Source: Deltaproteobacteria bacterium
Lineage (GTDB): Bacteria > Desulfobacterota > Binatia > Binatales > Binataceae
Length of the DNA: 64,000 nt
Assembly: GCA_021780755.1 (NCBI GenBank)
Contig: JAJXYF010000039.1
Span: forward strand, 11,529 to 75,528
Reading direction: 5' to 3'
Shown here: piece after piece, positions 1 to 64,000 of the stretch
How positions within the stretch are numbered: position 1 is the first letter of the stretch
Layout of the letters: the number at the start of each line of letters is the position of its first letter
The notes under the pieces: model-generated
Databases searched by the model: none
What the model was told of the DNA's origin: nothing
Seen by the model: the letters and a program-made list of their open reading frames with translations, nothing else
Program-made: the position numbers and the translations under genes

Positions 1-84
1 GTCGGCGAGCATCGTGGTCGCCACCGGGCCCTGTTGCCATATCGTCCAATCGATGACCCGTATACCCTTTAATGGTGCGTCCAT
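1..84 (-). CDS. CaiB/BaiF family III CoA-transferase, N-terminal part (runs off window start)
   Basis: Manual translation MDAPLKGIRVIDWTIWQQGPVATTMLAD matches the family III CoA-transferase N-terminus (PLxGIRVID...GP...LAD). Confidence 0.85.
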   Translation of the reverse strand, partial: MDAPLKGIRVIDWTIWQQGPVATTMLAD

Positions 85-204
85 GGCGCCTCTATAACAC
101 AGAACGCGGAAAATTGACTAGATGGGCGGTACGGTCCCGAGACGCCGCGCGAACCCTACTTGAGTTTGGCGCCGCAACGCTTCATTTCTATTGATGACGC
201 GCCG

Positions 205-987
205 ATGTTGCATTACCTGATCAATTTCTTCTATCCGCCGCGATGTGCCGCGTGCGACGTACGCCTCGGCTCCGGCGCAATGCGCCGCCTGTGCGAGCAA
301 TGCCACGCAGCTATCGATCGGATGCCGGACGCGCTGTGCGAGATCTGCGGCATTCCGCTGGAAACCAATTGTTACGACGCGGATGGCACCGAGTGGTGCG
401 TAAAGTGCCGCAGCGCGCCGCCCCATTTCAGCCGCGCGCGCGCCGTCGTCCGTTATCGCCACGACGGCGGTGATCGCAATGACGCGGCTGATGGAGGTGA
501 CGGGTCCGCCGCGGCGCACCTCAGCGATGTCGTGCCTTCGATCATCCGACGGCACAAATACGGCCTCGATCAATCGCTCAGCCATGCGCTTGCGGAATGT
601 CTGGGCGACCAGTTGCCGCTCGGCGAGGCCGACTACGACGTGATTATTCCGGTGCCCTTGCACATCGGACGGCTGCGCTGGCGCGGCTTCAACCAGGCCG
701 CGATGCTCGCGGTCACCGTGGCGCGCCGGATCGATCGGCCGCTCGACTTGCGCACGCTGGTGCGGGTGCGCGACACGCCGCCGCAAACGCGGCAGAACCG
801 CGGCGAGCGCATCAAGAACCTCAAGCGCGCGTTCGCGGTGCGGCGCCCCGCGCGCATCGCCAGCCGCCGCATCCTGCTGATCGACGACGTGATGACGACC
901 GGCGCGACCGCCGACGAATGTGCGCGCACGTTACTCGCCGCGGGCGCCCGGCGCGTTGACGTCCTGACCCTGGCGCGCGCCGTATGA
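205..987 (+). CDS. comF: ComF family protein (double zinc ribbon + PRTase-like domain)
   Basis: PPRCAAC...LCEQC, CEICG, CVKC; VPLH..RLRWRGFNQA; ILLIDDVMTTGAT. ATG at 205 preferred over TTG at 160. Confidence 0.92.
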   Translation: MLHYLINFFYPPRCAACDVRLGSGAMRRLCEQCHAAIDRMPDALCEICGIPLETNCYDADGTEWCVKCRSAPPHFSRARAVVRYRHDGGDRNDAADGGDGSAAAHLSDVVPSIIRRHKYGLDQSLSHALAECLGDQLPLGEADYDVIIPVPLHIGRLRWRGFNQAAMLAVTVARRIDRPLDLRTLVRVRDTPPQTRQNRGERIKNLKRAFAVRRPARIASRRILLIDDVMTTGATADECARTLLAAGARRVDVLTLARAV

Positions 988-1565
988 ACCGCGAGCGCCG
1001 CGCCACCTGGGAGCAACGGCATCGCGAGGCCACGCGCGGCGAGCCCGAACCGTCGCTAATCGAGATGATGCCGCTGTTGCCGCCGGGGACCGTCCTCGAT
1101 ATCGCCGCCGGCACCGGCCGCAATTCGATAGCGCTCGCGCGCGCCGGTTGGCGCGTCGTCGCGGCTGATTTCTCCGTAACGGGACTGCGCGCGCTGGCTA
1201 GCATCGCAGATCGCGAGGACTTGAAAATTGTTGCGGTGGTTGCGGACCTCGAGGGAACGTTCCCCTTCCGCCCCAAGGCTTTCGACGTGATTCTTAACAT
1301 CAGCTATCTCGATCGTGCGCTTATTCCGCAGCTCAAGTCGGCGCTGCGTCCAGGCGGCGCGATTTTCTTCGATACCTTTCTGATCGATGAAGCCGATCAA
1401 GCGGGCCACGGGCATCTGCGCAACACACGCTTCACCCTCGATCACTATGAATTGCGCACGCTGCTCGACGGCCTCGAACTGCTTCGCTATCGCGAGGGTC
1501 TGGTGGTCTATCCGACCGGCAAACGCGCCTGGCGTGCGACCGCACTGGCGCGGCGCAGGAACTGA
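984..1565 (+). CDS. Class I SAM-dependent methyltransferase (TehB-like)
   Basis: VLDIAAGTGRNSIALARAGWRVVAADFS motif I; ATGA overlap with comF. Confidence 0.85.
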   Translation: MNRERRATWEQRHREATRGEPEPSLIEMMPLLPPGTVLDIAAGTGRNSIALARAGWRVVAADFSVTGLRALASIADREDLKIVAVVADLEGTFPFRPKAFDVILNISYLDRALIPQLKSALRPGGAIFFDTFLIDEADQAGHGHLRNTRFTLDHYELRTLLDGLELLRYREGLVVYPTGKRAWRATALARRRN

Positions 1566-1571
1566 ATCGCG

Positions 1572-2609
1572 ATGGCTGCGCGACTGACCTACAAATCCGC
1601 CGGCGTCGATATCGACCTGAAGGAGCGCCTGATTCCGCTCTTCGGCCGCCTCGCCGGCGCGACCCGTGGCGCGCAGGTGCTGGAGGGCATCGGCGGCTTC
1701 GGCGCGATCATCGGACTCGACGGCGCCCGGGGAATGAAGACACCGGTGCTGGTCGCGGGCACCGACGGCGTCGGGACCAAACTCAAAATTGCGTTTGCGA
1801 CGGGCCGCCACGACACCATCGGCATCGACTGCGTCGCGATGTGCGTCAATGACATCGTATGTCATAACGCACGGCCGCTTTTCTTCCTCGATTACATCGG
1901 CTGCGGCAAGCTCAACCAAAGACTCGCGCTGGCAATCGTAAAGGGTGTCGCCAAGGGTTGCGCGCAGGCTGGGATGGCGCTGGTCGGCGGCGAGACCGCG
2001 CAGATGCCCGGCCTTTACCGGCCCGGCGAATACGATCTGGCCGGCTTCGCGGTCGGTCTGGTCGATCGCTCCCGCATCCCGAATCCCGCGAAAATGCGCG
2101 CCGGCGATGCCGTCATCGGGCTCGCGTCGGTCGGTCTCCACTCCAACGGCTATTCGCTGGCACGGAAAGTTCTGATCGAGCGTGCGAAGCTTAAACTCAA
2201 CGCGCGCGTGGCAGAACTCGGCTGCGCGCTCGGCGACGAGTTGCTCCGCCCAACGCGCATTTACGTGAAGACCGCGCTGGAACTGTTCGATCGCTTCAAG
2301 ATCAAGGGTCTCGCCAATATCACCGGCGGCGGCATCATCGAGAATCTCCCGCGCGTGATGCCCAAGGATCTGCACGCTAACATCCGGCGTGGCTCATGGA
2401 CGGTTCCGCCGATCTTCGACCTCATCGGGCGGCTGGGCAAAATCGAACAATCCGAAATGGACCGCACGTTCAATAACGGACTCGGGATGGTTGCGATCGC
2501 GGCGCGCGATCAGGGCGAGGCCGTGGTGAAACATCTGCGCTCGCGCAAACAGCGCGCGTTCATCATCGGTGAACTCGTGCGCGGGCCGCGCGGCGTCACG
2601 ATCGCATGA
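1572..2609 (+). CDS. purM: Phosphoribosylformylglycinamidine cyclo-ligase
   Basis: YKSAGVDID, GTDGVGTKL, GIDCVAMCVND, GGETAQMPG, GLHSNGYSL, TFNNGLGM. Confidence 0.97.
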   Translation: MAARLTYKSAGVDIDLKERLIPLFGRLAGATRGAQVLEGIGGFGAIIGLDGARGMKTPVLVAGTDGVGTKLKIAFATGRHDTIGIDCVAMCVNDIVCHNARPLFFLDYIGCGKLNQRLALAIVKGVAKGCAQAGMALVGGETAQMPGLYRPGEYDLAGFAVGLVDRSRIPNPAKMRAGDAVIGLASVGLHSNGYSLARKVLIERAKLKLNARVAELGCALGDELLRPTRIYVKTALELFDRFKIKGLANITGGGIIENLPRVMPKDLHANIRRGSWTVPPIFDLIGRLGKIEQSEMDRTFNNGLGMVAIAARDQGEAVVKHLRSRKQRAFIIGELVRGPRGVTIA

Positions 2610-2616
2610 GCGTCCA

Positions 2617-3300
2617 ATGACCACCGCCGCGACCAATGCCCCGCCGCCAGTGAAACTCGGCGTGCTCATTTCGGGCGAAGGCACCAATCTGCAAGCCATC
2701 ATCGACGCGATCGATCGCGATGAACTCGAGGCCGAAATTCGCGTGGTGATCTCGAACAAGGCCGCCGCGGGCGGCCTCGAACGCGCCCGCCGTCACGCTA
2801 TTCCGGCCGAATTCATTGACCATCGCGGCTTTGCGTCGCGCGAGGATTTCGATCGCGCGATCGTGGCCTCACTGCACGCGCACGGCGTTGAACTGGTGGT
2901 CTGCGCCGGCTTCATGCGACTACTTTCGCCCGTAATGATCGCCGCGTTTCGCGATCGCATCATGAATATCCATCCGGCGCTCTGCCCCGCGTTCCCCGGC
3001 ATCGACGCGCAACGCCAGGCGCTCGACTATGGCGTGCGGTTCTCCGGATGCACGGTCTTTTTCGTTACCGAGGGCATCGATGACGGCCCCGTGATCGTGC
3101 AGGCGGTCGTCCCGGTCCACCAGGATGACGACGAAGCGACGCTTGCCGCGCGGATCCACGCCGAGGAGCATCGCATCTACCCGCACGCGATCCGCCTCTA
3201 CCAGCAGGGGCGCCTGGAAGTGCGCGGGCGCAGGGTTTACATTCGCGACGCGCCGCCCATCGGCGACCCCGCCGCCATCATCAACCCGCGCATCCCCTGA
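2617..3300 (+). CDS. purN: Phosphoribosylglycinamide formyltransferase
   Basis: VLISGEGTNLQAI, AGFMRLL, NIHPAL, DDGPVIVQ; follows purM. Confidence 0.96.
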   Translation: MTTAATNAPPPVKLGVLISGEGTNLQAIIDAIDRDELEAEIRVVISNKAAAGGLERARRHAIPAEFIDHRGFASREDFDRAIVASLHAHGVELVVCAGFMRLLSPVMIAAFRDRIMNIHPALCPAFPGIDAQRQALDYGVRFSGCTVFFVTEGIDDGPVIVQAVVPVHQDDDEATLAARIHAEEHRIYPHAIRLYQQGRLEVRGRRVYIRDAPPIGDPAAIINPRIP

Positions 3301-3301
3301 C

Positions 3302-3985
3302 TTGAAGCTCTCCGTCATCGTGCCGATGCTCAACGAGGAAGGCGCGATCGTCGCGACCCTCGACGCCCTTCGCATCGGTGCGCCGGCAGCCGAGCTAATC
3401 GTGGTTGACGGCGGCAGCACCGACCGCAGTATCGAAACCGCACGCCCACGATGCGACCGGCTGATCGAAGGCCCGCGCGGCCGCGCTCGTCAGATGAATG
3501 CCGGTGCGGCGGCGGCATCGCCCGGCGACGCGATCACCTTCGTGCATGCCGATACGGTCGTTCCGGTTACCTTTGCGCGTGACATCGAAGCGGCGCTCAA
3601 CGACCGACGCGTCGCAGGCGGCCGTTTCGACGTCGCATTCGACGTTCACACCCCCGCTCTCGAGCTGGTCGCCGCGATGATCAGTTTGCGCTCGCGAGCC
3701 TTCCGATCGGCCACCGGCGACCAGGCGATCTTCGTGCGCCGGGAAGTCTTCGAGCGGCTCGGCGGCTATGCCGATGTCGAGATCTGCGAGGATGTCGATT
3801 TCGCCCGCCGGATGCGCCGCACGGGCCCCGTCGCCTGCCTTCGTTCGCGCGTCATCACCTCGTCGCGCCGATGGCGCAGCGATGGCATCCTCCGCACCGT
3901 CCTGAAGATGTGGCTGATAAAGTCACTGTTCCTCGCCGGCGTCTCACCCGCGTGGCTCAAGCGCCATTACGCCGACACTCGTTAG
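3302..3985 (+). CDS. GT2 glycosyltransferase (TIGR04283-like)
   Basis: LSVIVPMLNEE, VVDGGSTD, GRARQMNAGA, FVHADT, GDQAIFVRR, TSSRRW; TTG start at 3302. Confidence 0.88.
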   Translation: MKLSVIVPMLNEEGAIVATLDALRIGAPAAELIVVDGGSTDRSIETARPRCDRLIEGPRGRARQMNAGAAAASPGDAITFVHADTVVPVTFARDIEAALNDRRVAGGRFDVAFDVHTPALELVAAMISLRSRAFRSATGDQAIFVRREVFERLGGYADVEICEDVDFARRMRRTGPVACLRSRVITSSRRWRSDGILRTVLKMWLIKSLFLAGVSPAWLKRHYADTR

Positions 3986-4041
3986 AGCGGGGGCTTGCGG
4001 CGCAATGCCGCGCACGGGAAAATAAAGACAAAAGGAATGCC

Positions 4042-4305
4042 GTGGCGAAAGTTCAAGTCTATACAACGACCTATTGCCCGTTCTGCACGCGCGCCAAGTC
4101 CCTGCTCAAGCATAAGGGTGTGGCCTTCGAGGAAATCGATGTCACCGATGACGACGAATTGCGGCAGAAAATGGTGCATCTGGCAGGCGGACGGCGTACC
4201 GTGCCTGAGATTTTTATCAACGACAAGATAATCGGCGGCTATGACGAACTTCGCGCGCTGGAAAGCAAGGGTGAACTCGACGCACTGCTTGCCGAACCTG
4301 GCTGA
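4042..4305 (+). CDS. grxC: Glutaredoxin 3
   Basis: YTTTYCPFC, RTVPEIFI, IGGYDEL; GTG start after AAGGA. Confidence 0.93.
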   Translation: MAKVQVYTTTYCPFCTRAKSLLKHKGVAFEEIDVTDDDELRQKMVHLAGGRRTVPEIFINDKIIGGYDELRALESKGELDALLAEPG

Positions 4306-4368
4306 TTCGCATCGGCACGCCAACTCGAACCTCAAAGGCGCATACGCCAACCAAACGGAATCCACGCA

Positions 4369-4650
4369 GTGAGCGACGAATACGACAGCGAGCGCTTTCC
4401 CGGGAATTTTTATTCCGGGCTGATTGTGATCCTTGATGCGGTCCGCGGCCGCGGTCTGGTACGCACCCGCAGCGGACGCGAGATTCCCTTCGAATTTCCC
4501 TTCGTGTCCGTGGTCGGCGCGCCCATCGGGGGACGCGCACCGGGTATCGAATTCCTTCGCGAGGGCGACAGTGTCGGCTTCGACGTTGGCTGGACCTCCA
4601 AGGGCCTGCGCATCACTTCGATCAAGCCGGCCGATCGCACCGGCGGGTGA
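4369..4650 (+). CDS. Small protein, cold-shock-domain-like
   Basis: G-x-I..RGRGLV..SGREIPF....LREGDSVGFDV..TSKG resembles the CSD strand pattern. Confidence 0.55.
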   Translation: MSDEYDSERFPGNFYSGLIVILDAVRGRGLVRTRSGREIPFEFPFVSVVGAPIGGRAPGIEFLREGDSVGFDVGWTSKGLRITSIKPADRTGG

Positions 4651-4757
4651 TTTTGCACGGGATTGCCGTTGCGCATACGCGACAGTTGCAATTTAGTCAG
4701 ATTCTCCGAGACGCACTTTCGCCGCATGTGGTATGCTTGCACTACTGAGCGGTTCGC

Positions 4758-6242
4758 CTATGTGCGGCTGAGGGTTCGTGAAACCGCCTCGCGCCATCCC
4801 GCCAGCAGGCGCTCCCGCTCGGCGCCCTTCATCCGTGGCCGAAACGCACGGTCGAGTCCGCGCAGCGCCTTGAGATCGCTGCCGGACCGCCACACACCCG
4901 TCGCGATGCCCGCCAGGATAGCGGCGCCCAGGACGGTCGTCTCCGCCATCGAGGGTCGCCGCACCGGACGCCCGAAAAGGTCGGCCTGAAACTGCATCAG
5001 GTAGTCGTTGGCCGCCGCACCGCCATCAACGCGCAACTCCGCGATTCGATTGCCGCTGTCCTGCTCCATCGCGACCAGCAGGTCGTGGACCTGGTAGACG
5101 ATACTGTCGAGCGTGGCGCGCACCAGGTCGGCTCGGGTGGTGCCGCGGGTGAGGCCGAAGATCGCGCCGCGCGCACCGCTATCCCAATACGGTGCGCCCA
5201 GACCGACGAACGCCGGCACGAAGTAAGGGGCGGTGCGGTCGGTACTGCGCATCGCGAGCGCGTGCGAATCGGATGACTTCGCAATCAGCTTGAGTTCGTC
5301 GCGCAGCCATTGCACCGCCGCTCCCGCGATGAAGACCGAGCCTTCCAACGCATAGGCGGATTCCCCTTTCGCGCCGAGCGCGACCGTACTGATCAGCCGA
5401 TGATGCGATCGCGGTCGCACCGCGCCGGTGTTCATAAGTAGAAAGGCGCCCGTGCCGTAAGTTACCTTCGCGTCGCCAACATCGACTCCGCCCTGCCCGA
5501 ACAGCGCCGCCTGCTGGTCGCCGATGCTCGCCGCGATCGGGATGGCGCGGTCGCCGAAGATGCCAGCGGCCGTCTCGGCCAGCGGCCCGCGCGAGGGCAC
5601 CGGCGTCGCCAGCATGGCGGGCGGCACGTCGAGCAATTCGAGCATCGCGGGATCCCATTGCAGACGCTCGAGGTTGAGCATCAGGGTGCGCGAGGCGTTG
5701 GTGAAATCGGTGACGAAGCTCGCGCCGCGCGACAGTTTGAAGATGAGCCAGGTGTCGATGGTGCCGAAGCAGAGCTCACCGCGACGCGCCCGCCGCCGCA
5801 ATACCGGTTGATCGTCGAGCAGCCATTTGAGCTTGGTGCCCGAGAAGTACGGATCGACCAGTAGCCCGGTCCGTTCGGTGACCTCGGCTTCACGGTCGCG
5901 CAGGCGGTCGCAGATGTCGGCGCCGCGCCGGCATTGCCACACGATCGCGCGATGCAGCGGACGGGCGGTCTTGCGTTCCCACACCACGAAAGTTTCGCGC
6001 TGGTTGGTAAGGCCGATCGCCGCGAGGTCACCGGCGCGCAGCCGGGCCTTGGCGATCGCCTCACGTCCGAGCTTGACGACAGATCGATAAATTTGTTCGG
6101 CGTCGTGCTCGACCCATCCGGGACGCGGGTAGAATTGCCGGACCTCGCCGTATGCGCGCGCGCGAATGCGCCCGCCCGCGTCGATCACCATCACGGTGGT
6201 ACCGGTCGTTCCCTGGTCGATCGCGAGCACGCATTGAGCCAT
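4758..6242 (-). CDS. glpK: Glycerol kinase
   Basis: AIDQGTTGT, GWVEHD, TNQRET, WQCRR, DPYFSGTK, GDQQAALFG, KVTYGTGAF, LRVDGG. Confidence 0.96.
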   Translation of the reverse strand: MAQCVLAIDQGTTGTTVMVIDAGGRIRARAYGEVRQFYPRPGWVEHDAEQIYRSVVKLGREAIAKARLRAGDLAAIGLTNQRETFVVWERKTARPLHRAIVWQCRRGADICDRLRDREAEVTERTGLLVDPYFSGTKLKWLLDDQPVLRRRARRGELCFGTIDTWLIFKLSRGASFVTDFTNASRTLMLNLERLQWDPAMLELLDVPPAMLATPVPSRGPLAETAAGIFGDRAIPIAASIGDQQAALFGQGGVDVGDAKVTYGTGAFLLMNTGAVRPRSHHRLISTVALGAKGESAYALEGSVFIAGAAVQWLRDELKLIAKSSDSHALAMRSTDRTAPYFVPAFVGLGAPYWDSGARGAIFGLTRGTTRADLVRATLDSIVYQVHDLLVAMEQDSGNRIAELRVDGGAAANDYLMQFQADLFGRPVRRPSMAETTVLGAAILAGIATGVWRSGSDLKALRGLDRAFRPRMKGAERERLLAGWREAVSRTLSRT

Positions 6243-6418
6243 CGCCGGAACCTCCGCGCCGCAACGTTAGGAGAGCGGCCCGCGACGCGCAAGCGGCGCG
6301 CGATAGCGGCTTGCCTAAACGACCTTGCGAAGCCATTATAGGCGCGCTATCGAGGCGCTAGTCCTTTGATGCAACCGGGAATTTCTTCAATTCCAATTGC
6401 GATCCGGGCGTGAGACTG

Positions 6419-7783
6419 ATGAGTGAGCCGCTTGAGAAAAAAGAGGAACTGATCCGCTATTTCAGCAGCGGCGCCAAGCCGCGTGATCAATGGCGGGTCG
6501 GCACCGAGTACGAAAAGGTGATGGTCTCCGTGCGCGACGGGCGCGCCCTGCCCTTTTCCGGACCGGCCGGCGTCGAGGAAATCATGCGCCGCCTGATCGA
6601 ACGCTATGGCTACGAAGCCGACGACGAGCACGGCCGCATCATCGCGCTCAAGGGCGAGCGTGCACCGATTACGATCGAGCCGGGCGGCCAGATCGAACTG
6701 TCCGGCGAGCAATGCGAAACGATCCATTGCGCCCATCTCGAATTCACGCGCCACGCCGCCCAATTGCTCGAAATCGGTCATCAGATCGGCGCCACGGTTC
6801 TGGGTCTTGGCATCCAGCCGGTGAGCCGCATCGACGAGATCGAACTGTTGCCGAAAGAGCGCTACCACATCATGTATCCGTACATGGCGCGCAAGGGGCG
6901 GCTCGGCCAGCGCATGATGAAGCAGACCGCCGGCGTCCAGGCAAATCTCGACTACCACGACGAGGCCGATGCCATTCGCAAGCTGCGCGTGAGCATGGGA
7001 ATGGTTCCGCTGCTCTATGCGACGTTCGCCAACTCTCCCATCTCTGACGGCGCGCTCAATGGCTTCCAGAGCTACCGCGGCCAAATCTGGGCGGATACCG
7101 ACAACGACCGCTGCGGCGTTCCCGCCTTCATCTTTCGCGATGACGCGGGCTTCGAGGACTACACCGAGTACGCACTCGACGTGCCGATGTATTTCCTCAT
7201 TCGCGACCATCGCTATATCAATCTGACGACGCCGCCCGGCATAACTTTTCGCCAATACATGGAGCGCGGCTGGAACGGACAGCGCGCTACGATCGAGGAC
7301 TGGTCGCATCATCTGACCACGATCTTCACCGAGGTCCGCCTCAAGAAATACGTCGAGGTGCGCACCGCGGACAGCCAGCCACCCGCGCTGATGCTGGCGC
7401 TGCCGGCGCTGCTCAAGGGAATTTTGTACGATGACGACTGCATGTCCGCGGCCTGGGACCTGGTCAAGCGGTGGAGCTACGACGAGCGCCTTCAATTGAC
7501 CGCGATGGCGAACAAGGCCGGACTCGAGGCGCGCGCCGGGCGCATCACGTTCAAGGAACTGGCACTGGAACTATTAAATATCGCAACTACCGGCCTGGTG
7601 CGCCTGAAAGCATTGAATGAACGGGGCGAGGATGAGAGCATTTATCTTGCCCGGCTGACCGATCTGGTGCGCAGCGGACATTCGCCGGCAAGCCTGGCGA
7701 TCGAGAACTGGAAGGGGCGTTGGAACTACGACGTGCGGCGGTTGGTCGAGGGAACCGCATACGAGGCCGAGGCGGCGTTTTGA
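6419..7783 (+). CDS. gshA: Glutamate--cysteine ligase (GCS2, plant/alphaproteobacterial type)
   Basis: VGTEYEK, IEPGGQIELSG, QANLDY, FANSP, DVPMYF, HLTTIFTEVRLKKYVEVRTAD. Confidence 0.9.
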   Translation: MSEPLEKKEELIRYFSSGAKPRDQWRVGTEYEKVMVSVRDGRALPFSGPAGVEEIMRRLIERYGYEADDEHGRIIALKGERAPITIEPGGQIELSGEQCETIHCAHLEFTRHAAQLLEIGHQIGATVLGLGIQPVSRIDEIELLPKERYHIMYPYMARKGRLGQRMMKQTAGVQANLDYHDEADAIRKLRVSMGMVPLLYATFANSPISDGALNGFQSYRGQIWADTDNDRCGVPAFIFRDDAGFEDYTEYALDVPMYFLIRDHRYINLTTPPGITFRQYMERGWNGQRATIEDWSHHLTTIFTEVRLKKYVEVRTADSQPPALMLALPALLKGILYDDDCMSAAWDLVKRWSYDERLQLTAMANKAGLEARAGRITFKELALELLNIATTGLVRLKALNERGEDESIYLARLTDLVRSGHSPASLAIENWKGRWNYDVRRLVEGTAYEAEAAF

Positions 7784-8719
7784 ATGACGCTTAATATCCC
7801 TGAACGCTATCTGGTCGCGATCAATATATTGATTGCGGCGCTGATAATTCCCTATTTCGCCGCGCGCACCGTCAGCGCAATGATCAAGCTGCACTACGCG
7901 GCAAATGTCGAGACACAACCGCTCAACGGCGCGCCAGACTCGGATGCGAACCTGGCCACGGTCCGCCCTCGCGCCATCTATAACATCATCAAGGAGCGCG
8001 ACGTCTTTAACATTGCGCCGGCGCCTGAGGTTTCGGCGCCGGTCGAAGAGCAGAACCTTAATGTCAAGCTGCTTGGCACCTCTCACCTCACCGGTGGCGC
8101 GCGCGACTTCGCGATCATCGAGGATGACGCGGGTAATGAGCAGCTTTACCGATTGGGCGAGACGATTCCGGATGTTGGACGGCTGGTGCAGATCGGCAGG
8201 AACCGCGCGATCATCATGCACAACGGCCATCGCGTGGCCATCGAGATACCCAAAGACAACCTCGGCGATGCCGGCGATGCCGGGGTTGCGCCACGCCGGG
8301 TGAGGCGCCCGCACGGACTGCGATCGCCGTTCATCCACAATCCGATGATTCGCAGGGGCCGGTCCACCGCCAAGGCCGGCGGCGTCCATCGGATCGCACC
8401 GCACAAATACCTCGTCGATCGCTCGACCGTTAACAGCGACATGCAAAACATGTCGCAACTGCTCACCCAGGTTCGCGCGCTGCCGGTGATTCAAAACGGC
8501 AGCACCGACGGCTTTCGCTTGAGCGAGATTCAGCCCGGCTCGCTGTTCGATCAACTCGGCCTGCAGGATGGCGACGTCCTGACCGCGATATCGGGTCAGC
8601 AGCTTACCGATCCCGCGCGCGCGATGCAGATGCTCTCGACCTTGCAAACCAGGTCCGATGTGTCGATCAACCTGCTTCGCAACGGCGCTCCTGTCCTGCT
8701 CAACTATACGATTCATTGA
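7784..8719 (+). CDS. gspC: Type II secretion system protein C (TM + HR + PDZ-like)
   Basis: N-terminal TM, KLLGT..FAIIED..EQLYRLGETI, C-terminal GFRLSEIQPGSLFDQLGLQDGDV. Confidence 0.85.
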   Translation: MTLNIPERYLVAINILIAALIIPYFAARTVSAMIKLHYAANVETQPLNGAPDSDANLATVRPRAIYNIIKERDVFNIAPAPEVSAPVEEQNLNVKLLGTSHLTGGARDFAIIEDDAGNEQLYRLGETIPDVGRLVQIGRNRAIIMHNGHRVAIEIPKDNLGDAGDAGVAPRRVRRPHGLRSPFIHNPMIRRGRSTAKAGGVHRIAPHKYLVDRSTVNSDMQNMSQLLTQVRALPVIQNGSTDGFRLSEIQPGSLFDQLGLQDGDVLTAISGQQLTDPARAMQMLSTLQTRSDVSINLLRNGAPVLLNYTIH

Positions 8720-8812
8720 TGGTCGTCATACCGGCGGCGTCGCGATGCGATAGCGATCGGTCGCGCGCGTCGAACCCGGCCGTGGCCGTGCGGAAATGAG
8801 GCGGAGGGGGCA

Positions 8813-10042
8813 ATGAATTCCCATCGAGTTATGAGCCGGCGCGCGTTCGTGCGCAGGGGAATCGCGTTTGCGGCGGGGGCCGTCTTTCCGCTTTTGCTCG
8901 CGGCGCAAACCGAAGCGCGCCGACGATCGTCGGTGCGCAAGACCGCCCCGACACAAGCTCCCCACGCCCACGATGCGAATCCGCTGACGGCGCCCTACGC
9001 CACCGCCTGTGCGATGGAGCCGACCACCGGGACCGTGATCTTCGACCATGACATGAACCGCCCATGGCCCACCGCGTCGCTCGCGAAAATGATGGTGATG
9101 CTGCTGGTCGCCAGGAAAATCGCCGACGGCAGCCTCAAGTTGACCGACAAGGTCACGACTTCCGCGGCGGCGACGCGAATGGGCGGGTCGCAAGTTTACC
9201 TCAAGGAAGGCGAGACCTTCACGCTCGAAGAGATGATGCAGGCGATCGTGGTGCATTCGGCCAACGACGCCACTTACGCGGTCGCCGAATATATCGCCGG
9301 GTCGGCCGACGCCTGCGTGCAAATGATGAATCAGGAAGCCGCCGCGCTCGGCCTGAAGAACACGCATTACTATTCGGTGCATGGGCTGCCGCCCGCCGCC
9401 GGCCAGCAGGCCGACGTTTCGAGCGCCTACGATCTTGCCGTGATCGCGCAAAAGCTCGTCGCCTATCCCGATATCATCCGTTGGTCCGCGATCGACACGA
9501 CCGGCTTTCGCAACGGCACTTTCCAGTTGCGCAACACCAATCATCTGGTGCGCACATTCCCCGGATGCGATGGCCTCAAGACCGGCTTTTACTATCGGGC
9601 GGGCTTCAACGTGGTCGCGACCGCCCGGCGCAGTGGCCTGCGCGTCATCGCCGTCGTTCTCGGCTCGCCGCGCAAGGAGGAAAACTTCGACGCGGCCGCC
9701 ACCATGATGTCGCAGGGCTTCCTCAATTACGAAATGCGTGAGATAGCAAAAAAGGGCTCGCCGATTGACCGGACGGTTGCCGTTAAGGGCGGCGCGATCA
9801 GCACGATCAAACCGGTCTGGGGCGCCGACGCGTCGGTGCTCGTCAAGCGGGACGACGCGAAGAACTCGTTTTCGATTGATTACAAGCTACCCGCCGCGAT
9901 CAGCGCGCCGATCAGCGCCGGACAAAAGATCGGCACCGCCAGGATTATCGTGCAAGGCAACCCCCAACAGTCGATTCCCATCCTCGCGGCCACCGCCGTC
10001 GCGCGCGGGAGCCTCTTCCAACGCCTGATGGGATACCTCTGA
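8813..10042 (+). CDS. dacA: D-alanyl-D-alanine carboxypeptidase (peptidase S11)
   Basis: SxxK (ASLAK), SAN, KTG motifs plus PBP5 C-terminal domain; Tat-like SRRAFV leader. Confidence 0.9.
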   Translation: MNSHRVMSRRAFVRRGIAFAAGAVFPLLLAAQTEARRRSSVRKTAPTQAPHAHDANPLTAPYATACAMEPTTGTVIFDHDMNRPWPTASLAKMMVMLLVARKIADGSLKLTDKVTTSAAATRMGGSQVYLKEGETFTLEEMMQAIVVHSANDATYAVAEYIAGSADACVQMMNQEAAALGLKNTHYYSVHGLPPAAGQQADVSSAYDLAVIAQKLVAYPDIIRWSAIDTTGFRNGTFQLRNTNHLVRTFPGCDGLKTGFYYRAGFNVVATARRSGLRVIAVVLGSPRKEENFDAAATMMSQGFLNYEMREIAKKGSPIDRTVAVKGGAISTIKPVWGADASVLVKRDDAKNSFSIDYKLPAAISAPISAGQKIGTARIIVQGNPQQSIPILAATAVARGSLFQRLMGYL

Positions 10043-10090
10043 TTGCGCGTGGGCTTTGCCCGCCCCGCCCGCGCGAGGCACAATTGAGCA

Positions 10091-11005
10091 ATGTCGTTAA
10101 AGCGAATCGGAATTCTCGCCGGCCTCGCGATCGCTGTCCTGATCGCGATCAACCTCGCCCTCCATTTCGGGCAGATTTATCACGACCGGCTCCCCTACGA
10201 CGTCAATCGCGAATTCCCGCCCAGCAAGACCTTCATCCCCGGTGAGGTTTACGCGACCACGCTTGCCGAGATCGTCGATCACGAATTGCATAGCGGCTTC
10301 GGATGGCGTCCCAACGATCTTTTCTTTTGGGGGCCGACCCTGATGGCGGACAACAACGCGTCGCGGCAGATTGGAATCATCATGGCGGTGCGCGAAACCT
10401 CGCGCGTGTTCAAAGACGATCTCACGAAGATTTCATCGAACGAATACGATCCGAATCTCGTGATTGCCGACACCGACTTTCGCAATGATGCCGGGCGCTG
10501 GATCCTGCCCTCGCCCGAAAGCAAATACGCCGATGGCGTGAAGCACTTGCGGCTCTATGTCGCCGGCCTTCACGCGAATCCCCAGACCTCGCGCCCACTC
10601 AATCAGCGCAACGTTGAACTAATCACGCTGTTTGAGGCGTGGACCGATTTGCTCGGAGACGCGCACGCGATGCTCTACATGGCGAAAAATCCCGACGGCA
10701 GCCGGGTTCATGCATGGCAGGACGACGATTATTTCTATCATGCGCAGGGCTATGCTGACGTGATTTACTACATGCTCATCGCAGTGCGCCGCGAATATCA
10801 TCAGACCCAGGCGGTCAAGCCGGTGATTGAGCAACTGATGGACGAGACGCTCACTCCGCTCCAGCGCGCCGCGACGATGAAGCCGCTAATCGTCCTCGAC
10901 GGATCGGAAACCGGAATCTTCGCGAATCATCGGCACAACCTCGACGCCTACATTTCGGAAGCGCGCCAGAAGATGTATTCGATCCGCGAAGAGCTCGAGC
11001 GGTAG
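10091..11005 (+). CDS. DUF2333-like membrane-anchored protein
   Basis: N-terminal TM; GWRPND, DN..SRQIG, WILPSPESKY, DDYFYHAQG, PLIVLDG...IFANHR. Confidence 0.7.
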   Translation: MSLKRIGILAGLAIAVLIAINLALHFGQIYHDRLPYDVNREFPPSKTFIPGEVYATTLAEIVDHELHSGFGWRPNDLFFWGPTLMADNNASRQIGIIMAVRETSRVFKDDLTKISSNEYDPNLVIADTDFRNDAGRWILPSPESKYADGVKHLRLYVAGLHANPQTSRPLNQRNVELITLFEAWTDLLGDAHAMLYMAKNPDGSRVHAWQDDDYFYHAQGYADVIYYMLIAVRREYHQTQAVKPVIEQLMDETLTPLQRAATMKPLIVLDGSETGIFANHRHNLDAYISEARQKMYSIREELER

Positions 11006-11009
11006 CGCG

Positions 11010-12872
11010 CTATTTCGAAATCGGACTGAGCAACATCAGGCCGCCCCGCGCAAGCAGCCGCGTCAGCGCGGGAACCCATCGATGCGGTACGCCCGCCAAA
11101 TCCGCCCCAAGCGCATACGCCCACGAAAGCTCGGAGCGACCCTCGGAGGCCTCGGCGGCCAGTGCGCTAAAACGTACGCCGGATTTCGCGAAAGTCACGT
11201 TCAACGCGGAAATCAGCGACGGCGACGGATACGGCACCAGTTCGTGTACTTCGCCCGGCTTCAATCCGGCCTTCTCGCGAGCGATCTCAACCGCGCGGCC
11301 CAGTCCACCCAGTTCGTCGATCAGCCCGCGCGCCTTTGCCGCGACTCCGCTCCAGACGCGCCCTCGCGCGACTTCCTCGGCCTGCGCCGCCGCGAACTTG
11401 CGGCCCTCCGCGACCTTGGCCGTGAAGTTGCCGTAGAGCTCGCCGACGACCTCATTCAATTGCGCAAGTTCCGCCGTGCTCAGAGGACGGGACCACGAAA
11501 GCGCGTCGCTGATTTCGTCGGTCTTGACCGTGTCCATGCCGACGCCCAGGCGCTCGAGCAGCGCGCGCAGGCTGAACTTCGTGTACACCACGCCGATCGA
11601 ACCGGTAATGGTGGCCGGCTCGGCAACGATCGCGTCGGCGCCCATCGCCACGTAGTACCCACCCGATCCGGCGACGTCGCCCATCGAAACGACCACCGGC
11701 TTGCCGCGCTTTTGCGCCTCCCGCACGGCGCGCCACACCAGGTCGGATCCGACGGCGGACCCACCCGGCGAGTTGACGCGAAATACGATCGCGCGGACGT
11801 CGTCGTCTTTCGCCGCCCGCAGGATTTCGTTCGCGGTGCGTTCTCCGCTGATAAATTCTCCCGCCATCGGGGGCTCACCGCTGACCACCGGTCCGAGGCC
11901 GTGGATTAGCGCCAGGCGCGCCCGCGGCCCCGCCGGCCGCCCGTAGGCGACGTGCCGCAGGTAGCGCGCGAGGGTGACGAACCGGCGTTCCTCGTTTTCC
12001 GGGTCGAGTTCCGCGCGCAGGTCTTCGACGTATCCCGCCCGATCGGCGAGTCCGCTTTCGACCGCGGTGCGTGCGCTGATAAATCCGTGCGCGATCAATT
12101 CGCCCGCCCGCGAAACTTCGAGCTTGCGCGCGGTCGCAACCTTGTCGGCCAGGATGGTCTTCCAATCCCCGATAATCGCGTCGAGACTCTCGCGCACCTC
12201 CGGCGACATCCCCTCGCGATTGAACATCTCCGCCGCGCCCTTGTATTCCTTCCATTGCAGGGTCTGCGCTTCGACGCCGATTTTGCCCAGCGCGTTGCGC
12301 AGGAAGAGCCCGCCGGCGGCCACCCCCAGCATCATCAGCGCCGTGTCGGGATTGATAATTATTTCGCCGGCGCCGCACGCGACCAGGTAATCGCGCACGG
12401 TGACGCTATCGCCCGCCAGCACCGCGACCACGCGCTTGTTCGCGGCCACCGTGGCGCGCAGCAACTCGTGCAACTCCTGCGCGGTGGCCAGTCCGATCGA
12501 AGGCGCCGATATTTCCGCGACAATCGCCTTGAGCTTGGGATCGACAGCGGCCGCCTCGAGCGCGCGCCGCAAGTGATACAGCGTCGGCTGGCCGCGGCTG
12601 CGGAGTTGCTCCAATGGTGAGCGCGGTGCGTCCTCGCGCATCCCGTCGCCGATGCGGATCGTCAGCACCGCGTCACCCGGGATTCGCGCGGGGCGCACCA
12701 CCAGGAAATAAAATGCCGCGACCAGCGCCGCCGCGAGTACCATCACGGCAATTCCGGTCGCATGCCAGCCGCATCCGAAAACGACCGCCGCAATCACGAC
12801 CAGCACCGCCGTCGCAATGCCGACCCGCACCTCGCGGCCGATCCGGGACCCATCAATTCGCGGAAACTTCAT
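11010..12872 (-). CDS. sppA: Signal peptide peptidase SppA (protease IV, long form)
   Basis: YKGAAE, RVNSPGGS, VVSMGDVAGSGGYY, TITGSIGV, ARGRVWSG. Confidence 0.93.
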   Translation of the reverse strand: MKFPRIDGSRIGREVRVGIATAVLVVIAAVVFGCGWHATGIAVMVLAAALVAAFYFLVVRPARIPGDAVLTIRIGDGMREDAPRSPLEQLRSRGQPTLYHLRRALEAAAVDPKLKAIVAEISAPSIGLATAQELHELLRATVAANKRVVAVLAGDSVTVRDYLVACGAGEIIINPDTALMMLGVAAGGLFLRNALGKIGVEAQTLQWKEYKGAAEMFNREGMSPEVRESLDAIIGDWKTILADKVATARKLEVSRAGELIAHGFISARTAVESGLADRAGYVEDLRAELDPENEERRFVTLARYLRHVAYGRPAGPRARLALIHGLGPVVSGEPPMAGEFISGERTANEILRAAKDDDVRAIVFRVNSPGGSAVGSDLVWRAVREAQKRGKPVVVSMGDVAGSGGYYVAMGADAIVAEPATITGSIGVVYTKFSLRALLERLGVGMDTVKTDEISDALSWSRPLSTAELAQLNEVVGELYGNFTAKVAEGRKFAAAQAEEVARGRVWSGVAAKARGLIDELGGLGRAVEIAREKAGLKPGEVHELVPYPSPSLISALNVTFAKSGVRFSALAAEASEGRSELSWAYALGADLAGVPHRWVPALTRLLARGGLMLLSPISK

Positions 12873-12929
12873 CGCTCTCATCTTTCCGCATACTATCGAA
12901 GTTGTCCGGTACTGGCGATTTCCAGAAAA

Positions 12930-14255
12930 ATGCGCATACCCGCTATCGCTGTTCCGCTTCTGCTGTGCCTCACCAGTTGCGCGCTGTTCAAGTCAGCGCC
13001 GCCGCCACCGCCACCGCGCCCGCTCTATGCCGGCCGCACGGCGACGCTCGATATCACCAACGGAATTCGCGTCGCCGCCGCGGTCGAACTGCCGCGCGGT
13101 TTCACACCCGATCCTGACTCGCCGCCGAGATGGCTCGCGCAGGGCACGGTCGTTGGCGTTGCCGGAACGCGCGATCGGAAAACGGTCGTGCTTGGCTTCG
13201 GCGGCGACCAGCTGAGCGATATGACCGTTCTCGTGGGTGACTTCGGCCCCGGCGCGCCCACTGGGCACATACTCGCGGCCGCCCCCAACCCCGACGGTAT
13301 GGAAATCGCTACTGCCGTCGCCCCGGCCGACGCCCATCGCCTCGATCTGATGGTCATCGATACGATCAGTGGCGGCAAAGGCCATTCCGTCGCGTCCTTC
13401 GACGGTGACTATCGCGTCGCCGGCCTGGACTGGTTAGATCGCTCGACGATCGCAATCGTGGTTTATCCGTCGGCGCAAGCCACGCTCAACGCCACGGCCG
13501 ATAGCGTCGCGAGCGGGTTGTACGCCGTCGGAATTTCCGGAGTCGGATCGGTCACGCACCTCGACCACATCCATTGCCGTCTCGGACGCTTGAGCTTCAG
13601 CCCGAATCGCCGCTTTGCGGTGAGTGTGGGCGACCGCGAGGCGCCGCCCGCGATAATCGATATGCACTCGCAGGCCTGTGCCGAACTACGCGTGCCCGCG
13701 CCGCTACGCATGCTCGGATGGGCCCCCGACTCCTCGGCGCTGCTCTATGCGGCCCGCGGCGGCAATGCCGGCGTCTTTCGCTATACGGTGGCGACCGGCC
13801 AGCGCACCCTCATCGCGGTGTCATCGGCAGCCGCCGCGTATGCCAGCGACGGCACTATCATCGCGCTGGGCAACGGCCGGCTTTCGTGGAAAAGCATCGC
13901 GCGCGATCCTGACACGCAGGTCAAGGCCGAAATCGCCCTGCTGAATCCACTGACCGCTGTCGTCACGATTAATTCGCTGGGCTTCCAGACTCCGCCCGCG
14001 ATGTTCGCGCTCAGCTCGATGGTTCTCTCGCCCGCCTCGGACAGCGCTGCCATCGACACCTTCGTCCCCACCCCCGACGGCCTGCTGCGCGAACTCATCG
14101 ACTACTCATATCCCGCGCGCCGCGCGTTCATGCTGGCGGCCGGCCATGCCAGCGGCCCGCTGGTGATGAGCTGGTCGGACGACGGCGGCGCGCTCGCGAT
14201 CGTTGACGGCGACGCCGCGCGCGCGATGCTCACCGTATTGATCCCCCCGCGCTGA
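12930..14255 (+). CDS. Putative lipoprotein, probable beta-propeller
   Basis: MRIPAIAVPLLLCLTSC lipobox, poly-Pro linker, repeated SFSPN/GWAPDS/SWSDDG blade-like motifs. Confidence 0.65.
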   Translation: MRIPAIAVPLLLCLTSCALFKSAPPPPPPRPLYAGRTATLDITNGIRVAAAVELPRGFTPDPDSPPRWLAQGTVVGVAGTRDRKTVVLGFGGDQLSDMTVLVGDFGPGAPTGHILAAAPNPDGMEIATAVAPADAHRLDLMVIDTISGGKGHSVASFDGDYRVAGLDWLDRSTIAIVVYPSAQATLNATADSVASGLYAVGISGVGSVTHLDHIHCRLGRLSFSPNRRFAVSVGDREAPPAIIDMHSQACAELRVPAPLRMLGWAPDSSALLYAARGGNAGVFRYTVATGQRTLIAVSSAAAAYASDGTIIALGNGRLSWKSIARDPDTQVKAEIALLNPLTAVVTINSLGFQTPPAMFALSSMVLSPASDSAAIDTFVPTPDGLLRELIDYSYPARRAFMLAAGHASGPLVMSWSDDGGALAIVDGDAARAMLTVLIPPR

Positions 14256-16476
14256 TTCCGCTTCCCGCGTCGATGTGGTTCGCGCGCGGCGCCCGGTTGC
14301 TCCAATAGTCATACGCGACGCGAATCGCCGCCGCCGATCGCTCGAAGCTGTCGAACACCACCAACCCCCGTTCACGCGCGAGTTGTTTCGCCCGCGCAAC
14401 GATCGCCTCGACATGCGCCGGATGCAGTATCAAGACGAACGGTTTCGCCGACGCGCGTCCGAACTCCGCCACCCGGTCGAGCAGTCCCGTCAATTCCTCT
14501 TCGTGCGTCGCCCAGCGCTGCGCCCGCAATCCGGTGCCGACTTCGAGCACGATCGCGTCGATCGCCGCGTCGCGATCGAGAATCCGCAAGATGCGTTCGA
14601 GGTTCCCCGTATGGACCCCGCCGCCGATCGTGCCGCCGGCGTCGAGCGGATTTCGATAGCTGCCGCCGATGATGTTGAAGAAGCTCTTCAGCTCCTCGTA
14701 AGACTCCGCCGACAGCGCTGGTATCTCGAGCCCGGCGCTCGCAAAGGTGTCCGTAATTACCACCGACTGTCCGCCCGTCATCGCCACCAGTCCCATTCGC
14801 CGCCCGGTCACCGCCTTGCCCCGCGCCAGCATCTCCACCGCATCGAGCGTCGCGTCGAGTCCCGCCACGCTCACCGCCCCGCTCTGCCGCACCATAGTGG
14901 TCCACACCGCGGCCGGCGTCGCGAGCGATCCCGTATGCGAAAACGTCGCGCGCGCGCCCGCCTCCGTCATCCCGCCCTTCCACACCACCACCGGATGCGC
15001 CGCTGCCGCGCGCCTCAGGCTCTCGAAGAATCGCCGCCCGTCGCGCACCCCCTCGACGTACATGCCGATCACGCGCGTCGCCGGGTCCGCCGCCATCACG
15101 TCGATAAAGTCCGCCGCCTCGAGCATCAGCACGTTGCCGATCGACGCCGCCTTGTTGATTCGTATGCCGCGCGCCGGCGCTTGGGCGCAAAAATTAATCG
15201 AATGCGTACCGCTCTGCGAGATGAAACAGACGTCACCCGGATTGCCCGCCTCGAGCTCCGGAAAATTGCACAAGCCGATCGCCGGATTGTACAGCCCCAT
15301 GCAATTCGGACCGACCAGCGCGATGTCCGACGCCGTCGCCAGCGCCTTCAGCTCGCCCTCGAGCTTGATCCCGATCTCCTCCGTCGTCTCCGAAAAGCCC
15401 GACGTGAAAAACCCGATTCCACGCACCTCGTTCTCGATGCAGTCCTTCAGTATCCGCGGCGCCACCTGCCGCGGCACGGCGCTCACCGCGTAATCGATGG
15501 TCTCCGGCACCTCCGCCAGCGACTTCAGGTTGACCACGCCCAACGCTTCGATGCCGGGTATTTCGTTGGGATCGATCTGGATCGAATAGAGTTTGCCCGC
15601 GAAACGCTTCATCGCGCGCAGCCACATGTATCCGCCGACGCGCTTGTCCCCGATTACCGCCACCGTCTGCGCCGCCATCGCGCGCCGCAGGTTCTCCACG
15701 CGCCGGCCGTGCCGCTGCGGATCGCGGGCCGCCGGCGCCGCTTGCCGCAGGTTGTCGGCCGCAAGCAGGATCCGTGCGTCGAGTACCGCGAGACCCTGCT
15801 CGTAGGCGACGATCGGGTTGAGGTCCATTTCGATCAGATCGTCGCGGCGCGCCGCCAGTTCCGACAACCGCACCAGCACGTCCGCGATCGCGTCGAGGTC
15901 CGCCGGCCGCGCGCCGCGCGCTCCATGCAGCAGCGGAGCGCCGCGCAATTCGTCGAGCATCGCGCGCGCCGCGCGCCGATCGATTGGTGCCAGCCGCATT
16001 GCCGTGTCGTGCAGCACCTCGACGAAGATTCCGCCGAGCCCCACCACCACCAGCGGTCCGAACCGCTCGTCGCGCGAGATCCCGGCGATCAGCTCGACTC
16101 CCGGTCGCGCCTGCGGCTGCACCGCGACGCCGTCGAAATTCGCCCCCGGTATCCTTGCCGCCAGACCCCGCCGAATGCGCTCGAACGCGTCGCGCACTTC
16201 GCTCTCGGTGCGCAGGTTCAGCGCCACCCCGCCAACCTCGCTCTTGTGGCTGACTTCCGGCGAATGCACCTTGAGCACCACCGGGAACCCGATTCGGACC
16301 GCCGCCGCGGCGGCTTCGTCCGCACTGGCGGCAAACTCCGGGATCGCGGCAGGAATACCCGCCGCCGCGAGCATCCGCTTCGATTCGATCTCCGACAGCG
16401 CCGTGCGCCCCGCCGACACGGCCTCCGCGATCACCTGGTCAACGATTTTCTGGTCCACGTCTGTGGCGTATAGCAA
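14230..16476 (-). CDS. ADP-forming acyl/acetate--CoA ligase family (ATP-grasp domain N-terminal)
   Basis: GFPVVLK...HKSEVGGV, DLNP, then GPNCMG, SQSG, SHTGSLA (phospho-His), NPLD. Confidence 0.9.
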   Translation of the reverse strand: MLYATDVDQKIVDQVIAEAVSAGRTALSEIESKRMLAAAGIPAAIPEFAASADEAAAAAVRIGFPVVLKVHSPEVSHKSEVGGVALNLRTESEVRDAFERIRRGLAARIPGANFDGVAVQPQARPGVELIAGISRDERFGPLVVVGLGGIFVEVLHDTAMRLAPIDRRAARAMLDELRGAPLLHGARGARPADLDAIADVLVRLSELAARRDDLIEMDLNPIVAYEQGLAVLDARILLAADNLRQAAPAARDPQRHGRRVENLRRAMAAQTVAVIGDKRVGGYMWLRAMKRFAGKLYSIQIDPNEIPGIEALGVVNLKSLAEVPETIDYAVSAVPRQVAPRILKDCIENEVRGIGFFTSGFSETTEEIGIKLEGELKALATASDIALVGPNCMGLYNPAIGLCNFPELEAGNPGDVCFISQSGTHSINFCAQAPARGIRINKAASIGNVLMLEAADFIDVMAADPATRVIGMYVEGVRDGRRFFESLRRAAAAHPVVVWKGGMTEAGARATFSHTGSLATPAAVWTTMVRQSGAVSVAGLDATLDAVEMLARGKAVTGRRMGLVAMTGGQSVVITDTFASAGLEIPALSAESYEELKSFFNIIGGSYRNPLDAGGTIGGGVHTGNLERILRILDRDAAIDAIVLEVGTGLRAQRWATHEEELTGLLDRVAEFGRASAKPFVLILHPAHVEAIVARAKQLARERGLVVFDSFERSAAAIRVAYDYWSNRAPRANHIDAGSGISAGGSIR

Positions 16477-16507
16477 AGGACTTCGCTATTTGAAACGTGA
16501 CTCACCG

Positions 16508-17593
16508 ATGTCCCAACCTACGCCCACCCGCCACCGCGTTTTCGTCACCCGCCCGGTTGCCGACGCCGCGCTGCGCCGCCTCGCCGAGACCGCCCGCGTC
16601 GATCTGTGGGACGACGACGCATCGCCCCCGCATGACGAACTCGTGCTGCACCTGCGCGATTGCGACGCCGTCCTCAGCATGGTGAGCGATCGGCTCGACG
16701 CGCCAACTATCGCCGCCGCCCCGCGCCTGATCGCCATCAGCAACCTCGCCGTCGGTGTCGATAATATCGATCTTGCGGCCGCCACGCGCGCCCGCGTCGC
16801 CGTCGGCCATACCCCCGGCGTACTCTCGGAAACCACCGCTGACCTCGCCTTCGCCCTGCTTCTCGCCGCCGCGCGCCGCGTTGCCGAAAGCGACCGCTTC
16901 GTGCGCGCCGGCCGCTGGCGCATGTGGACGCCGCGGCTGATGCTCGGCCGCGACGTCTGGGGCGCCACCCTCGGCGTCATCGGATGGGGCAAGATTGGAC
17001 AGGCGGTCGCCCGCCGCGCGGCGGGCTTCGGGATGCGCGTGCTGTATGCCGCCCACCACTCGTCCGGGACCGGCACGCCCGCGAGATCAAAGCCGCGCGC
17101 CACCGCGAGCGCCGTCGCGATACCCGCGGCACCCGCTGCCGAATGCGTTGAGTTGCCCCGCTTGCTCGCCGAGTCCGATTTCATTTCGCTCAACGTCCCG
17201 CTCACGCCAACCACCCGCCATCTGATCGGTGTGCGCGAGCTAGCCGCGATGAAACGCGGGGCCATCCTCGTCAACACCGCGCGCGGCGCCGTCGTCGATC
17301 AGGCGGCGCTGGTCGAGTCGCTGCGCTCCGGACATCTCGGCGGCGCCGGCCTCGACGTCACCGAGACCGAGCCAATCGCCCTAAACGATCCCCTGCTCAA
17401 GCTGCCCAACGTCGTCATCACGCCGCACATCGGCAGCGCCAGCCACGCCACCCGTAATCGCATGGCCGAGTTGGCGGTGGACAACATCCTCGACGTGTTC
17501 GCCGGCCGCCTGCCGCGCCACTGCGCAAATCCCGCCGTGAAACTCGCATCGCCGAAACGCCCGCCACCGCCGGTCGCTCCGCGCCGAAAATAA
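16508..17593 (+). CDS. D-isomer 2-hydroxyacid dehydrogenase (glyoxylate reductase-like)
   Basis: AVGVDNID, TPGVL.ETTADL, GVIGWGKIG, VNTARG, LDVTETEP, TPHIGSA. Confidence 0.92.
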   Translation: MSQPTPTRHRVFVTRPVADAALRRLAETARVDLWDDDASPPHDELVLHLRDCDAVLSMVSDRLDAPTIAAAPRLIAISNLAVGVDNIDLAAATRARVAVGHTPGVLSETTADLAFALLLAAARRVAESDRFVRAGRWRMWTPRLMLGRDVWGATLGVIGWGKIGQAVARRAAGFGMRVLYAAHHSSGTGTPARSKPRATASAVAIPAAPAAECVELPRLLAESDFISLNVPLTPTTRHLIGVRELAAMKRGAILVNTARGAVVDQAALVESLRSGHLGGAGLDVTETEPIALNDPLLKLPNVVITPHIGSASHATRNRMAELAVDNILDVFAGRLPRHCANPAVKLASPKRPPPPVAPRRK

Positions 17594-17625
17594 AAGCGCC
17601 GGACCTCGGCGGGCCGGCGCCTTTT
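17592..17625. terminator. Bidirectional intrinsic terminator
   Basis: AAAAGCGCCGG...CCGGCGCCTTTT hairpin between convergent genes. Confidence 0.75.
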
Positions 17626-17651
17626 CGATTAGCGGTTTCGTGTCCCGCGCT

Positions 17652-18788
17652 TTAATGCACCAGCACGACGTCGCCCTTGGCCCCATCGTCGGGCGCGTTA
17701 ATCGACCCGGTGCTGTCCGGGACGACCATATCGACAAACTCTCCGGTGACGGCGCCACCGCTCACGCTGGTAATGTAGAAGGCCATAAATCCGGTAATCG
17801 TGACATTGCACTGTCCAGTGCAGCCCGCGAAGTTTACCAGTGGCACAATGACAGCGCGCGGATCGCTTGGATTGAAGTTGCCGGGACTGGACGGACCAGC
17901 GACGCGATCGACGCTGAGGCCGTGCAAACCCTGATTCACCGGGCCGGTCTTAACACCCGGAAACGTCGTCAGTGTGTTTCCGATGCTGAGTTCACCATAG
18001 TAGCCGTTTGCCAGTGCGGTTCGAATTGCCGAACCACCACCCTTGCCTTGACCGCACAGGTCAACCAGTCCCCAGTTGCCCGGCGCGTCGGGCCAGGGAC
18101 CGTTGCCGTTGCCGGCGTCAACGCGGTTGAGAGTGTACGTCGTGCCGGGAGTAAACAGCGAGCCGGTCTGATTATCCACCGCAATCGGCAAAATGTTGTA
18201 CGCGCCGGTCGAGGAGCCGCAGCCTCCGGCAAATGGCGCGCCGCTGCCAGTCGCGCCACTACCAGCGGTTGCGGTGCCACTGGAAGTAGTGCATGCAACA
18301 CCACCGCACGAAACGGTGCTTCCAGGACCTCCGTTAACCGTACTCACAGCCGCGGGAACATTAGCAATCGCTGTCACCTTCACCAATCCGTCAGTCAGAC
18401 CGAGCACTCGTGCAAAGCTGTACGGAACCGTACGCTGAATCGTGACCTGCATCTGGGAGTTCGTATTGATCGGCGTCGCGGTAATTATATCGCTTGACAG
18501 GATGCCGTTCTGGGTCGCGTAACTCTGCGCGGTGGAAGTCGCCGTGCTGGTGTCGTTCGGCAGATAGTTCGCGCCCGCCAGTGCCGCCGCGTCCGCCGCC
18601 TTCTGGAGCTGTCCCCAGTTGTAGTAAAGCACTCCAACGTCCGCGCCCAGCGCCATCACCCCGACCAGCGCCACCGCCGCCAGCACAAAAACGACCGCAA
18701 ATTGGCCTCGCTCATGCGCCGGAAAGCGGCGTCGCAGTCGTTGCCCCGCCCGAGTCGGTTCCCTCCCCTTCGAGTCAGTGGTTCCCAT
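17652..18788 (-). CDS. TadG-like pilus-associated protein (paralog 1)
   Basis: RGQFAVVF...DVGVLYYNWGQLQKAADAAALAGA Tad N-terminus; C-terminal GNWG..GGG..IGNTL.T.PG.KTGP domain. Confidence 0.85.
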   Translation of the reverse strand: MGTTDSKGREPTRAGQRLRRRFPAHERGQFAVVFVLAAVALVGVMALGADVGVLYYNWGQLQKAADAAALAGANYLPNDTSTATSTAQSYATQNGILSSDIITATPINTNSQMQVTIQRTVPYSFARVLGLTDGLVKVTAIANVPAAVSTVNGGPGSTVSCGGVACTTSSGTATAGSGATGSGAPFAGGCGSSTGAYNILPIAVDNQTGSLFTPGTTYTLNRVDAGNGNGPWPDAPGNWGLVDLCGQGKGGGSAIRTALANGYYGELSIGNTLTTFPGVKTGPVNQGLHGLSVDRVAGPSSPGNFNPSDPRAVIVPLVNFAGCTGQCNVTITGFMAFYITSVSGGAVTGEFVDMVVPDSTGSINAPDDGAKGDVVLVH

Positions 18789-18878
18789 AGGCTTTAAGTT
18801 TCTCCGCAATGGTTTGAGAGCGACGCTCTGATTTCTCGCGATGCGATCGCGAGCCAAACCGTTATGTGGAGTGCTTAG

Positions 18879-18893
18879 GCAGCTAATGTGCCA
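18879..18893 (-). promoter_or_regulatory. Putative sigma54 promoter of TadG paralog 1
   Basis: Minus strand TGGCAC-ATTAG-CTGC (GG-N10-GC), about 90 bp upstream of the ATG. Confidence 0.55.
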
Positions 18894-19003
18894 TGAAATT
18901 GCCCATCTATCTCACGGTATCTTAGGCGACGATGACATCAGCGCGAGCAAGAAAGCCCACCTGTTGCAGCAGCGCAACGACCCCGGGTGAAATCTTTAAA
19001 TGC

Positions 19004-19033
19004 GAAGCGGGCCGTCTCTCGACAGCCCGCTCC
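19004..19033. terminator. Hairpin, likely terminator of the decayed TadG copy
   Basis: GCGGGCCGTC-TCTC-GACAGCCCGC just downstream (minus strand) of the remnant stop codon. Confidence 0.45.
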
Positions 19034-19064
19034 TTCGTAACTCGGGGTTGAGTCAGGCGCCGAA

Positions 19065-19195
19065 CTAATGCACCAGCAAGATGTCGCCCATCGCGCCGTC
19101 GTTCAATGCGGTCACGCTGCAGACCGCATTCGGAATCACCAGGCCAATGTCCTGTACTGAGATCGCACCCCATTGACGTCCGGGATGAAAACCAC
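19065..19195 (-). pseudogene. Frameshifted 3' remnant of a fifth TadG-like gene
   Basis: Translates VVFIPDVNG/(frameshift)GAISVQDIGLVIPNAVCSVTALNDGAMGDILLVH*; gap-free match to the paralog 1 end GAVTGEFVDMVVPDSTGSINAPDDGAKGDVVLVH* (14/34 identical). Confidence 0.8.
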
Positions 19196-19399
19196 ACTGC
19201 GCATAACCTTTCAGGATCCTATCCGGGCCGCGCCACACTTCGGCTAATGCACCTTACACATTCTGGGCTTTCCTAACGTTTAACCAGCCCATCTCGTTTG
19301 AGAGCAGCCACATCATCCCAATGCAACACATTTGTTTCAGTATAGCCACTAAAGACCCGTCGTACCAACGGCTTAGTGACGCATTTAGACTGTTTTGCA

Positions 19400-19414
19400 C
19401 GGCATTGATATTGC
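19400..19414 (+). promoter_or_regulatory. Putative sigma54 promoter
   Basis: CGGCAT-TGATA-TTGC (GG-N10-GC), about 50 bp upstream of ATG 19466. Confidence 0.55.
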
Positions 19415-19465
19415 GTATCAAGCCATACGATGCAATCGCAAATTAGAGGCCTAACGAGGTATTCA

Positions 19466-19912
19466 ATGATAAAGAAAGTACTTTTGTTCCTATGCGCGCT
19501 TGGCTTAACGCCCACCCTTCAAGCTCATGCGAGTCCGACGAACAAGAAGATCACCCTAACTTGTAGTAGCGTCTCACCCGACGTGATCATCGGCCAAGTC
19601 GACGTAACGGTTTATGATAGCACTGGACAACTTTCCTATCCGTGCACCAACCTGTTGTCGTGTGACAGCAGCGGCACCGGTCAGGTCATTCCCGGCGCTT
19701 CTGCCACTAATTCAGCTTCTTGTACCCCTGGATTCCGAGTACAAAGCATGAGTTATACCTTGTATTATAGCGATTTCGACTACAGCACTAATCCGCCTAC
19801 CGCCATCGGAAGCAGCACTGTTACTGGGGCTGGGATAATCCTGAAAGGCCCTGCATTCTCGACCCAGGTCGGACCGAATTCAAACGACACCGTTACATTG
19901 GATGTGAAGTAA
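19466..19912 (+). CDS. Hypothetical secreted Ser/Thr/Cys-rich protein
   Basis: GAGG RBS; signal peptide MIKKVLLFLCALGLTPTLQAHA; 4 Cys in the mature part; followed by a hairpin. Confidence 0.7.
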   Translation: MIKKVLLFLCALGLTPTLQAHASPTNKKITLTCSSVSPDVIIGQVDVTVYDSTGQLSYPCTNLLSCDSSGTGQVIPGASATNSASCTPGFRVQSMSYTLYYSDFDYSTNPPTAIGSSTVTGAGIILKGPAFSTQVGPNSNDTVTLDVK

Positions 19913-19923
19913 GAGCCGACATT

Positions 19924-19953
19924 CCAGAGTCGCTGCAAATAGCGGCGACTCTG
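19924..19953 (+). terminator. Stem-loop after the secreted protein gene
   Basis: CCAGAGTCGCTGC-AAATA-GCGGCGACTCTGG. Confidence 0.55.
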
Positions 19954-20159
19954 GCCTCAGATCAACCATCGCCACCCCGCACGTCAAGGACGTCGATGGC
20001 CGTTGGTCAATACTTAAACGGCTATCGATCCCGCTGGGGTTTCGACACGTTTCGGCCTGATTTTTGCGTAAATAGCCTCCAGACAATCTAGATAATAGTC
20101 AAAGTCATCGGTGAGCAGCTTTGTCCTATCATAGATGTCAAAAGACGGAGGTTGGTGTG

Positions 20160-21461
20160 ATGATTCAGCGCACCGGTGTTGCAGTCGTGCGACAGAAGTT
20201 GAGATCGATGCAACGTGGCCAAGCGTTCCTCGTGGTGACCGCGGGATTGGTGGCCCTGCTCGGAATCGGGGCGTTGGCGATCGACGTCGGCGTCCTTTGG
20301 TCGACCAGGCGCCAGATGCAAAGCGCCGCGGATGCCGGCGCGATGGCGGGTGCGGATGCGATCGCGATCTCGGCCAGCACCGCCAATGTGACTAGTTCAG
20401 CTAAGGTCGCCACCGCGCAGAATGGTTTCACCGACGGTTCAAGTACGACACGCAGTTCATCCACGGTGTCGGTTGCTGTTTACAACCCGCCTCAGTCTGG
20501 ACCTTTTGCGACCAATTCGAACGCGGTCGAAGTAACTGTCAAACAGACTCAACCAACCTATTTCATGCGGGTATTGGGGTGGACCGGCGTTCCGGTCACC
20601 ACCGACGCTGTAGCCATCACGGTTTCGGGAGGCTCCTGCGTTTACGCTCTCGATCCGAGTAACCCCGGGGCGGTAACGGTCGCTGGCACTGGCAACCTCA
20701 ATTCCCAATGCGGCATCTACGACAATTCCGACAATTCTTCGGCGGCGCTCACGGTGAGCGGGGGCGGAACCATTCAGGCGCCACTGGTCGGGGTGGTGGG
20801 CGGGACTAACGTGAACGGCGGGGGCAGCACACCGCCGAGCACGGGGATCGCCGCGTTTGGCGATCCGCTGGCCTGGGTTCCCGAGCCGACCGTGCCAACC
20901 TGCAGCAGCTACAGTACGCTAAATATTAGTACTTCCCAGACGCTCTATCCCGGTGAGTACTGTGGAGGCCTTAAACTGAATGCGGGGGCCAGCGTCGTTT
21001 TCAGCCCGGGCACTTACATCATGAACGGCGGCGGATTGACAGTTGTGGGCGGCGCCACCGCCAGCGGCTCCAGCGTGACGTTTTTCCTGACCGGAGCGAA
21101 TAAAGCCAGCTCCAATCCGAGCAGCTATGGCGGAGTGAATATCGCCAGCGGGGCCAACGTGACCTTCAACGCTCCGTGTTCGTCAGGTTCAGGCGGGATC
21201 GAGGGCATGTTGTTCTTCCAAGACCGATCGATCCCCATCGGCGATGGCGTCGGAAGCACGATCAATGGCAGCTCGACCTCGACCTTCAACGGCGCGCTTT
21301 ATTTTCCGAGCACACTACTAAGTTACAGTGGGTCCTCAGGATCGGGATTTACACTGCTCGTCTCTTATGACCTTACGATCAACGGAACCACAAGTATCGG
21401 CAGTAACTACAGTTGTCTTTCCAACGGATCGCTTATCAAAAACGCGGCCCTGGTCCAGTAA
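20160..21461 (+). CDS. TadG-like pilus-associated protein (paralog 2, different C-terminal type)
   Basis: RGQAFLVV...IDVG...RRQMQSAADAGAMAGA; C-terminal CVYAL, PGEYCGG, PGTYI, GMLFFQDR, GALYFP. Confidence 0.87.
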   Translation: MIQRTGVAVVRQKLRSMQRGQAFLVVTAGLVALLGIGALAIDVGVLWSTRRQMQSAADAGAMAGADAIAISASTANVTSSAKVATAQNGFTDGSSTTRSSSTVSVAVYNPPQSGPFATNSNAVEVTVKQTQPTYFMRVLGWTGVPVTTDAVAITVSGGSCVYALDPSNPGAVTVAGTGNLNSQCGIYDNSDNSSAALTVSGGGTIQAPLVGVVGGTNVNGGGSTPPSTGIAAFGDPLAWVPEPTVPTCSSYSTLNISTSQTLYPGEYCGGLKLNAGASVVFSPGTYIMNGGGLTVVGGATASGSSVTFFLTGANKASSNPSSYGGVNIASGANVTFNAPCSSGSGGIEGMLFFQDRSIPIGDGVGSTINGSSTSTFNGALYFPSTLLSYSGSSGSGFTLLVSYDLTINGTTSIGSNYSCLSNGSLIKNAALVQ

Positions 21462-21473
21462 AGGAGGGAAATC

Positions 21474-21902
21474 ATGGCTTTGCGCAGAAAGATGGAGAAG
21501 GGGCAGAGCATGCTCGAACTGGCCCTGATGTTGCCGGCGCTCGCGCTGCTACTTGTCCTGGTGGCCGATTTCGCCCGGGTGTTCTATGCGTCCATAAGCC
21601 TCGCCAGTGCCGCTCGCTCGGGCGTTCAATACGGGGCACAGAACTACACGACCGCGATTAACTTCAGTTCGATACAACAAGCGGCGCTGAATGACGGACA
21701 AAACATCAGTGGCATTTCCGCGCAGGCGACCGACTTCTGCCTGTGTGATGGCAATAAGGTTGCTTGTAGTCCGCCGCAATGCGCGGAACCCGAACTCTTT
21801 GTGCAGGTTCAGACTACGGCAACCTTTCATACGCTGCTGTCGTATCCGGGGGTTCCCTCCCAGTTTCCGCTCACTTCGACGGCGGTAATGGAGGTTCAGT
21901 AG
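21474..21902 (+). CDS. TadE-like minor pilin
   Basis: KGQSMLELALMLP (prepilin G/xxxxE), SAARSGVQYG; AAGGAGG RBS. Confidence 0.88.
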   Translation: MALRRKMEKGQSMLELALMLPALALLLVLVADFARVFYASISLASAARSGVQYGAQNYTTAINFSSIQQAALNDGQNISGISAQATDFCLCDGNKVACSPPQCAEPELFVQVQTTATFHTLLSYPGVPSQFPLTSTAVMEVQ

Positions 21903-22340
21903 ATGATGCTCCCAATTTCCGTACAGCGCCGGCAACCGATGCCGGTTCCTCGCCGATGGGGGCGCGGACAGACGGCCGCCGAGTTCGCATTCATGGGGCT
22001 GCCGTTGCTGTTTCTTGTTTTTGCCACTATCGGGATGGGCATGGCGATCTATGGTTACAGCTTCGTTTGTACGGCAGCGCGCGACGCCACCCGATATGCA
22101 ATTGTTCACGGTGCTTCCAGTACGTCGCCGGCAACCCAAGCCGATCTGACGACGTTGGTACAGAATGAAGCACAAGGCATTCAGGCCAGTCAGCTTAGCG
22201 TATCGGCCTCCTGGACCCCCGATAACAAACCGGGAAGCGTAGTGGCGGTTACTGTGACCTACAATTTCCATCCGTTGAGTTCTTTCGGGGGGATGACATT
22301 GCCGCTCTCAAGCTCGGCAGAGATGGTGATTAGCAGGTAG
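21903..22340 (+). CDS. TadE-like minor pilin
   Basis: RGQTAAEFAF..LP, AARDATRYAIVHG, VAVTVTYNF. Confidence 0.88.
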   Translation: MMLPISVQRRQPMPVPRRWGRGQTAAEFAFMGLPLLFLVFATIGMGMAIYGYSFVCTAARDATRYAIVHGASSTSPATQADLTTLVQNEAQGIQASQLSVSASWTPDNKPGSVVAVTVTYNFHPLSSFGGMTLPLSSSAEMVISR

Positions 22341-22566
22341 GAATCGAGATCGATCAGCTCGATTCCGCGGCGGGATCTTATTACGCGATGTTGACTAACG
22401 GAGCGGACACAACCGGCCGTTGGCCATGCGGAACTCCGATTGGGTGCGGGGTCGGGGGTCGAATCGAATTGTGGAGAGGATTAGCCGTCCGGCGGGCGAT
22501 TGAGTGCAAGGGAAAGGGTCGCGGCCCTTCCGGACCACGACCACTACCATGAAAAGATCTGGCGGT

Positions 22567-23658
22567 TTACTGAATAAGAACCGGTCTTCCGAGAGAGCCT
22601 AGCGCAGGCGCCCCGGTTCCCCCGGCCGTCTGCGAGCCAACCTCCGAAACGAAACAGCCAGTTATTGTCGCGTTCGAAGCCTGTCCGCTAGCGCTGAGGC
22701 CCGTCAGATAGACCTCCGCGAATCCTGTCACTGTAACGCTACAAGTTCCATTTGTGCAGGTTGACATATCAGCGACTGGCACTGTGACCAGGAGCGGATC
22801 GCCTGGTGGTATATTGTCAGGATTATTTCCGGCGCAGACGCTGCTCGGTGTCACGCTGCTCAAGGCATTATGCTCCGCCAACAAATCAGTCCAAGCTTGG
22901 TTCACCGGTCCATCCTTACCGCCAGTTACTGTGCTCAGCGAAGACCCGACACTTACTGACCCGCTGTATCCGCCTTCGATTGCAGTTTTGAGCTGATTCC
23001 CTCCTTGACCTTGTCCAACATTGAGCCAGCCCCAGTTTCCTCCCGCACAACTGTTCCCGCCAGGTGGTGTGCTAGATGGGCACTGCGGCGTCGGGGAAAA
23101 CTTCACCCCGAAACTCGCCGGCTGTCCGAAATTCAAAGTGCTAAGACTGCACGTCGCAGTGGGGCAGTTGAACACTGCCGGGAAGATCCCGTTCGCCGAT
23201 TGTGTCGGCAAGACCGCGGCGGTCGCCAAGACCGTCACCTGACCAGTATTGAGGCCAATTACCTTCCCGAAGAAATACGGAAGTGTGCGGTTGACCGACA
23301 TTGAAACCTGCGTGTTCGCCGGATTTACGGTCGTGAAAAGAATCTTGTCTGTGTAATTAGCTATGGAACTCGGTGATGGACAGACCGTTTTTGCGGTGTT
23401 GCTTGGATCGTTAACGCCGTTCAGGCAGGCGTATCCATTCGCGTATGTCACCGCATTTGCCGCTGCTGTCGCATCGGGCTGCCCAGTCAATTTACCGGCG
23501 CCGGCCAGCGCTCCAGCATCAGCAGCCTTCTGCATCTGAAGATAATTGTAATAGAGCACCCCGACGTCCGTCCCCAACGCCATCACGCCCAGCAACGTCG
23601 CGATCGCCAACGTCATTACGACGGCCATCTGGCCCTTGCGAAACTTTCCGAGCTTCAT
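22567..23658 (-). CDS. TadG-like pilus-associated protein (paralog 3)
   Basis: MKLGKFRKGQMAVVMTLAIATLLG...QKAADAGALAGA; GNWGWL; AGGAG RBS. Confidence 0.87.
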   Translation of the reverse strand: MKLGKFRKGQMAVVMTLAIATLLGVMALGTDVGVLYYNYLQMQKAADAGALAGAGKLTGQPDATAAANAVTYANGYACLNGVNDPSNTAKTVCPSPSSIANYTDKILFTTVNPANTQVSMSVNRTLPYFFGKVIGLNTGQVTVLATAAVLPTQSANGIFPAVFNCPTATCSLSTLNFGQPASFGVKFSPTPQCPSSTPPGGNSCAGGNWGWLNVGQGQGGNQLKTAIEGGYSGSVSVGSSLSTVTGGKDGPVNQAWTDLLAEHNALSSVTPSSVCAGNNPDNIPPGDPLLVTVPVADMSTCTNGTCSVTVTGFAEVYLTGLSASGQASNATITGCFVSEVGSQTAGGTGAPALGSLGRPVLIQ

Positions 23659-23777
23659 TGCCCCTTCTCCTGAGCGTCCGAACGCCCGAGCTTCGTAACT
23701 GTTAGAACCGTTCATTTCTTTATGCGAGACTTGTTTCATGCGTGATACGGATTGTGCGCTCAAGCCACCGAGTGTCA

Positions 23778-23807
23778 CATAATCGAACTTTGTCAAAGGC
23801 CTGTCAA
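23778..23807 (-). promoter_or_regulatory. Putative sigma70-type promoter of TadG paralog 3
   Basis: Minus strand TTGACA-N17-GATTAT; aligns without gaps to 25354-25383. Confidence 0.5.
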
Positions 23808-24025
23808 GAGACTCAAAGACCCCAGATGCATCTCTCGGCTGCAATTAAGCATATGTTAGGCGCATATCGGAATCGTAGGCTAAAATTGACCGAAATCGCT
23901 TGTCCATCGGTTACACTTCGCGACACTCATGTCCGGGCTTTTGGGGATTCTCCGCCACGGATCAGGATGACGGCGGCGAAAGGCCAGGCCCCTCGCGAGC
24001 ATGGGAAAGGCAGTCCGCATAAGCA

Positions 24026-24058
24026 ACGGGCCGCGCTCCAATCTGGAACGCGGCCCGT
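24026..24058. terminator. Hairpin downstream of TadG paralog 4
   Basis: ACGGGCCGCGCTCCA-ATC-TGGAACGCGGCCCGT. Confidence 0.5.
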
Positions 24059-24196
24059 CTCGCGATCGCAGTCGCGCCAACCCTTATCGCATCACGCCGG
24101 CGCCTTTACACGCGCCTCCCTCACCCCCTCAGCCAGCCCCTCTACACCAGCCCCCCAAAGCCGCTCCCCTCCCCTCGTCGCGGACACCGACCCCGG

Positions 24197-25231
24197 TTAC
24201 TTTACGATGTAGGGCGGGATGTACGCGCCGTAACTGGTGGTTCCGCCGCCGGCCGTGGCGTTCTTGGTGAGGAACTGCACGAACTGCACGGTCAGTACCT
24301 GATTGCTGCCTTGCTTCGAGATACTGTCGATCCACACCTCGGCGAAGCCCAACACCGTCACCTGGCTTGCGCCGTTGACGTTGCCCCAATTCACGATCGG
24401 CACCGTCACCAGTTGCGATTCACTGCCGGTCAAGGTTGACGGCAGGCTCCCGGCCGTGATCAAGCTATTGACGGCGCTTTGCACCGGACCCCAATCCTCG
24501 CCGGTCTTGGTCGCTATCACGTCGCCGATCTTGATACTGCAAGTGCATCCGTTGGTGATATTGGTGTTCAGCAGTGAAGCGCCGCCCGCGTTGGTGGGGC
24601 TTTGCGCATCGGTCCAGCCGTTGGGAAGGTTAAGCCAGCCCCAATTTCCGGGGCCATAGCTGTCGGTCATCGAGAAGGTGGTGCCGTAGGTGAGCGCGTT
24701 CATGTTGGGCGTCGCGGGTATCCCGGCCGGGAACAGTCCATTATTGATCGCCGAGACCGGCGTCGGCGCCACCGCGATCGAAGTCGCGACCGCGCTGTAG
24801 GGATTGCCGCGGCCGAGCACGCGCATGAAAAAGACCGGGATATTGGTGCGCTTCAACGTGACCTGGATGGTCTGCGCGCCCGCCGGCACTCCCACCGGCA
24901 CGACTTGCGCTGGCACGTAGATTCCGCCCTGCGTCAGGTCGGTCAGCTGCGCGAAATTGGTCAAGGCATAGGTGCAGGCAACGTTCTGCTGCTGCGTCGG
25001 ATAGGCGCACGCCCCGTTAAGCGTCGGCGTCGGCAGCGTCTGCGTACTATTCTGCGCCAGAAAGTAGGTTGCGCCGGCCAGCGACGCGGCGTCCGCCGCC
25101 TTCTGCAACTGCATCCAGTTGTAATAGAGCACCCCGACGTCGGTGCTGAGCGATATCACGCCCAGGATCGTCGCGATCGCCAGCGTCATCACCACGGCCA
25201 TCTGGCCTTTGCGGAATTTGGGCAATCTCAT
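24197..25231 (-). CDS. TadG-like pilus-associated protein (paralog 4)
   Basis: MRLPKFRKGQMAVVMTLAIATILG...QKAADAASLAGA; GNWGWL, GFAEVWI; AGGAG RBS. Confidence 0.87.
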   Translation of the reverse strand: MRLPKFRKGQMAVVMTLAIATILGVISLSTDVGVLYYNWMQLQKAADAASLAGATYFLAQNSTQTLPTPTLNGACAYPTQQQNVACTYALTNFAQLTDLTQGGIYVPAQVVPVGVPAGAQTIQVTLKRTNIPVFFMRVLGRGNPYSAVATSIAVAPTPVSAINNGLFPAGIPATPNMNALTYGTTFSMTDSYGPGNWGWLNLPNGWTDAQSPTNAGGASLLNTNITNGCTCSIKIGDVIATKTGEDWGPVQSAVNSLITAGSLPSTLTGSESQLVTVPIVNWGNVNGASQVTVLGFAEVWIDSISKQGSNQVLTVQFVQFLTKNATAGGGTTSYGAYIPPYIVK

Positions 25232-25353
25232 CGATCGTTCTCCTGAGAGTCCGACCGCCCGCGCGTGTTCGCGATAATGTCCGTTGATAGCTTTCCTGTC
25301 CGGGGATGGTTTCAACGCTGCTACGGGAAGTTCGGTACAGATACGGACTGTTT

Positions 25354-25383
25354 CATCATTGAACCTTTCTTAGGCGCTGTCAA
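25354..25383 (-). promoter_or_regulatory. Putative sigma70-type promoter of TadG paralog 4
   Basis: Minus strand TTGACA-N17-AATGAT; homologous to 23778-23807; AT-rich tract upstream. Confidence 0.5.
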
Positions 25384-25635
25384 CTGAGTAATTTCATTTA
25401 ATTATACTATTTAGTAGTAATTAGAGTTAATTACGAAAAATAAGAGTCAATTAGACCAATCTCCACCGCGTGTAACGTACCGTGGAGCGGAGTAGATTAT
25501 CGACAGTGAAAGACAGCGTCAGACGGTAAGAAGGTCAATCCAATGTGAGGTTTTCTGAGAACGAAGCCGGCGCGTCCCCGGCGGCAATCGAGCGACGCGA
25601 ACCTAGCCCACGGTCGGCATGGAATGCCGTAATGC

Positions 25636-26391
25636 TCAACGCACCGCCGAGAGCGCTTCAGCCAGCGAGAAGCGTCCCTCATACAGCGCCCGGCCCGTGA
25701 TCGCACCGACGACGCCATCGGCAAAGAGCGGCTTGAGCGTGCGCAGGTCATCGAGCGATGCGACTCCGCCGGAAGCGATCACCGGCACGCGCGCGAGTCG
25801 TGCAGCCTCGGCGAACATCGCGACGTTGGTGCCCGACTCGGTGCCGTCGCGTGCGATGTCAGTCACGATCACGGCCGTCACGCCCGCCTCGCGAAAACGG
25901 ACGACCACCTCGGCGACGGTGAGTTCGCTGGTTTCGACCCAGCCCTTGATCGCGAGTTTGCCGCCCCGCACATCGAGCGACCCGAAGATGCTCCCGGGGT
26001 AGCGCGCGCAGGCGTCGGCGATAAGTTTGGGATTAAGAAAGGCGGCCGAGCCGATCGAAACCACGTCGGCGCCGGCGTCGATCACCGCGCGGACGGAATC
26101 GAGCGTGCGCAGGCCGCCGCTCACGTCGATGCGGCAGGCGACGGCCGCGCGAATAGCGCGCACCGACGCGAGATTGCGCGGCGCACCCGCGATCGCGCCG
26201 TCGAGGTCAACGATATGGATTAGTTCGGCGCCGGCGGCCTCGAAGGCGCTCGCGGTGGCGGCCGGATCGGAGCCATAGACAGTCGCGCGATTCATCTCGC
26301 CGCGCAGCAGCCGGACGACCTCGCCGCCTTTCAGATCGATCGACGGTATAACGGTGAAGTGTCCGAACGGATTGGCGCCCGCCACCGTCAC
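25636..26391 (-). CDS. hisA: ProFAR isomerase
   Basis: VIPSIDLKGGEVVRL, HIVDLDGA, GGLR, TDIARDGT, IASGGV, GRALYEG; GTGA overlap with the hisB stop. Confidence 0.95.
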   Translation of the reverse strand: MTVAGANPFGHFTVIPSIDLKGGEVVRLLRGEMNRATVYGSDPAATASAFEAAGAELIHIVDLDGAIAGAPRNLASVRAIRAAVACRIDVSGGLRTLDSVRAVIDAGADVVSIGSAAFLNPKLIADACARYPGSIFGSLDVRGGKLAIKGWVETSELTVAEVVVRFREAGVTAVIVTDIARDGTESGTNVAMFAEAARLARVPVIASGGVASLDDLRTLKPLFADGVVGAITGRALYEGRFSLAEALSAVR

Positions 26392-27071
26392 GAAAGCGTG
26401 CCCTTGGTCGAGAGCACCCCGCTCAGGCGCGGTTCGATCGCGGTCGCCTGGTCCATCGCACGCGCCAGCGCCTTGAAGGTCGCCTCGACAATATGGTGCG
26501 GATTGCGGCCGGCGTGCAGATTCAGATGTAGATTCATGCCGGTCTCGTCGGTGAGCGCCTTCATGAAATCGTGGAGCAGAATCGTCTGGAAATTGCCGAC
26601 GCGCTCTTCCTTGATCTCGATATTGTAGGCGAGGTAGGCGCGCCCGCTGATATCGACCACGGCGGTGCACAGCGCTTCGTCGAGCGGCACGGTAGCGCTG
26701 CCAAAGCGGCGGATACCCGATCGATCGCCGAGCGCCTGGCGAAAGGCGCGCCCGAGCACGATCCCGACGTCCTCGACCGTGTGATGGTCATCGATATGCA
26801 GGTCGCCGGTGGCCGCCACGCGCAAGTCGAAAAAGCCGTGGCGCGCGAAGCTCTCGAGCATGTGATCGAGGAACGGCACTCCCGTACTGATTTCGCCGCG
26901 GCCCGTTCCGTCGAGCCGCAATCCAACCGCGACCGAGGTCTCGCGGGTCTTGCGATTAACGTCGGCGCTGCGCACGGGCAGCGAGAGCGTCGCGCCGTTC
27001 ACCGCGGGAGTATCGTCGTGGGTGCGAGCGGGCGCCGCGGTCGCCGTGCGTGATTTATTCTTCGCTTCCAT
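26388..27071 (-). CDS. hisB: Imidazoleglycerol-phosphate dehydratase
   Basis: RKTRET, TGVPFLDHML, DDHHTVEDVG, PLDEAL, NPHHIVEATFKA. Confidence 0.97.
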   Translation of the reverse strand: MEAKNKSRTATAAPARTHDDTPAVNGATLSLPVRSADVNRKTRETSVAVGLRLDGTGRGEISTGVPFLDHMLESFARHGFFDLRVAATGDLHIDDHHTVEDVGIVLGRAFRQALGDRSGIRRFGSATVPLDEALCTAVVDISGRAYLAYNIEIKEERVGNFQTILLHDFMKALTDETGMNLHLNLHAGRNPHHIVEATFKALARAMDQATAIEPRLSGVLSTKGTLS

Positions 27072-27089
27072 CGGGGTCTTGATCGAGCT

Positions 27090-28508
27090 TCATACGTTCG
27101 GTTTTCCGGTTGTCTCAATGTCCATCGGCTTCCGCGTACTCGCCGCCGGATCTTTCACCTTGCGACCGCGCGGCTTGACGCGGTGTCGCGTGCCAACTCC
27201 GTTCGAGGCCGCCGGCGCCAGCCGCAACTCCATCGCACGCGCGTGCCCCTCGAACCCCTCCATCCGGGCCAGTCGCGCGACCGTGGGTCCGAGTGCCTTC
27301 AGCGCATCCGCCGACGCCTCGATTATACTGGTTCGCTTGAGGAAGTCGTAGGAACCCAGCGGCGAGGCGAAGCGGGCCGAGCCGCCGGTCGGCAACACGT
27401 GATTCGGGCCGGCCAGGTAATCGCCGAGCGGCGCGGGGCTCCGTGCGCCGACAAAGACCGCACCCGCCGCCGTCACATGCTTGAGCCAGCGTGCGGGCTG
27501 GGCAATATCGAGTTCCAGATGTTCGGGCGCGATCCGATTGGCCAGCGCGACCGCCTCTTCGAGATTCTTCACCACCACCGCCGCGCCACGCTTGGCGAGC
27601 ACCGCTGCCACGGTCGAGGCGCGCGGCAGGTCGGCCAGTGCGCGATCGATCGCCGCGATCACCGCCAGCGCGAGCGGACGCGACGGCGTGACCAGCACCG
27701 CCGACTCGTCGCCCGAGCCGTGCTCGGCCTGCGCGATGAGATCCGCCGCGACCCAGGCGGGATGCGCATGCGCGTCGGCGACCACCAGCACTTCGCTGGG
27801 TCCCGCCATTTTGTCGATATCGATAACGCCATAGACCATCCGCTTGGCCGCCTGCACCCACGCGTTACCGGGACCGACGACCTTGTCCACCGCGGGGACA
27901 CTCGCGGTGCCATACGCGAGCGCGGCGATCGCCTGCGCGCCGCCGATTCGATAGACCTCGTCAACCCCCGCGATCGCCGCGGCCGCGAGTGCGACCGAAC
28001 GGTCGCCGTCCTTTGAGGCGGGCGAGACCATCACGATTTCGCGGACCCCGGCGACCCGCGCGGGAATCGCGTTCATCAGCACCGACGATGGGTACGCACC
28101 CATGCCGCCGGGCACGTAAATCCCGACGCGATCGAGCGGCCGCACCATCTGGCCGAGGCGCATGCCGAAGCCGTCGCGATAGCTGAACGACCGCTCGAGC
28201 GTATGCCGATGGAACTCCGCGATGCGCCGGGCAGCGAGTTCCAGCGCGCGCCGATCCGCGCTGGGCAAGGCGTCGCGCGCCGCCGCAAGTTCCTCGCTGG
28301 AAACCCGCAGACGCGCGCGTGTCAACTTTACGCCGTCGAACTTGCGCGTCAGCTCGATCAGCGCACGATCGCCGCGCCGCCGTACCGCATCGATAATCGC
28401 GGCGACGTCGCGATCGACGCCGCCACCAGTGTCGCCGCGCCGGCGCGTGAGCGCGTCGAGGAAGCGGGCGCATTCAGCGGAGGCTGAGTCGAGCAGGCGC
28501 AGTGTCAT
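27090..28508 (-). CDS. hisD: Histidinol dehydrogenase
   Basis: [53 protein letters not shown]. Confidence 0.97.
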
Positions 28509-28579
28509 GGCCGTGAGCCGCGATGGCGATCAAGGTGTTGAGCCAAAATACCCATCAAAAAAGCGTCAATCACTGAAAA

Positions 28580-29836
<1,257 letters not shown>

Positions 29837-30079
29837 TGGGAACAGTGCACCCGCCGCGCCCGCAGAGGCGGCGGCCCCGCGCTGAACCGACATTGTGCCA
29901 AAGCGCGGCGGCGAAGGCACGCGGCCCCCACGCAATAAATTGACGCAGGCCTAACCTCGCGTTCATTTGCGGTCGGCATGCGGGGGTCGCATTGCGCGAC
30001 CGAAACCAACTAGAGTTGAGATCGACACCTAGGGCACAACCGCAACGATCGCAAGCGGGGGCTTAACCGGGAGGACACG

Positions 30080-30340
30080 ATGGGCATTCTCTCATGGATC
30101 GTCATCGGGCTGATCGCTGGTTTCATCGGTAGCAAGATCGTCAACAAAAGCGGTGAAGGGCTGATTCGCGACATCATCCTGGGCATCGTCGGCGCATTCG
30201 TCGGCGGCTGGATCTTCAGCATGATGGGTGCGACCGGCGTTTCCGGAGTTAACCTTTACAGTATCTTCGTCGCGGTGGTCGGCGCGATAATCGTACTGGT
30301 CGCTTATCACGCGATCTTCGGGCAACGGGCCACCGCCTGA
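30080..30340 (+). CDS. GlsB/YeaQ/YmgE (transglycosylase-associated) membrane protein
   Basis: MGILSWIVIGLIAG...IILGIVGAFVGGW...AVVGAIIVL; GGAGG RBS. Confidence 0.9.
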   Translation: MGILSWIVIGLIAGFIGSKIVNKSGEGLIRDIILGIVGAFVGGWIFSMMGATGVSGVNLYSIFVAVVGAIIVLVAYHAIFGQRATA

Positions 30341-30427
30341 TTTCAATTAACCGCGCGCCGACCGTGCTCGCTAATCGCTCGATGATGGGCGGCCTGCGCG
30401 CGTGGCAGGCGCAAGCGGCTCGCAAAG

Positions 30428-31315
30428 TCAGGAGCGGCGCGCGACGACAACGCGAGGGATTCCGGCCAGGTCGTTGACCACGGTGATGATTTCGCCCAGG
30501 CCAGCGGCGCGGAAGATTGTCGCGACCTCGGTGGCCTGTCCCTCCCCGACCTCGACCATCAGCGACCCGCCGGGCGTGAGATGGATGGTCGCATCGAGTG
30601 CGATGCGCCGGTAGAGATCGAGGCCGTCGGGGCCGCCGGCGAGCGCCGCGCGCGGTTCGTAATCGCGAATTTCCGGCGCCAGCGATGCGATCTCGGCGTC
30701 GCGGACGTACGGCGGATTGCTGACGATCAGGTCGAAGCGTCCGATCGCCTCGCCGCTATCGATCACAGTCCAGCAATCGGCACGGCGAAACTCGACCCGC
30801 GCGGCAACGCCGACCCGTATCGCGTTCCGTGCCGCAACCGCAATCGCGGCCGCTGAGACGTCGGTGGCGACAATTTGCGTATTGCGCTCGACGGCCGCGA
30901 TCGCGAGCGCGATCGCTCCAGAGCCGGTGCCAAGGTCGATCACGCGTAACGCCTTACGCTCCTTTATAAATGTGAGCGCGGTGGTGACGAGCGTTTCGGT
31001 TTCCGGTCGCGGAATCAAGACTTCAGGCGTTACTTCAAGATCGATCGAATAGAATTCCCGCCGCCCAACGATATACGCCAGCGGCATCCGCGCCACCCGC
31101 TTATCGATTAGCCTCGCGTACCGTTCCCGCAAGCCGTCGTCGATCGCGATCGTAGTGGCGATCAGGCGCTCGCGCGTTACTCCCGCCGCAAACGCCATCA
31201 GCAGTTCAGCGTCGAGGCGCGAATCTTCCACCCCGGCCGCGTTCAGCCGCATGGCAGCATCTTCAATAAGAGCTTTAAGTTGAACCGCTGTGCTGCGATC
31301 CGATGCGGCGGTCAT
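30428..31315 (-). CDS. prmC: Release factor glutamine methyltransferase
   Basis: PLAYIVG, VLIPRPETE, DLGTGSG, SNPPY, GGPDGL. Confidence 0.96.
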   Translation of the reverse strand: MTAASDRSTAVQLKALIEDAAMRLNAAGVEDSRLDAELLMAFAAGVTRERLIATTIAIDDGLRERYARLIDKRVARMPLAYIVGRREFYSIDLEVTPEVLIPRPETETLVTTALTFIKERKALRVIDLGTGSGAIALAIAAVERNTQIVATDVSAAAIAVAARNAIRVGVAARVEFRRADCWTVIDSGEAIGRFDLIVSNPPYVRDAEIASLAPEIRDYEPRAALAGGPDGLDLYRRIALDATIHLTPGGSLMVEVGEGQATEVATIFRAAGLGEIITVVNDLAGIPRVVVARRS

Positions 31316-31339
31316 TTGTGGCGCAAAATCGGTCGCGCG

Positions 31340-32401
31340 TCAGGCTCCGAGTGCGGCGGCCTGTTCTTTGGTGTTGAGCGCGTCGATGAGCGGATCGATC
31401 GCGCCGTCCATCACCTGGTCGAGTTGATGAAGCGTCAGGTTAACGCGATGGTCGGTGACCCGTGATTGCGGGAAATTATAGGTCCGGATGCGCTCCGAGC
31501 GGTCGCCCGTGCCGACCATCGAACGTCGCGTCTCGGCGGTCTTGGCGTCCTGCTCGGCGTGGGCCAATTCGAGCAAACGGGCGCGCAGGATCTTGAGCGC
31601 GCGCGCCTTGTTCTTGTGCTGCGATTTCTCGTCGCGGCAGATGATCACCATCCCGCTCGGCACGTGCGTGATGCGCACCGCCGAATCGGTGGTGTTCACG
31701 CTCTGACCGCCGGGGCCAGACGCGCGCATCACGTCGATGCGCAGGTCTTTTTCCTCGTTGATATTGACCTCGACCTCGTCGGCCTCGGGCATCACCACCA
31801 CGGTCACCGCCGACGTATGGATACGCCCGGAGCCCTCGGTCGCCGGCACTCGCTGCACGCGATGCACTCCGCCTTCGAACTTGAGCCTGCTGTAGGCGCC
31901 GCGTCCGGCCACCAGCGCAACGACTTCCTTGATACCGCCGAGGCCGGTCGTGCTCAAGCTGAGCGATTCGATTTTCCAATTGTGACGCTCCGCATAGCGC
32001 GTGTACAAGCGGAACAGCTCGCCGGCAAACAGCGACGCTTCCTCGCCACCGGTCCCCGCACGAATTTCAAGCACTACGTTGCGTTCGTCGTTCGGGTCGC
32101 GCGGCGCGAGCAGCAGCTTGAGCCGCTCCTCGACCGCAGCCTGCTGCTTTTGCATCGAGGGCAATTCGGCCTTGGCGAGGTCGCGCAACTCCGCGTCGTC
32201 GCCTTCGAGCACCGCGCGATGTTCGCCAATCTCGTTGAGAATTCGCCGATACTCGCGAATCGCGCCGACCACCTCGCCGAGCTGCGAACGCTCCTTGGCG
32301 GCGACCGCGTACTCGCGATTGTTCGCGATTACCGCCGGATCGTTCATGCGCCGTTCGAGTTCGGCGTACCGATCTTCTATTCCCTTGAGTTTGTCGAGCA
32401 T
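31340..32401 (-). CDS. prfA: Peptide chain release factor 1
   Basis: EIRAGTGGEEA, HRVQRVPATE (PxT), GGQ, RIRTYNFPQ. Confidence 0.98.
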   Translation of the reverse strand: MLDKLKGIEDRYAELERRMNDPAVIANNREYAVAAKERSQLGEVVGAIREYRRILNEIGEHRAVLEGDDAELRDLAKAELPSMQKQQAAVEERLKLLLAPRDPNDERNVVLEIRAGTGGEEASLFAGELFRLYTRYAERHNWKIESLSLSTTGLGGIKEVVALVAGRGAYSRLKFEGGVHRVQRVPATEGSGRIHTSAVTVVVMPEADEVEVNINEEKDLRIDVMRASGPGGQSVNTTDSAVRITHVPSGMVIICRDEKSQHKNKARALKILRARLLELAHAEQDAKTAETRRSMVGTGDRSERIRTYNFPQSRVTDHRVNLTLHQLDQVMDGAIDPLIDALNTKEQAAALGA

Positions 32402-32525
32402 TGACGGTCAGACCGCAAGTTTGCCCAGTAGATAAAAGAAACGGCGCTCGGCTTGCGCCGGCGCCGGACCGCATCTCCCACGCACCCGGACGCTTGCGCG
32501 GCCACCGGCGGCAGGAGTTTCAATG

Positions 32526-32726
32526 CTACTTAACGCCGTACTTGCGCTTGAAGCGCTCCACCCGGCCGGCGGTGTCGACCAGCCGCTGCGTGCCGGTATA
32601 GAAGGGATGGCAATTCGAGCAGACCTCGACGCGGATATCGGCCAGCGTCGAATGGGTCTCGAAGGTATTGCCGCAAGCGCAAGTCACCACGCTGCGGCGG
32701 TACTTTGGATGGATTCCAGCTTTCAT
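32526..32726 (-). CDS. rpmE: 50S ribosomal protein L31 (zinc-binding type)
   Basis: [15 protein letters not shown]...[21 protein letters not shown]. Confidence 0.97.
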
Positions 32727-33037
32727 CTGACTCTCTAAGCCTGTTTGCACTCCGCTTTCAACCATACCATCGCCCATCCGCTTGCACAATTCACCCTCGC
32801 GCGGCTCCCCCGGAATCACCCGACTCTCCACGTTCGCGGTGTTTCGCCGGTATTTCCTGGCCGCCGTGCGTCGATGGGCGCCGACGCAAGGGCCAATCTA
32901 AGCATCCTTCGCGGCGCGCGCACGGGTTCCTTTTCCGCCTGATGTCAAACAAAGATTTGTAAGTCGGCGCCTTTACAGACTAGAATGGCGCGCTCCAAGA
33001 ATCCGAACCGGGATTCAGACCGGGATTATGAATTGAC

Positions 33038-33829
33038 GTGGTGACGATGCAAGGAGGGATCGCGGCGGCCATTTCAGCAGCTTTCACACTCGCCGCCCTG
33101 ACCCTTCTGGCCGGATGCGGGGCGGCTGGCAATCAGGCCAACCATCAAGTGAAGGGCGCCGGCCTCAATCCGTCAGTTGTCAGCACCGACGCGGCCACTG
33201 GCACGACCAACGAAGGGACTCGCGTGATTACGAATCTGTCGCAGCTGTCATCGACGCCCACGGGGGTTCCCGCGCTTGACCCGCAGAGTCTCGTCAATGG
33301 GGCGGGGAGCCTGCGCGACGACTCCGCGCCGAGCGCCGACAATGCGCAGAGTATCGCCGACGCCAACCTCGATCACCTGTATCTTTCCAAGCAGCACAGC
33401 GCCGTCAACGGCGGCGAGGCGCGGGCCCCCGGCGATCGCACCCTGCTCAACGCGAAGGCCCGTGAATTCCCTGAATTTTCCTACGCCCTGCTCAACCAAA
33501 CCCTCGTCGCCGCGCAGGAACTCGAAGCCCAAAAGCTCCAGGATCACCCGCTCCCCGATGACATCAAACCGATCATCCTGGTCGCCGTGATGACCCCCGA
33601 AGGCAAACTTATCGACCTATCCATCGAACAACATACCGGGGTTGGCGAGGTTGACCGGGTCCTCATCGACGCCTGCAAAAAAGGTCTGTGGGCGATGAAT
33701 CCGCCCAAGGCCGCGCTCGCCGCAAACGACACCTACCGCTTGCGCTTCGAGGCGGTGATCAGAAACCACAGCTATGACCTACAGGGTAATTACCACTATA
33801 TAACGCACGTCGGATTGGCCCTCTTGTAA
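33038..33829 (+). CDS. Putative lipoprotein with TonB-C-terminal-like region
   Basis: LAGC lipobox; C-terminal VMTPEGKLIDLSIEQHTGVGEVD...NPP pattern. Confidence 0.55.
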   Translation: MVTMQGGIAAAISAAFTLAALTLLAGCGAAGNQANHQVKGAGLNPSVVSTDAATGTTNEGTRVITNLSQLSSTPTGVPALDPQSLVNGAGSLRDDSAPSADNAQSIADANLDHLYLSKQHSAVNGGEARAPGDRTLLNAKAREFPEFSYALLNQTLVAAQELEAQKLQDHPLPDDIKPIILVAVMTPEGKLIDLSIEQHTGVGEVDRVLIDACKKGLWAMNPPKAALAANDTYRLRFEAVIRNHSYDLQGNYHYITHVGLALL

Positions 33830-33932
33830 TCGCGGATCGTGTGGACTGCGCGCGGCTAAAGGAACTGATTAAGTTAACGGGCGGATTGGGTGGAGAGGAC
33901 GGGCATCGAACGAAGCATGACCAACAAGGAAT

Positions 33933-35108
33933 ATGATTAAGGCGCCACTCAGACTGATCTCGATGACTTCAGCGAAAATGCTCCGTGGACCCTGGCGCAA
34001 TTACCGCCCGCGCCCCGGCCTTTCCGTGCCGATCGTCACCGTCCTCGATCGCAACGGCAACGTCGTGGCCGACGAACAGCGCGCGGTGGTTCGCTATGCG
34101 ATCCAGCAAGGCGCCGGCGCCGACATCATTTTCGCGGCCGGCACCACCGGCGAATGGAACCGCATCGATAACGCCCGCCGCCAACTCGTCGCCCGCATCG
34201 CGGTTGACGAATGCCGCATCGCGGCCCGCGCCGGCCGCCGCGTCGAGGGCTGGGTCGGCATCACCGGACACACCCGCGCGGAGACCCTCGAGAACCTCGA
34301 TCACGCTATCGAGATCTCCGCCGACGCCGCCGTCGTCGCGCCCCTTTCGATCACCGACATTGACGATCCGGTCGATTTCGTCAAGCGCGAGATCGCCGCC
34401 GTCTTCGCCCGCACCGGCCGCCAGTTGCCGATCTTTCTTTACGACAACGAGGACATCGCCGCCGCCGGCAAGGCCGCCCATCTGCATACCCGCGACGTCA
34501 AGCAGATGAGCGAGCTTCCATACGTGCGCGGCATCAAAGTCACCGCCGGCAAGGCCGTCCTCGGCAACTACACGCGCGCCGCCGCCCACTTCAAGCGCCG
34601 GGGCGATTTCGCCATCTATCCCGGCAACGCTTACCTCATCTTCGACCTCTTCATGCCGTCGGACGGTCTCGTGCGCCGCCTCCGCAACGTCTGGAATCAT
34701 TACCTCACGCAAGACGCCCTGCCCTACGGCGTGGTCGCCGGCGCCGCCAATCTGATGCCTCGCGAATGGCAACGCGCATGGCAGGTCTGCCGCGTCGGCG
34801 ACGGCCCCATGATCGATCGCTACCGGATCATCATGGAGGAGTTTCGCGAGGCCTCCGTCTTTCTCCGTGGCACCCGCATCTACCGCCCGACCGTCGCCTG
34901 CCTCAAGGCCGGGCTGCGGCACCTCGGCGTGATTTCCAGCGACGCCGTCGCCGCCGGGACTCCCGCCCTCGAACCCGATCAGCGCCGCGAGTTCATTCGC
35001 CGCTTCAACGAGATCCGCCGCCGCGCCTGCGCCACCCTTGAGCCCGAATGGCAATCCACCTTGATGAAGCCGCGGATCGCCTCCGCCCGGTCGCTCCTCC
35101 AGGCCTGA
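33933..35108 (+). CDS. Dihydrodipicolinate synthase / class I aldolase family protein
   Basis: GTTGE, FLYDN (Tyr), GIKVT (Schiff-base Lys). Confidence 0.85.
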   Translation: MIKAPLRLISMTSAKMLRGPWRNYRPRPGLSVPIVTVLDRNGNVVADEQRAVVRYAIQQGAGADIIFAAGTTGEWNRIDNARRQLVARIAVDECRIAARAGRRVEGWVGITGHTRAETLENLDHAIEISADAAVVAPLSITDIDDPVDFVKREIAAVFARTGRQLPIFLYDNEDIAAAGKAAHLHTRDVKQMSELPYVRGIKVTAGKAVLGNYTRAAAHFKRRGDFAIYPGNAYLIFDLFMPSDGLVRRLRNVWNHYLTQDALPYGVVAGAANLMPREWQRAWQVCRVGDGPMIDRYRIIMEEFREASVFLRGTRIYRPTVACLKAGLRHLGVISSDAVAAGTPALEPDQRREFIRRFNEIRRRACATLEPEWQSTLMKPRIASARSLLQA

Positions 35109-35117
35109 GACCCGCGG

Positions 35118-36782
35118 ATGCCCGATCTCAAGCTCGACGCCGTCGGATGCGGCAGCATGGTCGTGGATCAGTTCTATCGCACACCCCGCATCATCAGCGC
35201 CGACGAAAAAATCCTGCTCGATTCCGGACGCAACGGCTCCGCCTCCGAACCGCCAACCGTCGGCGGCGTCGTCCTGAATCACCTCGGATGGGCCCGCGTG
35301 CTCGGTCTCGACGTCGGCATCTTCGGCAAGATGGGCGACGACCGCTACGGCGAAATCCTGCGCGGCGGCATGAACGCGCTCGGCATCCGGCATCATCTGA
35401 CGCTCGACGGCAGCGCCAGTTCGTTCGCGACCATCTTCGTTGACGCCCAAGGCAATCGCGCCATCTACATGGTGCGAGGCGCGACCGCCGAACTTAAGCC
35501 GGCCGAGATTCGCCGTCGTCACGGCGCCTTCATCCGCAACTCCCATCTGGTCTCGACCGAAATCTCTCAGCTCCCGCTCTCGACCGTCATCGCGCTGCTG
35601 CTGTTCGCCCGCGCGCATTCAATTCCGACTGTCCTCGATATCGACGTACCGCCCTCCGACGCGGTCGCGTCGCTCGGCACGCGCGCCGAACTCGAGCGGG
35701 CGCTCAAGCTCGCCACCGTCCTCAAGCCGGCCAAGGCCGCCGCCCGTGAACTTGCCGCCGGCGTCCGCGACCCGCTTAAAATGGCCGAGGCCATTCGCAC
35801 GCGCTATGGCAGCCGCGCCGTTGTCATCACCGACGGTGAACGCGGCTGCGCCATCGCGGCATCCGACACTGCCCTGCGCGTGCCCGCGTTTCGCGTGCCG
35901 CGTCAAATCGACGCGACCGGCGCCGGCGACGCCTTCATGGGCGCGCTGCTCGCCGGCCTCCGATGGAATCTCTCATGGGACCAGATCGGTCGCCTGGGCA
36001 ACGCCGCCGGCGCCGTCTGCATCACCCGCCTCGGCGCCTTTCCGGCGCGCCTCGATCTCCGCGACGAAATTTTGAAACTTTACGGCGAGCCGCTGCCGAC
36101 GTGCGCCATCGCCCCGCAGACCATCACCGCCGACGGCTCGAGCGCGCTCGACCCGGTCACCGAGGTCGCGCGCTTCTTCGATACCGCGATCGCGGAACTC
36201 GCCGGCCTGCGCAACGCCATCGATCTTGAATCGATCGCGCGCGCGGTCACGATCATTCGCACCGCCGAGACCCGCGGCGGACGCGTTCACGTCACCGGCG
36301 TCGGCAAGCCCGAACACGTCGCCCGATACGCCGCGAGCGTGTTCTGCTCGGTCGGTACGATGGCCACGTTTCTGCACGCCACCGAAACCCTCCACGGCAG
36401 CCTCGGCCAGATCGATCCGCGCGACGTCGTCATCGCCATCTCCAACAGCGGCAATACCGACGAACTGTGCGCCGCCGCGATCGCCGTCAAGGATCACGGC
36501 GCGCGACTAATCGCGGTCACTGGCAACGAAGTTTCGGAACTCGGCCGCTTGGCCGACTTGGTGCTGCATGCGCCGGTCCAGAATGAAGGCGGTGTCCTCG
36601 GACTCGCCCCGCGCATCAGTGTGCTTGCCCAGGTCTTCGTGGTCGCGGCGTTGTCGGTGGCTCTGGAAGCGGCGCGCGGACTTACGCTTGAGGAATACAG
36701 CCGATGGCATCGGGCCGGCACGCTCGGCGAAGCGGCCCGGCGCCGCGCCGCCGCCACTCCCCCGATTCGCAACCGCCGCTAA
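35118..36782 (+). CDS. PfkB carbohydrate kinase fused to a KdsD/GutQ-like SIS isomerase domain
   Basis: GKMGDDRYG, DATGAGDAF; then VTGVGKPEH, FLHATETLHGSLG, ISNSGNTDE, WHRAGTLG. Confidence 0.88.
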   Translation: MPDLKLDAVGCGSMVVDQFYRTPRIISADEKILLDSGRNGSASEPPTVGGVVLNHLGWARVLGLDVGIFGKMGDDRYGEILRGGMNALGIRHHLTLDGSASSFATIFVDAQGNRAIYMVRGATAELKPAEIRRRHGAFIRNSHLVSTEISQLPLSTVIALLLFARAHSIPTVLDIDVPPSDAVASLGTRAELERALKLATVLKPAKAAARELAAGVRDPLKMAEAIRTRYGSRAVVITDGERGCAIAASDTALRVPAFRVPRQIDATGAGDAFMGALLAGLRWNLSWDQIGRLGNAAGAVCITRLGAFPARLDLRDEILKLYGEPLPTCAIAPQTITADGSSALDPVTEVARFFDTAIAELAGLRNAIDLESIARAVTIIRTAETRGGRVHVTGVGKPEHVARYAASVFCSVGTMATFLHATETLHGSLGQIDPRDVVIAISNSGNTDELCAAAIAVKDHGARLIAVTGNEVSELGRLADLVLHAPVQNEGGVLGLAPRISVLAQVFVVAALSVALEAARGLTLEEYSRWHRAGTLGEAARRRAAATPPIRNRR

Positions 36783-36793
36783 CCGCGGACACC

Positions 36794-36852
36794 GAAACCT
36801 CACAGGGTTTCGACTTCCCTTTGGCAAGACGCGGGCTTCGCCTTGTGGAACC
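36794..36852 (+). repeat. Dispersed structured intergenic repeat, copy 1
   Basis: GAAACCTCACAGGGTTTC-GACTTCCC-N8-GACGCGGGCTTCGCC; matches copies at 53364 and 62598. Confidence 0.75.
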
Positions 36853-36918
36853 TCGCCACGGGTTGACCTCTTCACCGATCGACGCTCGCGTCGCTCGGGC
36901 AGGGACTCGCCCCGGCCA

Positions 36919-37692
36919 CTATTTTCCGGTGAATTTCGGCGTGCGCTTTTCCTGGAACGCCGTGATTCCTTCGCGATAGTCCGCGGTCCGTCCCGCGACA
37001 CCCTGCGCTTTCGCTTCTGCCGCAAGCACTTCGGACAGGCCGAGCTGCTCGTCGCGAATCCGCCGCACGATCCGCCGCGATTCCATGAAGGCCGCCGTCG
37101 GCCCTTGCGCGACTTGGCCGGCGAGCTTGCGTGTCTCCGCCACCAATGAAGCAAGCGGGAACGCGCGATTCACCAGGCCCAGTTGAGCGGCCTCGGTGCC
37201 GCTCAGAAAACGCGTCGTGTAGATCAATTCGAGCGCCAGATGACTGCCGAGGCGCTCGACCAGGAACAAATGGCTGCCGGAGTCGAGTACCGCACCGATT
37301 CGCGCGAAGGGCGAGCCGATTTTGGCGTCGTCGGCGACATAGACCACATCACACGCGAGCGCGATTCCGAGGCCGGCACCCAGGCAAGGGCCGTGCACCG
37401 CGGCAAAGGTCGGCGCGGGAAAGTCCGCGATCGTTTGAATCACCGGATTGAAGACGGTCTTCAGAATCGTCTCGGCGTCCTCCTTGCCGGGCTCGGCGCC
37501 GGCGAGATCGCGACCGGCGGAAAAGCCCGGTCCCTCGCCGCGGATCAGTAGCGCGCGAACCGGTCCCGTGGCCGCGGCGGCCAGTCGCGCGTTCATCTCG
37601 GCGACCATCGCGTCGTCAAACGCATTCATCTTGGCCGGCCGATTGAGGACGACTTCGGCGACGCCATTTTCGATCGTCAGGTCAACGCTCAT
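36919..37692 (-). CDS. Enoyl-CoA hydratase/isomerase (PaaG-like)
   Basis: LNRPAKMNAF, FSAGRDL, GAGLGIALACD, GAVLDSG, DYREGITAFQEKRTPKF. Confidence 0.9.
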   Translation of the reverse strand: MSVDLTIENGVAEVVLNRPAKMNAFDDAMVAEMNARLAAAATGPVRALLIRGEGPGFSAGRDLAGAEPGKEDAETILKTVFNPVIQTIADFPAPTFAAVHGPCLGAGLGIALACDVVYVADDAKIGSPFARIGAVLDSGSHLFLVERLGSHLALELIYTTRFLSGTEAAQLGLVNRAFPLASLVAETRKLAGQVAQGPTAAFMESRRIVRRIRDEQLGLSEVLAAEAKAQGVAGRTADYREGITAFQEKRTPKFTGK

Positions 37693-37714
37693 GGTGCTTC
37701 GATGCCTCCGCGAG

Positions 37715-38806
37715 CTAAAACACCGGGATGATGTCAGCGTCCGTGATGTCGCCCACTTCGACGCCATCGATATCGAGTTCCGGAATCGCCGGGAACTCGA
37801 TATGCCAGCGCTCGAGCAGCTTGCGCACCTTCGCGATCGCGACGCGCCAGTTGTCCGCCTGCTCATCGACCGTGAGTATTCCCAGCCCCGCCTTGCGCGC
37901 GATATTGAGCAGCACGCGATGGTTGGTGAGAAAATAATCGGGCAACTTCCAGAACAGCATCGGCGGCTCCCACAACACCATCGACAGAAACACGAACCCG
38001 GCGCGCAATTGTTTGGTCACGAACCCGCGGTACTCGTCGCTCAGCCCCGGCCATTCCTTCTCGAGCAGCGTGATACAGATTTGCAGATGGCGCGATTCGT
38101 CGCGTCCGATACTGCGAAAGACCTGCTCGAATACCGGATGCCGGGTCGCTCGCGCCATCCCGTGAAACAGCGTTGACGACGCCACCTCACCCATCATGAA
38201 CGAGGTGAACAGCACCGCCAGCGGGTACTTCGTCACCGCGTTGTTAAAGCCCGACCAGTAGCGGCCCCCGTTATGGTAGAGCCAATCGATATTGTTGAGC
38301 GCGGCGCGTTCGAGTTCGGTCTTTGGAGTGAAGCCCTGCGGGCCGTTGGGCACCAGTCGCTGAATCGCTCGCTGGCAGCATTCCTCGTGATTGGTCTCGT
38401 CGCGCGTGATCGAAAAGAAGCACTTGCGCACCGCGTCTTCCTCATGCGTCTCGAACGCATGAATCATCGCGCGCGCGAACACCGCCGGCCCTGACGAATC
38501 GAAATTCGACAGCAGCGCCCACCAGTACATCATCGCGATTCGCTCGTCCGCGCTGAACGCCACCGGATCGAGCGTGTCCCACGGAATCGCCGACGGGTTG
38601 AAGCCCTCGACCTTCGCACGCTCGTAAATCTCCGCCAGCTTCGGCGTCTCGTGCGTCCATCCGAGCGGAAAGATATTCGGCTGCGGCACCGGTGGTGCGT
38701 CAATAAATCCCGTTTCCGGGATCAACAGCCCGCGCTTCAATTCCTCAACCGTTGGCAAAATCAGGTTCGATTCGCTGTTGCGAAGCTTGCTCGCCGATGC
38801 GCCCAT
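37715..38806 (-). CDS. Ferritin-like diiron protein
   Basis: Two RDExxH motifs (RDETNH, RDESRH), helix ligands NFD and MGEV; GGAGG RBS. Confidence 0.8.
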   Translation of the reverse strand: MGASASKLRNSESNLILPTVEELKRGLLIPETGFIDAPPVPQPNIFPLGWTHETPKLAEIYERAKVEGFNPSAIPWDTLDPVAFSADERIAMMYWWALLSNFDSSGPAVFARAMIHAFETHEEDAVRKCFFSITRDETNHEECCQRAIQRLVPNGPQGFTPKTELERAALNNIDWLYHNGGRYWSGFNNAVTKYPLAVLFTSFMMGEVASSTLFHGMARATRHPVFEQVFRSIGRDESRHLQICITLLEKEWPGLSDEYRGFVTKQLRAGFVFLSMVLWEPPMLFWKLPDYFLTNHRVLLNIARKAGLGILTVDEQADNWRVAIAKVRKLLERWHIEFPAIPELDIDGVEVGDITDADIIPVF

Positions 38807-38846
38807 TTGTGCCGGCCTCCATCTGGATCTGGCAGGGCTTAAACCT

Positions 38847-38856
38847 ACCAATTGGT
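38847..38856. promoter_or_regulatory. Candidate TetR operator (palindrome)
   Basis: Perfect palindrome ACCAATTGGT about 40 bp upstream of the diiron gene. Confidence 0.35.
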
Positions 38857-38940
38857 TGATTTATAAATCGCGCCCCGGAAATGTCAACCGAACAACTCAT
38901 TCATCTTCATGGGCCTCCAGACTTCGCTCCATCCAATACC

Positions 38941-39537
38941 TCATTCGAGTCCCGCGAAGGCGACCCGGCTTGCCGCCGCGACGATATCCTCGACGCCCAG
39001 CCCGCCCCCCGGACGGTACCACTCGGTAATCGAGTTGAGCATCCCGAAGAGCAGCCGCGTGATCAGTCCTGGTTCGATATCGGCGCGAATCTGTCCCTTT
39101 AGCTGTGCATCTTTGACGATCGCCGCGACCAGGCGATCGAAGCGCCGGCGTCGTTCGAGAATCCATCTCTCGGTTGAAGTATTGCCGCGCACCCGCAGCA
39201 GCAGCGCGACCTCCGGCAAGCGCTCGACCGTGACCTCGATAGTGCGCCGCACGACGTGCTTCAGGCGATCGATCTCGCGACCTTCCCGCGCGGCGGACTC
39301 CTGGAGCACGGCGAACAACGCGTCAAGCGCCCGTCCCGCACCGCGCGCGAGCAGCGCCTCTTTGCCGTCGGCATGGTAGTAGATACTCGCCTTGGTGATC
39401 CCCGCGGCGGCAGCAACCTGGTCGAGCGACGCGCCATCATAGCCGCGGCGCAAAAAGACCTGCACCGCGATATCGACGATCGCGTCCATGTCGTACGGTT
39501 TACGCTCTTTTGCTGAAGGCCGGCCCACCGAATTCAC
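38941..39537 (-). CDS. TetR family regulator (PaaR-like)
   Basis: HTH F.RRGYDGASLDQVA.AAGITKASIYYH; LLLRVRGNT..ERW.LERRRRFD. Confidence 0.9.
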   Translation of the reverse strand: MNSVGRPSAKERKPYDMDAIVDIAVQVFLRRGYDGASLDQVAAAAGITKASIYYHADGKEALLARGAGRALDALFAVLQESAAREGREIDRLKHVVRRTIEVTVERLPEVALLLRVRGNTSTERWILERRRRFDRLVAAIVKDAQLKGQIRADIEPGLITRLLFGMLNSITEWYRPGGGLGVEDIVAAASRVAFAGLE

Positions 39538-39639
39538 GCGCCCCTGATAATATGGTTTAACCTAGCCGATATCGACGCGCCAAACGGCGCGCGCGTCTCA
39601 TGCAAAAATCGACGTATCGTTCGGCGCAGGAGTAATCCG

Positions 39640-40461
39640 ATGAAGTACGGCATCGCGATTCGCAACATGGGCCCGCAGTCAACCCGCGAAACTATCCGCG
39701 AGTGCGCGCGCGTGGCGGAACAACTCGGCTTCGACGCGCTCTTTGTTTCGGATCATCTCTGCATCCCGCCTGACGATACCGAAGGCTCCGGCGGGCGCTA
39801 CCTCGACGTGCTCGCGACGCTCGCGTATCTGGCCGGCGCGACCGATCGCATCAAACTCGGCGTCTCGGTCCTGGTGCTGCCCTATCGGCCCGCGGTGCTC
39901 ACCGCAAAGCAGGTCGCGACGATCCAGGAACTGTCGGGTGAACGCATGATCGTGGGCGTGGGCGTCGGCTGGATGAAGCGTGAGTTCGAGGCGCTCGGCG
40001 TGGACAAGCGGATGCGCGGGCGCCTCAGCAACGAGACCTTGCGCGTGCTGCGTCATCTGTTCACCACCCAGGCCCAGGCGTATCGCGGCGACCTCGTGAG
40101 CTTTCCGCCATTCGTATTTGAGCCGCGTCCCGCATGTCCGCCCATCTGGATCGGTGGTAATGGCGACCCCGCGATCGCGCGCGTGCTCGAGTTCGGCAGC
40201 GGATGGCATCCGATGCTGCCCGCCGAGAAACTCAAGCCTGCGGTCATCGCGCTCAAGCAAAAGCTCAAGGCGAAGGGTCGCGATGAAATCGAAATCGTCG
40301 TGCGGCGCGGACTGCGTCTCGACGATATCGGGGCGGCGCGCGAGCGCGTCGCGGCCGAACGCGACGCCGGCGCGACCTACTTCATACTCGATCTCGGGCG
40401 CTATCCGAGCGCGCGCGAATTTGCCGCGCAGGCCGAAGCGTTCATGGCGAAGGTTGCCTGA
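39640..40461 (+). CDS. LLM class, probably F420-dependent, oxidoreductase
   Basis: GFDALFVSDH, LGVSVLVLPYR, GVGVGW..EF, PIWIGG. Confidence 0.88.
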   Translation: MKYGIAIRNMGPQSTRETIRECARVAEQLGFDALFVSDHLCIPPDDTEGSGGRYLDVLATLAYLAGATDRIKLGVSVLVLPYRPAVLTAKQVATIQELSGERMIVGVGVGWMKREFEALGVDKRMRGRLSNETLRVLRHLFTTQAQAYRGDLVSFPPFVFEPRPACPPIWIGGNGDPAIARVLEFGSGWHPMLPAEKLKPAVIALKQKLKAKGRDEIEIVVRRGLRLDDIGAARERVAAERDAGATYFILDLGRYPSAREFAAQAEAFMAKVA

Positions 40462-40462
40462 T

Positions 40463-41701
40463 CTAGATTATCCCGTCGCGCTTCAGCGCCGCGAGCTCGC
40501 TGCCGCTCACGCCGAGCATCTCGCCGTAAACGCGGTCGTTGTCGTGGCCGACCGGCACCGATCCGCGCCAGATTTTGCCCGGCGTCTTCGAGAATTTCGG
40601 CACGATCCCGATTCCCTTCACGCGGCCGACCTGCACGTCGTCCCATTCCACGTGCATCTCGCGCGCCTTGTAATGCGGGTCCTCGGCGATGTCCTTGCTG
40701 GTCATGATCGCCGCGCACGGCACCTGCGCCTCGTTCAAGATACGCACGACGTCGGCGGTCGAACGCTCCGCGATCCATCCGCGCAAAATCGCGTCGAATT
40801 CGATCCCTTCGATCGACTCCAGGTTGGTCCGCGCGCTTTGCCATTTCGGATCGGCCGGGTCGAGCCCGATCGCGCCCAACAACCGCGTGTACACTTCGGT
40901 CAACGCGCCCAACGCGATCCAGCCGTCGGCGGTCTCAAAGCTGTCGAGTGGCTGGAAGCCCTGCCCCTTGTTGCCCGAGCGCTCGCGCACGACTTCTTTC
41001 TGAAAATATTCGACCATCGTGCCGCCCAACGTGCGATGGATCGCTTCGAACTGAGCGATATCGATCGACTGCCCAACGCCGTGCGCGCGGGCATAGGTGA
41101 GCGCCGCCAGCGACGACCACATCGTGAACATCGCCGTCATGTAATCGCCGGTCCACGGGGCCGCCCGGGTGGGAGGATTGTCGGGATAGCCGGTCTGGTA
41201 CATGGTGCCGCTGAACGCCTGCCCCACGATATCGTAAGAGGTGCGCCGGATGTACGCCGGATCGCCGTATTGCCCGTAACCCGAGACGTGCGTAATGACC
41301 AGCTTCGGATTGAGCCTGCGCACCGAGTCGTCGTCGAGGCCCCAGCGCGGGTAAGTGCCGGGCTTCGAGCTTTCCATCCAGATGTCGCAAGCCGGAATCA
41401 TTTTCAGGAACAGATCGCGGCCGCGCGGCTTCGACAAATCGAGCGTGACGCAGAGCACGTTGCGCCGCTCCTGGACCCAGTTGGTCGCGACCGGCGCACC
41501 GCCGTCGCGCGACGGCAGCGTAATCCCTAACGTCCGCCAGCCCGCGTCGCCGCCACCCGGCCGTTCGATCTGAATTACCTCGGCCCCCATCTCGGCGGCC
41601 AATTGACCGGCGAACGGCTGCGCGATCAGCGTTCCCGTCGAGATTATGCGCACGCCCTGAAGCGGGCCAAAAGATTCGGGCACCAGCGATTTCGCGGCCA
41701 T
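40463..41701 (-). CDS. CaiB/BaiF family III CoA-transferase
   Basis: GPLQGVRI, GAEVIQIE, LDL, SGYGQYG, SYD, PVGHDN. Confidence 0.9.
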   Translation of the reverse strand: MAAKSLVPESFGPLQGVRIISTGTLIAQPFAGQLAAEMGAEVIQIERPGGGDAGWRTLGITLPSRDGGAPVATNWVQERRNVLCVTLDLSKPRGRDLFLKMIPACDIWMESSKPGTYPRWGLDDDSVRRLNPKLVITHVSGYGQYGDPAYIRRTSYDIVGQAFSGTMYQTGYPDNPPTRAAPWTGDYMTAMFTMWSSLAALTYARAHGVGQSIDIAQFEAIHRTLGGTMVEYFQKEVVRERSGNKGQGFQPLDSFETADGWIALGALTEVYTRLLGAIGLDPADPKWQSARTNLESIEGIEFDAILRGWIAERSTADVVRILNEAQVPCAAIMTSKDIAEDPHYKAREMHVEWDDVQVGRVKGIGIVPKFSKTPGKIWRGSVPVGHDNDRVYGEMLGVSGSELAALKRDGII

Positions 41702-41914
41702 TCGATCTCCTTAATGGGGTTAATGACGCGCCTCCCCGTGGCGCGCATCCACGATCATGCAATGATTGCCGCGCGACGGGCAACGATCAAGGTTCGCGCC
41801 GGCGGCGGGCCGTCGGCAGACGTTTTCCGCGAGCGCGCCGAGGGCTATTATATCCCGCGCCCGACTGCGATTATTGATCTGCATCGACGAATTATGTTTG
41901 AAGGAAATTCCTCA

Positions 41915-43252
41915 ATGAGCGGCTCGATCGATCGGCGCGAGTTGACCTTAAAGGCGCTGGCCGGCCTCCTCGGCGGCGCGATTGGATGGGTGCCGGTCGA
42001 AATCGCCAATCACGGCCATTCGCTGACCGAGGCACCCACCACCGCCCAATACGTCGGCGACCTGGTCTCGATGGCGCTGATGGCGGGCCTCATCGGCGCA
42101 TTGATCCTGGCCACCGAGGACAACTCGCTCCAGTTCAGTCGGCGCGCGCAGTTTCCTTTTGTCGCGCTGGAGGTACCGGCGCAAGCCAAGCGCCGCGCAC
42201 TGCGCGGATTCATCCTGTGCTTTATCCTCGCGATCCCGGCCAATTACTATTCGAACATCGCCTTCGGCGCGATCCTCACTGCCGGTGGATGGGAGGTCAA
42301 CCATCCCGGTTCGCTCTTCTACCTGATTCTCGCGCGCCTCATCGGTTGGACCCTGATGGGCATGATGCTCGGGGTCGGCGTGGGACTCTCCACGCTCTCG
42401 CTGCGCAACGTGGTCAAGGGCGCCGCGGGCGGATGGATCGGCGGCTTTGTCGGCGGACTGGTCTTTGATTTTATCGGTTCGATCACCGAGTCCGGACTGC
42501 CTTCGCGCTTTGTCGCCTTGAGCGCGATCGGCCTTTCCATCGGCCTCTTCATCGGGCTGGTTCAGGAACTGACCAAGAGCGCCTGGCTCGCGGTCGAAGC
42601 GGGACGTTTGCGCGGACGCCAGTATCGTCTCGACGGCGCCACCGCGACCATCGGACGCGCCGAGGAAAATCCCGTCGGGCTCTTCGGCGATCCGGGCGTG
42701 CAGGCGCGTCACGCCATCATTGAGCGACGCGGCGCCGACTACTCGATTCGCAATCTCGCCGTGCAGGAAGGCACCTTCGTCAACGGCAACCGGATCGAGA
42801 CCGTGCCTCTGCATGACGGCGATCGCATCCGCATCAGCAACTACGAAATGAGTTTTCATTCGCGCGCGGGCGCGCACGCGGCCAGCCTCGCGACGGCAAA
42901 TCCGCCCCGCCCCGCCGCTGCGTCCACGATCGCACCATCGGCGAGCGTGGTCGCGAGTACGTCGGCGGGCGCCGCGCCGGCCTATCTCGCCGGACGCAAC
43001 GGTGACCGTTACGCACTGCGCGCCGACGCCGCGACCAGCCTCGGACGCGCGCTCGACAATGATATCGTGGTGACCGACGCCTCCGCCTCGCGCCATCACG
43101 CAACCATCGAGGCCATCAACGGCGGCTTTCGCCTGCGCGATCTCGGCAGCCAGAACGGCACCTTCGTCGGCACCCAGCGGGTTACCGACACGCCGCTCGG
43201 CAACGGCGATACTGTGCGAATTGGCGACGCCGTGTTTACCTTCCATGGCTGA
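41915..43252 (+). CDS. Polytopic membrane protein with two C-terminal FHA domains
   Basis: About 6 Gly-rich TM segments; IGR...RHA...GTFVNG and LGR..DND.....ASRHHA...SQNGTFV. Confidence 0.88.
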   Translation: MSGSIDRRELTLKALAGLLGGAIGWVPVEIANHGHSLTEAPTTAQYVGDLVSMALMAGLIGALILATEDNSLQFSRRAQFPFVALEVPAQAKRRALRGFILCFILAIPANYYSNIAFGAILTAGGWEVNHPGSLFYLILARLIGWTLMGMMLGVGVGLSTLSLRNVVKGAAGGWIGGFVGGLVFDFIGSITESGLPSRFVALSAIGLSIGLFIGLVQELTKSAWLAVEAGRLRGRQYRLDGATATIGRAEENPVGLFGDPGVQARHAIIERRGADYSIRNLAVQEGTFVNGNRIETVPLHDGDRIRISNYEMSFHSRAGAHAASLATANPPRPAAASTIAPSASVVASTSAGAAPAYLAGRNGDRYALRADAATSLGRALDNDIVVTDASASRHHATIEAINGGFRLRDLGSQNGTFVGTQRVTDTPLGNGDTVRIGDAVFTFHG

Positions 43253-43640
43253 TTCGACCATCGAAAGAGCGCGCTATTGCTCGCAATGCGGGCAGCCGGT
43301 GACGGTGATCGACGCGGCCTTCTGCAAGGAATGCGGCGCGCCGCTGCCCGGCACGGTGTGGCTCAGCCATGAAATCACCTGGCGCCCGTTCGTCGCATTT
43401 GCCCTGAGCATCGTTCCGGGCCTCGGCCATTTCTACAAGCGACAGCCCGGGCGCGGCGTGGTCTGGTTCCTCTTCGTGACCTTCATGTACGCTAGCGCGC
43501 CGCCGCTCGGTTGGATCGTGCATCTGATCTGCGCTGTCAACGCGGCCTTCGCCGGCGCGATCAAGGAAGACGCGCTCGCCCGTTCAATCCCCGGCGGCGG
43601 TCCGGGGAGATTATCGGCGACGGCGCGTCCACGATCGTAG
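43245..43640 (+). CDS. Zinc-ribbon + transmembrane protein
   Basis: YCSQCG...FCKECGAPL, then SIVPGLGHFY TM hairpin; overlaps the FHA gene stop. Confidence 0.8.
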   Translation: MADSTIERARYCSQCGQPVTVIDAAFCKECGAPLPGTVWLSHEITWRPFVAFALSIVPGLGHFYKRQPGRGVVWFLFVTFMYASAPPLGWIVHLICAVNAAFAGAIKEDALARSIPGGGPGRLSATARPRS

Positions 43641-43659
43641 GAGGTCTTCGCGCCCTTAG

Positions 43660-45312
43660 ATGATCGCGCCCAGCACCATAGTCGGCGGACGCTACCGGGT
43701 CGTCCGATCGCTCGGCGGCGGCGGCATGAAGCTGGTCTATCTGGCGGAGGATTTGCGCCTCGCGGGGCGGCCCTGCGCACTGGCCGAAATGGTCGATAGC
43801 TTCACCAGCCCCGACCTGCAGCAGCAGGCGGTCGCCGCCTTCAATCGCGAGGCCGACATGCTCGCGCAACTCGCCAACGAGCACATCCCCCGCATCTTCG
43901 ATCGCTTCAGCGAGGCCAACCATCACTATCTCGTGATGGAATATATCGACGGCACCACGCTCGAGGACGAACTGCGTGCCCACGGCGGCAAGCTGCCGCC
44001 GGCGCAGGTAATCGAAATCGCATCGCAAATCCTGACCACGCTTGAATATCTGCACAATCTCGATCCGCCGGTGATCTACCGCGACTTGAAGCCGTCGAAC
44101 GTGATGGTCACGCCCGACGGCATGGCGAAGCTCATCGACTTCGGCATCGCGCGCCTTTTCGCACCCCTCAGCAACGCCACCATGATCGGCACGCAGGGCT
44201 ACGCACCGCCCGAACAGTATCGCGGACGCGTCGAGACCCGCTCGGATTTGTACGCGCTGGGCGCCACCATGCATCACGCGCTCTCGGGCCGCGATCCCGC
44301 CGCCGAGCCGCCCTTCAGTTTCCCCTCGCTGCGCAAATTGTGCCCCGACCTCGACCCATCGCTCGGCGCCCTGGTCGATCAGGCGCTGGCCTATGACGTC
44401 GTCAACCGGATGCGCGACGCCACGGATTTCAAGCGCCGGCTGATCGAGATCAAGACCGGCGCAAGTGACGCGTCCAAACCGGCGGGCGCCGCCACAAACC
44501 GATCCGCCGGGCGCCCCCAGCTTCCGCTCCCGCTCGGCAACCCGACCCCGGCCGCCGCCGATGCGGAAGTTCAGGCCGCGGCCGGCGGCCCGGCTCAGGC
44601 GGCCCGTCCGGTGTCCCCCGGCGCGTCCGCCGCGAGTGCCTCGGCGAGTTCCGCGCGAGGGCCGATTTCTCCACCGCCGCCCGCGGCCAGCGCCTCCAGC
44701 CCGACGGTGCTCAGCGTCGGTGCCGAGATCAAGTGTCCGAGTTGCGCCCGCATGATTCCGATCGATTCGCGATTCTGCTCGTACTGCGCCGTCGATTTGC
44801 GCCATTCTATGGCGCCGTTCGAACTCGGTGGGAATGCCGACGCCGAGACCGCCGTGCTCGACGGCCGCCAATGGAACCATCGGACCAGCCGCGGCGGCCG
44901 CGACCGCACGCAAGCGCAATTCGGCGGTAGGCGATCGCGCCGCCATCTGCGCCATCCGCTCCTGCTGATCGTCGCGATCTTCGCGATCTCGTTCATCATC
45001 AGAATGATCATCCTGAACGAAGTCACGCCCGCCGCTCCCGCCGGAGACGAAAGCGGTTCGTCCGCGGCGCCCGGCGCCACCGTGCCCGACGCCGACAGCA
45101 GTGACGCGCGTCTCGCCAACTTGCGCCAGGCGTTGGACAACGCCGGCTATCGCTCGGTTCGCTTTCGCCTCAACGGCAACGTGCTCGAGGTCTGGGGCAC
45201 CGTCCCCGATGAATTTGATCGGGTCAACGTGCAGGCGTTGATCTTTCGCAGCGTCGGCATCGTTTTGCTGCAAGACAACTTGCGCGTCAGCAGCACCTAC
45301 GCCGAGCCCTAG
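43660..45312 (+). CDS. Hanks-type Ser/Thr protein kinase with zinc ribbon, TM and BON-like C-terminus; WNK-like lysine placement
   Basis: LGGGGMKLVY, CALAEM, F.RE, LVMEYI, YRDLKPSN, DFG, GT.GYAPPEQ, SDLYALG; CPSC...FCSYC; TM; C-terminal LEVWGTVP...DNLRV. Confidence 0.92.
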   Translation: MIAPSTIVGGRYRVVRSLGGGGMKLVYLAEDLRLAGRPCALAEMVDSFTSPDLQQQAVAAFNREADMLAQLANEHIPRIFDRFSEANHHYLVMEYIDGTTLEDELRAHGGKLPPAQVIEIASQILTTLEYLHNLDPPVIYRDLKPSNVMVTPDGMAKLIDFGIARLFAPLSNATMIGTQGYAPPEQYRGRVETRSDLYALGATMHHALSGRDPAAEPPFSFPSLRKLCPDLDPSLGALVDQALAYDVVNRMRDATDFKRRLIEIKTGASDASKPAGAATNRSAGRPQLPLPLGNPTPAAADAEVQAAAGGPAQAARPVSPGASAASASASSARGPISPPPPAASASSPTVLSVGAEIKCPSCARMIPIDSRFCSYCAVDLRHSMAPFELGGNADAETAVLDGRQWNHRTSRGGRDRTQAQFGGRRSRRHLRHPLLLIVAIFAISFIIRMIILNEVTPAAPAGDESGSSAAPGATVPDADSSDARLANLRQALDNAGYRSVRFRLNGNVLEVWGTVPDEFDRVNVQALIFRSVGIVLLQDNLRVSSTYAEP

Positions 45313-45449
45313 GCAGAACCTCGCGCGCTCCCGGCGTGCGTCATCCATTGGTTGAGTTCCTCAACAACTCTTGGCTTCTTTTGGCCGCCGGTTGGCCCGC
45401 GGTCGCGGGGCTTTTCAAGGGCGGCGGTCGCGTGTGAAACTCGATCCGT

Positions 45450-46133
45450 ATGCTGGTTGATTTACACGTCCACACCGCGCTCTCGTCTGACTCCAACGTC
45501 GCGCCCGAGCGATATCTCGAAGCGATCGCGAAAAATACCACACCGCTTGGGGCGATTTGCTTTACCGAGCACCGGCGGTTTCCGGTGGAGGCAGAAATCG
45601 ACGCGCTCTACGCGGAACTTTCCCAGCGCTTCGGCGTGCACATTTTCAAGGGCGTCGAGGCCGACACCAATCTCGGTCATCTGCTGATTTTCGGCGTCAC
45701 GGGCGAATTGCGCCGCCGCTTCGATCTCGATTCGCGCATGCTGCGCGCGGAACATGTGATCGAGGTGGTGCACGGCGAGGGCGGCATCGCGATTCCCGCG
45801 CATCCGTTTCGCGATTCGGGCTACGGCGTGCGCCTCGACGAGCTGCTCGCGAAACTCGGCCCGGCGCTTAGCGCGATCGAAGCCGTCAACGGCCAGAATT
45901 CGGCCGGCCAGAATGACGAAGCGCTCGCGATGGCGGAGAAGCTCGGGCTCACGCCACTCGGCGGCAGTGACGCGCATTTTTCGACCGCCAACTGGTTTCT
46001 GACCTGCGCGACGGAACTTGATCGCGCCGTCGCCAGCGTCGAGGAGCTGTGCGTCGAATTGCGCGCCGGCCGTGCCCGTCCGTATTACTTTGCGCGTGAT
46101 TCCGCGCCGCACCGCCGCGGGCAACAGCAATGA
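45450..46133 (+). CDS. PHP domain metallo-phosphoesterase
   Basis: DLHVHT..SSDS, FTEH, GHLL, AHPFR, GGSDAH. Confidence 0.88.
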   Translation: MLVDLHVHTALSSDSNVAPERYLEAIAKNTTPLGAICFTEHRRFPVEAEIDALYAELSQRFGVHIFKGVEADTNLGHLLIFGVTGELRRRFDLDSRMLRAEHVIEVVHGEGGIAIPAHPFRDSGYGVRLDELLAKLGPALSAIEAVNGQNSAGQNDEALAMAEKLGLTPLGGSDAHFSTANWFLTCATELDRAVASVEELCVELRAGRARPYYFARDSAPHRRGQQQ

Positions 46134-46235
46134 GTTCGCCGGGCGCGTCACGCGAGCATAGCGAGGCGAGCGCAATCCGCAACTGAACCGACGCCGAAAG
46201 TACACTGCGTCCGCAGCCCGACACGGAGGATTGCT

Positions 46236-47087
46236 ATGAAATTTGGAACCTTCATCACCAGCGTCAAGCCCGAACGAATCGCGACACACGTCCGCGCCGC
46301 CGAGGACATCGGCTTCGAATCGGTATGGATTGGCGAGCACATGATCCTGCCGACGGTGTCCGAATCGAAGTATCCCTACTCGCCCGATGGCCGCTTTCCC
46401 GCGCCGCCCGACGTCCCGTTCCACGACCCGATGATCGCGCTCGGTTATGCCGCCGCGCTGACCACGAAAATCAGGCTCGCGACCGGCATCTTCGTCGTCC
46501 CCCTGCGCAACGCGATCGCCACCGCCAAGGCGGTCGCCTCGCTCGACGTGCTGAGCCATGGCCGCGTGCTCTTCGGCGTCGGCGTGGGCTGGTGGGCGGA
46601 AGAATTCGCGGTGGTGGGCGCGCCGTTTAACGATCGCGCCTTGCGCACGCGCGAGTACCTCGAACTGATGAAGGAGCTGTGGACCAGCGACGAACCGGTT
46701 TATCGCGGCAAGACGATCGCGGTCGAGGGTGTGCGCTTTTATCCCAAGCCGGAGCAAAAGCCGCATCCGCCGATCGTCGTCGGCGGCACCAGCGACCTGG
46801 CGCTCAAGCGCACGGTCCGCTACGGCGACGGATGGTATGGAATCGCGAAGAGCCTCGACGAAGCGCGCACGCTGATTGAACGGCTGCGCGGACTCGAGCG
46901 CGCTGCCAAGCGCGTCAAGCCGGTTGAGATTACGCTGAGTCTGAGGACCGGCCACGCGATCACCCTCGAGGAGGTCAAGCGCCTCGGCGAACTGGGCGTC
47001 GAGCGGGCGCTGGTGGGATTACCGCTGCGCGCGTTCAGCGAGGACGAACTCGCGCGCTTCCATGACGAGGTTATGGCGCGGATGTAG
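46236..47087 (+). CDS. LLM class, probably F420-dependent, oxidoreductase
   Basis: GFESVWIGEH, YPYSPDG, AKAVASLDVLSHGR, GVGVGW..EEF, PKPEQKPHPPI. Confidence 0.9.
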   Translation: MKFGTFITSVKPERIATHVRAAEDIGFESVWIGEHMILPTVSESKYPYSPDGRFPAPPDVPFHDPMIALGYAAALTTKIRLATGIFVVPLRNAIATAKAVASLDVLSHGRVLFGVGVGWWAEEFAVVGAPFNDRALRTREYLELMKELWTSDEPVYRGKTIAVEGVRFYPKPEQKPHPPIVVGGTSDLALKRTVRYGDGWYGIAKSLDEARTLIERLRGLERAAKRVKPVEITLSLRTGHAITLEEVKRLGELGVERALVGLPLRAFSEDELARFHDEVMARM

Positions 47088-47116
47088 CGCCGACCGCCGG
47101 CGACGCTCCGACGCGG

Positions 47117-49189
47117 CTACGAGCTCTCCAGCTCGCGGATGAAGCGCCGGAGATCCGCCGGACGGCCCGCCGCGACGATCAGATCGCCCGGCTTGAGCAC
47201 GCGGTCGGGACCGAGCGGGGCAAATCCGTTTTGTGGGTCGCCGCCATCCTGAACCGCGAGCACACTGACCGCGTAGCGCGCGCGCGGGTCCAGTTGGCGA
47301 ACCGTTTTGCCGCTCGCCCCGGCCGGAATTTTGATTCGCGTGACGCGATATCCGGTGGCCCAGAAGATGCCGCGGTCGCCGGTCTCGTGGGCGGACAAGG
47401 AAACCGTAACGCGATTGAACGCCTGCGATACGTTGCGCCGCGAAATCAGCCCTAGAAACCGTCCGCCGTTGGGATGTTCGACCACCGGAATCTCATCGAG
47501 CGCCTCGTATTCCATCATCTGCGCGGCCTGATCCAGGTTCGATTCCGGCGTCACCACGGGCGGATTGCGGCGGCTCAAATCGAACGCGTTGATCAGCGCA
47601 CCCAGTTCGGTGCCGCTCGCGAGCACCCCCAGCAGGTCGCGCGTGACCACCAGTCCGGCCAGTTCACCGTCGCTGTTGACCACCGGCAGCGTGGCCTGCG
47701 CGGTCTCCCCCGCCATCCGCAGCACATCGGCCAGGGTGGCGTTCTCGCTCAGCACATCGACCTCTCTGTGCATCACCGAGGCGACCGGAAGCTGGGTCAG
47801 GACCATGCGCTCCTTGCCGATCGCGAGCGTCTTGCCCTCGCGGGCGAGCGAATAGGTATCGATCGATTCACTTTCGATCGAGCGCGCGACGACCAGTGCG
47901 GTGATCGTCGCAATCATCGCCGGCAATGCCACGGTGTAATTGAGCTGCGTCATCTCGAACAGCAGGAACAGGGCGGTGAGCGGCGCATGGGTCACCGCGG
48001 CGAGAAAGGCTCCGATCCCGACGAGCGAATACGAACCGTGCGGTCCGGCAATACCCGGTGCGATCAGTCCGAACAATCCGCGAAAGGCGCCGCCGCTCAT
48101 CGCGCCCATAAAAAAGACCGGGCCGAAGACTCCACCTGGCGCGCCGCAATCGAGCGAGACCGCGCTGGCGACGAATTTTGCCACGGTCAGACCAAGCAGC
48201 AGGCCGAGGCCGAGTTCTCCGTTGATTGCGCGATCGATTACCGGGTAGCCGTCGGAAAGATTTTGCGGCAACACGATCGCGATCACGCCGACCCCGGCGA
48301 GGCCGGCCGCGAGCTTCGCCCACTGGGGCATTTTAAGTGCGCGGAAGTAGCGGCCGGTCGCGTGGAAGAACCGGATATAGCCCGCGCCGAGCATGCCGAG
48401 CATCGCGCCCATCAGGCCGTAACTGAACAGTTCCCAGTAGCTCGTGATCAAGAAGGCGGCCGGATGAAAAACGGCACTCGCCTGTCCCATGATAGTCCGC
48501 GAGGTCACGACCGCCGTGAACGTCGCGATCACTACGAGCACCAGGTTGGTGAGGTCGGTCTGGCCCATCAGGACGATTTCCTGTGCGAACATCAGGCCGC
48601 CCATCGGTGCGTTGAAGGTGGTTGCGATACCGGCACCGGCGCCGGCCGCGACCAGCACTTTGGCGCGATCGACCGAAAGCCGGCGCAACTGCGCGACGGC
48701 CGACCCGATCGCGCCGCCGATCTGCGCAATCGGTCCCTCGCGGCCGACCGACGCGCCCGCGCCCAGCGACAGCGCGGCGCCCAGCGCCTTCAGCACGATC
48801 CATCGCCGCTTGATGCGCGCGTGGCCGAGGTTCACCATCTCGAGGAAATTTGGAAAGCCGTAACCGAGCACGTCACCCGGGAAGAAGAAATTCAGGATCA
48901 GAATGGCGGCGCCACCGCTTAACAAAATGATCGGGATGAGAAGGACCGTCGCCGAGCCTTCGCGGATACCCAAGGCATTCCATTCAAGGCCGCGAAAGAC
49001 CCACGAGAAGAACTCGATCAGGCGGCGAAAGCCGAGATTACCGAGCGCCGCCAGGACGCCGACCGCCACCGCGAGCAGAATCTGCTCGAGGTATTCGACC
49101 TGATCGGCGCGCAGTGAAAGCCCCGGCGCATCGACCAGCGGCTTCAGCGGCGCCGTGACTGTGGCGCCCGATACCTTCGCGGGCGGCAT
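47117..49189 (-). CDS. CLC family channel/transporter with CBS pair and TrkA-C domain
   Basis: GREGP, FNAP, GGVFGP, HAPLTA; CBS repeats; C-terminal RCK-like DRVLKPGD; TGATG overlap with the upstream hydrolase. Confidence 0.9.
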   Translation of the reverse strand: MPPAKVSGATVTAPLKPLVDAPGLSLRADQVEYLEQILLAVAVGVLAALGNLGFRRLIEFFSWVFRGLEWNALGIREGSATVLLIPIILLSGGAAILILNFFFPGDVLGYGFPNFLEMVNLGHARIKRRWIVLKALGAALSLGAGASVGREGPIAQIGGAIGSAVAQLRRLSVDRAKVLVAAGAGAGIATTFNAPMGGLMFAQEIVLMGQTDLTNLVLVVIATFTAVVTSRTIMGQASAVFHPAAFLITSYWELFSYGLMGAMLGMLGAGYIRFFHATGRYFRALKMPQWAKLAAGLAGVGVIAIVLPQNLSDGYPVIDRAINGELGLGLLLGLTVAKFVASAVSLDCGAPGGVFGPVFFMGAMSGGAFRGLFGLIAPGIAGPHGSYSLVGIGAFLAAVTHAPLTALFLLFEMTQLNYTVALPAMIATITALVVARSIESESIDTYSLAREGKTLAIGKERMVLTQLPVASVMHREVDVLSENATLADVLRMAGETAQATLPVVNSDGELAGLVVTRDLLGVLASGTELGALINAFDLSRRNPPVVTPESNLDQAAQMMEYEALDEIPVVEHPNGGRFLGLISRRNVSQAFNRVTVSLSAHETGDRGIFWATGYRVTRIKIPAGASGKTVRQLDPRARYAVSVLAVQDGGDPQNGFAPLGPDRVLKPGDLIVAAGRPADLRRFIRELESS

Positions 49190-50061
49190 CAGAGCTGCAG
49201 GAATCGATGGACGACGGTGAGAAATTCGGTGATCTGATCGTGATGGACCCAATGGCCCGCGTTCTTGATCGTCACCAGCTCCGCCGAACGAAACGCGTCG
49301 AGGCGCCCGTCGCGCTCCCAATCGCCGGCCCACGACGAATCGCCGCGCACCAGCAGGGTGCGACAACGGATTCGCGACCAGATCTCCATCGCGTCCTTGA
49401 GATTGAACAGGTACGGCGAGGTCGCGCGCGTATAGTTGTCGTACTTCCAGGAGAAGGTGCCGTTCTCATTGCGCCGCACGCCGTAGATGGTGAGATGGTG
49501 CGCCATCTGCTCGCTCAAGTGCGGATTGGCCTCGCGCATCCGCGCCATCGCCTGCTCGATGGTCGAGTACTCGCGCGGTTTGCGCTGGGCGAGCGCGCGC
49601 ATGTCGGTGACCCAGCTTTCCATCCGCTCGTAGGCGGGGGTCTCACGGAGCATCGCGCCCGGAGGTCCGAGGCCCTCGATCGCGATCATCGCCTTGACCG
49701 CCTCGGGAAATACGCCCGCGCGCTGCAGCACGACGCCGGCGCCGAGCGAATGGCCGATGAGCGTCACCGGGCCGGTCGGCTCGAGCGCGTTCAGGAGCTG
49801 GCCGAGGTCGAGCACGTGATCGGTTATCGAGTACGCGCCGCCGATAGCCCAGTCGGAATCGCCATGTCCGCGGAGGTCGGGCGCGACGATATGAAAATGA
49901 TCGCGCAGGTCGAGCGCGACGGCGTCCCAGTTGCGCGCATGGTCGCGGCCGCCGTGCACGAGGATCGCGAGCGGCTGGTCGTGATTACCCCAGTCCACGT
50001 AATGCAGTTTGAGGCGCTGGGAGTAGAAGAAATGCGACGTTGGCCCGATAATATCCGGCAT
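49189..50061 (-). CDS. Alpha/beta hydrolase
   Basis: LVHGG, DLRGHGDS, GHSLG nucleophile, AGHWVH. Confidence 0.9.
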   Translation of the reverse strand: MPDIIGPTSHFFYSQRLKLHYVDWGNHDQPLAILVHGGRDHARNWDAVALDLRDHFHIVAPDLRGHGDSDWAIGGAYSITDHVLDLGQLLNALEPTGPVTLIGHSLGAGVVLQRAGVFPEAVKAMIAIEGLGPPGAMLRETPAYERMESWVTDMRALAQRKPREYSTIEQAMARMREANPHLSEQMAHHLTIYGVRRNENGTFSWKYDNYTRATSPYLFNLKDAMEIWSRIRCRTLLVRGDSSWAGDWERDGRLDAFRSAELVTIKNAGHWVHHDQITEFLTVVHRFLQL

Positions 50062-50154
50062 GGACTCTCCCGTAATTGGCGGATGGCTACCTCAGAAATT
50101 TAGCTGAGCGCGACGGCCAGTAATAGTGGCAATGCGCCGGTGTCTATTCGCGCG

Positions 50155-51483
50155 TCAGGACAGCCCCGCGTGAACCTCGTCGAGCGCGCTGCGCAAGTTG
50201 CGCACGATGTAGCCGATGTCGGATTCCTCGATCACGAAGGGCGGCGTCACCATCACGCCGTCGCCGCCGGCTTTGCCCGCCATCCCGATCGACGGATAGA
50301 CGAACAAGCCGTGCCTGAGCGCGGCGGCCAGCACCTGGCTGGTCACGCGCAGACCTGGCTCGTAGGGCGTGCGGGTCGCGCGATCGCGCACCAGTTCAAG
50401 CCCCCAGAACATCCCGGTGCCGCGAATATCGCCGACCATCGGATGGCCCGAAAGTTCTTCCTTGAGCTGCGCGCCGAGGCGCGCGCCGACTTCCGCGGCA
50501 CGCTCGACGAGGTGTTCACGCTCCATGATTTCGAGCACCTTGTCGGCGATCGCGCAGGCGAGCGGATGGGCGCTGTAGGTGTAGAACATGAAGTCGGCGC
50601 CGAGTTGCTCGCATTCGGCGATCAAGCGATCGTCCACGGCGATCATGCCCATCGGAATGTAGCCGCCGGTAAGGCCCTTGGCCGCGATCAGAACGTCGGG
50701 CTTCAAATTCCAATGCTCGACCGCGAAGCGTTTGCCGGTGCGGCCGAAACCGGTCATCACCTCGTCCACGATGAGCAGGATATCGTTGCGGTGGCAGATG
50801 TCGGCGATCATCGGCCAGTACTCTTTGACCGGCGGCACCACGCCGCCGGTCGCCCCCATCATCGGCTCGGCGATAAACGCGGCGATCGAATCGGCGCCGT
50901 GGCGGCGAATCTCGTCTTCGAGCGCGGTCGCGCACTCGATTCCACATCCCGGATAGGTCTTTTCCCACGGGCAGCGATAGCAATACGACGGCGGGATATG
51001 GGGCCAATCGAAGAGCACGTGTTCGTAGTCGGCGCGGCGCGAAAGATTGCCACCGACCGAGAGCGCGGCCAGTGTATTGCCGTGATACGAGAACCAGCGC
51101 GAAATGATTTTCTTCTTCCGCGGGCGCCCCTTGACCTTGTGGTACATCAGGGCGAACTTGATCGCCGCCTCGACCGCCTCGGAGCCGCCGCTCGCGAAAA
51201 AGAAATGATTGAGGCCCGGCGGGGTCCATCGCGCGAGCCGCTGGCAGAGGCGCTCGCGATCGGGCGTATTCCATACCGGCAGCACGTAGTTGACCCGGCC
51301 GACGACTTCGCCGGCGAGGCGCGCGATCTCTTCGCGGCCCTGGCCGACGTTGACCACCACGGCGCCGGCGCCCGCGTCGAGAATACGGCGGCCGTCGCGG
51401 GTAAAGAGCCACGCACCCTCGGCGCGCTCGATCATGAGCGGCTCGTACGGGCTCTTCATGAACATCGAATCCTGATTGGCCAT
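50155..51483 (-). CDS. Class III PLP aminotransferase
   Basis: GGSEAVEAA.K, SYHG.T, FIAEP, DEVMTGFGRTG, AAKGL, GDIRG.G. Confidence 0.92.
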   Translation of the reverse strand: MANQDSMFMKSPYEPLMIERAEGAWLFTRDGRRILDAGAGAVVVNVGQGREEIARLAGEVVGRVNYVLPVWNTPDRERLCQRLARWTPPGLNHFFFASGGSEAVEAAIKFALMYHKVKGRPRKKKIISRWFSYHGNTLAALSVGGNLSRRADYEHVLFDWPHIPPSYCYRCPWEKTYPGCGIECATALEDEIRRHGADSIAAFIAEPMMGATGGVVPPVKEYWPMIADICHRNDILLIVDEVMTGFGRTGKRFAVEHWNLKPDVLIAAKGLTGGYIPMGMIAVDDRLIAECEQLGADFMFYTYSAHPLACAIADKVLEIMEREHLVERAAEVGARLGAQLKEELSGHPMVGDIRGTGMFWGLELVRDRATRTPYEPGLRVTSQVLAAALRHGLFVYPSIGMAGKAGGDGVMVTPPFVIEESDIGYIVRNLRSALDEVHAGLS

Positions 51484-51814
51484 TATCACTCCCGAGGTGG
51501 ATTCGTCCGCTCGTACATGGTCGTAAGAGTAAATTTATCGCTAGTTGGTAGAAGGCGCATTAGCTGGAGTTCGTTTTGTAAAAAAAAGTTATTGCGAAGG
51601 ACGCCCGCTCCTTCCCGCTTAGCGCATCCTGGGGACTGTTACGCACGTCACCGACTCATTAGCGCACTGCGCCGTGCGGCAAAATCATGGGGAAATCGCG
51701 GTGTTTTACGCGCATGGTTCGCGGGTCCGTCGGTGCCGAAATAGTGTACTCCTTTTCGTTCGATAACGTGCGGAGTGAAAGTACGGGGAACCGGCTTAAT
51801 TTGAGGCCGAGTGT

Positions 51815-51991
51815 CTAATGGATCCTCCGGCGGTCCGCTGTATGCGGAGCAACGGCCGCCGGGCCAGGGCCGAACCTGCCGGTCGGGTCGAAGCGTGACT
51901 GTAACGGCGGTTGAGAGTCCGCACCACATCCATTAAAAAGCGGCGCGAGCAACAGGATCAACACGAGCGCTACGGCGTGGCCGAGCTTCAT
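51815..51991 (-). CDS. Possible small lipoprotein
   Basis: MKLGHAVALVLILLLAPLFNGC signal-like leader directly after the CoA-transferase stop. Confidence 0.4.
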   Translation of the reverse strand: MKLGHAVALVLILLLAPLFNGCGADSQPPLQSRFDPTGRFGPGPAAVAPHTADRRRIH

Positions 51992-51993
51992 CG

Positions 51994-53202
51994 CTAGCGG
52001 ATGGCGCCGTCGGCGCGCCAACGATCGATATCGGCCTTCGAGTAGCCGAGCCCGCCGAGCACTTCCTCGGTATGCTGGCCGAGTTTCGGCGCGAGCGAGC
52101 GAATCGAACCCGGCGTGTCCGACAGCTTGACCGAAACGCCGACCTGCTTGACCTTTTCGCCGGTGGGCGTTTCGACCTCGACGATCATATTGCGCGCGCG
52201 AATCTGCGGGTCGTGTTCAAGCTCGTCGAGCGTCAGCATCTTGCCCACGCAGATGTCCGATTGGCTCAGGTAATCGAACCACTCGTCGCGCGTGCGGGTT
52301 TTGAAGATGGCGGCGAAATGCTCGAGCATCTCGGTCCACTTCGCATGGTTGTTCTGGTCGGTGATGTATTGCTCGCAGCCGAGCGCGCGGCACAGGTTGG
52401 CATAGAACCACGGCTCGACTGAGCCAATTGTAATAATCTTGCCGTCCCTGGTTTCGTAGAGGTTGTAGTATGGCGCCGCCCCGTCCATCGAGGTGTAGCC
52501 GCGCGTGGGAATCTTCTCGGTGGTGAAGTAGGTCGAGAGCGCCTGCGCGATCAGCAGCATGGTGCCGTCGAGCATCGCGATATCGACGTACTGGCCGCGG
52601 CCGGTCTGATGACGCGCGAGCAAGGCCGCGAGCACGCCGATCGCCGCGTGCATCCCGCCACCCGCATAGTCCGCCAGCAGGTTGAGCGGAATAGAAGGCG
52701 GCTGATCCTTGCGCCCGATCATCGAGAGCGCGCCCGAAGTCGCGATGTAGTTCAAGTCGTGGCCGACGTAGTTCTTGAAGGGTCCCGTCTGGCCGAAGCC
52801 GGTGACCGCGCAATAGACCAGCCGCGGATTGCGCGCCGCCAGGGTCTCGTAGTCGATCCCGAGGCGCTTGGCGACACCGGGACGGAATTCCTCGACGACC
52901 ACGTCGGCGTTGCGCGCGAGCTTGAAGTAGATCTCCTTGCCGGGTTCGCTCTTGAGGTTCAAGCCGATCGATTTCTTGTTGCGGGCGAGCGCGTTGGTCG
53001 GCACCGATCCGAAGCCGACCACGCGACCGACCTTGCCGGTGGCGCCAGCCTGCTCCGCGCGGCGTCCGGTGGGTGCGCCGGGTTCCTCGACCTTGATTAT
53101 GTCGGCGCCGAGATCGCCCAGAATCATCGTGCAATGGGGCCCGGGAGCGAGCTTGGTCAAATCGATAATCTTGATTCCGGTTAGAGGGGCGATGGCGGCC
53201 AT
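51994..53202 (-). CDS. CaiB/BaiF CoA-transferase (alpha-methylacyl-CoA racemase-like)
   Basis: PLTGIKIIDL..LAPGP, RNKKSI.LNLK, FRPGV, GHDLNYIA, ADYAGG, APKLGQHT. Confidence 0.92.
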   Translation of the reverse strand: MAAIAPLTGIKIIDLTKLAPGPHCTMILGDLGADIIKVEEPGAPTGRRAEQAGATGKVGRVVGFGSVPTNALARNKKSIGLNLKSEPGKEIYFKLARNADVVVEEFRPGVAKRLGIDYETLAARNPRLVYCAVTGFGQTGPFKNYVGHDLNYIATSGALSMIGRKDQPPSIPLNLLADYAGGGMHAAIGVLAALLARHQTGRGQYVDIAMLDGTMLLIAQALSTYFTTEKIPTRGYTSMDGAAPYYNLYETRDGKIITIGSVEPWFYANLCRALGCEQYITDQNNHAKWTEMLEHFAAIFKTRTRDEWFDYLSQSDICVGKMLTLDELEHDPQIRARNMIVEVETPTGEKVKQVGVSVKLSDTPGSIRSLAPKLGQHTEEVLGGLGYSKADIDRWRADGAIR

Positions 53203-53363
53203 GGTCGATACACTTCGAAGTCGAATGAAGTTGCGCTAAAGCGCTCGCGGGCCACTTCGGCGGCGGCGTTGTGAATTGTTTAGTATTGTTTGACAGCGGC
53301 GCGCAAACAGGCGGACGCGGGGAAAGTTGTTCAAGAACTCGAAACTTTAAGTTTTTAAAGAAA

Positions 53364-53420
53364 CTGAAACCTCACCCAGGTTTCAGACTTCCCTTTTAAC
53401 AGGATGCGGGCTGCGCCCTG
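53364..53420 (+). repeat. Dispersed structured intergenic repeat, copy 2
   Basis: CTGAAACCT-CACCC-AGGTTTCAG-ACTTCCC-N9-GATGCGGGCTGCGCCC. Confidence 0.78.
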
Positions 53421-53609
53421 TAAAAGGGGCAGGAGAAAGAAGACGATCGGTCATGCGGATCGCGTCCATGAGACCCGGCGTGGGCGCGTATGAGGCGCAC
53501 CGCAGGACCGGAACCGTGCGCAAACATGCGCGCCGACGGCACGGTGGGGTTGTGAATGTTCACGCTTGGTCTTTAAAGGCCGTGTGAACTATATTGCGCA
53601 CGACGCCAG

Positions 53610-54527
53610 ATGAAAATCGCAAAAGCCTCCACCGTCGTCGTCGCTTTCCTGCTTACGATTGTCGCGGTTGGGCCGTTGCGGCGCGCGGCGGCCGCATCGA
53701 ACGCTTCATCGATATCAACCCACCCGACAATCTTCGTCGCTGGTTACGACCACGTGACCGCCTACCCGAGTGACGATATCGCGGTGCTGAACGGCGACAA
53801 CGTCATCACGGAGTATCCGGCGGGCAGCGTGGGCAATGTGACGCCAAGCGCCGCGATCGCGATCGACAGCAAGGGAAATACCTATCCGGCCGGGATCGCG
53901 GCGGACGCCACCGGCAAGGTCTATGTCGCGAACCAGGGCGCCGTGAATTGCAATCGGCAATCGTGCTACCACACCGGCTTGGACAACGTCGCCGCCTATC
54001 GCGCCGGCAGCGACGGCAATGCCAAGCCCAGCGCGGTCATCCGCGGGCTCGACACCGGCCTCGCGTCCCCTTCGGCGATCGCTGTCGATCATCGCGGGGA
54101 CATCTATGTAGCCAACCTGGGTCCGATGAAATGCCGGCCGTACTGTAGTTGTGTTCCCAGCGGACCTGGAAGCATCACGGTCTATGCGCCCGGCAGCAAT
54201 GGTGACGTTAGGCCGATCACCACGATTAGCGGCGCGCAGACCAAACTTGGGCTTCCCTACGGAATCGCGCTTGATTCGAACCGGAACATTTACGTGTTGA
54301 ACGCCACAGGGTTCGGCGAGGTTTGTATCAATTTCGGTTCCGGCCCTACGCCAGCCACAAACTTCTTGGGCAACGTCGCCGGAGCCGGCACCTACGGGAT
54401 TCGCGGTCCTATTCTGGTCTTCGCGGCAGGCAGCAACGGGGATGCCGCGCCAATCGGGGCGATCGGCGGTCCGTTGACCGGGCTCTATGGTTCGACCGGA
54501 ATCGCGGTCGGGCCGGGCGGTCCGTAA
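53610..54527 (+). CDS. Secreted NHL/beta-propeller-like repeat protein
   Basis: Signal peptide; repeated Y.AGS.GN..P...I.G..T.L..P.GIA.D..G.IYV.N units. Confidence 0.75.
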   Translation: MKIAKASTVVVAFLLTIVAVGPLRRAAAASNASSISTHPTIFVAGYDHVTAYPSDDIAVLNGDNVITEYPAGSVGNVTPSAAIAIDSKGNTYPAGIAADATGKVYVANQGAVNCNRQSCYHTGLDNVAAYRAGSDGNAKPSAVIRGLDTGLASPSAIAVDHRGDIYVANLGPMKCRPYCSCVPSGPGSITVYAPGSNGDVRPITTISGAQTKLGLPYGIALDSNRNIYVLNATGFGEVCINFGSGPTPATNFLGNVAGAGTYGIRGPILVFAAGSNGDAAPIGAIGGPLTGLYGSTGIAVGPGGP

Positions 54528-54547
54528 CGTCGCATTAGAGGGCGGTG

Positions 54548-54654
54548 CCCTCACCCGCCGAAGGGTCACAACCCTTCGGCGACCTCTCCCTGGACAAGGC
54601 GAGGGGTAGAGGGAGGAGACCTCACCCTGCCCTCCCCCTGGACGAGGAGAGGGA
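54548..54654. repeat. Tandem REP-like palindromic elements (CCCTCACCC...CCTCTCCC...GGAGAGGG type)
   Basis: Two related units; the first contains the perfect hairpin CGCCGAAGGG-TCACAA-CCCTTCGGCG; lies between convergent genes. Confidence 0.6.
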
Positions 54655-54753
54655 TTAGGCGCGCGGCTTCGCGTTTACGCTCGCCGCCCCCCTAAGGAAC
54701 CTCCGCACAAGGCTCATGCTGTCAGCCTGAGCGCAGAGTTCCACCATGCGGGG

Positions 54754-55587
54754 CTAGACGGTGGCGGCGCGGACGCGGGAGAGGAGCGCCGAGAGCGTTT
54801 TGAGTCCGTGGACCATCCGGGCGCCGTACCAATGGAGGTCGCGGCCATTGATGAGTACAACGCGGCGGCTGAGCGCCGGCGGCAGGAGCGGCTTCAACTC
54901 CTCGACATCTTTCGCGCTGAATTCGTAGGGCTCGTCGGGCAGCAGGACGTAGTCGGGGCGCAGGTCAAGCGCCTCGTCGAGCGTAACGCGCGGGTAGCGG
55001 TCGCCGGCGGTCGCGTAGATATTGTTGAAGCCGACCATGCGCAGGACGTCATGCGCGTAGGTATCGCCGTTGAACGCGATCCACGGGTTCTTCCAGACCG
55101 GGCAGAAGACGCGAAAGCGCAGCTTGCTCCACGCGCCGAGTCCGGTTTCGATCTCGCTGACCGATTTGACGATTTCGCGCGTCATCGCACCGGCTTCGGC
55201 CGACCGGCCGACGACGTTGCCGAGCTTCAGGATCGATTCGACCGCGGACGCGACGGTGCGCGGATAAGTCGTGAAGACGGCGGCGCCGCCGATGCGCAAC
55301 TTTTCGATATCCTCGCGGCGATTTTCCTCGGCATTGGCGATCACGAGGTCGGGCTTGAGATCGAGGATCGCCTTGATATCGGGATTCTTGGTGCCGCCGA
55401 TTTTCGGCACCGCGGCAACCGCGTCCGCCGGCTCGACGCAAAAGCGCGTAACACCGACTATCGCGCCGGCCGCGCCGAAGGCGAAGAGCGTCTCGGTCCA
55501 ACTCGGCACGAGCGATACGATCCGCCGCGGCTGGGCGGGCAAATCCAGTTTGAATCCGAGATCGTCAACCGTCCGCATCCAGGACAT
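54754..55587 (-). CDS. Helical-backbone metal receptor (BtuF-like), no signal peptide seen
   Basis: PRRIVSLVPSWTETL, VGVTRFC, GGTKNPD, PDLVIANAEEN, LPDEPY.F. Confidence 0.85.
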   Translation of the reverse strand: MSWMRTVDDLGFKLDLPAQPRRIVSLVPSWTETLFAFGAAGAIVGVTRFCVEPADAVAAVPKIGGTKNPDIKAILDLKPDLVIANAEENRREDIEKLRIGGAAVFTTYPRTVASAVESILKLGNVVGRSAEAGAMTREIVKSVSEIETGLGAWSKLRFRVFCPVWKNPWIAFNGDTYAHDVLRMVGFNNIYATAGDRYPRVTLDEALDLRPDYVLLPDEPYEFSAKDVEELKPLLPPALSRRVVLINGRDLHWYGARMVHGLKTLSALLSRVRAATV

Positions 55588-55690
55588 GAGAACTCGCCAA
55601 ATCAAAACACACGCGGCGGATGGCGCTGATCACACCATCCGCCGCGCCAGATTCAGACGGATTACCGGGACTATCCGAGCGCCGGCGTGC

Positions 55691-56998
55691 TTATGCCGAC
55701 GCCTCGATCAGGTCCGCACGGCCGACCGTCTCGGCCTTGCCACTGATCTTGACCGAGCCCGGCTTCCTCGTGAAGGGATCCTCGAGGCCCAGTTCCTTGC
55801 CGATATCCCGGAGCGCCGGAACGACTTCCTTGCCGAGCAACTCGACGCAACGCTGACGATCCTTCAACGGCGACGGGCCGTCGAGCCAGAACGAGAAGAT
55901 ACCGGGCCGCAGGACTTCGAGCACGTGACGCAGCTTCGGCACGATGGTCTTGGGCGTGCCGGTGATCATCTGCGACTGCTTGAGCCATTGCGGATAGGTG
56001 TCGTAGAGCTGCTTCTTCAGCTTTTGCAGATCGGCGTCATCGGTTGGGTCGTGATCCATGATGCCGGTGATCTGTCCGGGCAGGTTCGGATTGGCCGCCT
56101 GCTCCGCGAGGCGCCGGGTGGCCACCTTGGAGTTGTAGCCGGGAGGGAACATCCATTCGGGGCGCGCGAAATGGGCGAAGCCGCCGCCGAACAGGAAGTT
56201 CTTGCCCATCGCCTCCGCCTTCTCTTCGGTATCGGCGCAGAAGACCGGCTGCAGGTAGCCGAAATTCTCCGGCCCCGCCTGATAGCCAAGATCGGCAGCC
56301 CGCTTGGCGTACATGTTGAACATCTCGAGCGTGGGACCGAGCAGGGTCGCCAGCGCGACATAGGGATAACGATGCTCCGCGCACCATTTCACGGTCTCGG
56401 GGCTGATGAGGCCGGGAATCCAGATCGGCGGATGGGGCTTCTGCAGCGGCAGCACCCACGGATTTACGAAGCGATAATGGAAATGCTTACCTTCCCAGCG
56501 GAACGGACCCGGTTTGGTCCAAGCCGCGAGGATGAGGTCGTGGGCCTCGTCGAAGTATTCGCGATTGTAGGCCGGGTTGGCGTTGTTGGCGAGCTGTTCG
56601 CTGCCCGCGCCACGGACCCATCCGGGGACCAAGCGGCCGCCGGAGATCATATCGATCATCGCGAGCTCTTCGGCCATCCGCAGCGGATTCGCCACGGTCG
56701 GGATCGGATTGCCGAGCAATACGATCTTGGCCCGCTTGGTCGCCCGCGCGAGGACGGCGGCCTCGACGTCCATGACGGCACCCATGCAAAACGGCGTCCC
56801 GTGATGTTCGTTGAGCATCAGGCCGTCGAAGCCGAGTTCGTCGCACATGATCTTCTCATCGATATATTCGTTGAGAAGGCGCGCGCCGGTAGGGGCGTCG
56901 AAAAACTTGTTGGGCACGCCGAAAAAGCTGCGCCGCTTGAAGACTTCGTCCTCCGGCACGGCGTGATAAGCCCTTTCCGTGAAAAACATTATGTGCAT
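55691..56998 (-). CDS. LLM class flavin-dependent oxidoreductase (tandem paralog A)
   Basis: GFDGLMLNEHH, PLRMAEELAMID.ISGGRL, PLQKPHPPIW. Confidence 0.9.
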   Translation of the reverse strand: MHIMFFTERAYHAVPEDEVFKRRSFFGVPNKFFDAPTGARLLNEYIDEKIMCDELGFDGLMLNEHHGTPFCMGAVMDVEAAVLARATKRAKIVLLGNPIPTVANPLRMAEELAMIDMISGGRLVPGWVRGAGSEQLANNANPAYNREYFDEAHDLILAAWTKPGPFRWEGKHFHYRFVNPWVLPLQKPHPPIWIPGLISPETVKWCAEHRYPYVALATLLGPTLEMFNMYAKRAADLGYQAGPENFGYLQPVFCADTEEKAEAMGKNFLFGGGFAHFARPEWMFPPGYNSKVATRRLAEQAANPNLPGQITGIMDHDPTDDADLQKLKKQLYDTYPQWLKQSQMITGTPKTIVPKLRHVLEVLRPGIFSFWLDGPSPLKDRQRCVELLGKEVVPALRDIGKELGLEDPFTRKPGSVKISGKAETVGRADLIEASA

Positions 56999-57202
56999 TT
57001 TGAGACCTCCCCGAAGCCGTTAACATTTACTGACTGGTTGAGCGGCGGGCCGACTGTTCCCTGATCCATCCGCGCGCCGCGCTCGTCGCCAAGCCTATTC
57101 AATCCATAGCAGAGGTCCTGCGGATTGGCGACAATCTTGCGCTTGAATAAACGAAAATTTACCTCGACGATTTATTCGCTGCCGAAACTTGACGGCCCGC
57201 CG

Positions 57203-58507
57203 TCAGAGCGCCTGCAACGCCTCCGGCGATCCGACCCGGTCGGGCCTGCCGCTCGACGGCAGCGGCCGCGACCCCGGACTCACCTCGAAAGGACCGCTGA
57301 GCCCGAGTTCCTTGCCAATCTCGCGCACCGCCGGCATCACTTCGGTGCCGAGCAGGCGCAGACACGTCATGCGATCTTCGCGCGGCGCCGGCCCGTCGAG
57401 CCAGAACGAGAAAATTCCCGGCCGCAACACCTCCAGCACCTTGCGCAGTTTCGGCAGCACCGTTTTGGGCGTGCCGGTGATTATCTGCAGCGACTCCTTG
57501 GCGCTGTCGTAATTGTCGTACACCGCCCTTTTGATCGCCGCGATGTCCTTCAACGAGTGGAGATGCTGCGGAATCAGCGTCTTGCCCGGCAGATTAGGAT
57601 TCGAGTAGAGGCTCGCGAGCCGCCGCGTCGCTTCCCTGGAATTGTAGCCCGGCGGGAACATCCATTCGGGGCGCGCGAAATTCGCGAAGCCGCCGCCGAA
57701 CAGAAAATTGCGTCCGAGCGCGTCGGCCTGCTCTTCGGTCTCGTGGACGAAGATCGGCTGCAAATAGCCGAAATTCTCCGGCCCTGCCTGGTAGCCATGA
57801 CGTGCCGCCTCGGTGGTGTACATGTCCCACATCTCGAGCGTCGGCCCGAGCATCGTGGCGAGCGCGACATACGGATACTTGTGCGCGGCGCACCACTTAA
57901 CCGTCTCGGGGCTGATCAGCCCCGGAATCCAGATCGGAGGATGGGGTTTCTGCAACGGCAGCACCCACGGATTCACGAACCGATAATGGAAGTGCTTGCC
58001 CTCCCAGCGGAACGGACCGGGCCTGGTCCACGCCGCCATGATCAGATCATGGGCCTCGTCAAAATACTCGCGGTTGTAGGCCGGATTGGAATTGTTGGCA
58101 AGCTGTTCGCTGCCCGCGCCGCGGACCCATCCGGGCACCAGGCGCCCGCCCGAGATCATATCGATCATCGCGAGTTCTTCGGCGAGGCGGAGCGGATTCG
58201 CGACGGTCGGAATCGGATTACCGAGCAGCACGATCTTGACCCGTTTGGTCGCTCGCGCCAGCACCGCCGCCTCGACGTCCATCACGGCGCCCATACAGAA
58301 CGGCGTCCCATGATGTTCGTTGAGCATCACGCCGTCGAAGCCGAGTTCGTCGGTGTAGATCTTCTCGTCGAGGTACTGGTTCAGCAGAACGGCGCCTTTC
58401 GCGGGGTCGAAGAAGGTGTTCGGAACGCCGAAAAAACTGCGCCGCTTGAGTACCTCATCTTCGGGAACGTGATGGTAGGCACGTTCCGTGAACCACATTA
58501 TGTGCAC
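57203..58507 (-). CDS. LLM class flavin-dependent oxidoreductase (tandem paralog B)
   Basis: Same motifs; near-identical to paralog A over long stretches. Confidence 0.9.
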   Translation of the reverse strand: MHIMWFTERAYHHVPEDEVLKRRSFFGVPNTFFDPAKGAVLLNQYLDEKIYTDELGFDGVMLNEHHGTPFCMGAVMDVEAAVLARATKRVKIVLLGNPIPTVANPLRLAEELAMIDMISGGRLVPGWVRGAGSEQLANNSNPAYNREYFDEAHDLIMAAWTRPGPFRWEGKHFHYRFVNPWVLPLQKPHPPIWIPGLISPETVKWCAAHKYPYVALATMLGPTLEMWDMYTTEAARHGYQAGPENFGYLQPIFVHETEEQADALGRNFLFGGGFANFARPEWMFPPGYNSREATRRLASLYSNPNLPGKTLIPQHLHSLKDIAAIKRAVYDNYDSAKESLQIITGTPKTVLPKLRKVLEVLRPGIFSFWLDGPAPREDRMTCLRLLGTEVMPAVREIGKELGLSGPFEVSPGSRPLPSSGRPDRVGSPEALQAL

Positions 58508-58528
58508 TGCCGTTCCTCTCGAATCGCG

Positions 58529-59320
58529 TTAGCCGAGGAAGCTCTCGACTTCCTTGATAAACTCCGCCGACTTTTCGATCTCGGGCATGTGACCGCACTT
58601 GTCGAAGGTGACCAGCTTCGAGCCGGCGATCCGCTGGTGATAAAGCTCCGCGACGCTCAGCGGCACGACCGGATCCTGCTTGCCCCAAACGAGCAGCGTC
58701 GGCAGTCCGGCGACGTTCGCGAGCAGATGCTCCATGCTCTGCGTGAACATGTAAGGCGCCCATGCGATCCGTGCGGTCTCGGCCCGCGCTTCCTCCCATT
58801 CCTCGTACTGCGCGGGCGTCTGCTCGCCACCGAACAGCGACGAAAACTCCGGGGTGTTCTGGTAATCGACGACGTTTTCGTTCAGGAAGTTGCGCGCGGT
58901 GCGGGTGAACATGTCCATGATCTCGCCGGTCGGCGGGCGCAGTCCCGCGGCACCCACGAGCACCATCTTGTTGAACTGGCCGCTGTTGGCGGTGGCCATT
59001 TCGGCCGCCAGCCATCCACCGAGCGAAAAGCCGATCACGTCAACCGGGGTGAGCTTCTGTTCGCGAATATAGCGTGCGTAGAAAGCGCCGAGGTCGCGCA
59101 CATTCATGATCCAGCTCGCCTGCGGCGTCTTGCCGAAACCCGGATGGAGCGGGATATGGAGGGTGCGCTTCGCGGCCAGCGCGGTATGCCATTTCAGCAA
59201 GCCCGAAAAACCCATCTCCCCATGCATCACGAGCAATGGCTTGCCCGTGCCCAATTTCAAAACCTGAAGGTCCGTGTCGCCGACCCGGACCTTCTCTTCA
59301 GTGAAACCCTTTTCTGCCAT
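58529..59320 (-). CDS. Alpha/beta hydrolase
   Basis: HPGFG, GFSLGG nucleophile, WGKQD, CGHMP. Confidence 0.88.
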   Translation of the reverse strand: MAEKGFTEEKVRVGDTDLQVLKLGTGKPLLVMHGEMGFSGLLKWHTALAAKRTLHIPLHPGFGKTPQASWIMNVRDLGAFYARYIREQKLTPVDVIGFSLGGWLAAEMATANSGQFNKMVLVGAAGLRPPTGEIMDMFTRTARNFLNENVVDYQNTPEFSSLFGGEQTPAQYEEWEEARAETARIAWAPYMFTQSMEHLLANVAGLPTLLVWGKQDPVVPLSVAELYHQRIAGSKLVTFDKCGHMPEIEKSAEFIKEVESFLG

Positions 59321-59602
59321 TACCGATGTCTCCGCGATCTGATTTGGTCGAACAACGACGGCGGTCCGATGCGCGGCGTGACTGTCACGCTGCGATTCCC
59401 CACCGGCTGTGCCGCACACCGCAGGCACTATAACCCGAAGCGGAATTGAAATGAAAACCATTTTGAATCACACCCCGCAGCAGCGGTGCTAATGCAGAGG
59501 CCGTGGGAAAGAAGCCAGGGAAAAGTGGAAAGGGGTGACGAGAGGGTGGGCGGCGGTGCAGAATCGGGCCCAATGCACGAGTGCGACGCGGGAGCCCAAG
59601 CG

Positions 59603-60961
59603 ATGCCGTCAACCACGATCGATTCCGCCATCTTTCGCGATCTGTTCAGCACCGACGCGATGCGCCGGGTGTTTTCCGATGAGAGTCGCGTGGGGCACTG
59701 CCTCGCGATCGAGGCGGCATTGGCGCGGGTCGAAGCGCGCCTCGGGATCATCCCCGAGGCGGCGGCGATGGAAATCGAGGCGCAGGCGCGAATCGAAAAT
59801 ATCGACTTCGACGCGCTGCGGAGGCGGACGGAACTGGTTGGATCACCGATCATTCCGCTGGTCGAGCAACTGACGGCGCGATGTGCGAACGGTCACGGCC
59901 AGTACTGCCATTGGGGGGCGACCACGCAGGACCTCACGGACACCGCGAGCGTCCGGCAGATTCGCGAGGCGTTAACGCTGGTGGATAACGACCTCGCCGC
60001 GATCTCCGAGGCGCTCGCCAAGCTCGCGCGCAGATTTCGCGATACGCCGATGGCGGGGCGCAGCAACTTGCAGCAGGCAGTGCCGATCACGTTCGGCTTC
60101 AAGGCGGCGGCGTGTCTGGCCGCGATCGAGCGTCATCGCGGGCGGCTCGCCGAGCTTCGCCCCCGCGTGCTGACCGGACAATTCGGCGGCGCCGCCGGCA
60201 CGCTGGCGTCGCTCGGCGCGCGCGGTTTGGAGGTGCAGGCCGCCCTGATGAAGGAACTGGGACTCGCCCAGCCGGAAATCGCCTGGCATACCCATCGCGA
60301 TCGCTTCGCCGAGGCCGGAGGCTTCCTCGGGTTGGTCACCGGCACGCTGGGCAAGATCGCGACCGACGTCAAGCTGATGATGCAGACCGAGGTCGGCGAG
60401 GCGTTCGAGGCGTTCGCACCGGGCCGCGGGTCCAGCTCAACGATGCCGCAAAAGCGCAATCCGGTCGCCTGCAATTATATCCTCGCGTGCGCCGCACTCG
60501 TCCGCCAACAGGTAGCGGCACTGCTCGAAGCGATGGTCGAAGATCACGAACGGGCGAGCGGCCCGTGGCAAATCGAATGGGTCGCGATACCGGAGATTTT
60601 CCTACTGGCGTCGGGTGCCCTTGCGCATGCCCGCACGCTGGTTACGGGACTGCACATCGACGCCGCCCGAATGCGCGCCAACCTCGACCTGACCGGCGGC
60701 CAGATCTCAGCCGAGGCGGTGATGATGGCGTTGGCGCCGTCGATCGGACGCGAACGGGCGCACGACCTGGTCTATGATTTGTGCCGGCGCGCGATGGTCG
60801 AAGCACGTCCGCTGATCGAAGTGCTCGCGGCCGACGCCGAGGTGTCGCGCCATCTCGATCGCCCCGCGCTCGAGCGGCTGCTCGATCCGGCGAACTACCT
60901 CGGCCTGGCGTCCACGATGGTCGATGGTGTCCTGGCGCGCCTGCGGTCGGACGGGCGCTAG
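59603..60961 (+). CDS. pcaB: 3-carboxy-cis,cis-muconate cycloisomerase-like (fumarase/ASL superfamily)
   Basis: HWGATTQD, GQFGGAAGTLASL, GSSSTMPQKRNP, DHER..GPWQ.EW, LDPANYLG. Confidence 0.8.
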   Translation: MPSTTIDSAIFRDLFSTDAMRRVFSDESRVGHCLAIEAALARVEARLGIIPEAAAMEIEAQARIENIDFDALRRRTELVGSPIIPLVEQLTARCANGHGQYCHWGATTQDLTDTASVRQIREALTLVDNDLAAISEALAKLARRFRDTPMAGRSNLQQAVPITFGFKAAACLAAIERHRGRLAELRPRVLTGQFGGAAGTLASLGARGLEVQAALMKELGLAQPEIAWHTHRDRFAEAGGFLGLVTGTLGKIATDVKLMMQTEVGEAFEAFAPGRGSSSTMPQKRNPVACNYILACAALVRQQVAALLEAMVEDHERASGPWQIEWVAIPEIFLLASGALAHARTLVTGLHIDAARMRANLDLTGGQISAEAVMMALAPSIGRERAHDLVYDLCRRAMVEARPLIEVLAADAEVSRHLDRPALERLLDPANYLGLASTMVDGVLARLRSDGR

Positions 60962-61047
60962 TTGCCGCTTGACACTATCGCTATAATAAATCGCGGTAAT
61001 ATCCACAGGTGGATAACTCCGCAGGCAGGCGATGGCGCAGGTGTGCG

Positions 61048-61695
61048 ATGGGGTCGGATCTGACAGTGGCGCGCGAACGGATGGTCGCCGAGCAACTCGA
61101 ACAGCGCGGAATTAGCGACCCGCGGGTGCTCGCCGCGATGCGGGCGGTCGCGCGCGATCGATTCATCCCGGCGGAATATGCCGATCACGCTTACGACGAC
61201 GGGCCACTGCCGATCGGCGCCGCGCAGACTATTTCACAGCCCTACATGGTCGCCCTGATGAGCGAAGTCGCGATGCTCAAGGGCCGCGAGCGCGTGCTCG
61301 AAGTGGGCACCGGCTCCGGCTATCAGACCGCGATTCTCGCGCGACTGGCCGCCGAGGTCTATTCGGTCGAAGTGATCGAATCGCTGCACGATCGCGCGTG
61401 CGCAATCACGTCAGCGATGGGTATCGCCAACCTTCATCTGCGGCGCGCCGACGGCTCCGAGGGATGGCCCGAGGAAGCGCCCTTCGACGCGATACTGGTC
61501 ACCGCCGCGATGCCGGGGATCGCGCGTCCGTTGCTCGAGCAACTCGCTCCGGAGGGACGGCTGGTCGCTCCGATCGGCGAGGACGAATTGCAAACGCTGG
61601 TGCGCGTCAGCCGCCATGATGGTTCGTGGCGCGAGGAATATTTCGGTGAATGCCGTTTCGTGCTGATGACCGGTAAGCACGGATTTCCGGACTAG
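61048..61695 (+). CDS. pcm: Protein-L-isoaspartate O-methyltransferase
   Basis: AYDDGPLPIG..QTISQP, VLEVGTGSGYQTA, GWPEEAPFDAILVTAA. Confidence 0.96.
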   Translation: MGSDLTVARERMVAEQLEQRGISDPRVLAAMRAVARDRFIPAEYADHAYDDGPLPIGAAQTISQPYMVALMSEVAMLKGRERVLEVGTGSGYQTAILARLAAEVYSVEVIESLHDRACAITSAMGIANLHLRRADGSEGWPEEAPFDAILVTAAMPGIARPLLEQLAPEGRLVAPIGEDELQTLVRVSRHDGSWREEYFGECRFVLMTGKHGFPD

Positions 61696-61753
61696 GTGAT
61701 TCGGGTCGGTGCGCACGGGGGCGCGCGCCGTGTGCGGGGGAGGATGTGGTGAG

Positions 61754-62554
61754 GTGGTGGAAAATCGAATCAGCTATCGACTTGCGCTACTGAAACCGAG
61801 GCTCGCCCTGGCGATGGTGCTGGTCGCGACGTGCGCCGCCGGATGCGCCAGCCAAACGTCATCGGCGGCGGCGTCCGCATCATACCGATCCGCGCATCGC
61901 AACCGGCGCATCGCCAGCCATACCGTGGCACCGGGCGAGACCGTCTATCACATCGCGCATCAGTACGGCGTCAGCACCGGCCGCCTGATGGAAGCGAACA
62001 ATCTCGGCGATCCGCGCGATCTGCGCGTCGGCCAGGTGCTGGTGATTCCGGGCGCGAGCTTCGACGAGGCCGCGATGCCGCCGGCGGCCGCCTCGATGTT
62101 CGGGCTGCCCGACCCGTGGTCGGTGCCGCGCGCCGATCGCCAATTCGCATGGCCGGTCGCCGCCGGCACGGTCTCGTCGCCGTTCGGGATGCGCAACGGC
62201 GCGATGCACGACGGCGTCGATATAGCGGCCCCGGCCGGTACTCCCGTTTATGCGGCCGACGATGGCACCGTGATCTTCGAGGGCCATCTGCACGGCTACG
62301 GCAATGTCGTCATCGTCCAGCACAGCGGCGGCTACGTCACCGTGTATGGTCACAACCGGCGCAATCTGGTGAGCGCGGGCGCGACTGTCGCGCGCGGCCA
62401 GCAAATCGCCGAGATCGGCGACAGCGGACGCACCACCGGCCCCAATCTCCATTTCGAGGTTCGGTACAACAACCAGGCCGAAAATCCGCTCGCCTATCTG
62501 TCCCAACCCAACGGGACCACCGGCATCACCTTTGCTCGCAACAGCGGCTCGTAA
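61754..62554 (+). CDS. LysM + M23 peptidase lipoprotein (NlpD-like)
   Basis: AAGC lipobox, LysM HTVAPGET, HDGVD, HLHFE-like NLHFEVR; follows pcm. Confidence 0.9.
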   Translation: MVENRISYRLALLKPRLALAMVLVATCAAGCASQTSSAAASASYRSAHRNRRIASHTVAPGETVYHIAHQYGVSTGRLMEANNLGDPRDLRVGQVLVIPGASFDEAAMPPAAASMFGLPDPWSVPRADRQFAWPVAAGTVSSPFGMRNGAMHDGVDIAAPAGTPVYAADDGTVIFEGHLHGYGNVVIVQHSGGYVTVYGHNRRNLVSAGATVARGQQIAEIGDSGRTTGPNLHFEVRYNNQAENPLAYLSQPNGTTGITFARNSGS

Positions 62555-62597
62555 GAGAAGGGGAGATTTGTTGAGGAGCGCAGAACTATTATTTTCA

Positions 62598-62663
62598 CTG
62601 AAACCTCACGAGGTTTCAGACTTCCCAATAGTTGAAGATGTGGGCTGCGCCCGGTGAAACCCC
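62598..62663 (+). repeat. Dispersed structured intergenic repeat, copy 3
   Basis: CTGAAACCT-CACG-AGGTTTCAG-ACTTCCC-N10-GATGTGGGCTGCGCCCGGTGAAACCCC. Confidence 0.78.
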
Positions 62664-62789
62664 ATCACTCCAGTATCGTCGGGATATTCCTGAGCTTAGT
62701 ATGCTGGTGAAATTTCTGGACGGAACCGAGCGGCTCGCCGTGCGGTCGTGTATCGTGAATTTTCCACATTAACCAATGCGCATTTGCAA

Positions 62790-63311
62790 ATGACTACAGC
62801 AGAAATCAAACAACTCATCCGCGACATTCCCGATTTCCCCAAACCCGGCATCCTCTTTCGCGATATCACGCCGCTGATCGGCGACGCCCGCGGGCTGGCC
62901 GCGGTAGTCGATCAGATCGCGGAGCCATGGCTCGGCAAGGTCGATATGGTGCTCGGCATCGAATCGCGCGGCTTCATCGTCGGCGCCCCGGTCGCCTATC
63001 GGCTGGGCGTCGGCCTGACCATCGCGCGCAAACCGGGCAAGCTCCCGTTTCGCACGGTTGACGAAAGCTACGACCTCGAATACGGAAGCGCGGCCCTGCA
63101 AATCCACGAGGACGGCATGATGGGCAAGCGGCGCATCCTGATCGTGGACGATTTGCTGGCGACCGGCGGCACCGCGCTGGCGGCGGTCCGCCTGGTGCAT
63201 AAGCTCGGCAGCGAAGTCGTCGGCTGCGCGTTCGTGATCGAATTGAAAGCGCTGGGCGGACGCGAGCGCCTGGCGCCAACCAGTTGCTCGACGCTGATCG
63301 ATTATGAATAG
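62790..63311 (+). CDS. apt: Adenine phosphoribosyltransferase
   Basis: IRDIPDFPKPGILFRDITPL, GIESRGF, RKPGKLP, YDLEYG, VDDLLATGGT. Confidence 0.97.
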   Translation: MTTAEIKQLIRDIPDFPKPGILFRDITPLIGDARGLAAVVDQIAEPWLGKVDMVLGIESRGFIVGAPVAYRLGVGLTIARKPGKLPFRTVDESYDLEYGSAALQIHEDGMMGKRRILIVDDLLATGGTALAAVRLVHKLGSEVVGCAFVIELKALGGRERLAPTSCSTLIDYE

Positions 63312-63395
63312 CGCGGGCGTTTCGCCCTGATGCGCGCCGCTCGCCGCACCTATGAGCGATCGCACGCGACTATGAGTAAGCAGGGTTAGCCGGTG

Positions 63396-64000
63396 ATGCC
63401 GCACGATCATCAAGCCGCGATCGCGCCCGATCGGCGACGACTCCTGATCGTTCTGGCGATCACGGCGCTGTTCTTTGTCGCCGAGCTCCTGGGCGGCTAC
63501 TTCGCCAACAGCCTCGCCCTGATGACCGATGCGGTCCACGTCCTCACCGACATAGCCGCGCTATGCCTGAGCCTGCTGGCGTTGTGGATCTCCTCGCGTC
63601 CGGCCAGCGGCGCCAAGACCTTTGGCTACCTGCGCGCGGAAATTCTCGGCGCGCTCTTCAACGGACTGCTGCTGTGGGTGCTGGTGGTCTTCGTCTGGTT
63701 CGAGGCGGCCCAGCGCCTGCGCGATCCGCCGGCGGTGCATAGCCCGCTCATGATGGCGGTGGCGACGCTCGGCATCGCCGTCAACAGCTTCTCCGCGTGG
63801 ATGACCTCTGGGGCCGGCCTGGGGCAGACCGGGCGCGCCGGGATGGCCGTGCGGGCGGTCTTCGTTCACGTCGTCTCGGATCTGGTCGGTTCGGTCGGCG
63901 TCCTGCTCGCCGGCGCGCTGACCTTTTTCACCGGATGGCGCGAGGCCGACCCGATCATCTCGATATTAATCGGATGCCTGATAATTTACGGCTCATGGGA
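63396..64000 (+). CDS. czcD: Cation diffusion facilitator (CzcD/ZitB-like), truncated by window end
   Basis: Manual translation MPHDH...AELLGGYFANSLALMTDAVHVLTD...TFGYLRAEILGA...AVFVHVVSDLVGS. Confidence 0.9.
   Translation, partial: MPHDHQAAIAPDRRRLLIVLAITALFFVAELLGGYFANSLALMTDAVHVLTDIAALCLSLLALWISSRPASGAKTFGYLRAEILGALFNGLLLWVLVVFVWFEAAQRLRDPPAVHSPLMMAVATLGIAVNSFSAWMTSGAGLGQTGRAGMAVRAVFVHVVSDLVGSVGVLLAGALTFFTGWREADPIISILIGCLIIYGSW

Follow-up and report, generated by a model that had tools for sequence, protein, structure and literature searches.

The window analyzed here, 64,000 nucleotides in length, harbors four intact TadG-like genes and two TadE genes in mixed orientations at positions 17652-25460. 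All four large proteins exceed the cut-off of Pfam family PF13400 (Tad) and both small ones that of PF07811 (TadE), which bears out their assignment as Tad minor-pilin-like in the first-pass annotation. The array is flanked on one side by a 2-hydroxyacid dehydrogenase gene (ORF 15818-17593, with Pfam domains from residue 241) and on the other by hisA and hisB, also recognized by Pfam. A Pfam scan of 16 array ORFs, all those of at least 90 aa but for the shadow ORFs 17969-18304 and 20165-20464, detected no family beyond PF13400, PF07811 and PF09977; in line with the earlier reading, genes for a Tad motor, Flp, a secretin, a peptidase or a recombinase were not found among them. No tRNA gene lies within the window. 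The host is an uncultured mine-drainage bacterium.

Three of the large proteins are type-A TadG-like minor pilins encoded on the minus strand: P1 at 17652..18788 (PF13400 E 1.5e-7; the ORF reaches 18857 at most, 401 aa, with a likely start at 18788), P3 at 22567..23658 (PF13400 E 1.5e-6, ten cysteines; the ORF can reach 23844, and the likely start at 23658 gives 363 aa, the length of database record P0001), and P4 at 24197..25234 (PF13400 E 3.8e-7; the ORF can reach 25315, with a likely start at 25234). Alignment A1 shows the constant N-terminus noticed earlier, along with the anchors GNWG, GPV, VP and GF, and the three proteins share 61-76% identity in the N-terminal helix and 22-36% in the remainder. 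P1 combines a G/Q prepilin site and a long N-terminal helix with a C-terminal domain that carries the anchors, and it contains a Gly/Ser/Thr-rich insert specific to it, within which run X3 carries a strain-level 3-base insertion at 18275. A decayed fifth type-A TadG remnant, overlooked in the first-pass annotation, lies at 19068..19169 (minus strand), with its last 34 codons alone recognizable. The remnant translation is 41% identical to the 34 C-terminal residues of P1 by tblastn (E 9e-7, for the small region searched), and its DNA forms direct repeat D4 with the P1 3' end (84% over 37 nt).

The predicted structure of P3 (pLDDT 81.7, pTM 0.78) contains a helix at residues 8-54 followed by a beta sheet and an alpha/beta C-terminal domain. 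For the C-terminal domain of P3, the Atlas model hits clusters with TadG-related names (TM 0.68-0.76). Compared with solved pilins, the P3 model gave no clear match (best Foldseek E 0.08), and VIA scores against pilins (Z 4.3-4.7) are inside the stated noise range of the tool. Pfam detected no vWA family in any of P1-P4, and a DxSxS-type motif is absent from P4. RNA-library contigs from runs X6, X9 and X10 lie on 22567-23773 (P3); in this one metatranscriptome study the RNA contigs fall mainly on P3, and such contigs cannot rank genes and may include DNA carry-over.

A G/Q prepilin site is common to all six array proteins and to the Flp pilins of the genome, whose sites are G/QTMTEY and G/QTMSEY (genes on contigs C33 and C35). 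In the eight TadG-like proteins of the genome, the G and Q are invariant and lead into a hydrophobic helix that lacks Glu5. Glu5 is retained in both TadE proteins; the TadG-like ones carry Val at this position (+5), as would be expected of the subunit at the very top of a filament. A search of the genome, which is 94.8% complete, detected a single A24 peptidase, of the PilD type, and none of the TadV/CpaA type.

The P2-TadE1-TadE2 module

The fourth large protein, P2 (20121..21461, plus strand, 446 aa), is a type-B TadG-like minor pilin that matches both PF13400 (E 3.3e-8) and PF09977 (E 4.6e-9). Next to it are TadE1 (21474..21902, plus strand), a small minor pilin of 142 aa (PF07811 E 6.9e-10; site KG/QSMLE, Glu at +5), and TadE2 (21903..22340, plus strand), a TadF-like second small minor pilin of 145 aa (PF07811 E 6.8e-9; site RG/QTAAEF, Glu at +5; alignment A4), with a zero-base spacer between the TadE1 stop and the TadE2 start. 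Across the 28 rows of TadE1 alignment A3, G10, Q11, E15 and four cysteines (C89, C91, C98 and C103) are invariant. P2 and the TadE pair had been counted as one variant among four; instead, P2 is the first gene of a module whose P2-TadE-TadE order is kept in all 27 loci examined. It most likely represents the family-wide TadE/F/G-like standard set. The trio is inverted in this genome relative to the four relatives that have it in the slot.

The P2 model (pLDDT 85.6, pTM 0.76) combines a pilin-like module with a beta-solenoid-like C-terminal domain. For this model no Foldseek row had an E of 0.001 or less; the weak ones pointed to ice-binding proteins of beta-helix fold (E 0.013) and to ComZ, a pilin of Thermus (E 0.08). 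ComZ, a competence pilin of Thermus thermophilus, is located at the pilus tip. Like the P2 model, ComZ (PDB 6qvi) consists of a pilin module and a large beta-solenoid; the likeness is one of predicted architecture, at the level of a weak structural match in Foldseek (E 0.08-0.12, TM 0.16-0.18), and ComZ belongs to a type IVa system.

Structure prediction weakly supports a complex of P3 with the TadE pair, a pairing that the first-pass annotation had proposed to model. The fold of P3 with TadE1 and TadE2 scored 0.51 versus 0.05 for the best control, and three runs shared at least 74% of contacts with a partner pLDDT of at least 70. Of 157 solved complexes, 116 reach the mark set for this score, as do 2 of 215 mismatches; a value of 0.60 or less occurs in just 18 of the 157 solved complexes and in both of the mismatches above the mark. 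Unrelated proteins served as controls rather than other pilins, and generic pilin-helix bundling could score too.

The slot in relatives and the Tad loci elsewhere

TadG-like genes adjoin hisA in seven relatives, another genus included, these relatives having been chosen by their TadG matches. Slot content ranges from two to four TadG-like genes, with the trio present or absent. The gene order is hisA-P4-P3 in the present genome (G000) and G004, and hisA-P3-P4 in G006, G008, G002 and L026. In these last four the array genes are co-directional, with spacers of 216-250 bases (measured in G006); in G000 the units face different directions and are separated by 226-538 bases. The P1-clade copy is missing from the slot of G008, G002 and L026, and the trio from that of G009; G004 has a truncated TadG-like copy. 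Relative to G006, the TadG-like proteins are 40-60% identical, versus 63-80% for the flanking genes. CpaF is 91-93% identical in four of the five same-genus genomes searched; a CpaF-type match was not found in G004. The slot is an old, fast-changing chromosome position separate from the pilus motors.

By sequence, P1, P3 and P4 belong to three old orthologous clades kept across species. The P1 clade groups P1 with the G009 and G006 copies (support 100/100), and the P4 clade has support of 100/98; the G004 ortholog adjoining hisA is 80% identical to P4. The age of these clades suggests distinct, non-redundant roles for P1, P3 and P4 rather than a freely exchangeable library.

Two Tad core loci were found, on contigs C35 and C33, as expected if the pilus machinery is encoded elsewhere; the T2SSE, Flp and peptidase A24 matches all lie on contigs other than that of the array. 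The C35 core comprises two Flp genes, a short TadG, TadE, CpaB, secretin, TadZ, CpaF, TadB and TadC, and the C33 core comprises a type-A TadG as its first gene, Flp, TadZ, CpaF, TadB, TadC and a TPR protein. Four TadG-like genes outside the array bring the genome to eight; one adjoins a motor (C33) and one a small pilin (C40). P1, P3, P4 and the C30 copy are lone TadG-like heads without a TadE pair of their own. Tad core genes lie within 10 kb in 7 of 12 type-A loci examined (ten from distant or family-level relatives and two from one same-genus genome). The C33 copy, these seven loci and the P3 matches to TadG-related clusters link the type-A proteins to Tad motors, and the long N-terminal helix, beta sheet and extra C-terminal domain of the models point to a pilin-like design. 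The locus varies among relatives and the genome contains Tad cores, so that neither of the two findings (an invariant, co-expressed locus, or a genome lacking the core) that the first-pass annotation had held to be fatal to its proposal applies here.

Possible roles of the slot products

The reading that we favor, by a little over even chances, is that the array supplies Tad pili with alternative cap subunits, among them additional heads that have no TadE pair of their own. The position downstream of hisB-hisA would be a minor-pilin gene slot of the Binataceae lineage. Its trio, in which two TadE proteins follow a type-B TadG-like protein bearing a beta-solenoid-like head, most likely would form the standard priming and tip complex, and the other content would be three old, divergent type-A paralogs and the wreck of another. 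All would be made as prepilins, inserted into the inner membrane by the N-terminal helix and probably cleaved at the G/Q site as are the Flp pilins, and the Tad motors on C35 and C33 would then use them. Each type-A protein could sit as the cap over a base of small minor pilins and present its own C-terminal domain, such that one or two motors may yield pili of different surface specificities, with each head presumably expressed from its own unit.

The upstream regions of P4 and P3 hold four of five promoter-like sites: two sigma-70-like matches (10/12 each) at 25355..25430 (minus strand), in the 401-base AT-rich hisA-P4 spacer (GC 0.49), and two at 23751..23807 (minus strand), upstream of P3. 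Terminator-like hairpins lie 3' of the P3 and P1 stops, one of 11 pairs (8 G-C) at 22517..22542 (minus strand), directly after the P3 stop and between convergent P3 and TadE2, and one followed by a T-rich tail at 17597..17611 (minus strand). The claim that most units have their own promoter or terminator signal was nevertheless not sustained, as the numbers in the array are not beyond chance for either type of site (5 versus 3.5 ± 1.9 and 9 versus 8.6 ± 3.5 in shuffles); the sigma-54 motif is likewise not enriched (24 versus 23.5). These chance-level counts weigh against alternative caps, as do the PilD type of the only A24 peptidase found, the weak score of the P3 complex and the lack of a clear match between the P3 model and solved pilins.

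Interchangeable tips have a published precedent in the Tad-like Kil pilus of Myxococcus xanthus, with Tip complexes KilL/KilM/KilN and Tip1-4 (Herrou et al. 2025, PMC12075869), and the present finding modestly extends that idea. There, several paralogous sets of TadE/F/G-like minor pilins are encoded apart from the motor genes, and a large TadG-like subunit with a variable, disulfide-rich C-terminal domain is modelled at the pilus extremity, as may apply here (PMC12075869). The likeness is one of gene arrangement and protein design; tip1-4 are reported as restricted to Myxococcota, and a predatory context and T3SS* link are not known here (PMC12075869). Each Myxococcus Tip is described as a full three-gene set, whereas P2 alone has a TadE pair, and by this analogy the lack of a TadE/F pair for the type-A genes counts against alternative caps (PMC12075869). 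Caulobacter crescentus CpaL, a pilin module with an extra domain, is similarly a large minor-pilin-like protein modelled with two small minor pilins, CpaJ and CpaK, at the Tad tip; as described, it carries a MIDAS-containing vWA domain, a family that Pfam did not find in P1-P4, and Caulobacter has one such protein versus eight in this genome (PMC12607857). Bdellovibrio bacteriovorus also has a lone tadG apart from its tad core loci, described as a pilus tip protein, but there it is a single gene rather than an array, with its function tested by CRISPRi (bioRxiv 10.64898/2026.07.08.737194). Myxococcus type IVa pili are reported to have three differentially expressed PilY1/minor-pilin sets, alternative tips for one machine selected through regulation, although PilY1 is a non-pilin adhesin and the sets have full minor-pilin complements, unlike the array (PMC9109919).

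About half as probable is a fixed parts list, in which the TadG-like and TadE products of the slot are all co-produced and every one of them fills a set position or role within a single priming and tip complex, or within one such complex for each Tad machine, with the species differences due to slow loss and gain rather than to a repertoire in use. The close-set co-directional arrays downstream of hisA in G006, G008, G002 and L026 also fit one operon with jointly acting products and thereby count against alternative caps. The age of the P1, P3 and P4 clades, the presence of two motors and the further copies beside a motor on C33 and beside a small pilin on C40 are consistent with fixed roles as well. 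Fixed roles agree less well with the differing presence of the P1 clade and the trio among same-genus genomes, the decayed and truncated copies in G000 and G004, and the differently directed, widely spaced units of G000. Eight TadG-like proteins for two motors also exceed what any described Tad tip is known to need.

It is unlikely that the type-A proteins are bitopic inner-membrane assembly or anchoring factors instead of filament subunits, with paralogs serving the two motors or different conditions. Aggregatibacter TadG was reportedly first described as such a factor. The type-A proteins lack Glu5, their cleavage at the G/Q site is a prediction, the N-terminal helix may serve simply to anchor them in the membrane, and solved pilins gave no clear structural match. 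Yet the invariant G-Q junction is the same as that at which the Flp and TadE proteins of the genome would be cleaved, the models show a helix-plus-sheet module, the outer domains are Cys-rich and fast-evolving, and the P3 fold with the TadE pair leans weakly toward a complex. TadG, CpaL and KilN are also modelled at the tip in the current literature (PMC12075869, PMC12607857).

Base composition and a probable passenger gene

The lower GC content first noticed between the dehydrogenase gene and hisA is real: in 1-kb windows the array has a GC of 0.52-0.63 versus 0.66-0.70 for the flanks (genome 0.623), a dip owed largely to the spacers (0.49-0.60) and to one 160-aa gene. Codon composition gives a divided picture, since GC3 percentiles among the 2377 long ORFs of the genome are low for P1 (23), P2 (23), TadE1 (24), TadE2 (13) and P3 (7), but not for P4 (90). 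A horizontally acquired island, or a shufflon-like or gene-conversion cassette system, is suggested by the GC dip, the mixed orientations, the inverted trio and the direct repeats of 144-224 nt (67-75% identity) formed by the conserved 5' ends, but is largely refuted and very improbable given TadG-like genes beside hisA in seven relatives, the old clades, the lack of tRNA genes in the window and of a recombinase among the 16 ORFs scanned, inverted repeats of only 19-28 nt (73-84%), a similar GC in TadG-like genes elsewhere in the genome, and paralogs too distant outside the helix for cassette exchange.

The 160-aa protein (19430..19912, plus strand), likewise overlooked in the first-pass annotation, has a Sec-type signal peptide, the lowest GC of the segment (0.497) and a GC3 percentile of 2. 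It has no match in Pfam or NCBIfam. Homologs were found in 5 of 40 relatives, with 31-42% identity and every one at another locus; it is probably an inserted passenger rather than a pilin.

The hisA-side slot and its proteins

The slot beside hisA (17652-25460) is read here as a set of Tad minor-pilin-like proteins that would serve pilus motors encoded elsewhere in the genome. It comprises seven genes and one gene wreck, bounded by a 2-hydroxyacid dehydrogenase gene and hisA/hisB. Four genes encode TadG-like proteins matched by Pfam PF13400 above cut-off: P1 (17652-18788, minus strand, with the ORF running to 18857), P2 (20121-21461, plus strand), P3 (22567-23658, minus strand) and P4 (24197-25234, minus strand). 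Two small TadE proteins, TadE1 (21474-21902) and TadE2 (21903-22340), are encoded on the plus strand and matched by PF07811 above cut-off, and the Tad/TadE N-terminal domain is found above the curated cut-off in all six pilin-like proteins. ORF calls and Pfam bear out the four TadG-like and two TadE-like genes counted in the first-pass annotation. The Pfam scan also agrees that core, peptidase and recombinase genes are absent from the slot; no other family, and no recombinase or integrase, was found among the 16 slot ORFs scanned, nine of them shadow ORFs. The NCBIfam scan of the slot proteins gave sub-threshold TIGR03816 matches only. A vWA family is absent from P1-P4 in the Pfam scan, and D.[ST].[ST] strings are loose only, with none in P4.

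Two features had been overlooked. A fifth TadG gene, of the same type as P1, P3 and P4, persists only as its final 34 codons, at 19068-19169 on the minus strand (DNA repeat D4), which are 41% identical to the end of P1. A 160-aa protein with a Sec-type signal and no family is encoded at 19430-19912 on the plus strand. Its homologs are weak (31-42% identity) and occur in 5 of 40 relatives, every one at another locus; the gene is probably a passenger that was inserted next to the inverted trio of P2, TadE1 and TadE2. Within the dehydrogenase area (14275-17593), a 732-aa ORF at 14275-16473 overlaps the 591-aa dehydrogenase ORF in another frame, and both frames give tblastn matches in relatives across the overlap. 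The true start of the dehydrogenase is probably near 16500, since its Pfam domains begin only at residue 241 of the 591-aa ORF.

In alignment A1, P1, P3, P4 and the TadG-like copies on contigs C30, C33 and C40 all have the same build, called type A, in which a G/Q junction leads into a conserved helix, with a sheet module and a C-terminal domain after it. The helix is 61-76% identical among P1, P3 and P4. The sheet module and C-terminal domain are 22-36% identical and are held together by the anchors GNWG, GPV, VP and GF; both the near-constant N-terminus and the short anchors described previously for these paralogs are evident in the alignment. In the model of P3, built on a 62-row alignment (pLDDT 81.7, pTM 0.78), a helix spanning residues 8-54 precedes four strands, and the C-terminal domain is of the alpha/beta kind. 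A Foldseek search of the PDB with this model returned no row at E <= 0.001 (best E 0.08). The best match in a wide VIA-align search was to inositol monophosphatases (Z 7.3, a level that the tool rates as a common arrangement), and no vWA row was returned. A long N-terminal helix on a beta sheet is present in the models, with matches to solved pilins at only Z 4.3-4.7 and Foldseek E >= 0.08. P2 (type B) starts like type A and ends in an extended series of short strands (model pLDDT 85.6). Foldseek matched this model only weakly, to ice-binding proteins with a beta-helix, to pectate lyases and to ComZ, a pilin of Thermus.

The six pilin-like slot proteins have a class III-type signal, consisting of a short basic leader with Gly as its last residue, a hydrophobic helix and a Flp-type junction. 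The sites of the major pilin Flp encoded on contigs C33 and C35 are G/QTMTEY or G/QTMSEY. Those of TadE1 (KG/QSMLE) and TadE2 (RG/QTAAEF) both have Glu at +5. The G-Q junction is invariant in all eight TadG-like proteins of the genome and is the same as in Flp, with Val at +5 instead of Glu. Cap subunits such as GspK are known to lack Glu5, so its absence neither proves nor excludes minor-pilin membership. The junction common to Flp, the TadE proteins and the TadG-like proteins argues that one peptidase may process them all.

Tad machinery elsewhere in the genome

The assembly (3.9 Mb, 42 contigs, 94.8% complete) contains eight PF13400 genes, four in the slot and one each on C30, C33, C35 and C40. 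PF07811 matches comprise the two slot genes, one gene on C35 and a sub-threshold match inside the C30 TadG. Tad motor genes (CpaF/TadA, TadB, TadC) are not in the slot itself; both CpaF-type ATPases of the genome are inside Tad core loci, on C35 and C33. The C35 locus encodes Flp, a short TadG of 168 aa, a second Flp, TadE, CpaB, secretin, TadZ, CpaF, TadB, TadC and a sigma-54 response regulator. The C33 locus begins with a type-A TadG gene, which thus adjoins the core, followed by those for Flp, TadZ, CpaF, TadB, TadC and a TPR protein. Contig C42 encodes another Flp. The Tad core that the first-pass annotation expected outside the slot is present in these two loci, and an absence of Tad core genes, which would have spoken against its proposal, is not what was found. 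One A24 prepilin peptidase, of the PilD type, is encoded in the 94.8% complete assembly, and no second was found there. The association of type-A proteins with Tad motors extends beyond this genome: CpaB, TadZ, CpaF, TadB or TadC lies within 10 kb at 7 of the 12 loci of type-A homologs examined, and the type-A loci beside Tad core genes include those of Bacillota (Dethiobacteria, Thermincola, Sporomusaceae).

Several other genes were also recorded. Two proteins are encoded directly upstream of the C33 Tad locus (locus L013, 4345-7964): one of 574 aa has a BNR-like match below cut-off, and the other, of 628 aa, combines three Big_5 domains with a beta-helix domain that is Ice_binding-like (PF11999); ice-binding beta-helices are likewise among the weak structural matches of the P2 head. 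On C40 (locus L015, 5482-8769), a sigma-54 activator is followed by a 152-aa ORF and then the type-A TadG. The 152-aa ORF is not recognised by Pfam and has a pilin-like start, RG/IAVFE, with Glu at +5. A gene of the AmoC family (PF04896) is located 1.5 kb upstream. A PF00437 (T2SSE) match of 140.7 bits on C15 (183626-184411) contains two in-frame TGA codons and may represent a broken PilT-like gene or two genes.

The slot and the trio across relatives

The closest homologs are labelled Candidatus Binataceae and Binatus. A type-A match was found in 27 of 41 related genomes sampled, with 1-11 matches per genome among those 27. In seven genomes (G002, G004, G006, G008, G009, L026 and, from another genus, G023), hisA has TadG-like genes as direct neighbours, a count taken from ten regions picked by TadG matches and two named loci and thus not an unbiased frequency. 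Where the contig is long enough, these genes fall between hisA and the same dehydrogenase. The slot of G006 carries, on a single strand, P3-clade, P4-clade, P1-clade and P2-like genes and two TadE genes. Those of G008 and G002 are without the P1 clade, as is that of L026, whose contig ends just past the P2-like gene. G009 has P1-clade and P3-clade genes only. The slot of G004 contains orthologs of P4 (80%) and of P3, the latter truncated to a 219-aa ORF. The gene order is hisA-P4-P3 in the source genome and G004 and hisA-P3-P4 in four others, and the P2-TadE-TadE block is inverted only in the source genome. The locus is not invariant across relatives in content, order or orientation, a comparison that the first-pass annotation had suggested.

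A maximum-likelihood tree of 28 type-A proteins separates P1, P3 and P4 and groups each with its orthologs in a clade of its own (support 100/100 for P1, 91/91 for P3 and 100/98 for P4). The C30 copy branches as sister to the P4 clade, and the copies on C33 and C40 group with each other. These clades, together with content and order across relatives, indicate that the slot is old and vertically inherited and has been reshuffled by loss, decay, swap and inversion. The main rival explanation is that the TadG-like genes are a fixed parts list. The operon-like arrays in relatives and the age of the P1, P3 and P4 clades favour such a list, and the loss of clades, the decay of copies and the large number of heads count against it.

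The slot genes diverge faster than neighbouring genes. Compared with G006, the slot products are 60% (P1), 59% (P2), 60% (TadE1), 49% (TadE2), 47% (P4) and 41% (P3) identical, with hisA at 73%, hisB at 74%, further flanks at 76-80% and the dehydrogenase at 63-69%; saturation of synonymous sites is to be expected at protein identities of 40-80%. Four of five same-genus genomes have a CpaF with 91-93% identity. A search of G004 with the C35 CpaF yielded no CpaF-type match; this 93% complete genome of the same genus does carry Flp genes, a short TadG, type-A genes and the trio. The missing match could be due to an assembly gap or to a lineage that has lost its motors.

The trio is widespread. A TadE1 match occurs in 65 of 81 family genomes (61 of 77 without four unpublished genomes), and P2-like, TadE1 and TadE2 genes follow in this order on one strand in all 27 published loci fetched; in G016 the trio is ~6 kb from a CpaF. 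The P2 operon had been taken for one variant among four. Its spread and constant order indicate instead that P2 and the TadE pair are the family's standard three-gene minor-pilin set. A complex prediction for mature TadE1, TadE2 and P3, each supplied with its own alignment, scored 0.51, versus 0.05 for the best of three controls, with at least 74% contact agreement over three runs and partner pLDDT of at least 70. Among solved complexes, 116 of 157 reached the mark used, as did 2 of 215 mismatches, and scores of 0.60 or lower include only 18 of the 157 solved complexes and both passing mismatches. Generic bundling of pilin helices may also produce such a score, as the controls were unrelated proteins, and the prediction is graded as weak support.

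The lower GC of the slot reported previously is real, at 0.52-0.63 in 1-kb steps versus 0.66-0.70 in the flanks (genome mean 0.623), but the reading of the slot as an island did not hold up. The 160-aa gene has the lowest GC of the segment (0.497) and the spacers are at 0.49-0.60, and both contribute much of the dip. Among 2377 long ORFs of the genome, GC3 is at percentiles 7-24 for P1, P2, P3 and the TadE genes and at percentile 90 for P4. The composition of TadG-like genes outside the slot is similar. Low GC is thus a trait of the TadG-like family and the spacers, and not a foreign sign. A horizontally acquired island was rejected, given the TadG-like genes adjoining hisA in seven relatives, a window without tRNA and the lack of an integrase family in the slot ORFs scanned. 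A shufflon or invertible locus was likewise rejected, with no recombinase family in the 16 slot ORFs and inverted repeats of only 19-28 nt at 73-84%.

Mine-drainage metagenomes contain the stretch. The four runs examined consist entirely of contigs, which report presence only and allow neither expression ranking nor the reading of rare rearrangements. RNA contigs from three libraries of one study, in which DNA carry-over is possible, cover P3 (22567-23773), the P2/TadE1 junction (21401-21625), the end of TadE2 (22295-22497) and the remnant (18986-19204); the lack of an RNA-library contig for P1 and P4 carries no weight. The RNA contig over the remnant at 19068-19169 (run X6) deviates at several positions and skips 49 bases. 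DNA run X3 reproduces the junctions of P1 with the remnant and the 160-aa gene and of the 160-aa gene with P2, and has a 3-base insertion variant in the Gly/Ser/Thr-rich insert of P1. A DNA joint of 20366 to 23506 was rejected as a rearrangement. It has 21-letter sides and long loose ends, and was taken as a contig from another organism or paralog on a short GC-rich palindrome (repeats I4 and I9).

The claim that most units have their own promoter or terminator signal was not confirmed, as the counts of sigma-70-like promoter matches and of terminator-like ones do not exceed chance. As to placement, P4 and P3 have four promoter-like sites upstream of them, and the stop codons of P3 and P1 are followed by hairpins; these positions may serve as leads, not as evidence. 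The sigma-54 motif has 24 matches in the window versus 23.5 expected, and one such site upstream of P1 (18878-18893, minus strand) is without weight alone.

Possible roles of the multiplied TadG-like proteins

Under the preferred reading of minor-pilin-like proteins serving distant motors, P2 and the two TadE proteins would most likely make up the standard set for priming and for the tip. P1, P3 and P4 would most likely be further cap subunits exposing different outer domains. A bolder version is that one shared, conserved TadE/TadE pair serves as a base that docks any of seven or eight TadG-like heads (three from the slot, those on C30, C33 and C40, and the beta-solenoid P2), which with two motors would give combinatorial tips, each head under its own control. 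We regard this version as rather improbable. Sigma-54 activators adjoin two tad loci. If true, it would be a leaner arrangement than the three-gene Myxococcus Tips, in non-predatory, uncultured Binatota from mine drainage.

Earlier publications describe four interchangeable KilL/M/N Tips in Myxococcus (PMC12075869), CpaL with CpaJ and CpaK in Caulobacter (PMC12607857) and a lone tadG in Bdellovibrio (bioRxiv 10.64898/2026.07.08.737194). As with the Kil Tips, several paralogous minor pilins are encoded away from the motors (slot, C30 and C40 versus C33 and C35). Unlike the Kil Tips, which are full trios, the TadE pair here is found only with P2, and the large subunit alone is multiplied; the C40 TadG has one small pilin-like ORF, unrecognised by Pfam. 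The Caulobacter CpaL/TadG class has vWA and MIDAS, in contrast to P1-P4, which have no vWA family. A literature search by titles and abstracts found no paper on pili in Binatota, and one by titles and abstract starts found no described array of lone TadG genes among the papers listed. The supplement tables of PMC12075869 may already list Binatota tad genes.

If the reading holds, diversification of Tad pili by cap-subunit swap is not peculiar to predatory Myxococcota and occurs also in Binatota, a metagenome-only phylum, with just the large head multiplied. The hisA-side slot, with its old yet fast-diverging clades, is a natural comparative data set, which could tell constant parts of TadG heads (the N-terminal helix and the GNWG, GPV, VP and GF anchors) from variable ones. 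With neither a Pfam family nor a solved relative, the type-A C-terminal domain is a candidate for a domain description. The Atlas's own model of this domain of P3 aligns at TM 0.68-0.76 with clusters that are named TadG-related; the nearest of them has 516 members, mostly from Candidatus Binatota. An exhaustive sequence search with the domain matched 130 cluster representatives at E <= 0.001 and 22 at E <= 1e-10, most of them 290-390 aa long with the match at the C-terminus. In three longer proteins (P0113, P0150 and P0184; 959-1653 aa), a short part of the domain (query residues ~82-157) is matched in 8-10 repeated stretches.

Follow-up and report, generated by a model that had tools for sequence, protein, structure and literature searches.

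The beta3 lysine of the VAIK motif normally anchors ATP by its alpha and beta phosphates and pairs with a glutamate in helix alphaC. In textbooks and kinome surveys, WNK stands as the sole functional protein-kinase family that lacks this residue (PMC1821047). The WNK lysine is reported to lie at PKA position 55, which is the third glycine of the G-loop, and to be needed there for catalysis (Kannan et al. 2007, PMC1821047), and WNK1 and POMK are both described as depending on their beta2 lysine for activity (PMC10211241). Two kinases outside the WNK family have been described as making up for the lost lysine at position 72 in a similar way: POMK (SGK196) with a G-loop/beta2 lysine (PMC10211241), and CAK-chloro with Arg55 (PMC1821047). 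A literature search found no published report of a bacterial WNK-like kinase. Likewise, no bacterial counterpart of WNK is described in the bacterial kinome atlas of 2025 or in the review that accompanies it, supplementary tables aside, which may list such proteins.

We describe here a kinase gene with the WNK arrangement from Binataceae, an uncultured bacterial family. It is located in a window of 64,000 nucleotides, which is the whole stretch of DNA that was analysed (GCA_021780755.1, contig JAJXYF010000039.1, positions 11,529-75,528, forward strand). The gene and its catalytic elements, numbered by position in the window, are as follows.

43660-45312, forward strand: Ser/Thr kinase gene with the WNK layout, 550 amino acids, with an open reading frame that begins at the ATG at 43660 and matches the Pkinase profile
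43660-44499, forward strand: kinase domain, residues 1-280, from the AF2 model and Foldseek
43729-43731, forward strand: K24 codon AAG, for a lysine in place of the third G-loop glycine that is proposed to be the relocated ATP anchor
43783-43785, forward strand: A42 codon GCC at the beta3 VAIK-lysine position
43849-43851, forward strand: E64 codon, the alphaC glutamate
44077-44100, forward strand: catalytic loop YRDLKPSN, residues 140-147, RD type
44137-44145, forward strand: DFG motif, residues 160-162, with Phe where the WNK DLG has Leu

Apart from the absent beta3 VAIK lysine, the protein is a PknB-like Hanks-type Ser/Thr kinase. Its match to the Pfam family Pkinase (PF00069) scores 121.2 bits, where the cut-off is 31.7 (E 6.7e-35), and its bilobal kinase fold is complete in the AF2 model (pLDDT 94.2, pTM 0.90). 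When the protein is aligned with the solved StkP by phmmer, LGGGGMKLVY pairs with IGRGGMADVY and CALAEM pairs with VAVKVL. Thus, K24 stands at the third position of GxGxxG, and A42 takes the place of the VAIK lysine. An earlier note, made by reading the sequence, had claimed exactly this pair of exchanges within an otherwise intact set of motifs, and the claim holds at every point: the GCC and AAG codons are present in the raw sequence, the StkP alignment agrees for both residues, and the alphaC Glu, YRDLKPSN, DFG and APPE (residues 182-185) are all found.

The exchanged residues are not peculiar to this genome. There are 120 close homologs listed, two of which are N-terminally truncated, and the sequences GGGGMK.VY and CALAE are present in 118/118 of those that have the N-terminus. 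None of these homologs keeps the beta3 lysine or lacks K24, either of which the earlier note would have counted against its reading. Among the 30 loci that were fetched with the G-loop pattern, all 30 carry K24, A42, E64, YRDLKPSN and DFG, and APPE is present in 29, with SPPE at the remaining locus. Furthermore, both residues are kept through synonymous codons in the 41 distinct DNA versions found in related genomes, wherein K24 is encoded by AAG (29) or AAA (12) and A42 by GCC (34), GCG (4), GCT (2) or GCA (1). Purifying selection keeps K24 and A42.

The window derives from a metagenome-assembled genome, and for this reason a single-read error was considered, together with wider sequencing or assembly error and the random decay of a dying gene. 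Nothing else favours such an origin. It is opposed by the 118 close homologs, by the 30 loci of other genomes, by the synonymous codon changes and by the intact reading frame and catalytic core. We give error or decay next to no weight, and regard it as ruled out by homolog conservation, by the recurrence of the exchange across 60 clusters formed at 50% identity and by the synonymous codons.

A wider comparison was made with 187 aligned domains from the nearest 150 representatives at 50% identity. The residues at positions 24 and 42 are K/A in 61 domains, K/S in 1, G/K in 77, S/K in 13 and A/K in 12, and the single K/K domain is a degenerate first domain. For the 50%-identity representatives that score at least 230 bits, there are 59 K/A, 1 K/S and 47 [G/S/A]/K, with no mixed states. 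Columns 24 and 42 are the only ones that fully separate the K/A group from the canonical group. The covariation that the earlier note proposed to look for, between K24 and a residue other than lysine at position 42, is therefore perfect where the K/A group borders on its nearest canonical kinases (at least 230 bits).

The exchange is fixed in Binataceae, and every sampled member carries it. A DNA signature of the lysine-bearing G-loop is present in 49/49 other genomes of the family from 19 genera, or in 46/46 when three unpublished genomes are left aside. In 251 genomes of the class outside the family, the same signature points to no kinase and has only two chance matches (in G625 and G425), rejected as such because phmmer finds no kinase at either site; a reversed-pattern control matched 1 genome. 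With a stricter pattern and a sample of the phylum, 4/4 family genomes and 0/396 others were matched, and the control gave 0. The window kinase was also used as a query against five complete genomes that represent other families of the class, and it brought up no positional or close ortholog; the best kinase matches, present in 3 of the 5, are 32-37% identical. A related-locus search of genome contigs yielded canonical G/K kinases only, at 80/80 loci among the matches listed. There is also a trio of canonical paralogs in Candidatus Binatus soli.

The closest solved relatives by both sequence and fold are the bacterial receptor kinases PknB, StkP and PknA, with which the Binataceae kinase shares the G-loop methionine, the RD loop, DFG and APE. 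When compared with solved structures by phmmer, the best match is StkP (E 3.5e-38), followed by PknB (about 1e-31), with WNK3 much weaker at 1.4e-18. Similarly, Foldseek places PknB, PknA and Stk1 in the top ranks for the kinase model (E about 1e-20), and WNK3 appears at rank 38-40. Because the kinase is far more like PknB and StkP than WNK, the WNK layout was apparently reached independently of the WNK lineage, as the earlier note had suggested. WNK orthology and horizontal transfer from a eukaryote were considered and are ruled out, with bacterial kinases far closer by sequence and fold.

In a tree of bacterial kinases, the K/A clade falls among bacterial G/K kinases, including paralogs of the same genome. 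One canonical paralog of this genome is an 802-aa ORF on its contig C17. A quick unconstrained tree renders the K/A rows as a grade that needs two changes. However, a tree constrained to one clade is better by 34.18 log-likelihood units (p-AU 0.812), and thus we do not take the grade as real. A single origin within bacterial kinases best accounts for the K/A clade.

The similarity to WNK concerns the third-glycine lysine (PKA position 55) and a beta3 residue other than lysine (PMC1821047, PMC12599244), and in both kinases the glutamate of alphaC and the aspartates of HRD and DFG are kept. In contrast, the beta3 residue is Cys in WNK and Ala in the Binataceae kinase, DLG is replaced by DFG, and the Binataceae kinase is a membrane protein encoded in a bacterial FHA operon. 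POMK is described as having no canonical HRD, DFG or alphaC Glu and as phosphorylating a sugar, and CAK-chloro is placed in a choline/aminoglycoside kinase-like group in which E91 is exchanged for Phe, whereas the Binataceae core is otherwise canonical.

Elsewhere, the Binataceae kinase resembles PknB, StkP and PknA in its receptor layout, wherein the kinase domain is N-terminal to a single transmembrane (TM) helix and an extracellular sensor. It differs from them in the beta3 Ala and the lysine as third G-loop residue, in a sensor that is BON-like rather than composed of PASTA domains, and in an added juxtamembrane zinc ribbon. The NCBIfam model PknB_PASTA_kin gives 197.6 bits, far under its cut-off of 450. 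The regions beyond the kinase domain are listed below.

44725-44799, forward strand: cytoplasmic zinc ribbon, residues 356-380, of the form CPxC...CxxC
44953-45021, forward strand: single TM helix, positions 92-114 in the AF2 model of the segment and about residues 432-454 of the protein, with an Arg-rich stretch ahead of it
45091-45288, forward strand: extracytoplasmic BON-like domain, about residues 478-543, from the model and Foldseek

The predicted order thus runs from an N-terminal cytoplasmic kinase through a zinc ribbon and one TM helix to a BON-like domain in the periplasm. Several Pfam zinc-ribbon families match the ribbon with E values of 2e-5 to 1e-2, which are below their cut-offs; its four cysteines are invariant in 49 aligned orthologs, and the AF2 model has short strands at this site. 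The BON-like segment is modelled with alpha-beta-beta-alpha-beta elements at pLDDT >90. Its best Foldseek match is OsmY (E 6.7e-4), and DolP, Kbp and BonA are matched more weakly. The Pfam BON family (PF04972, cut-off 27) matches one ortholog with 28.9 bits (P0110) and gives 25.4 bits for another (P0083), and residues 460-550 of the window protein have no match at E<=1. For the whole kinase, Pfam at E <= 0.01 returns kinase-superfamily and zinc-ribbon matches only, and no accessory domain of the WNK kinases. The zinc ribbon, TM helix and BON-like domain named in the earlier note are backed by these results, and its membrane-receptor layout agrees with the TM helix and the OsmY-like ectodomain of the model.

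The aspartates of HRD and DFG survive in some pseudokinases, and thus an intact core is no proof of turnover. One alternative, which we consider rather unlikely, is a conserved pseudokinase, or a scaffold that binds nucleotide, with signalling by conformation or scaffolding. Such a protein may bind ATP, perhaps via K24, or nothing at all, and may for instance hold an FHA protein at the membrane with no phosphotransfer. From conservation alone, an enzyme and an ATP-binding switch under constraint look the same. In addition, D142 or E64 is lost in some K/A paralogs, and decay is evident in a few of them (CRGIKPSN in P0201, His at E64 in P0183 and DVG in P0129). Pseudokinases are also the subject of a survey across the tree of life that Kwon et al. 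reportedly published in Sci Signal in 2019. Loss of the VAIK lysine serves as the annotation criterion for bacterial pseudokinase families (bioRxiv 10.1101/2025.01.12.632604; PMC12599244). All seven families described, ActPs1-3, GLW, CP1, DYD and DLHK, are said to have lost this lysine wholly or partly, and several are membrane-associated.

However, the beta3 residue of these seven families is given as Arg, Thr or Leu/Trp rather than Ala, and they lose the HRD-Asp, the DFG-Asp, the alphaC Glu or more than one of these, whereas the Binataceae kinase keeps all three. No G-loop lysine combined with an intact core appears in the family descriptions, supplementary tables aside. The K/A representatives retain E64, R141, D142 and K144 in 59/60 each, N147 and D160 in 58/58, E185 in 57/58 and G162 in 57-59 of 58-60, and the canonical sisters retain all eight of these residues in 48/48. 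Moreover, the two columns that set the K/A group apart form the one compensating pair that is reported to keep WNK and POMK catalytically active. For the earlier statement that this is an active kinase and not a pseudokinase, the structural part stands, with no decay of the gene and the core kept in 57-59 of 58-60 representatives, and the activity itself is a reading that these sequences make plausible.

The genes around the kinase bear on the same question. The neighbourhood was compared across 18 related loci from 16 genera, and includes the following genes.

41603-43252, forward strand: membrane protein with two C-terminal FHA domains (Pfam FHA 3.3e-35, two stretches)
43221-43640, forward strand: small membrane protein with a zinc ribbon and a TM2/DUF6677-like region (Pfam, all below gathering cut-offs)
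45450-46133, forward strand: PHP-domain metallo-phosphoesterase downstream of the kinase (Pfam PHP and PHP_C)
47117-49366, reverse strand: ClC chloride channel that also has CBS and TrkA-C domains and runs convergently towards the kinase operon (Voltage_CLC 3.8e-78)

The FHA reading frame also matches an NCBIfam FhaB/FipA-like model (8.7e-28). Its 5' end overlaps a divergent CoA-transferase gene, and therefore the true start of the FHA gene is probably located downstream of 41603. The small zinc-ribbon gene overlaps the end of the FHA gene and ends 20 nucleotides ahead of the kinase start. The FHA gene is found upstream of the kinase in 18/18 loci, the zinc-ribbon gene, by tblastn, in 16/18 and the kinase itself in 18/18. 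The FHA protein, the zinc-ribbon protein and the kinase form a conserved operon, in which the K/A kinase is the sole kinase. FHA domains recognise phospho-threonine. The FHA partners need a source of this residue and there is no second kinase in the operon, which argues against a role that is confined to scaffolding.

The PHP gene is found downstream of the kinase in 13/18 related loci, and its product reaches 66 bits with an NCBIfam CehA/McbA-type domain whose cut-off is 80. Judging by this gene association, the PHP protein may be a partner in the kinase module. No PP2C-type phosphatase was recognisable among the operon genes with Pfam and NCBIfam.

The ClC gene, which lies 1.8 kb past the kinase stop, is the genome's only ClC match, and in 15/18 related loci a ClC gene lies downstream, within 2.5-6.5 kb from the start of the kinase. 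In the three of those loci that lack the intervening genes, it is still adjacent. One possibility, a special case of an active kinase, is that an anion site, freed within the active site by the loss of the beta3 lysine, lets intracellular chloride inhibit the enzyme, which would act as a WNK-like anion or osmotic sensor that controls ion homeostasis, possibly via its ClC neighbour. By structure, the ectodomain is closest to OsmY, an osmoregulator, and Kbp, a protein that binds K+, is matched as well. In addition, a review suggests that the placement of the WNK lysine may permit chloride binding (PMC7606576). We nevertheless consider this sensor improbable.

The chloride pocket of WNK1 is described as using Leu369 of DLG, and the exchange L369F is reported to raise autophosphorylation and to disrupt chloride inhibition (PMC7606576). 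The K/A family has Phe at this position (F161) in 57/58 representatives. Sensing of the WNK type is therefore unlikely in the K/A kinase, to judge from its DFG in place of DLG, and the chloride-sensing background that the earlier note gave for WNK does not carry over to this family. The ClC gene and the kinase lie on opposite strands, and as a neighbour ClC is no better kept than unrelated flanking genes (CoA-transferase in 16/18 loci, orf49207 in 15/18), so its adjacency is explained by ordinary family-level synteny. No ClC neighbour is found beside K/A paralogs at other loci. ClC adjacency was dropped as functional evidence, with unrelated flanking metabolic genes kept equally often.

We favour, with reasonable though far from complete confidence, an active single-pass membrane receptor kinase in which K24 replaces the lost beta3 lysine and which signals with its FHA partner. 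We infer its catalytic activity, the role of K24, its substrate and the signal to which the BON-like domain responds. Perhaps K24 reaches from beta2 into the active site and stands in for the beta3 lysine, so that the enzyme would remain an active Ser/Thr kinase that is regulated by its activation loop, as expected for the RD type. The kinase would then autophosphorylate one or more activation-loop threonines, for which T174 is a candidate (retained in 56/58 K/A representatives), and would subsequently phosphorylate or recruit the FHA membrane protein that is encoded two genes upstream.

This family provides a second, independent case of exactly the residue swap of WNK, in an otherwise canonical PknB-like kinase. 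Its canonical sisters are close relatives, and one is encoded by the same genome, which creates a natural experiment. The finding raises the question of whether a relocated lysine is a general and accessible solution, by what path a kinase crosses between the two layouts, and what the enzyme gains, be it sensitivity to anions, a different handling of nucleotides or resistance to inhibitors. Motif-based annotation will wrongly label the K/A clade as pseudokinases. It is also conceivable, as a long shot, that Binataceae evolved an analogue of the WNK pathway, wherein the loss of the beta3 lysine would make the active site anion- or osmolyte-sensitive, and the BON-domain receptor kinase would signal the ionic or osmotic state and, with its FHA partner, tune ion transport, including that through the single ClC channel of the genome, its neighbour in most genera. 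If this were true, the 'with-no-lysine' layout would be a recurrent route to ion-sensing kinases and not a eukaryotic oddity.

The kinase gene is an ORF at positions 43660..45312 of the forward strand that is open throughout and encodes a 550 amino acid protein beginning MIAPSTIVGGRYRVVRSLGGGGMKLVYLAEDLRLAGRPCALAEM. The Pfam Pkinase model covers residues 12-215 and scores 121.2 bits (cut-off 31.7). A phmmer alignment with solved StkP pairs LGGGGMKLVY of the query with IGRGGMADVY, and CALAEM with VAVKVL. Therefore, K24 occupies the third glycine position of the G-loop and A42 that of the VAIK lysine in beta3. The rest of the kinase motifs are present, namely E64, YRDLKPSN (140-147), DFG (160-162) and APPE (182-185). 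The ORF, the raw DNA and the StkP alignment thus show that the earlier note, which had described A42, K24 and an intact core, was exact to the base. The raw DNA reads:

43729-43731, forward strand: AAG, codon of K24
43783-43785, forward strand: GCC, codon of A42

Hereafter, the residues at positions 24 and 42 are written as a pair, wherein K/A is the WNK-like layout and G/K is canonical. Among 5.8 billion proteins searched, 120 close homologs were listed, with 52-88% identity; where the source gives a name, they belong to Candidatus Binataceae or a 'Deltaproteobacteria' MAG. All 118 listed homologs that include the N-terminus carry both GGGGMK.VY and CALAE. HMMER was run exhaustively over 1.84 billion cluster representatives, and the kinase domains of the best 150 were aligned to the query (209 domains, 187 of them spanning positions 24 and 42). 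Among these 187, there are 61 K/A, one K/S, 77 G/K, 13 S/K and 12 A/K; the single K/K is a degenerate first domain, and scattered other states occur in multi-domain proteins. Domains from the best 150 that score at least 230 bits comprise 59 K/A, one K/S and 47 [G/S/A]/K. There is no mixed state at this threshold, which bears out the covariation of K24 with a non-lysine residue at position 42 that the earlier note had proposed as a check. Column by column, 57 K/A and 45 near G/K sequences are completely separated only at positions 24 and 42.

The remaining core is retained in the K/A group (E64, R141, D142 and K144 each in 59 of 60; N147, D160 and G162 each in 58 of 58; E185 in 57 of 58), and the canonical group keeps all the same residues (48 of 48). 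Over 41 distinct DNA versions of the stretch from G-loop to beta3, K24 is encoded by AAG (29) or AAA (12), and A42 by GCC (34), GCG (4), GCT (2) or GCA (1). These data show that the exchange is under purifying selection while the remaining core is intact. Sequencing error and random decay are ruled out by the uniformity of the 118 homologs, the synonymous variation at both codons and the kept core. As a separate observation, the alphaC 'RF-motif' arginine, which the bSTK atlas gives as a typical feature of bacterial kinases, falls at position 60, where 43 of 57 K/A sequences have Ala and 10 of 45 near G/K sequences have Arg.

The window belongs to contig C19 of a 3.9-Mb genome (94.8% complete) with five kinase-like ORFs, and only the window kinase is K/A. 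Its nearest paralog there, an 802-aa ORF on contig C17, is canonical (GGGGMGMVY, CAIKEM). A strict DNA pattern, GGMK.VY...A.AE, matches 4 of 4 other Binataceae genomes and 0 of 396 other sampled genomes of the phylum (reversed-pattern control, 0). The laxer GxG[G/A]MKxV[Y/F] matches 49 of 49 other family genomes from 19 genera, or 46 of 46 without the unpublished G474, G590 and G595, and, elsewhere in the class, 2 of 251 genomes (control, one genome). The two matches outside the family were rejected as kinases, as neither falls in one. At 30 laxer-pattern loci, from 29 other genomes (including L091 of the unpublished G474) and the window's own, K24, A42, E64, YRDLKPSN and DFG are always present; APPE is found in 29 and SPPE in the remaining one. 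Five family genomes have two or three laxer-pattern matches, and four extra copies, fetched from four of them, are K/A paralogs of 444-800 aa. Other K/A representatives (P0126, P0130, P0174) have C-terminal parts named by their sources as formylglycine-generating-enzyme/sulfatase-modifying or TPR, one K/A cluster is named Candidatus Binatus sp., and one paralog among P0126, P0130, P0174 and loci L136-L139 carries an N-terminal extension of ~237 aa. In five complete genomes that belong to other families of the class, the best kinase matches reach only 32-37% identity, in three of the five. From the pattern scans, the verified loci and the extra copies, the K/A layout is therefore a fixed, Binataceae-wide character with some paralogous expansion.

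At locus L139 (G643:C44), a 125-aa ORF just upstream of an 800-aa K/A kinase starts in the manner of a K/A kinase (GGGGMKQVY) before its sequence departs (CRLC...), and is probably a shortened duplicate or a fragment with a frameshift. Contig C17 of the window's genome carries three tandem kinase-like genes (~62689-69050, forward strand), wherein canonical genes of 608 aa and 802 aa flank one of 708 aa with VNDICPDS for HRD, GLD for DFG and Val for the alphaC Glu. Judged by these residues, the degenerate gene has the look of a genuine pseudokinase. All three genes recur together in two other genomes (L001, L002; Candidatus Binatus soli).

Ranked by sequence, StkP (3.5e-38) is the closest solved structure, followed by S. 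aureus PknB (1.8e-32) and M. tuberculosis PknB (3e-31); WNK3 stands at 1.4e-18. An AF2 model of residues 1-280 (pLDDT 94.2, pTM 0.90) retrieves PknB, PknA and Stk1 first in Foldseek (E ~1e-20), and WNK3 at rank 38-40. A tree was built from 112 kinase domains (57 K/A, 50 near G/K and 5 distant G/K as outgroup) with columns 24 and 42 removed. Its rows were 93 single-domain, N-terminally complete representatives of at least 230 bits from the best 150, the window's kinase domain, 8 close homologs, 3 window-genome paralogs and 7 locus ORFs. In a quick free tree, near G/K sequences form one clade (SH-aLRT 97) and the K/A rows form a grade that would take two changes. When K/A is constrained to a single clade, the tree improves on the quick free search by 34.18 log-likelihood units (p-AU 0.812), and therefore no tree found is better than the one with a single K/A origin, which is not rejected. 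Because all other kinases are G/K, the parsimonious reading is one switch on the stem of the clade. Thus, the resemblance to WNK is convergent, as the earlier note had suggested, given the bacterial nearest relatives in sequence and fold, and the tree.

The kinase gene is apparently the third in an operon, and the features of its neighbourhood are:

41603..43252: first gene, two-FHA-domain membrane protein, real start probably later
43221..43640: second gene, zinc-ribbon/TM2-like protein, 139 aa
45450..46133: PHP-domain phosphoesterase, after the kinase
47117-49366, reverse strand: ClC chloride channel (two CBS domains, one TrkA-C domain)

Read as its longest ORF, the FHA gene opens at TTG and overlaps the 5' end of a divergent CoA-transferase gene (40463-41701, reverse strand) at 41603-41701. 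Because tblastn matches to orthologs cover ~440-600 aa, its true start is probably downstream of 41603. Across 18 loci from 18 genomes and 16 genera, the FHA gene is beside the kinase in all 18 and the zinc-ribbon gene in 16; the PHP gene is near it in 13, the ClC gene in 15, and the CoA-transferase flanks in 16. None of these neighbours is beside the K/A paralogs at other loci (L136-L139, P0126, P0130, P0174). Luciferase-like monooxygenase genes (39640-40461 and 46236-47087, both forward strand) lie on either side of the operon, with the CoA-transferase, an enoyl-CoA hydratase and a PfkB+SIS fusion also close by; all this is ordinary metabolic context.

A low-complexity linker follows the kinase domain, and beyond it are:

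Residues 356-380: zinc ribbon (several Pfam zinc-ribbon models, E 2e-5 to 1e-2, below their cut-offs)
Residues 432-454: TM helix after an Arg-rich stretch (AF2 model of the segment)
Residues 478-543: C-terminal alpha-beta-beta-alpha-beta domain (model pLDDT >90)

In 49 aligned orthologs, all four zinc-ribbon cysteines are invariant. Structurally, the C-terminal domain is matched best by OsmY (6.7e-4), DolP, Kbp and BonA; Pfam BON matches ortholog P0110 (28.9 bits, cut-off 27) and does not match the window kinase's own segment. The invariant cysteines, the AF2 model and the structural matches agree with the zinc ribbon, TM helix and BON-like outer domain proposed earlier.

In canonical kinases, the beta3 lysine holds ATP's alpha and beta phosphates and forms a pair with the alphaC glutamate. 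In WNK1, a lysine at the third G-loop glycine is reported to take this role and to be required for catalysis (PMC1821047; PMC10211241), and POMK is described as having the same migration, wherein a lysine returned to beta3 works (PMC10211241). The window kinase shares this migration, and K24 would by likeness act in place of the beta3 lysine. Of 58 K/A representatives, 56 retain the activation-loop T174. We consider it fairly probable that this is an active RD kinase that uses K24, which may autophosphorylate its activation loop at T174 and pass the signal via the operon's FHA protein, a phospho-threonine reader, while the BON domain may sense something at the envelope. Catalysis is supported only indirectly. 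It is rather unlikely that the protein is instead a non-catalytic, nucleotide-binding pseudokinase. In a 2025 atlas covering ~300,000 bacterial Ser/Thr kinases, and in the review that accompanies it, seven pseudokinase families are described, ActPs1-3, GLW, CP1, DYD and DLHK (bioRxiv 10.1101/2025.01.12.632604; PMC12599244); by their main-text descriptions, none has a lysine in the G-loop together with an HRD, DFG and Glu core that is intact.

That the active kinase might also be a WNK-like ion sensor seems highly improbable. The window's genome has a single ClC match, on the opposite strand and 1.8 kb downstream from the kinase stop, and this nearness recurs at most loci, but unrelated flanking metabolic genes are as well conserved, and so it is counted as a lead and not as evidence. 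Leu369 of the DLG motif belongs to the WNK1 chloride pocket, L369F is reported to relieve the chloride inhibition (PMC7606576), and the DFG Phe stands at the Leu369 position in 57 of 58 K/A representatives. Therefore, the WNK chloride pocket as described, which the earlier note had cited, is not reproduced.

Kannan et al. (PMC1821047) regard WNK as the only functional family of protein kinases without the beta3 lysine. Searches of article text in the literature found no bacterial WNK-like kinase, in keeping with the earlier impression that no such family had been described. The original observation is confirmed and its interpretation supported. The case for conservation, covariation, convergence and architecture of the K/A kinases is strong, and what is new is a convergent, clade-fixed 'with-no-lysine' layout within PknB-like kinases.
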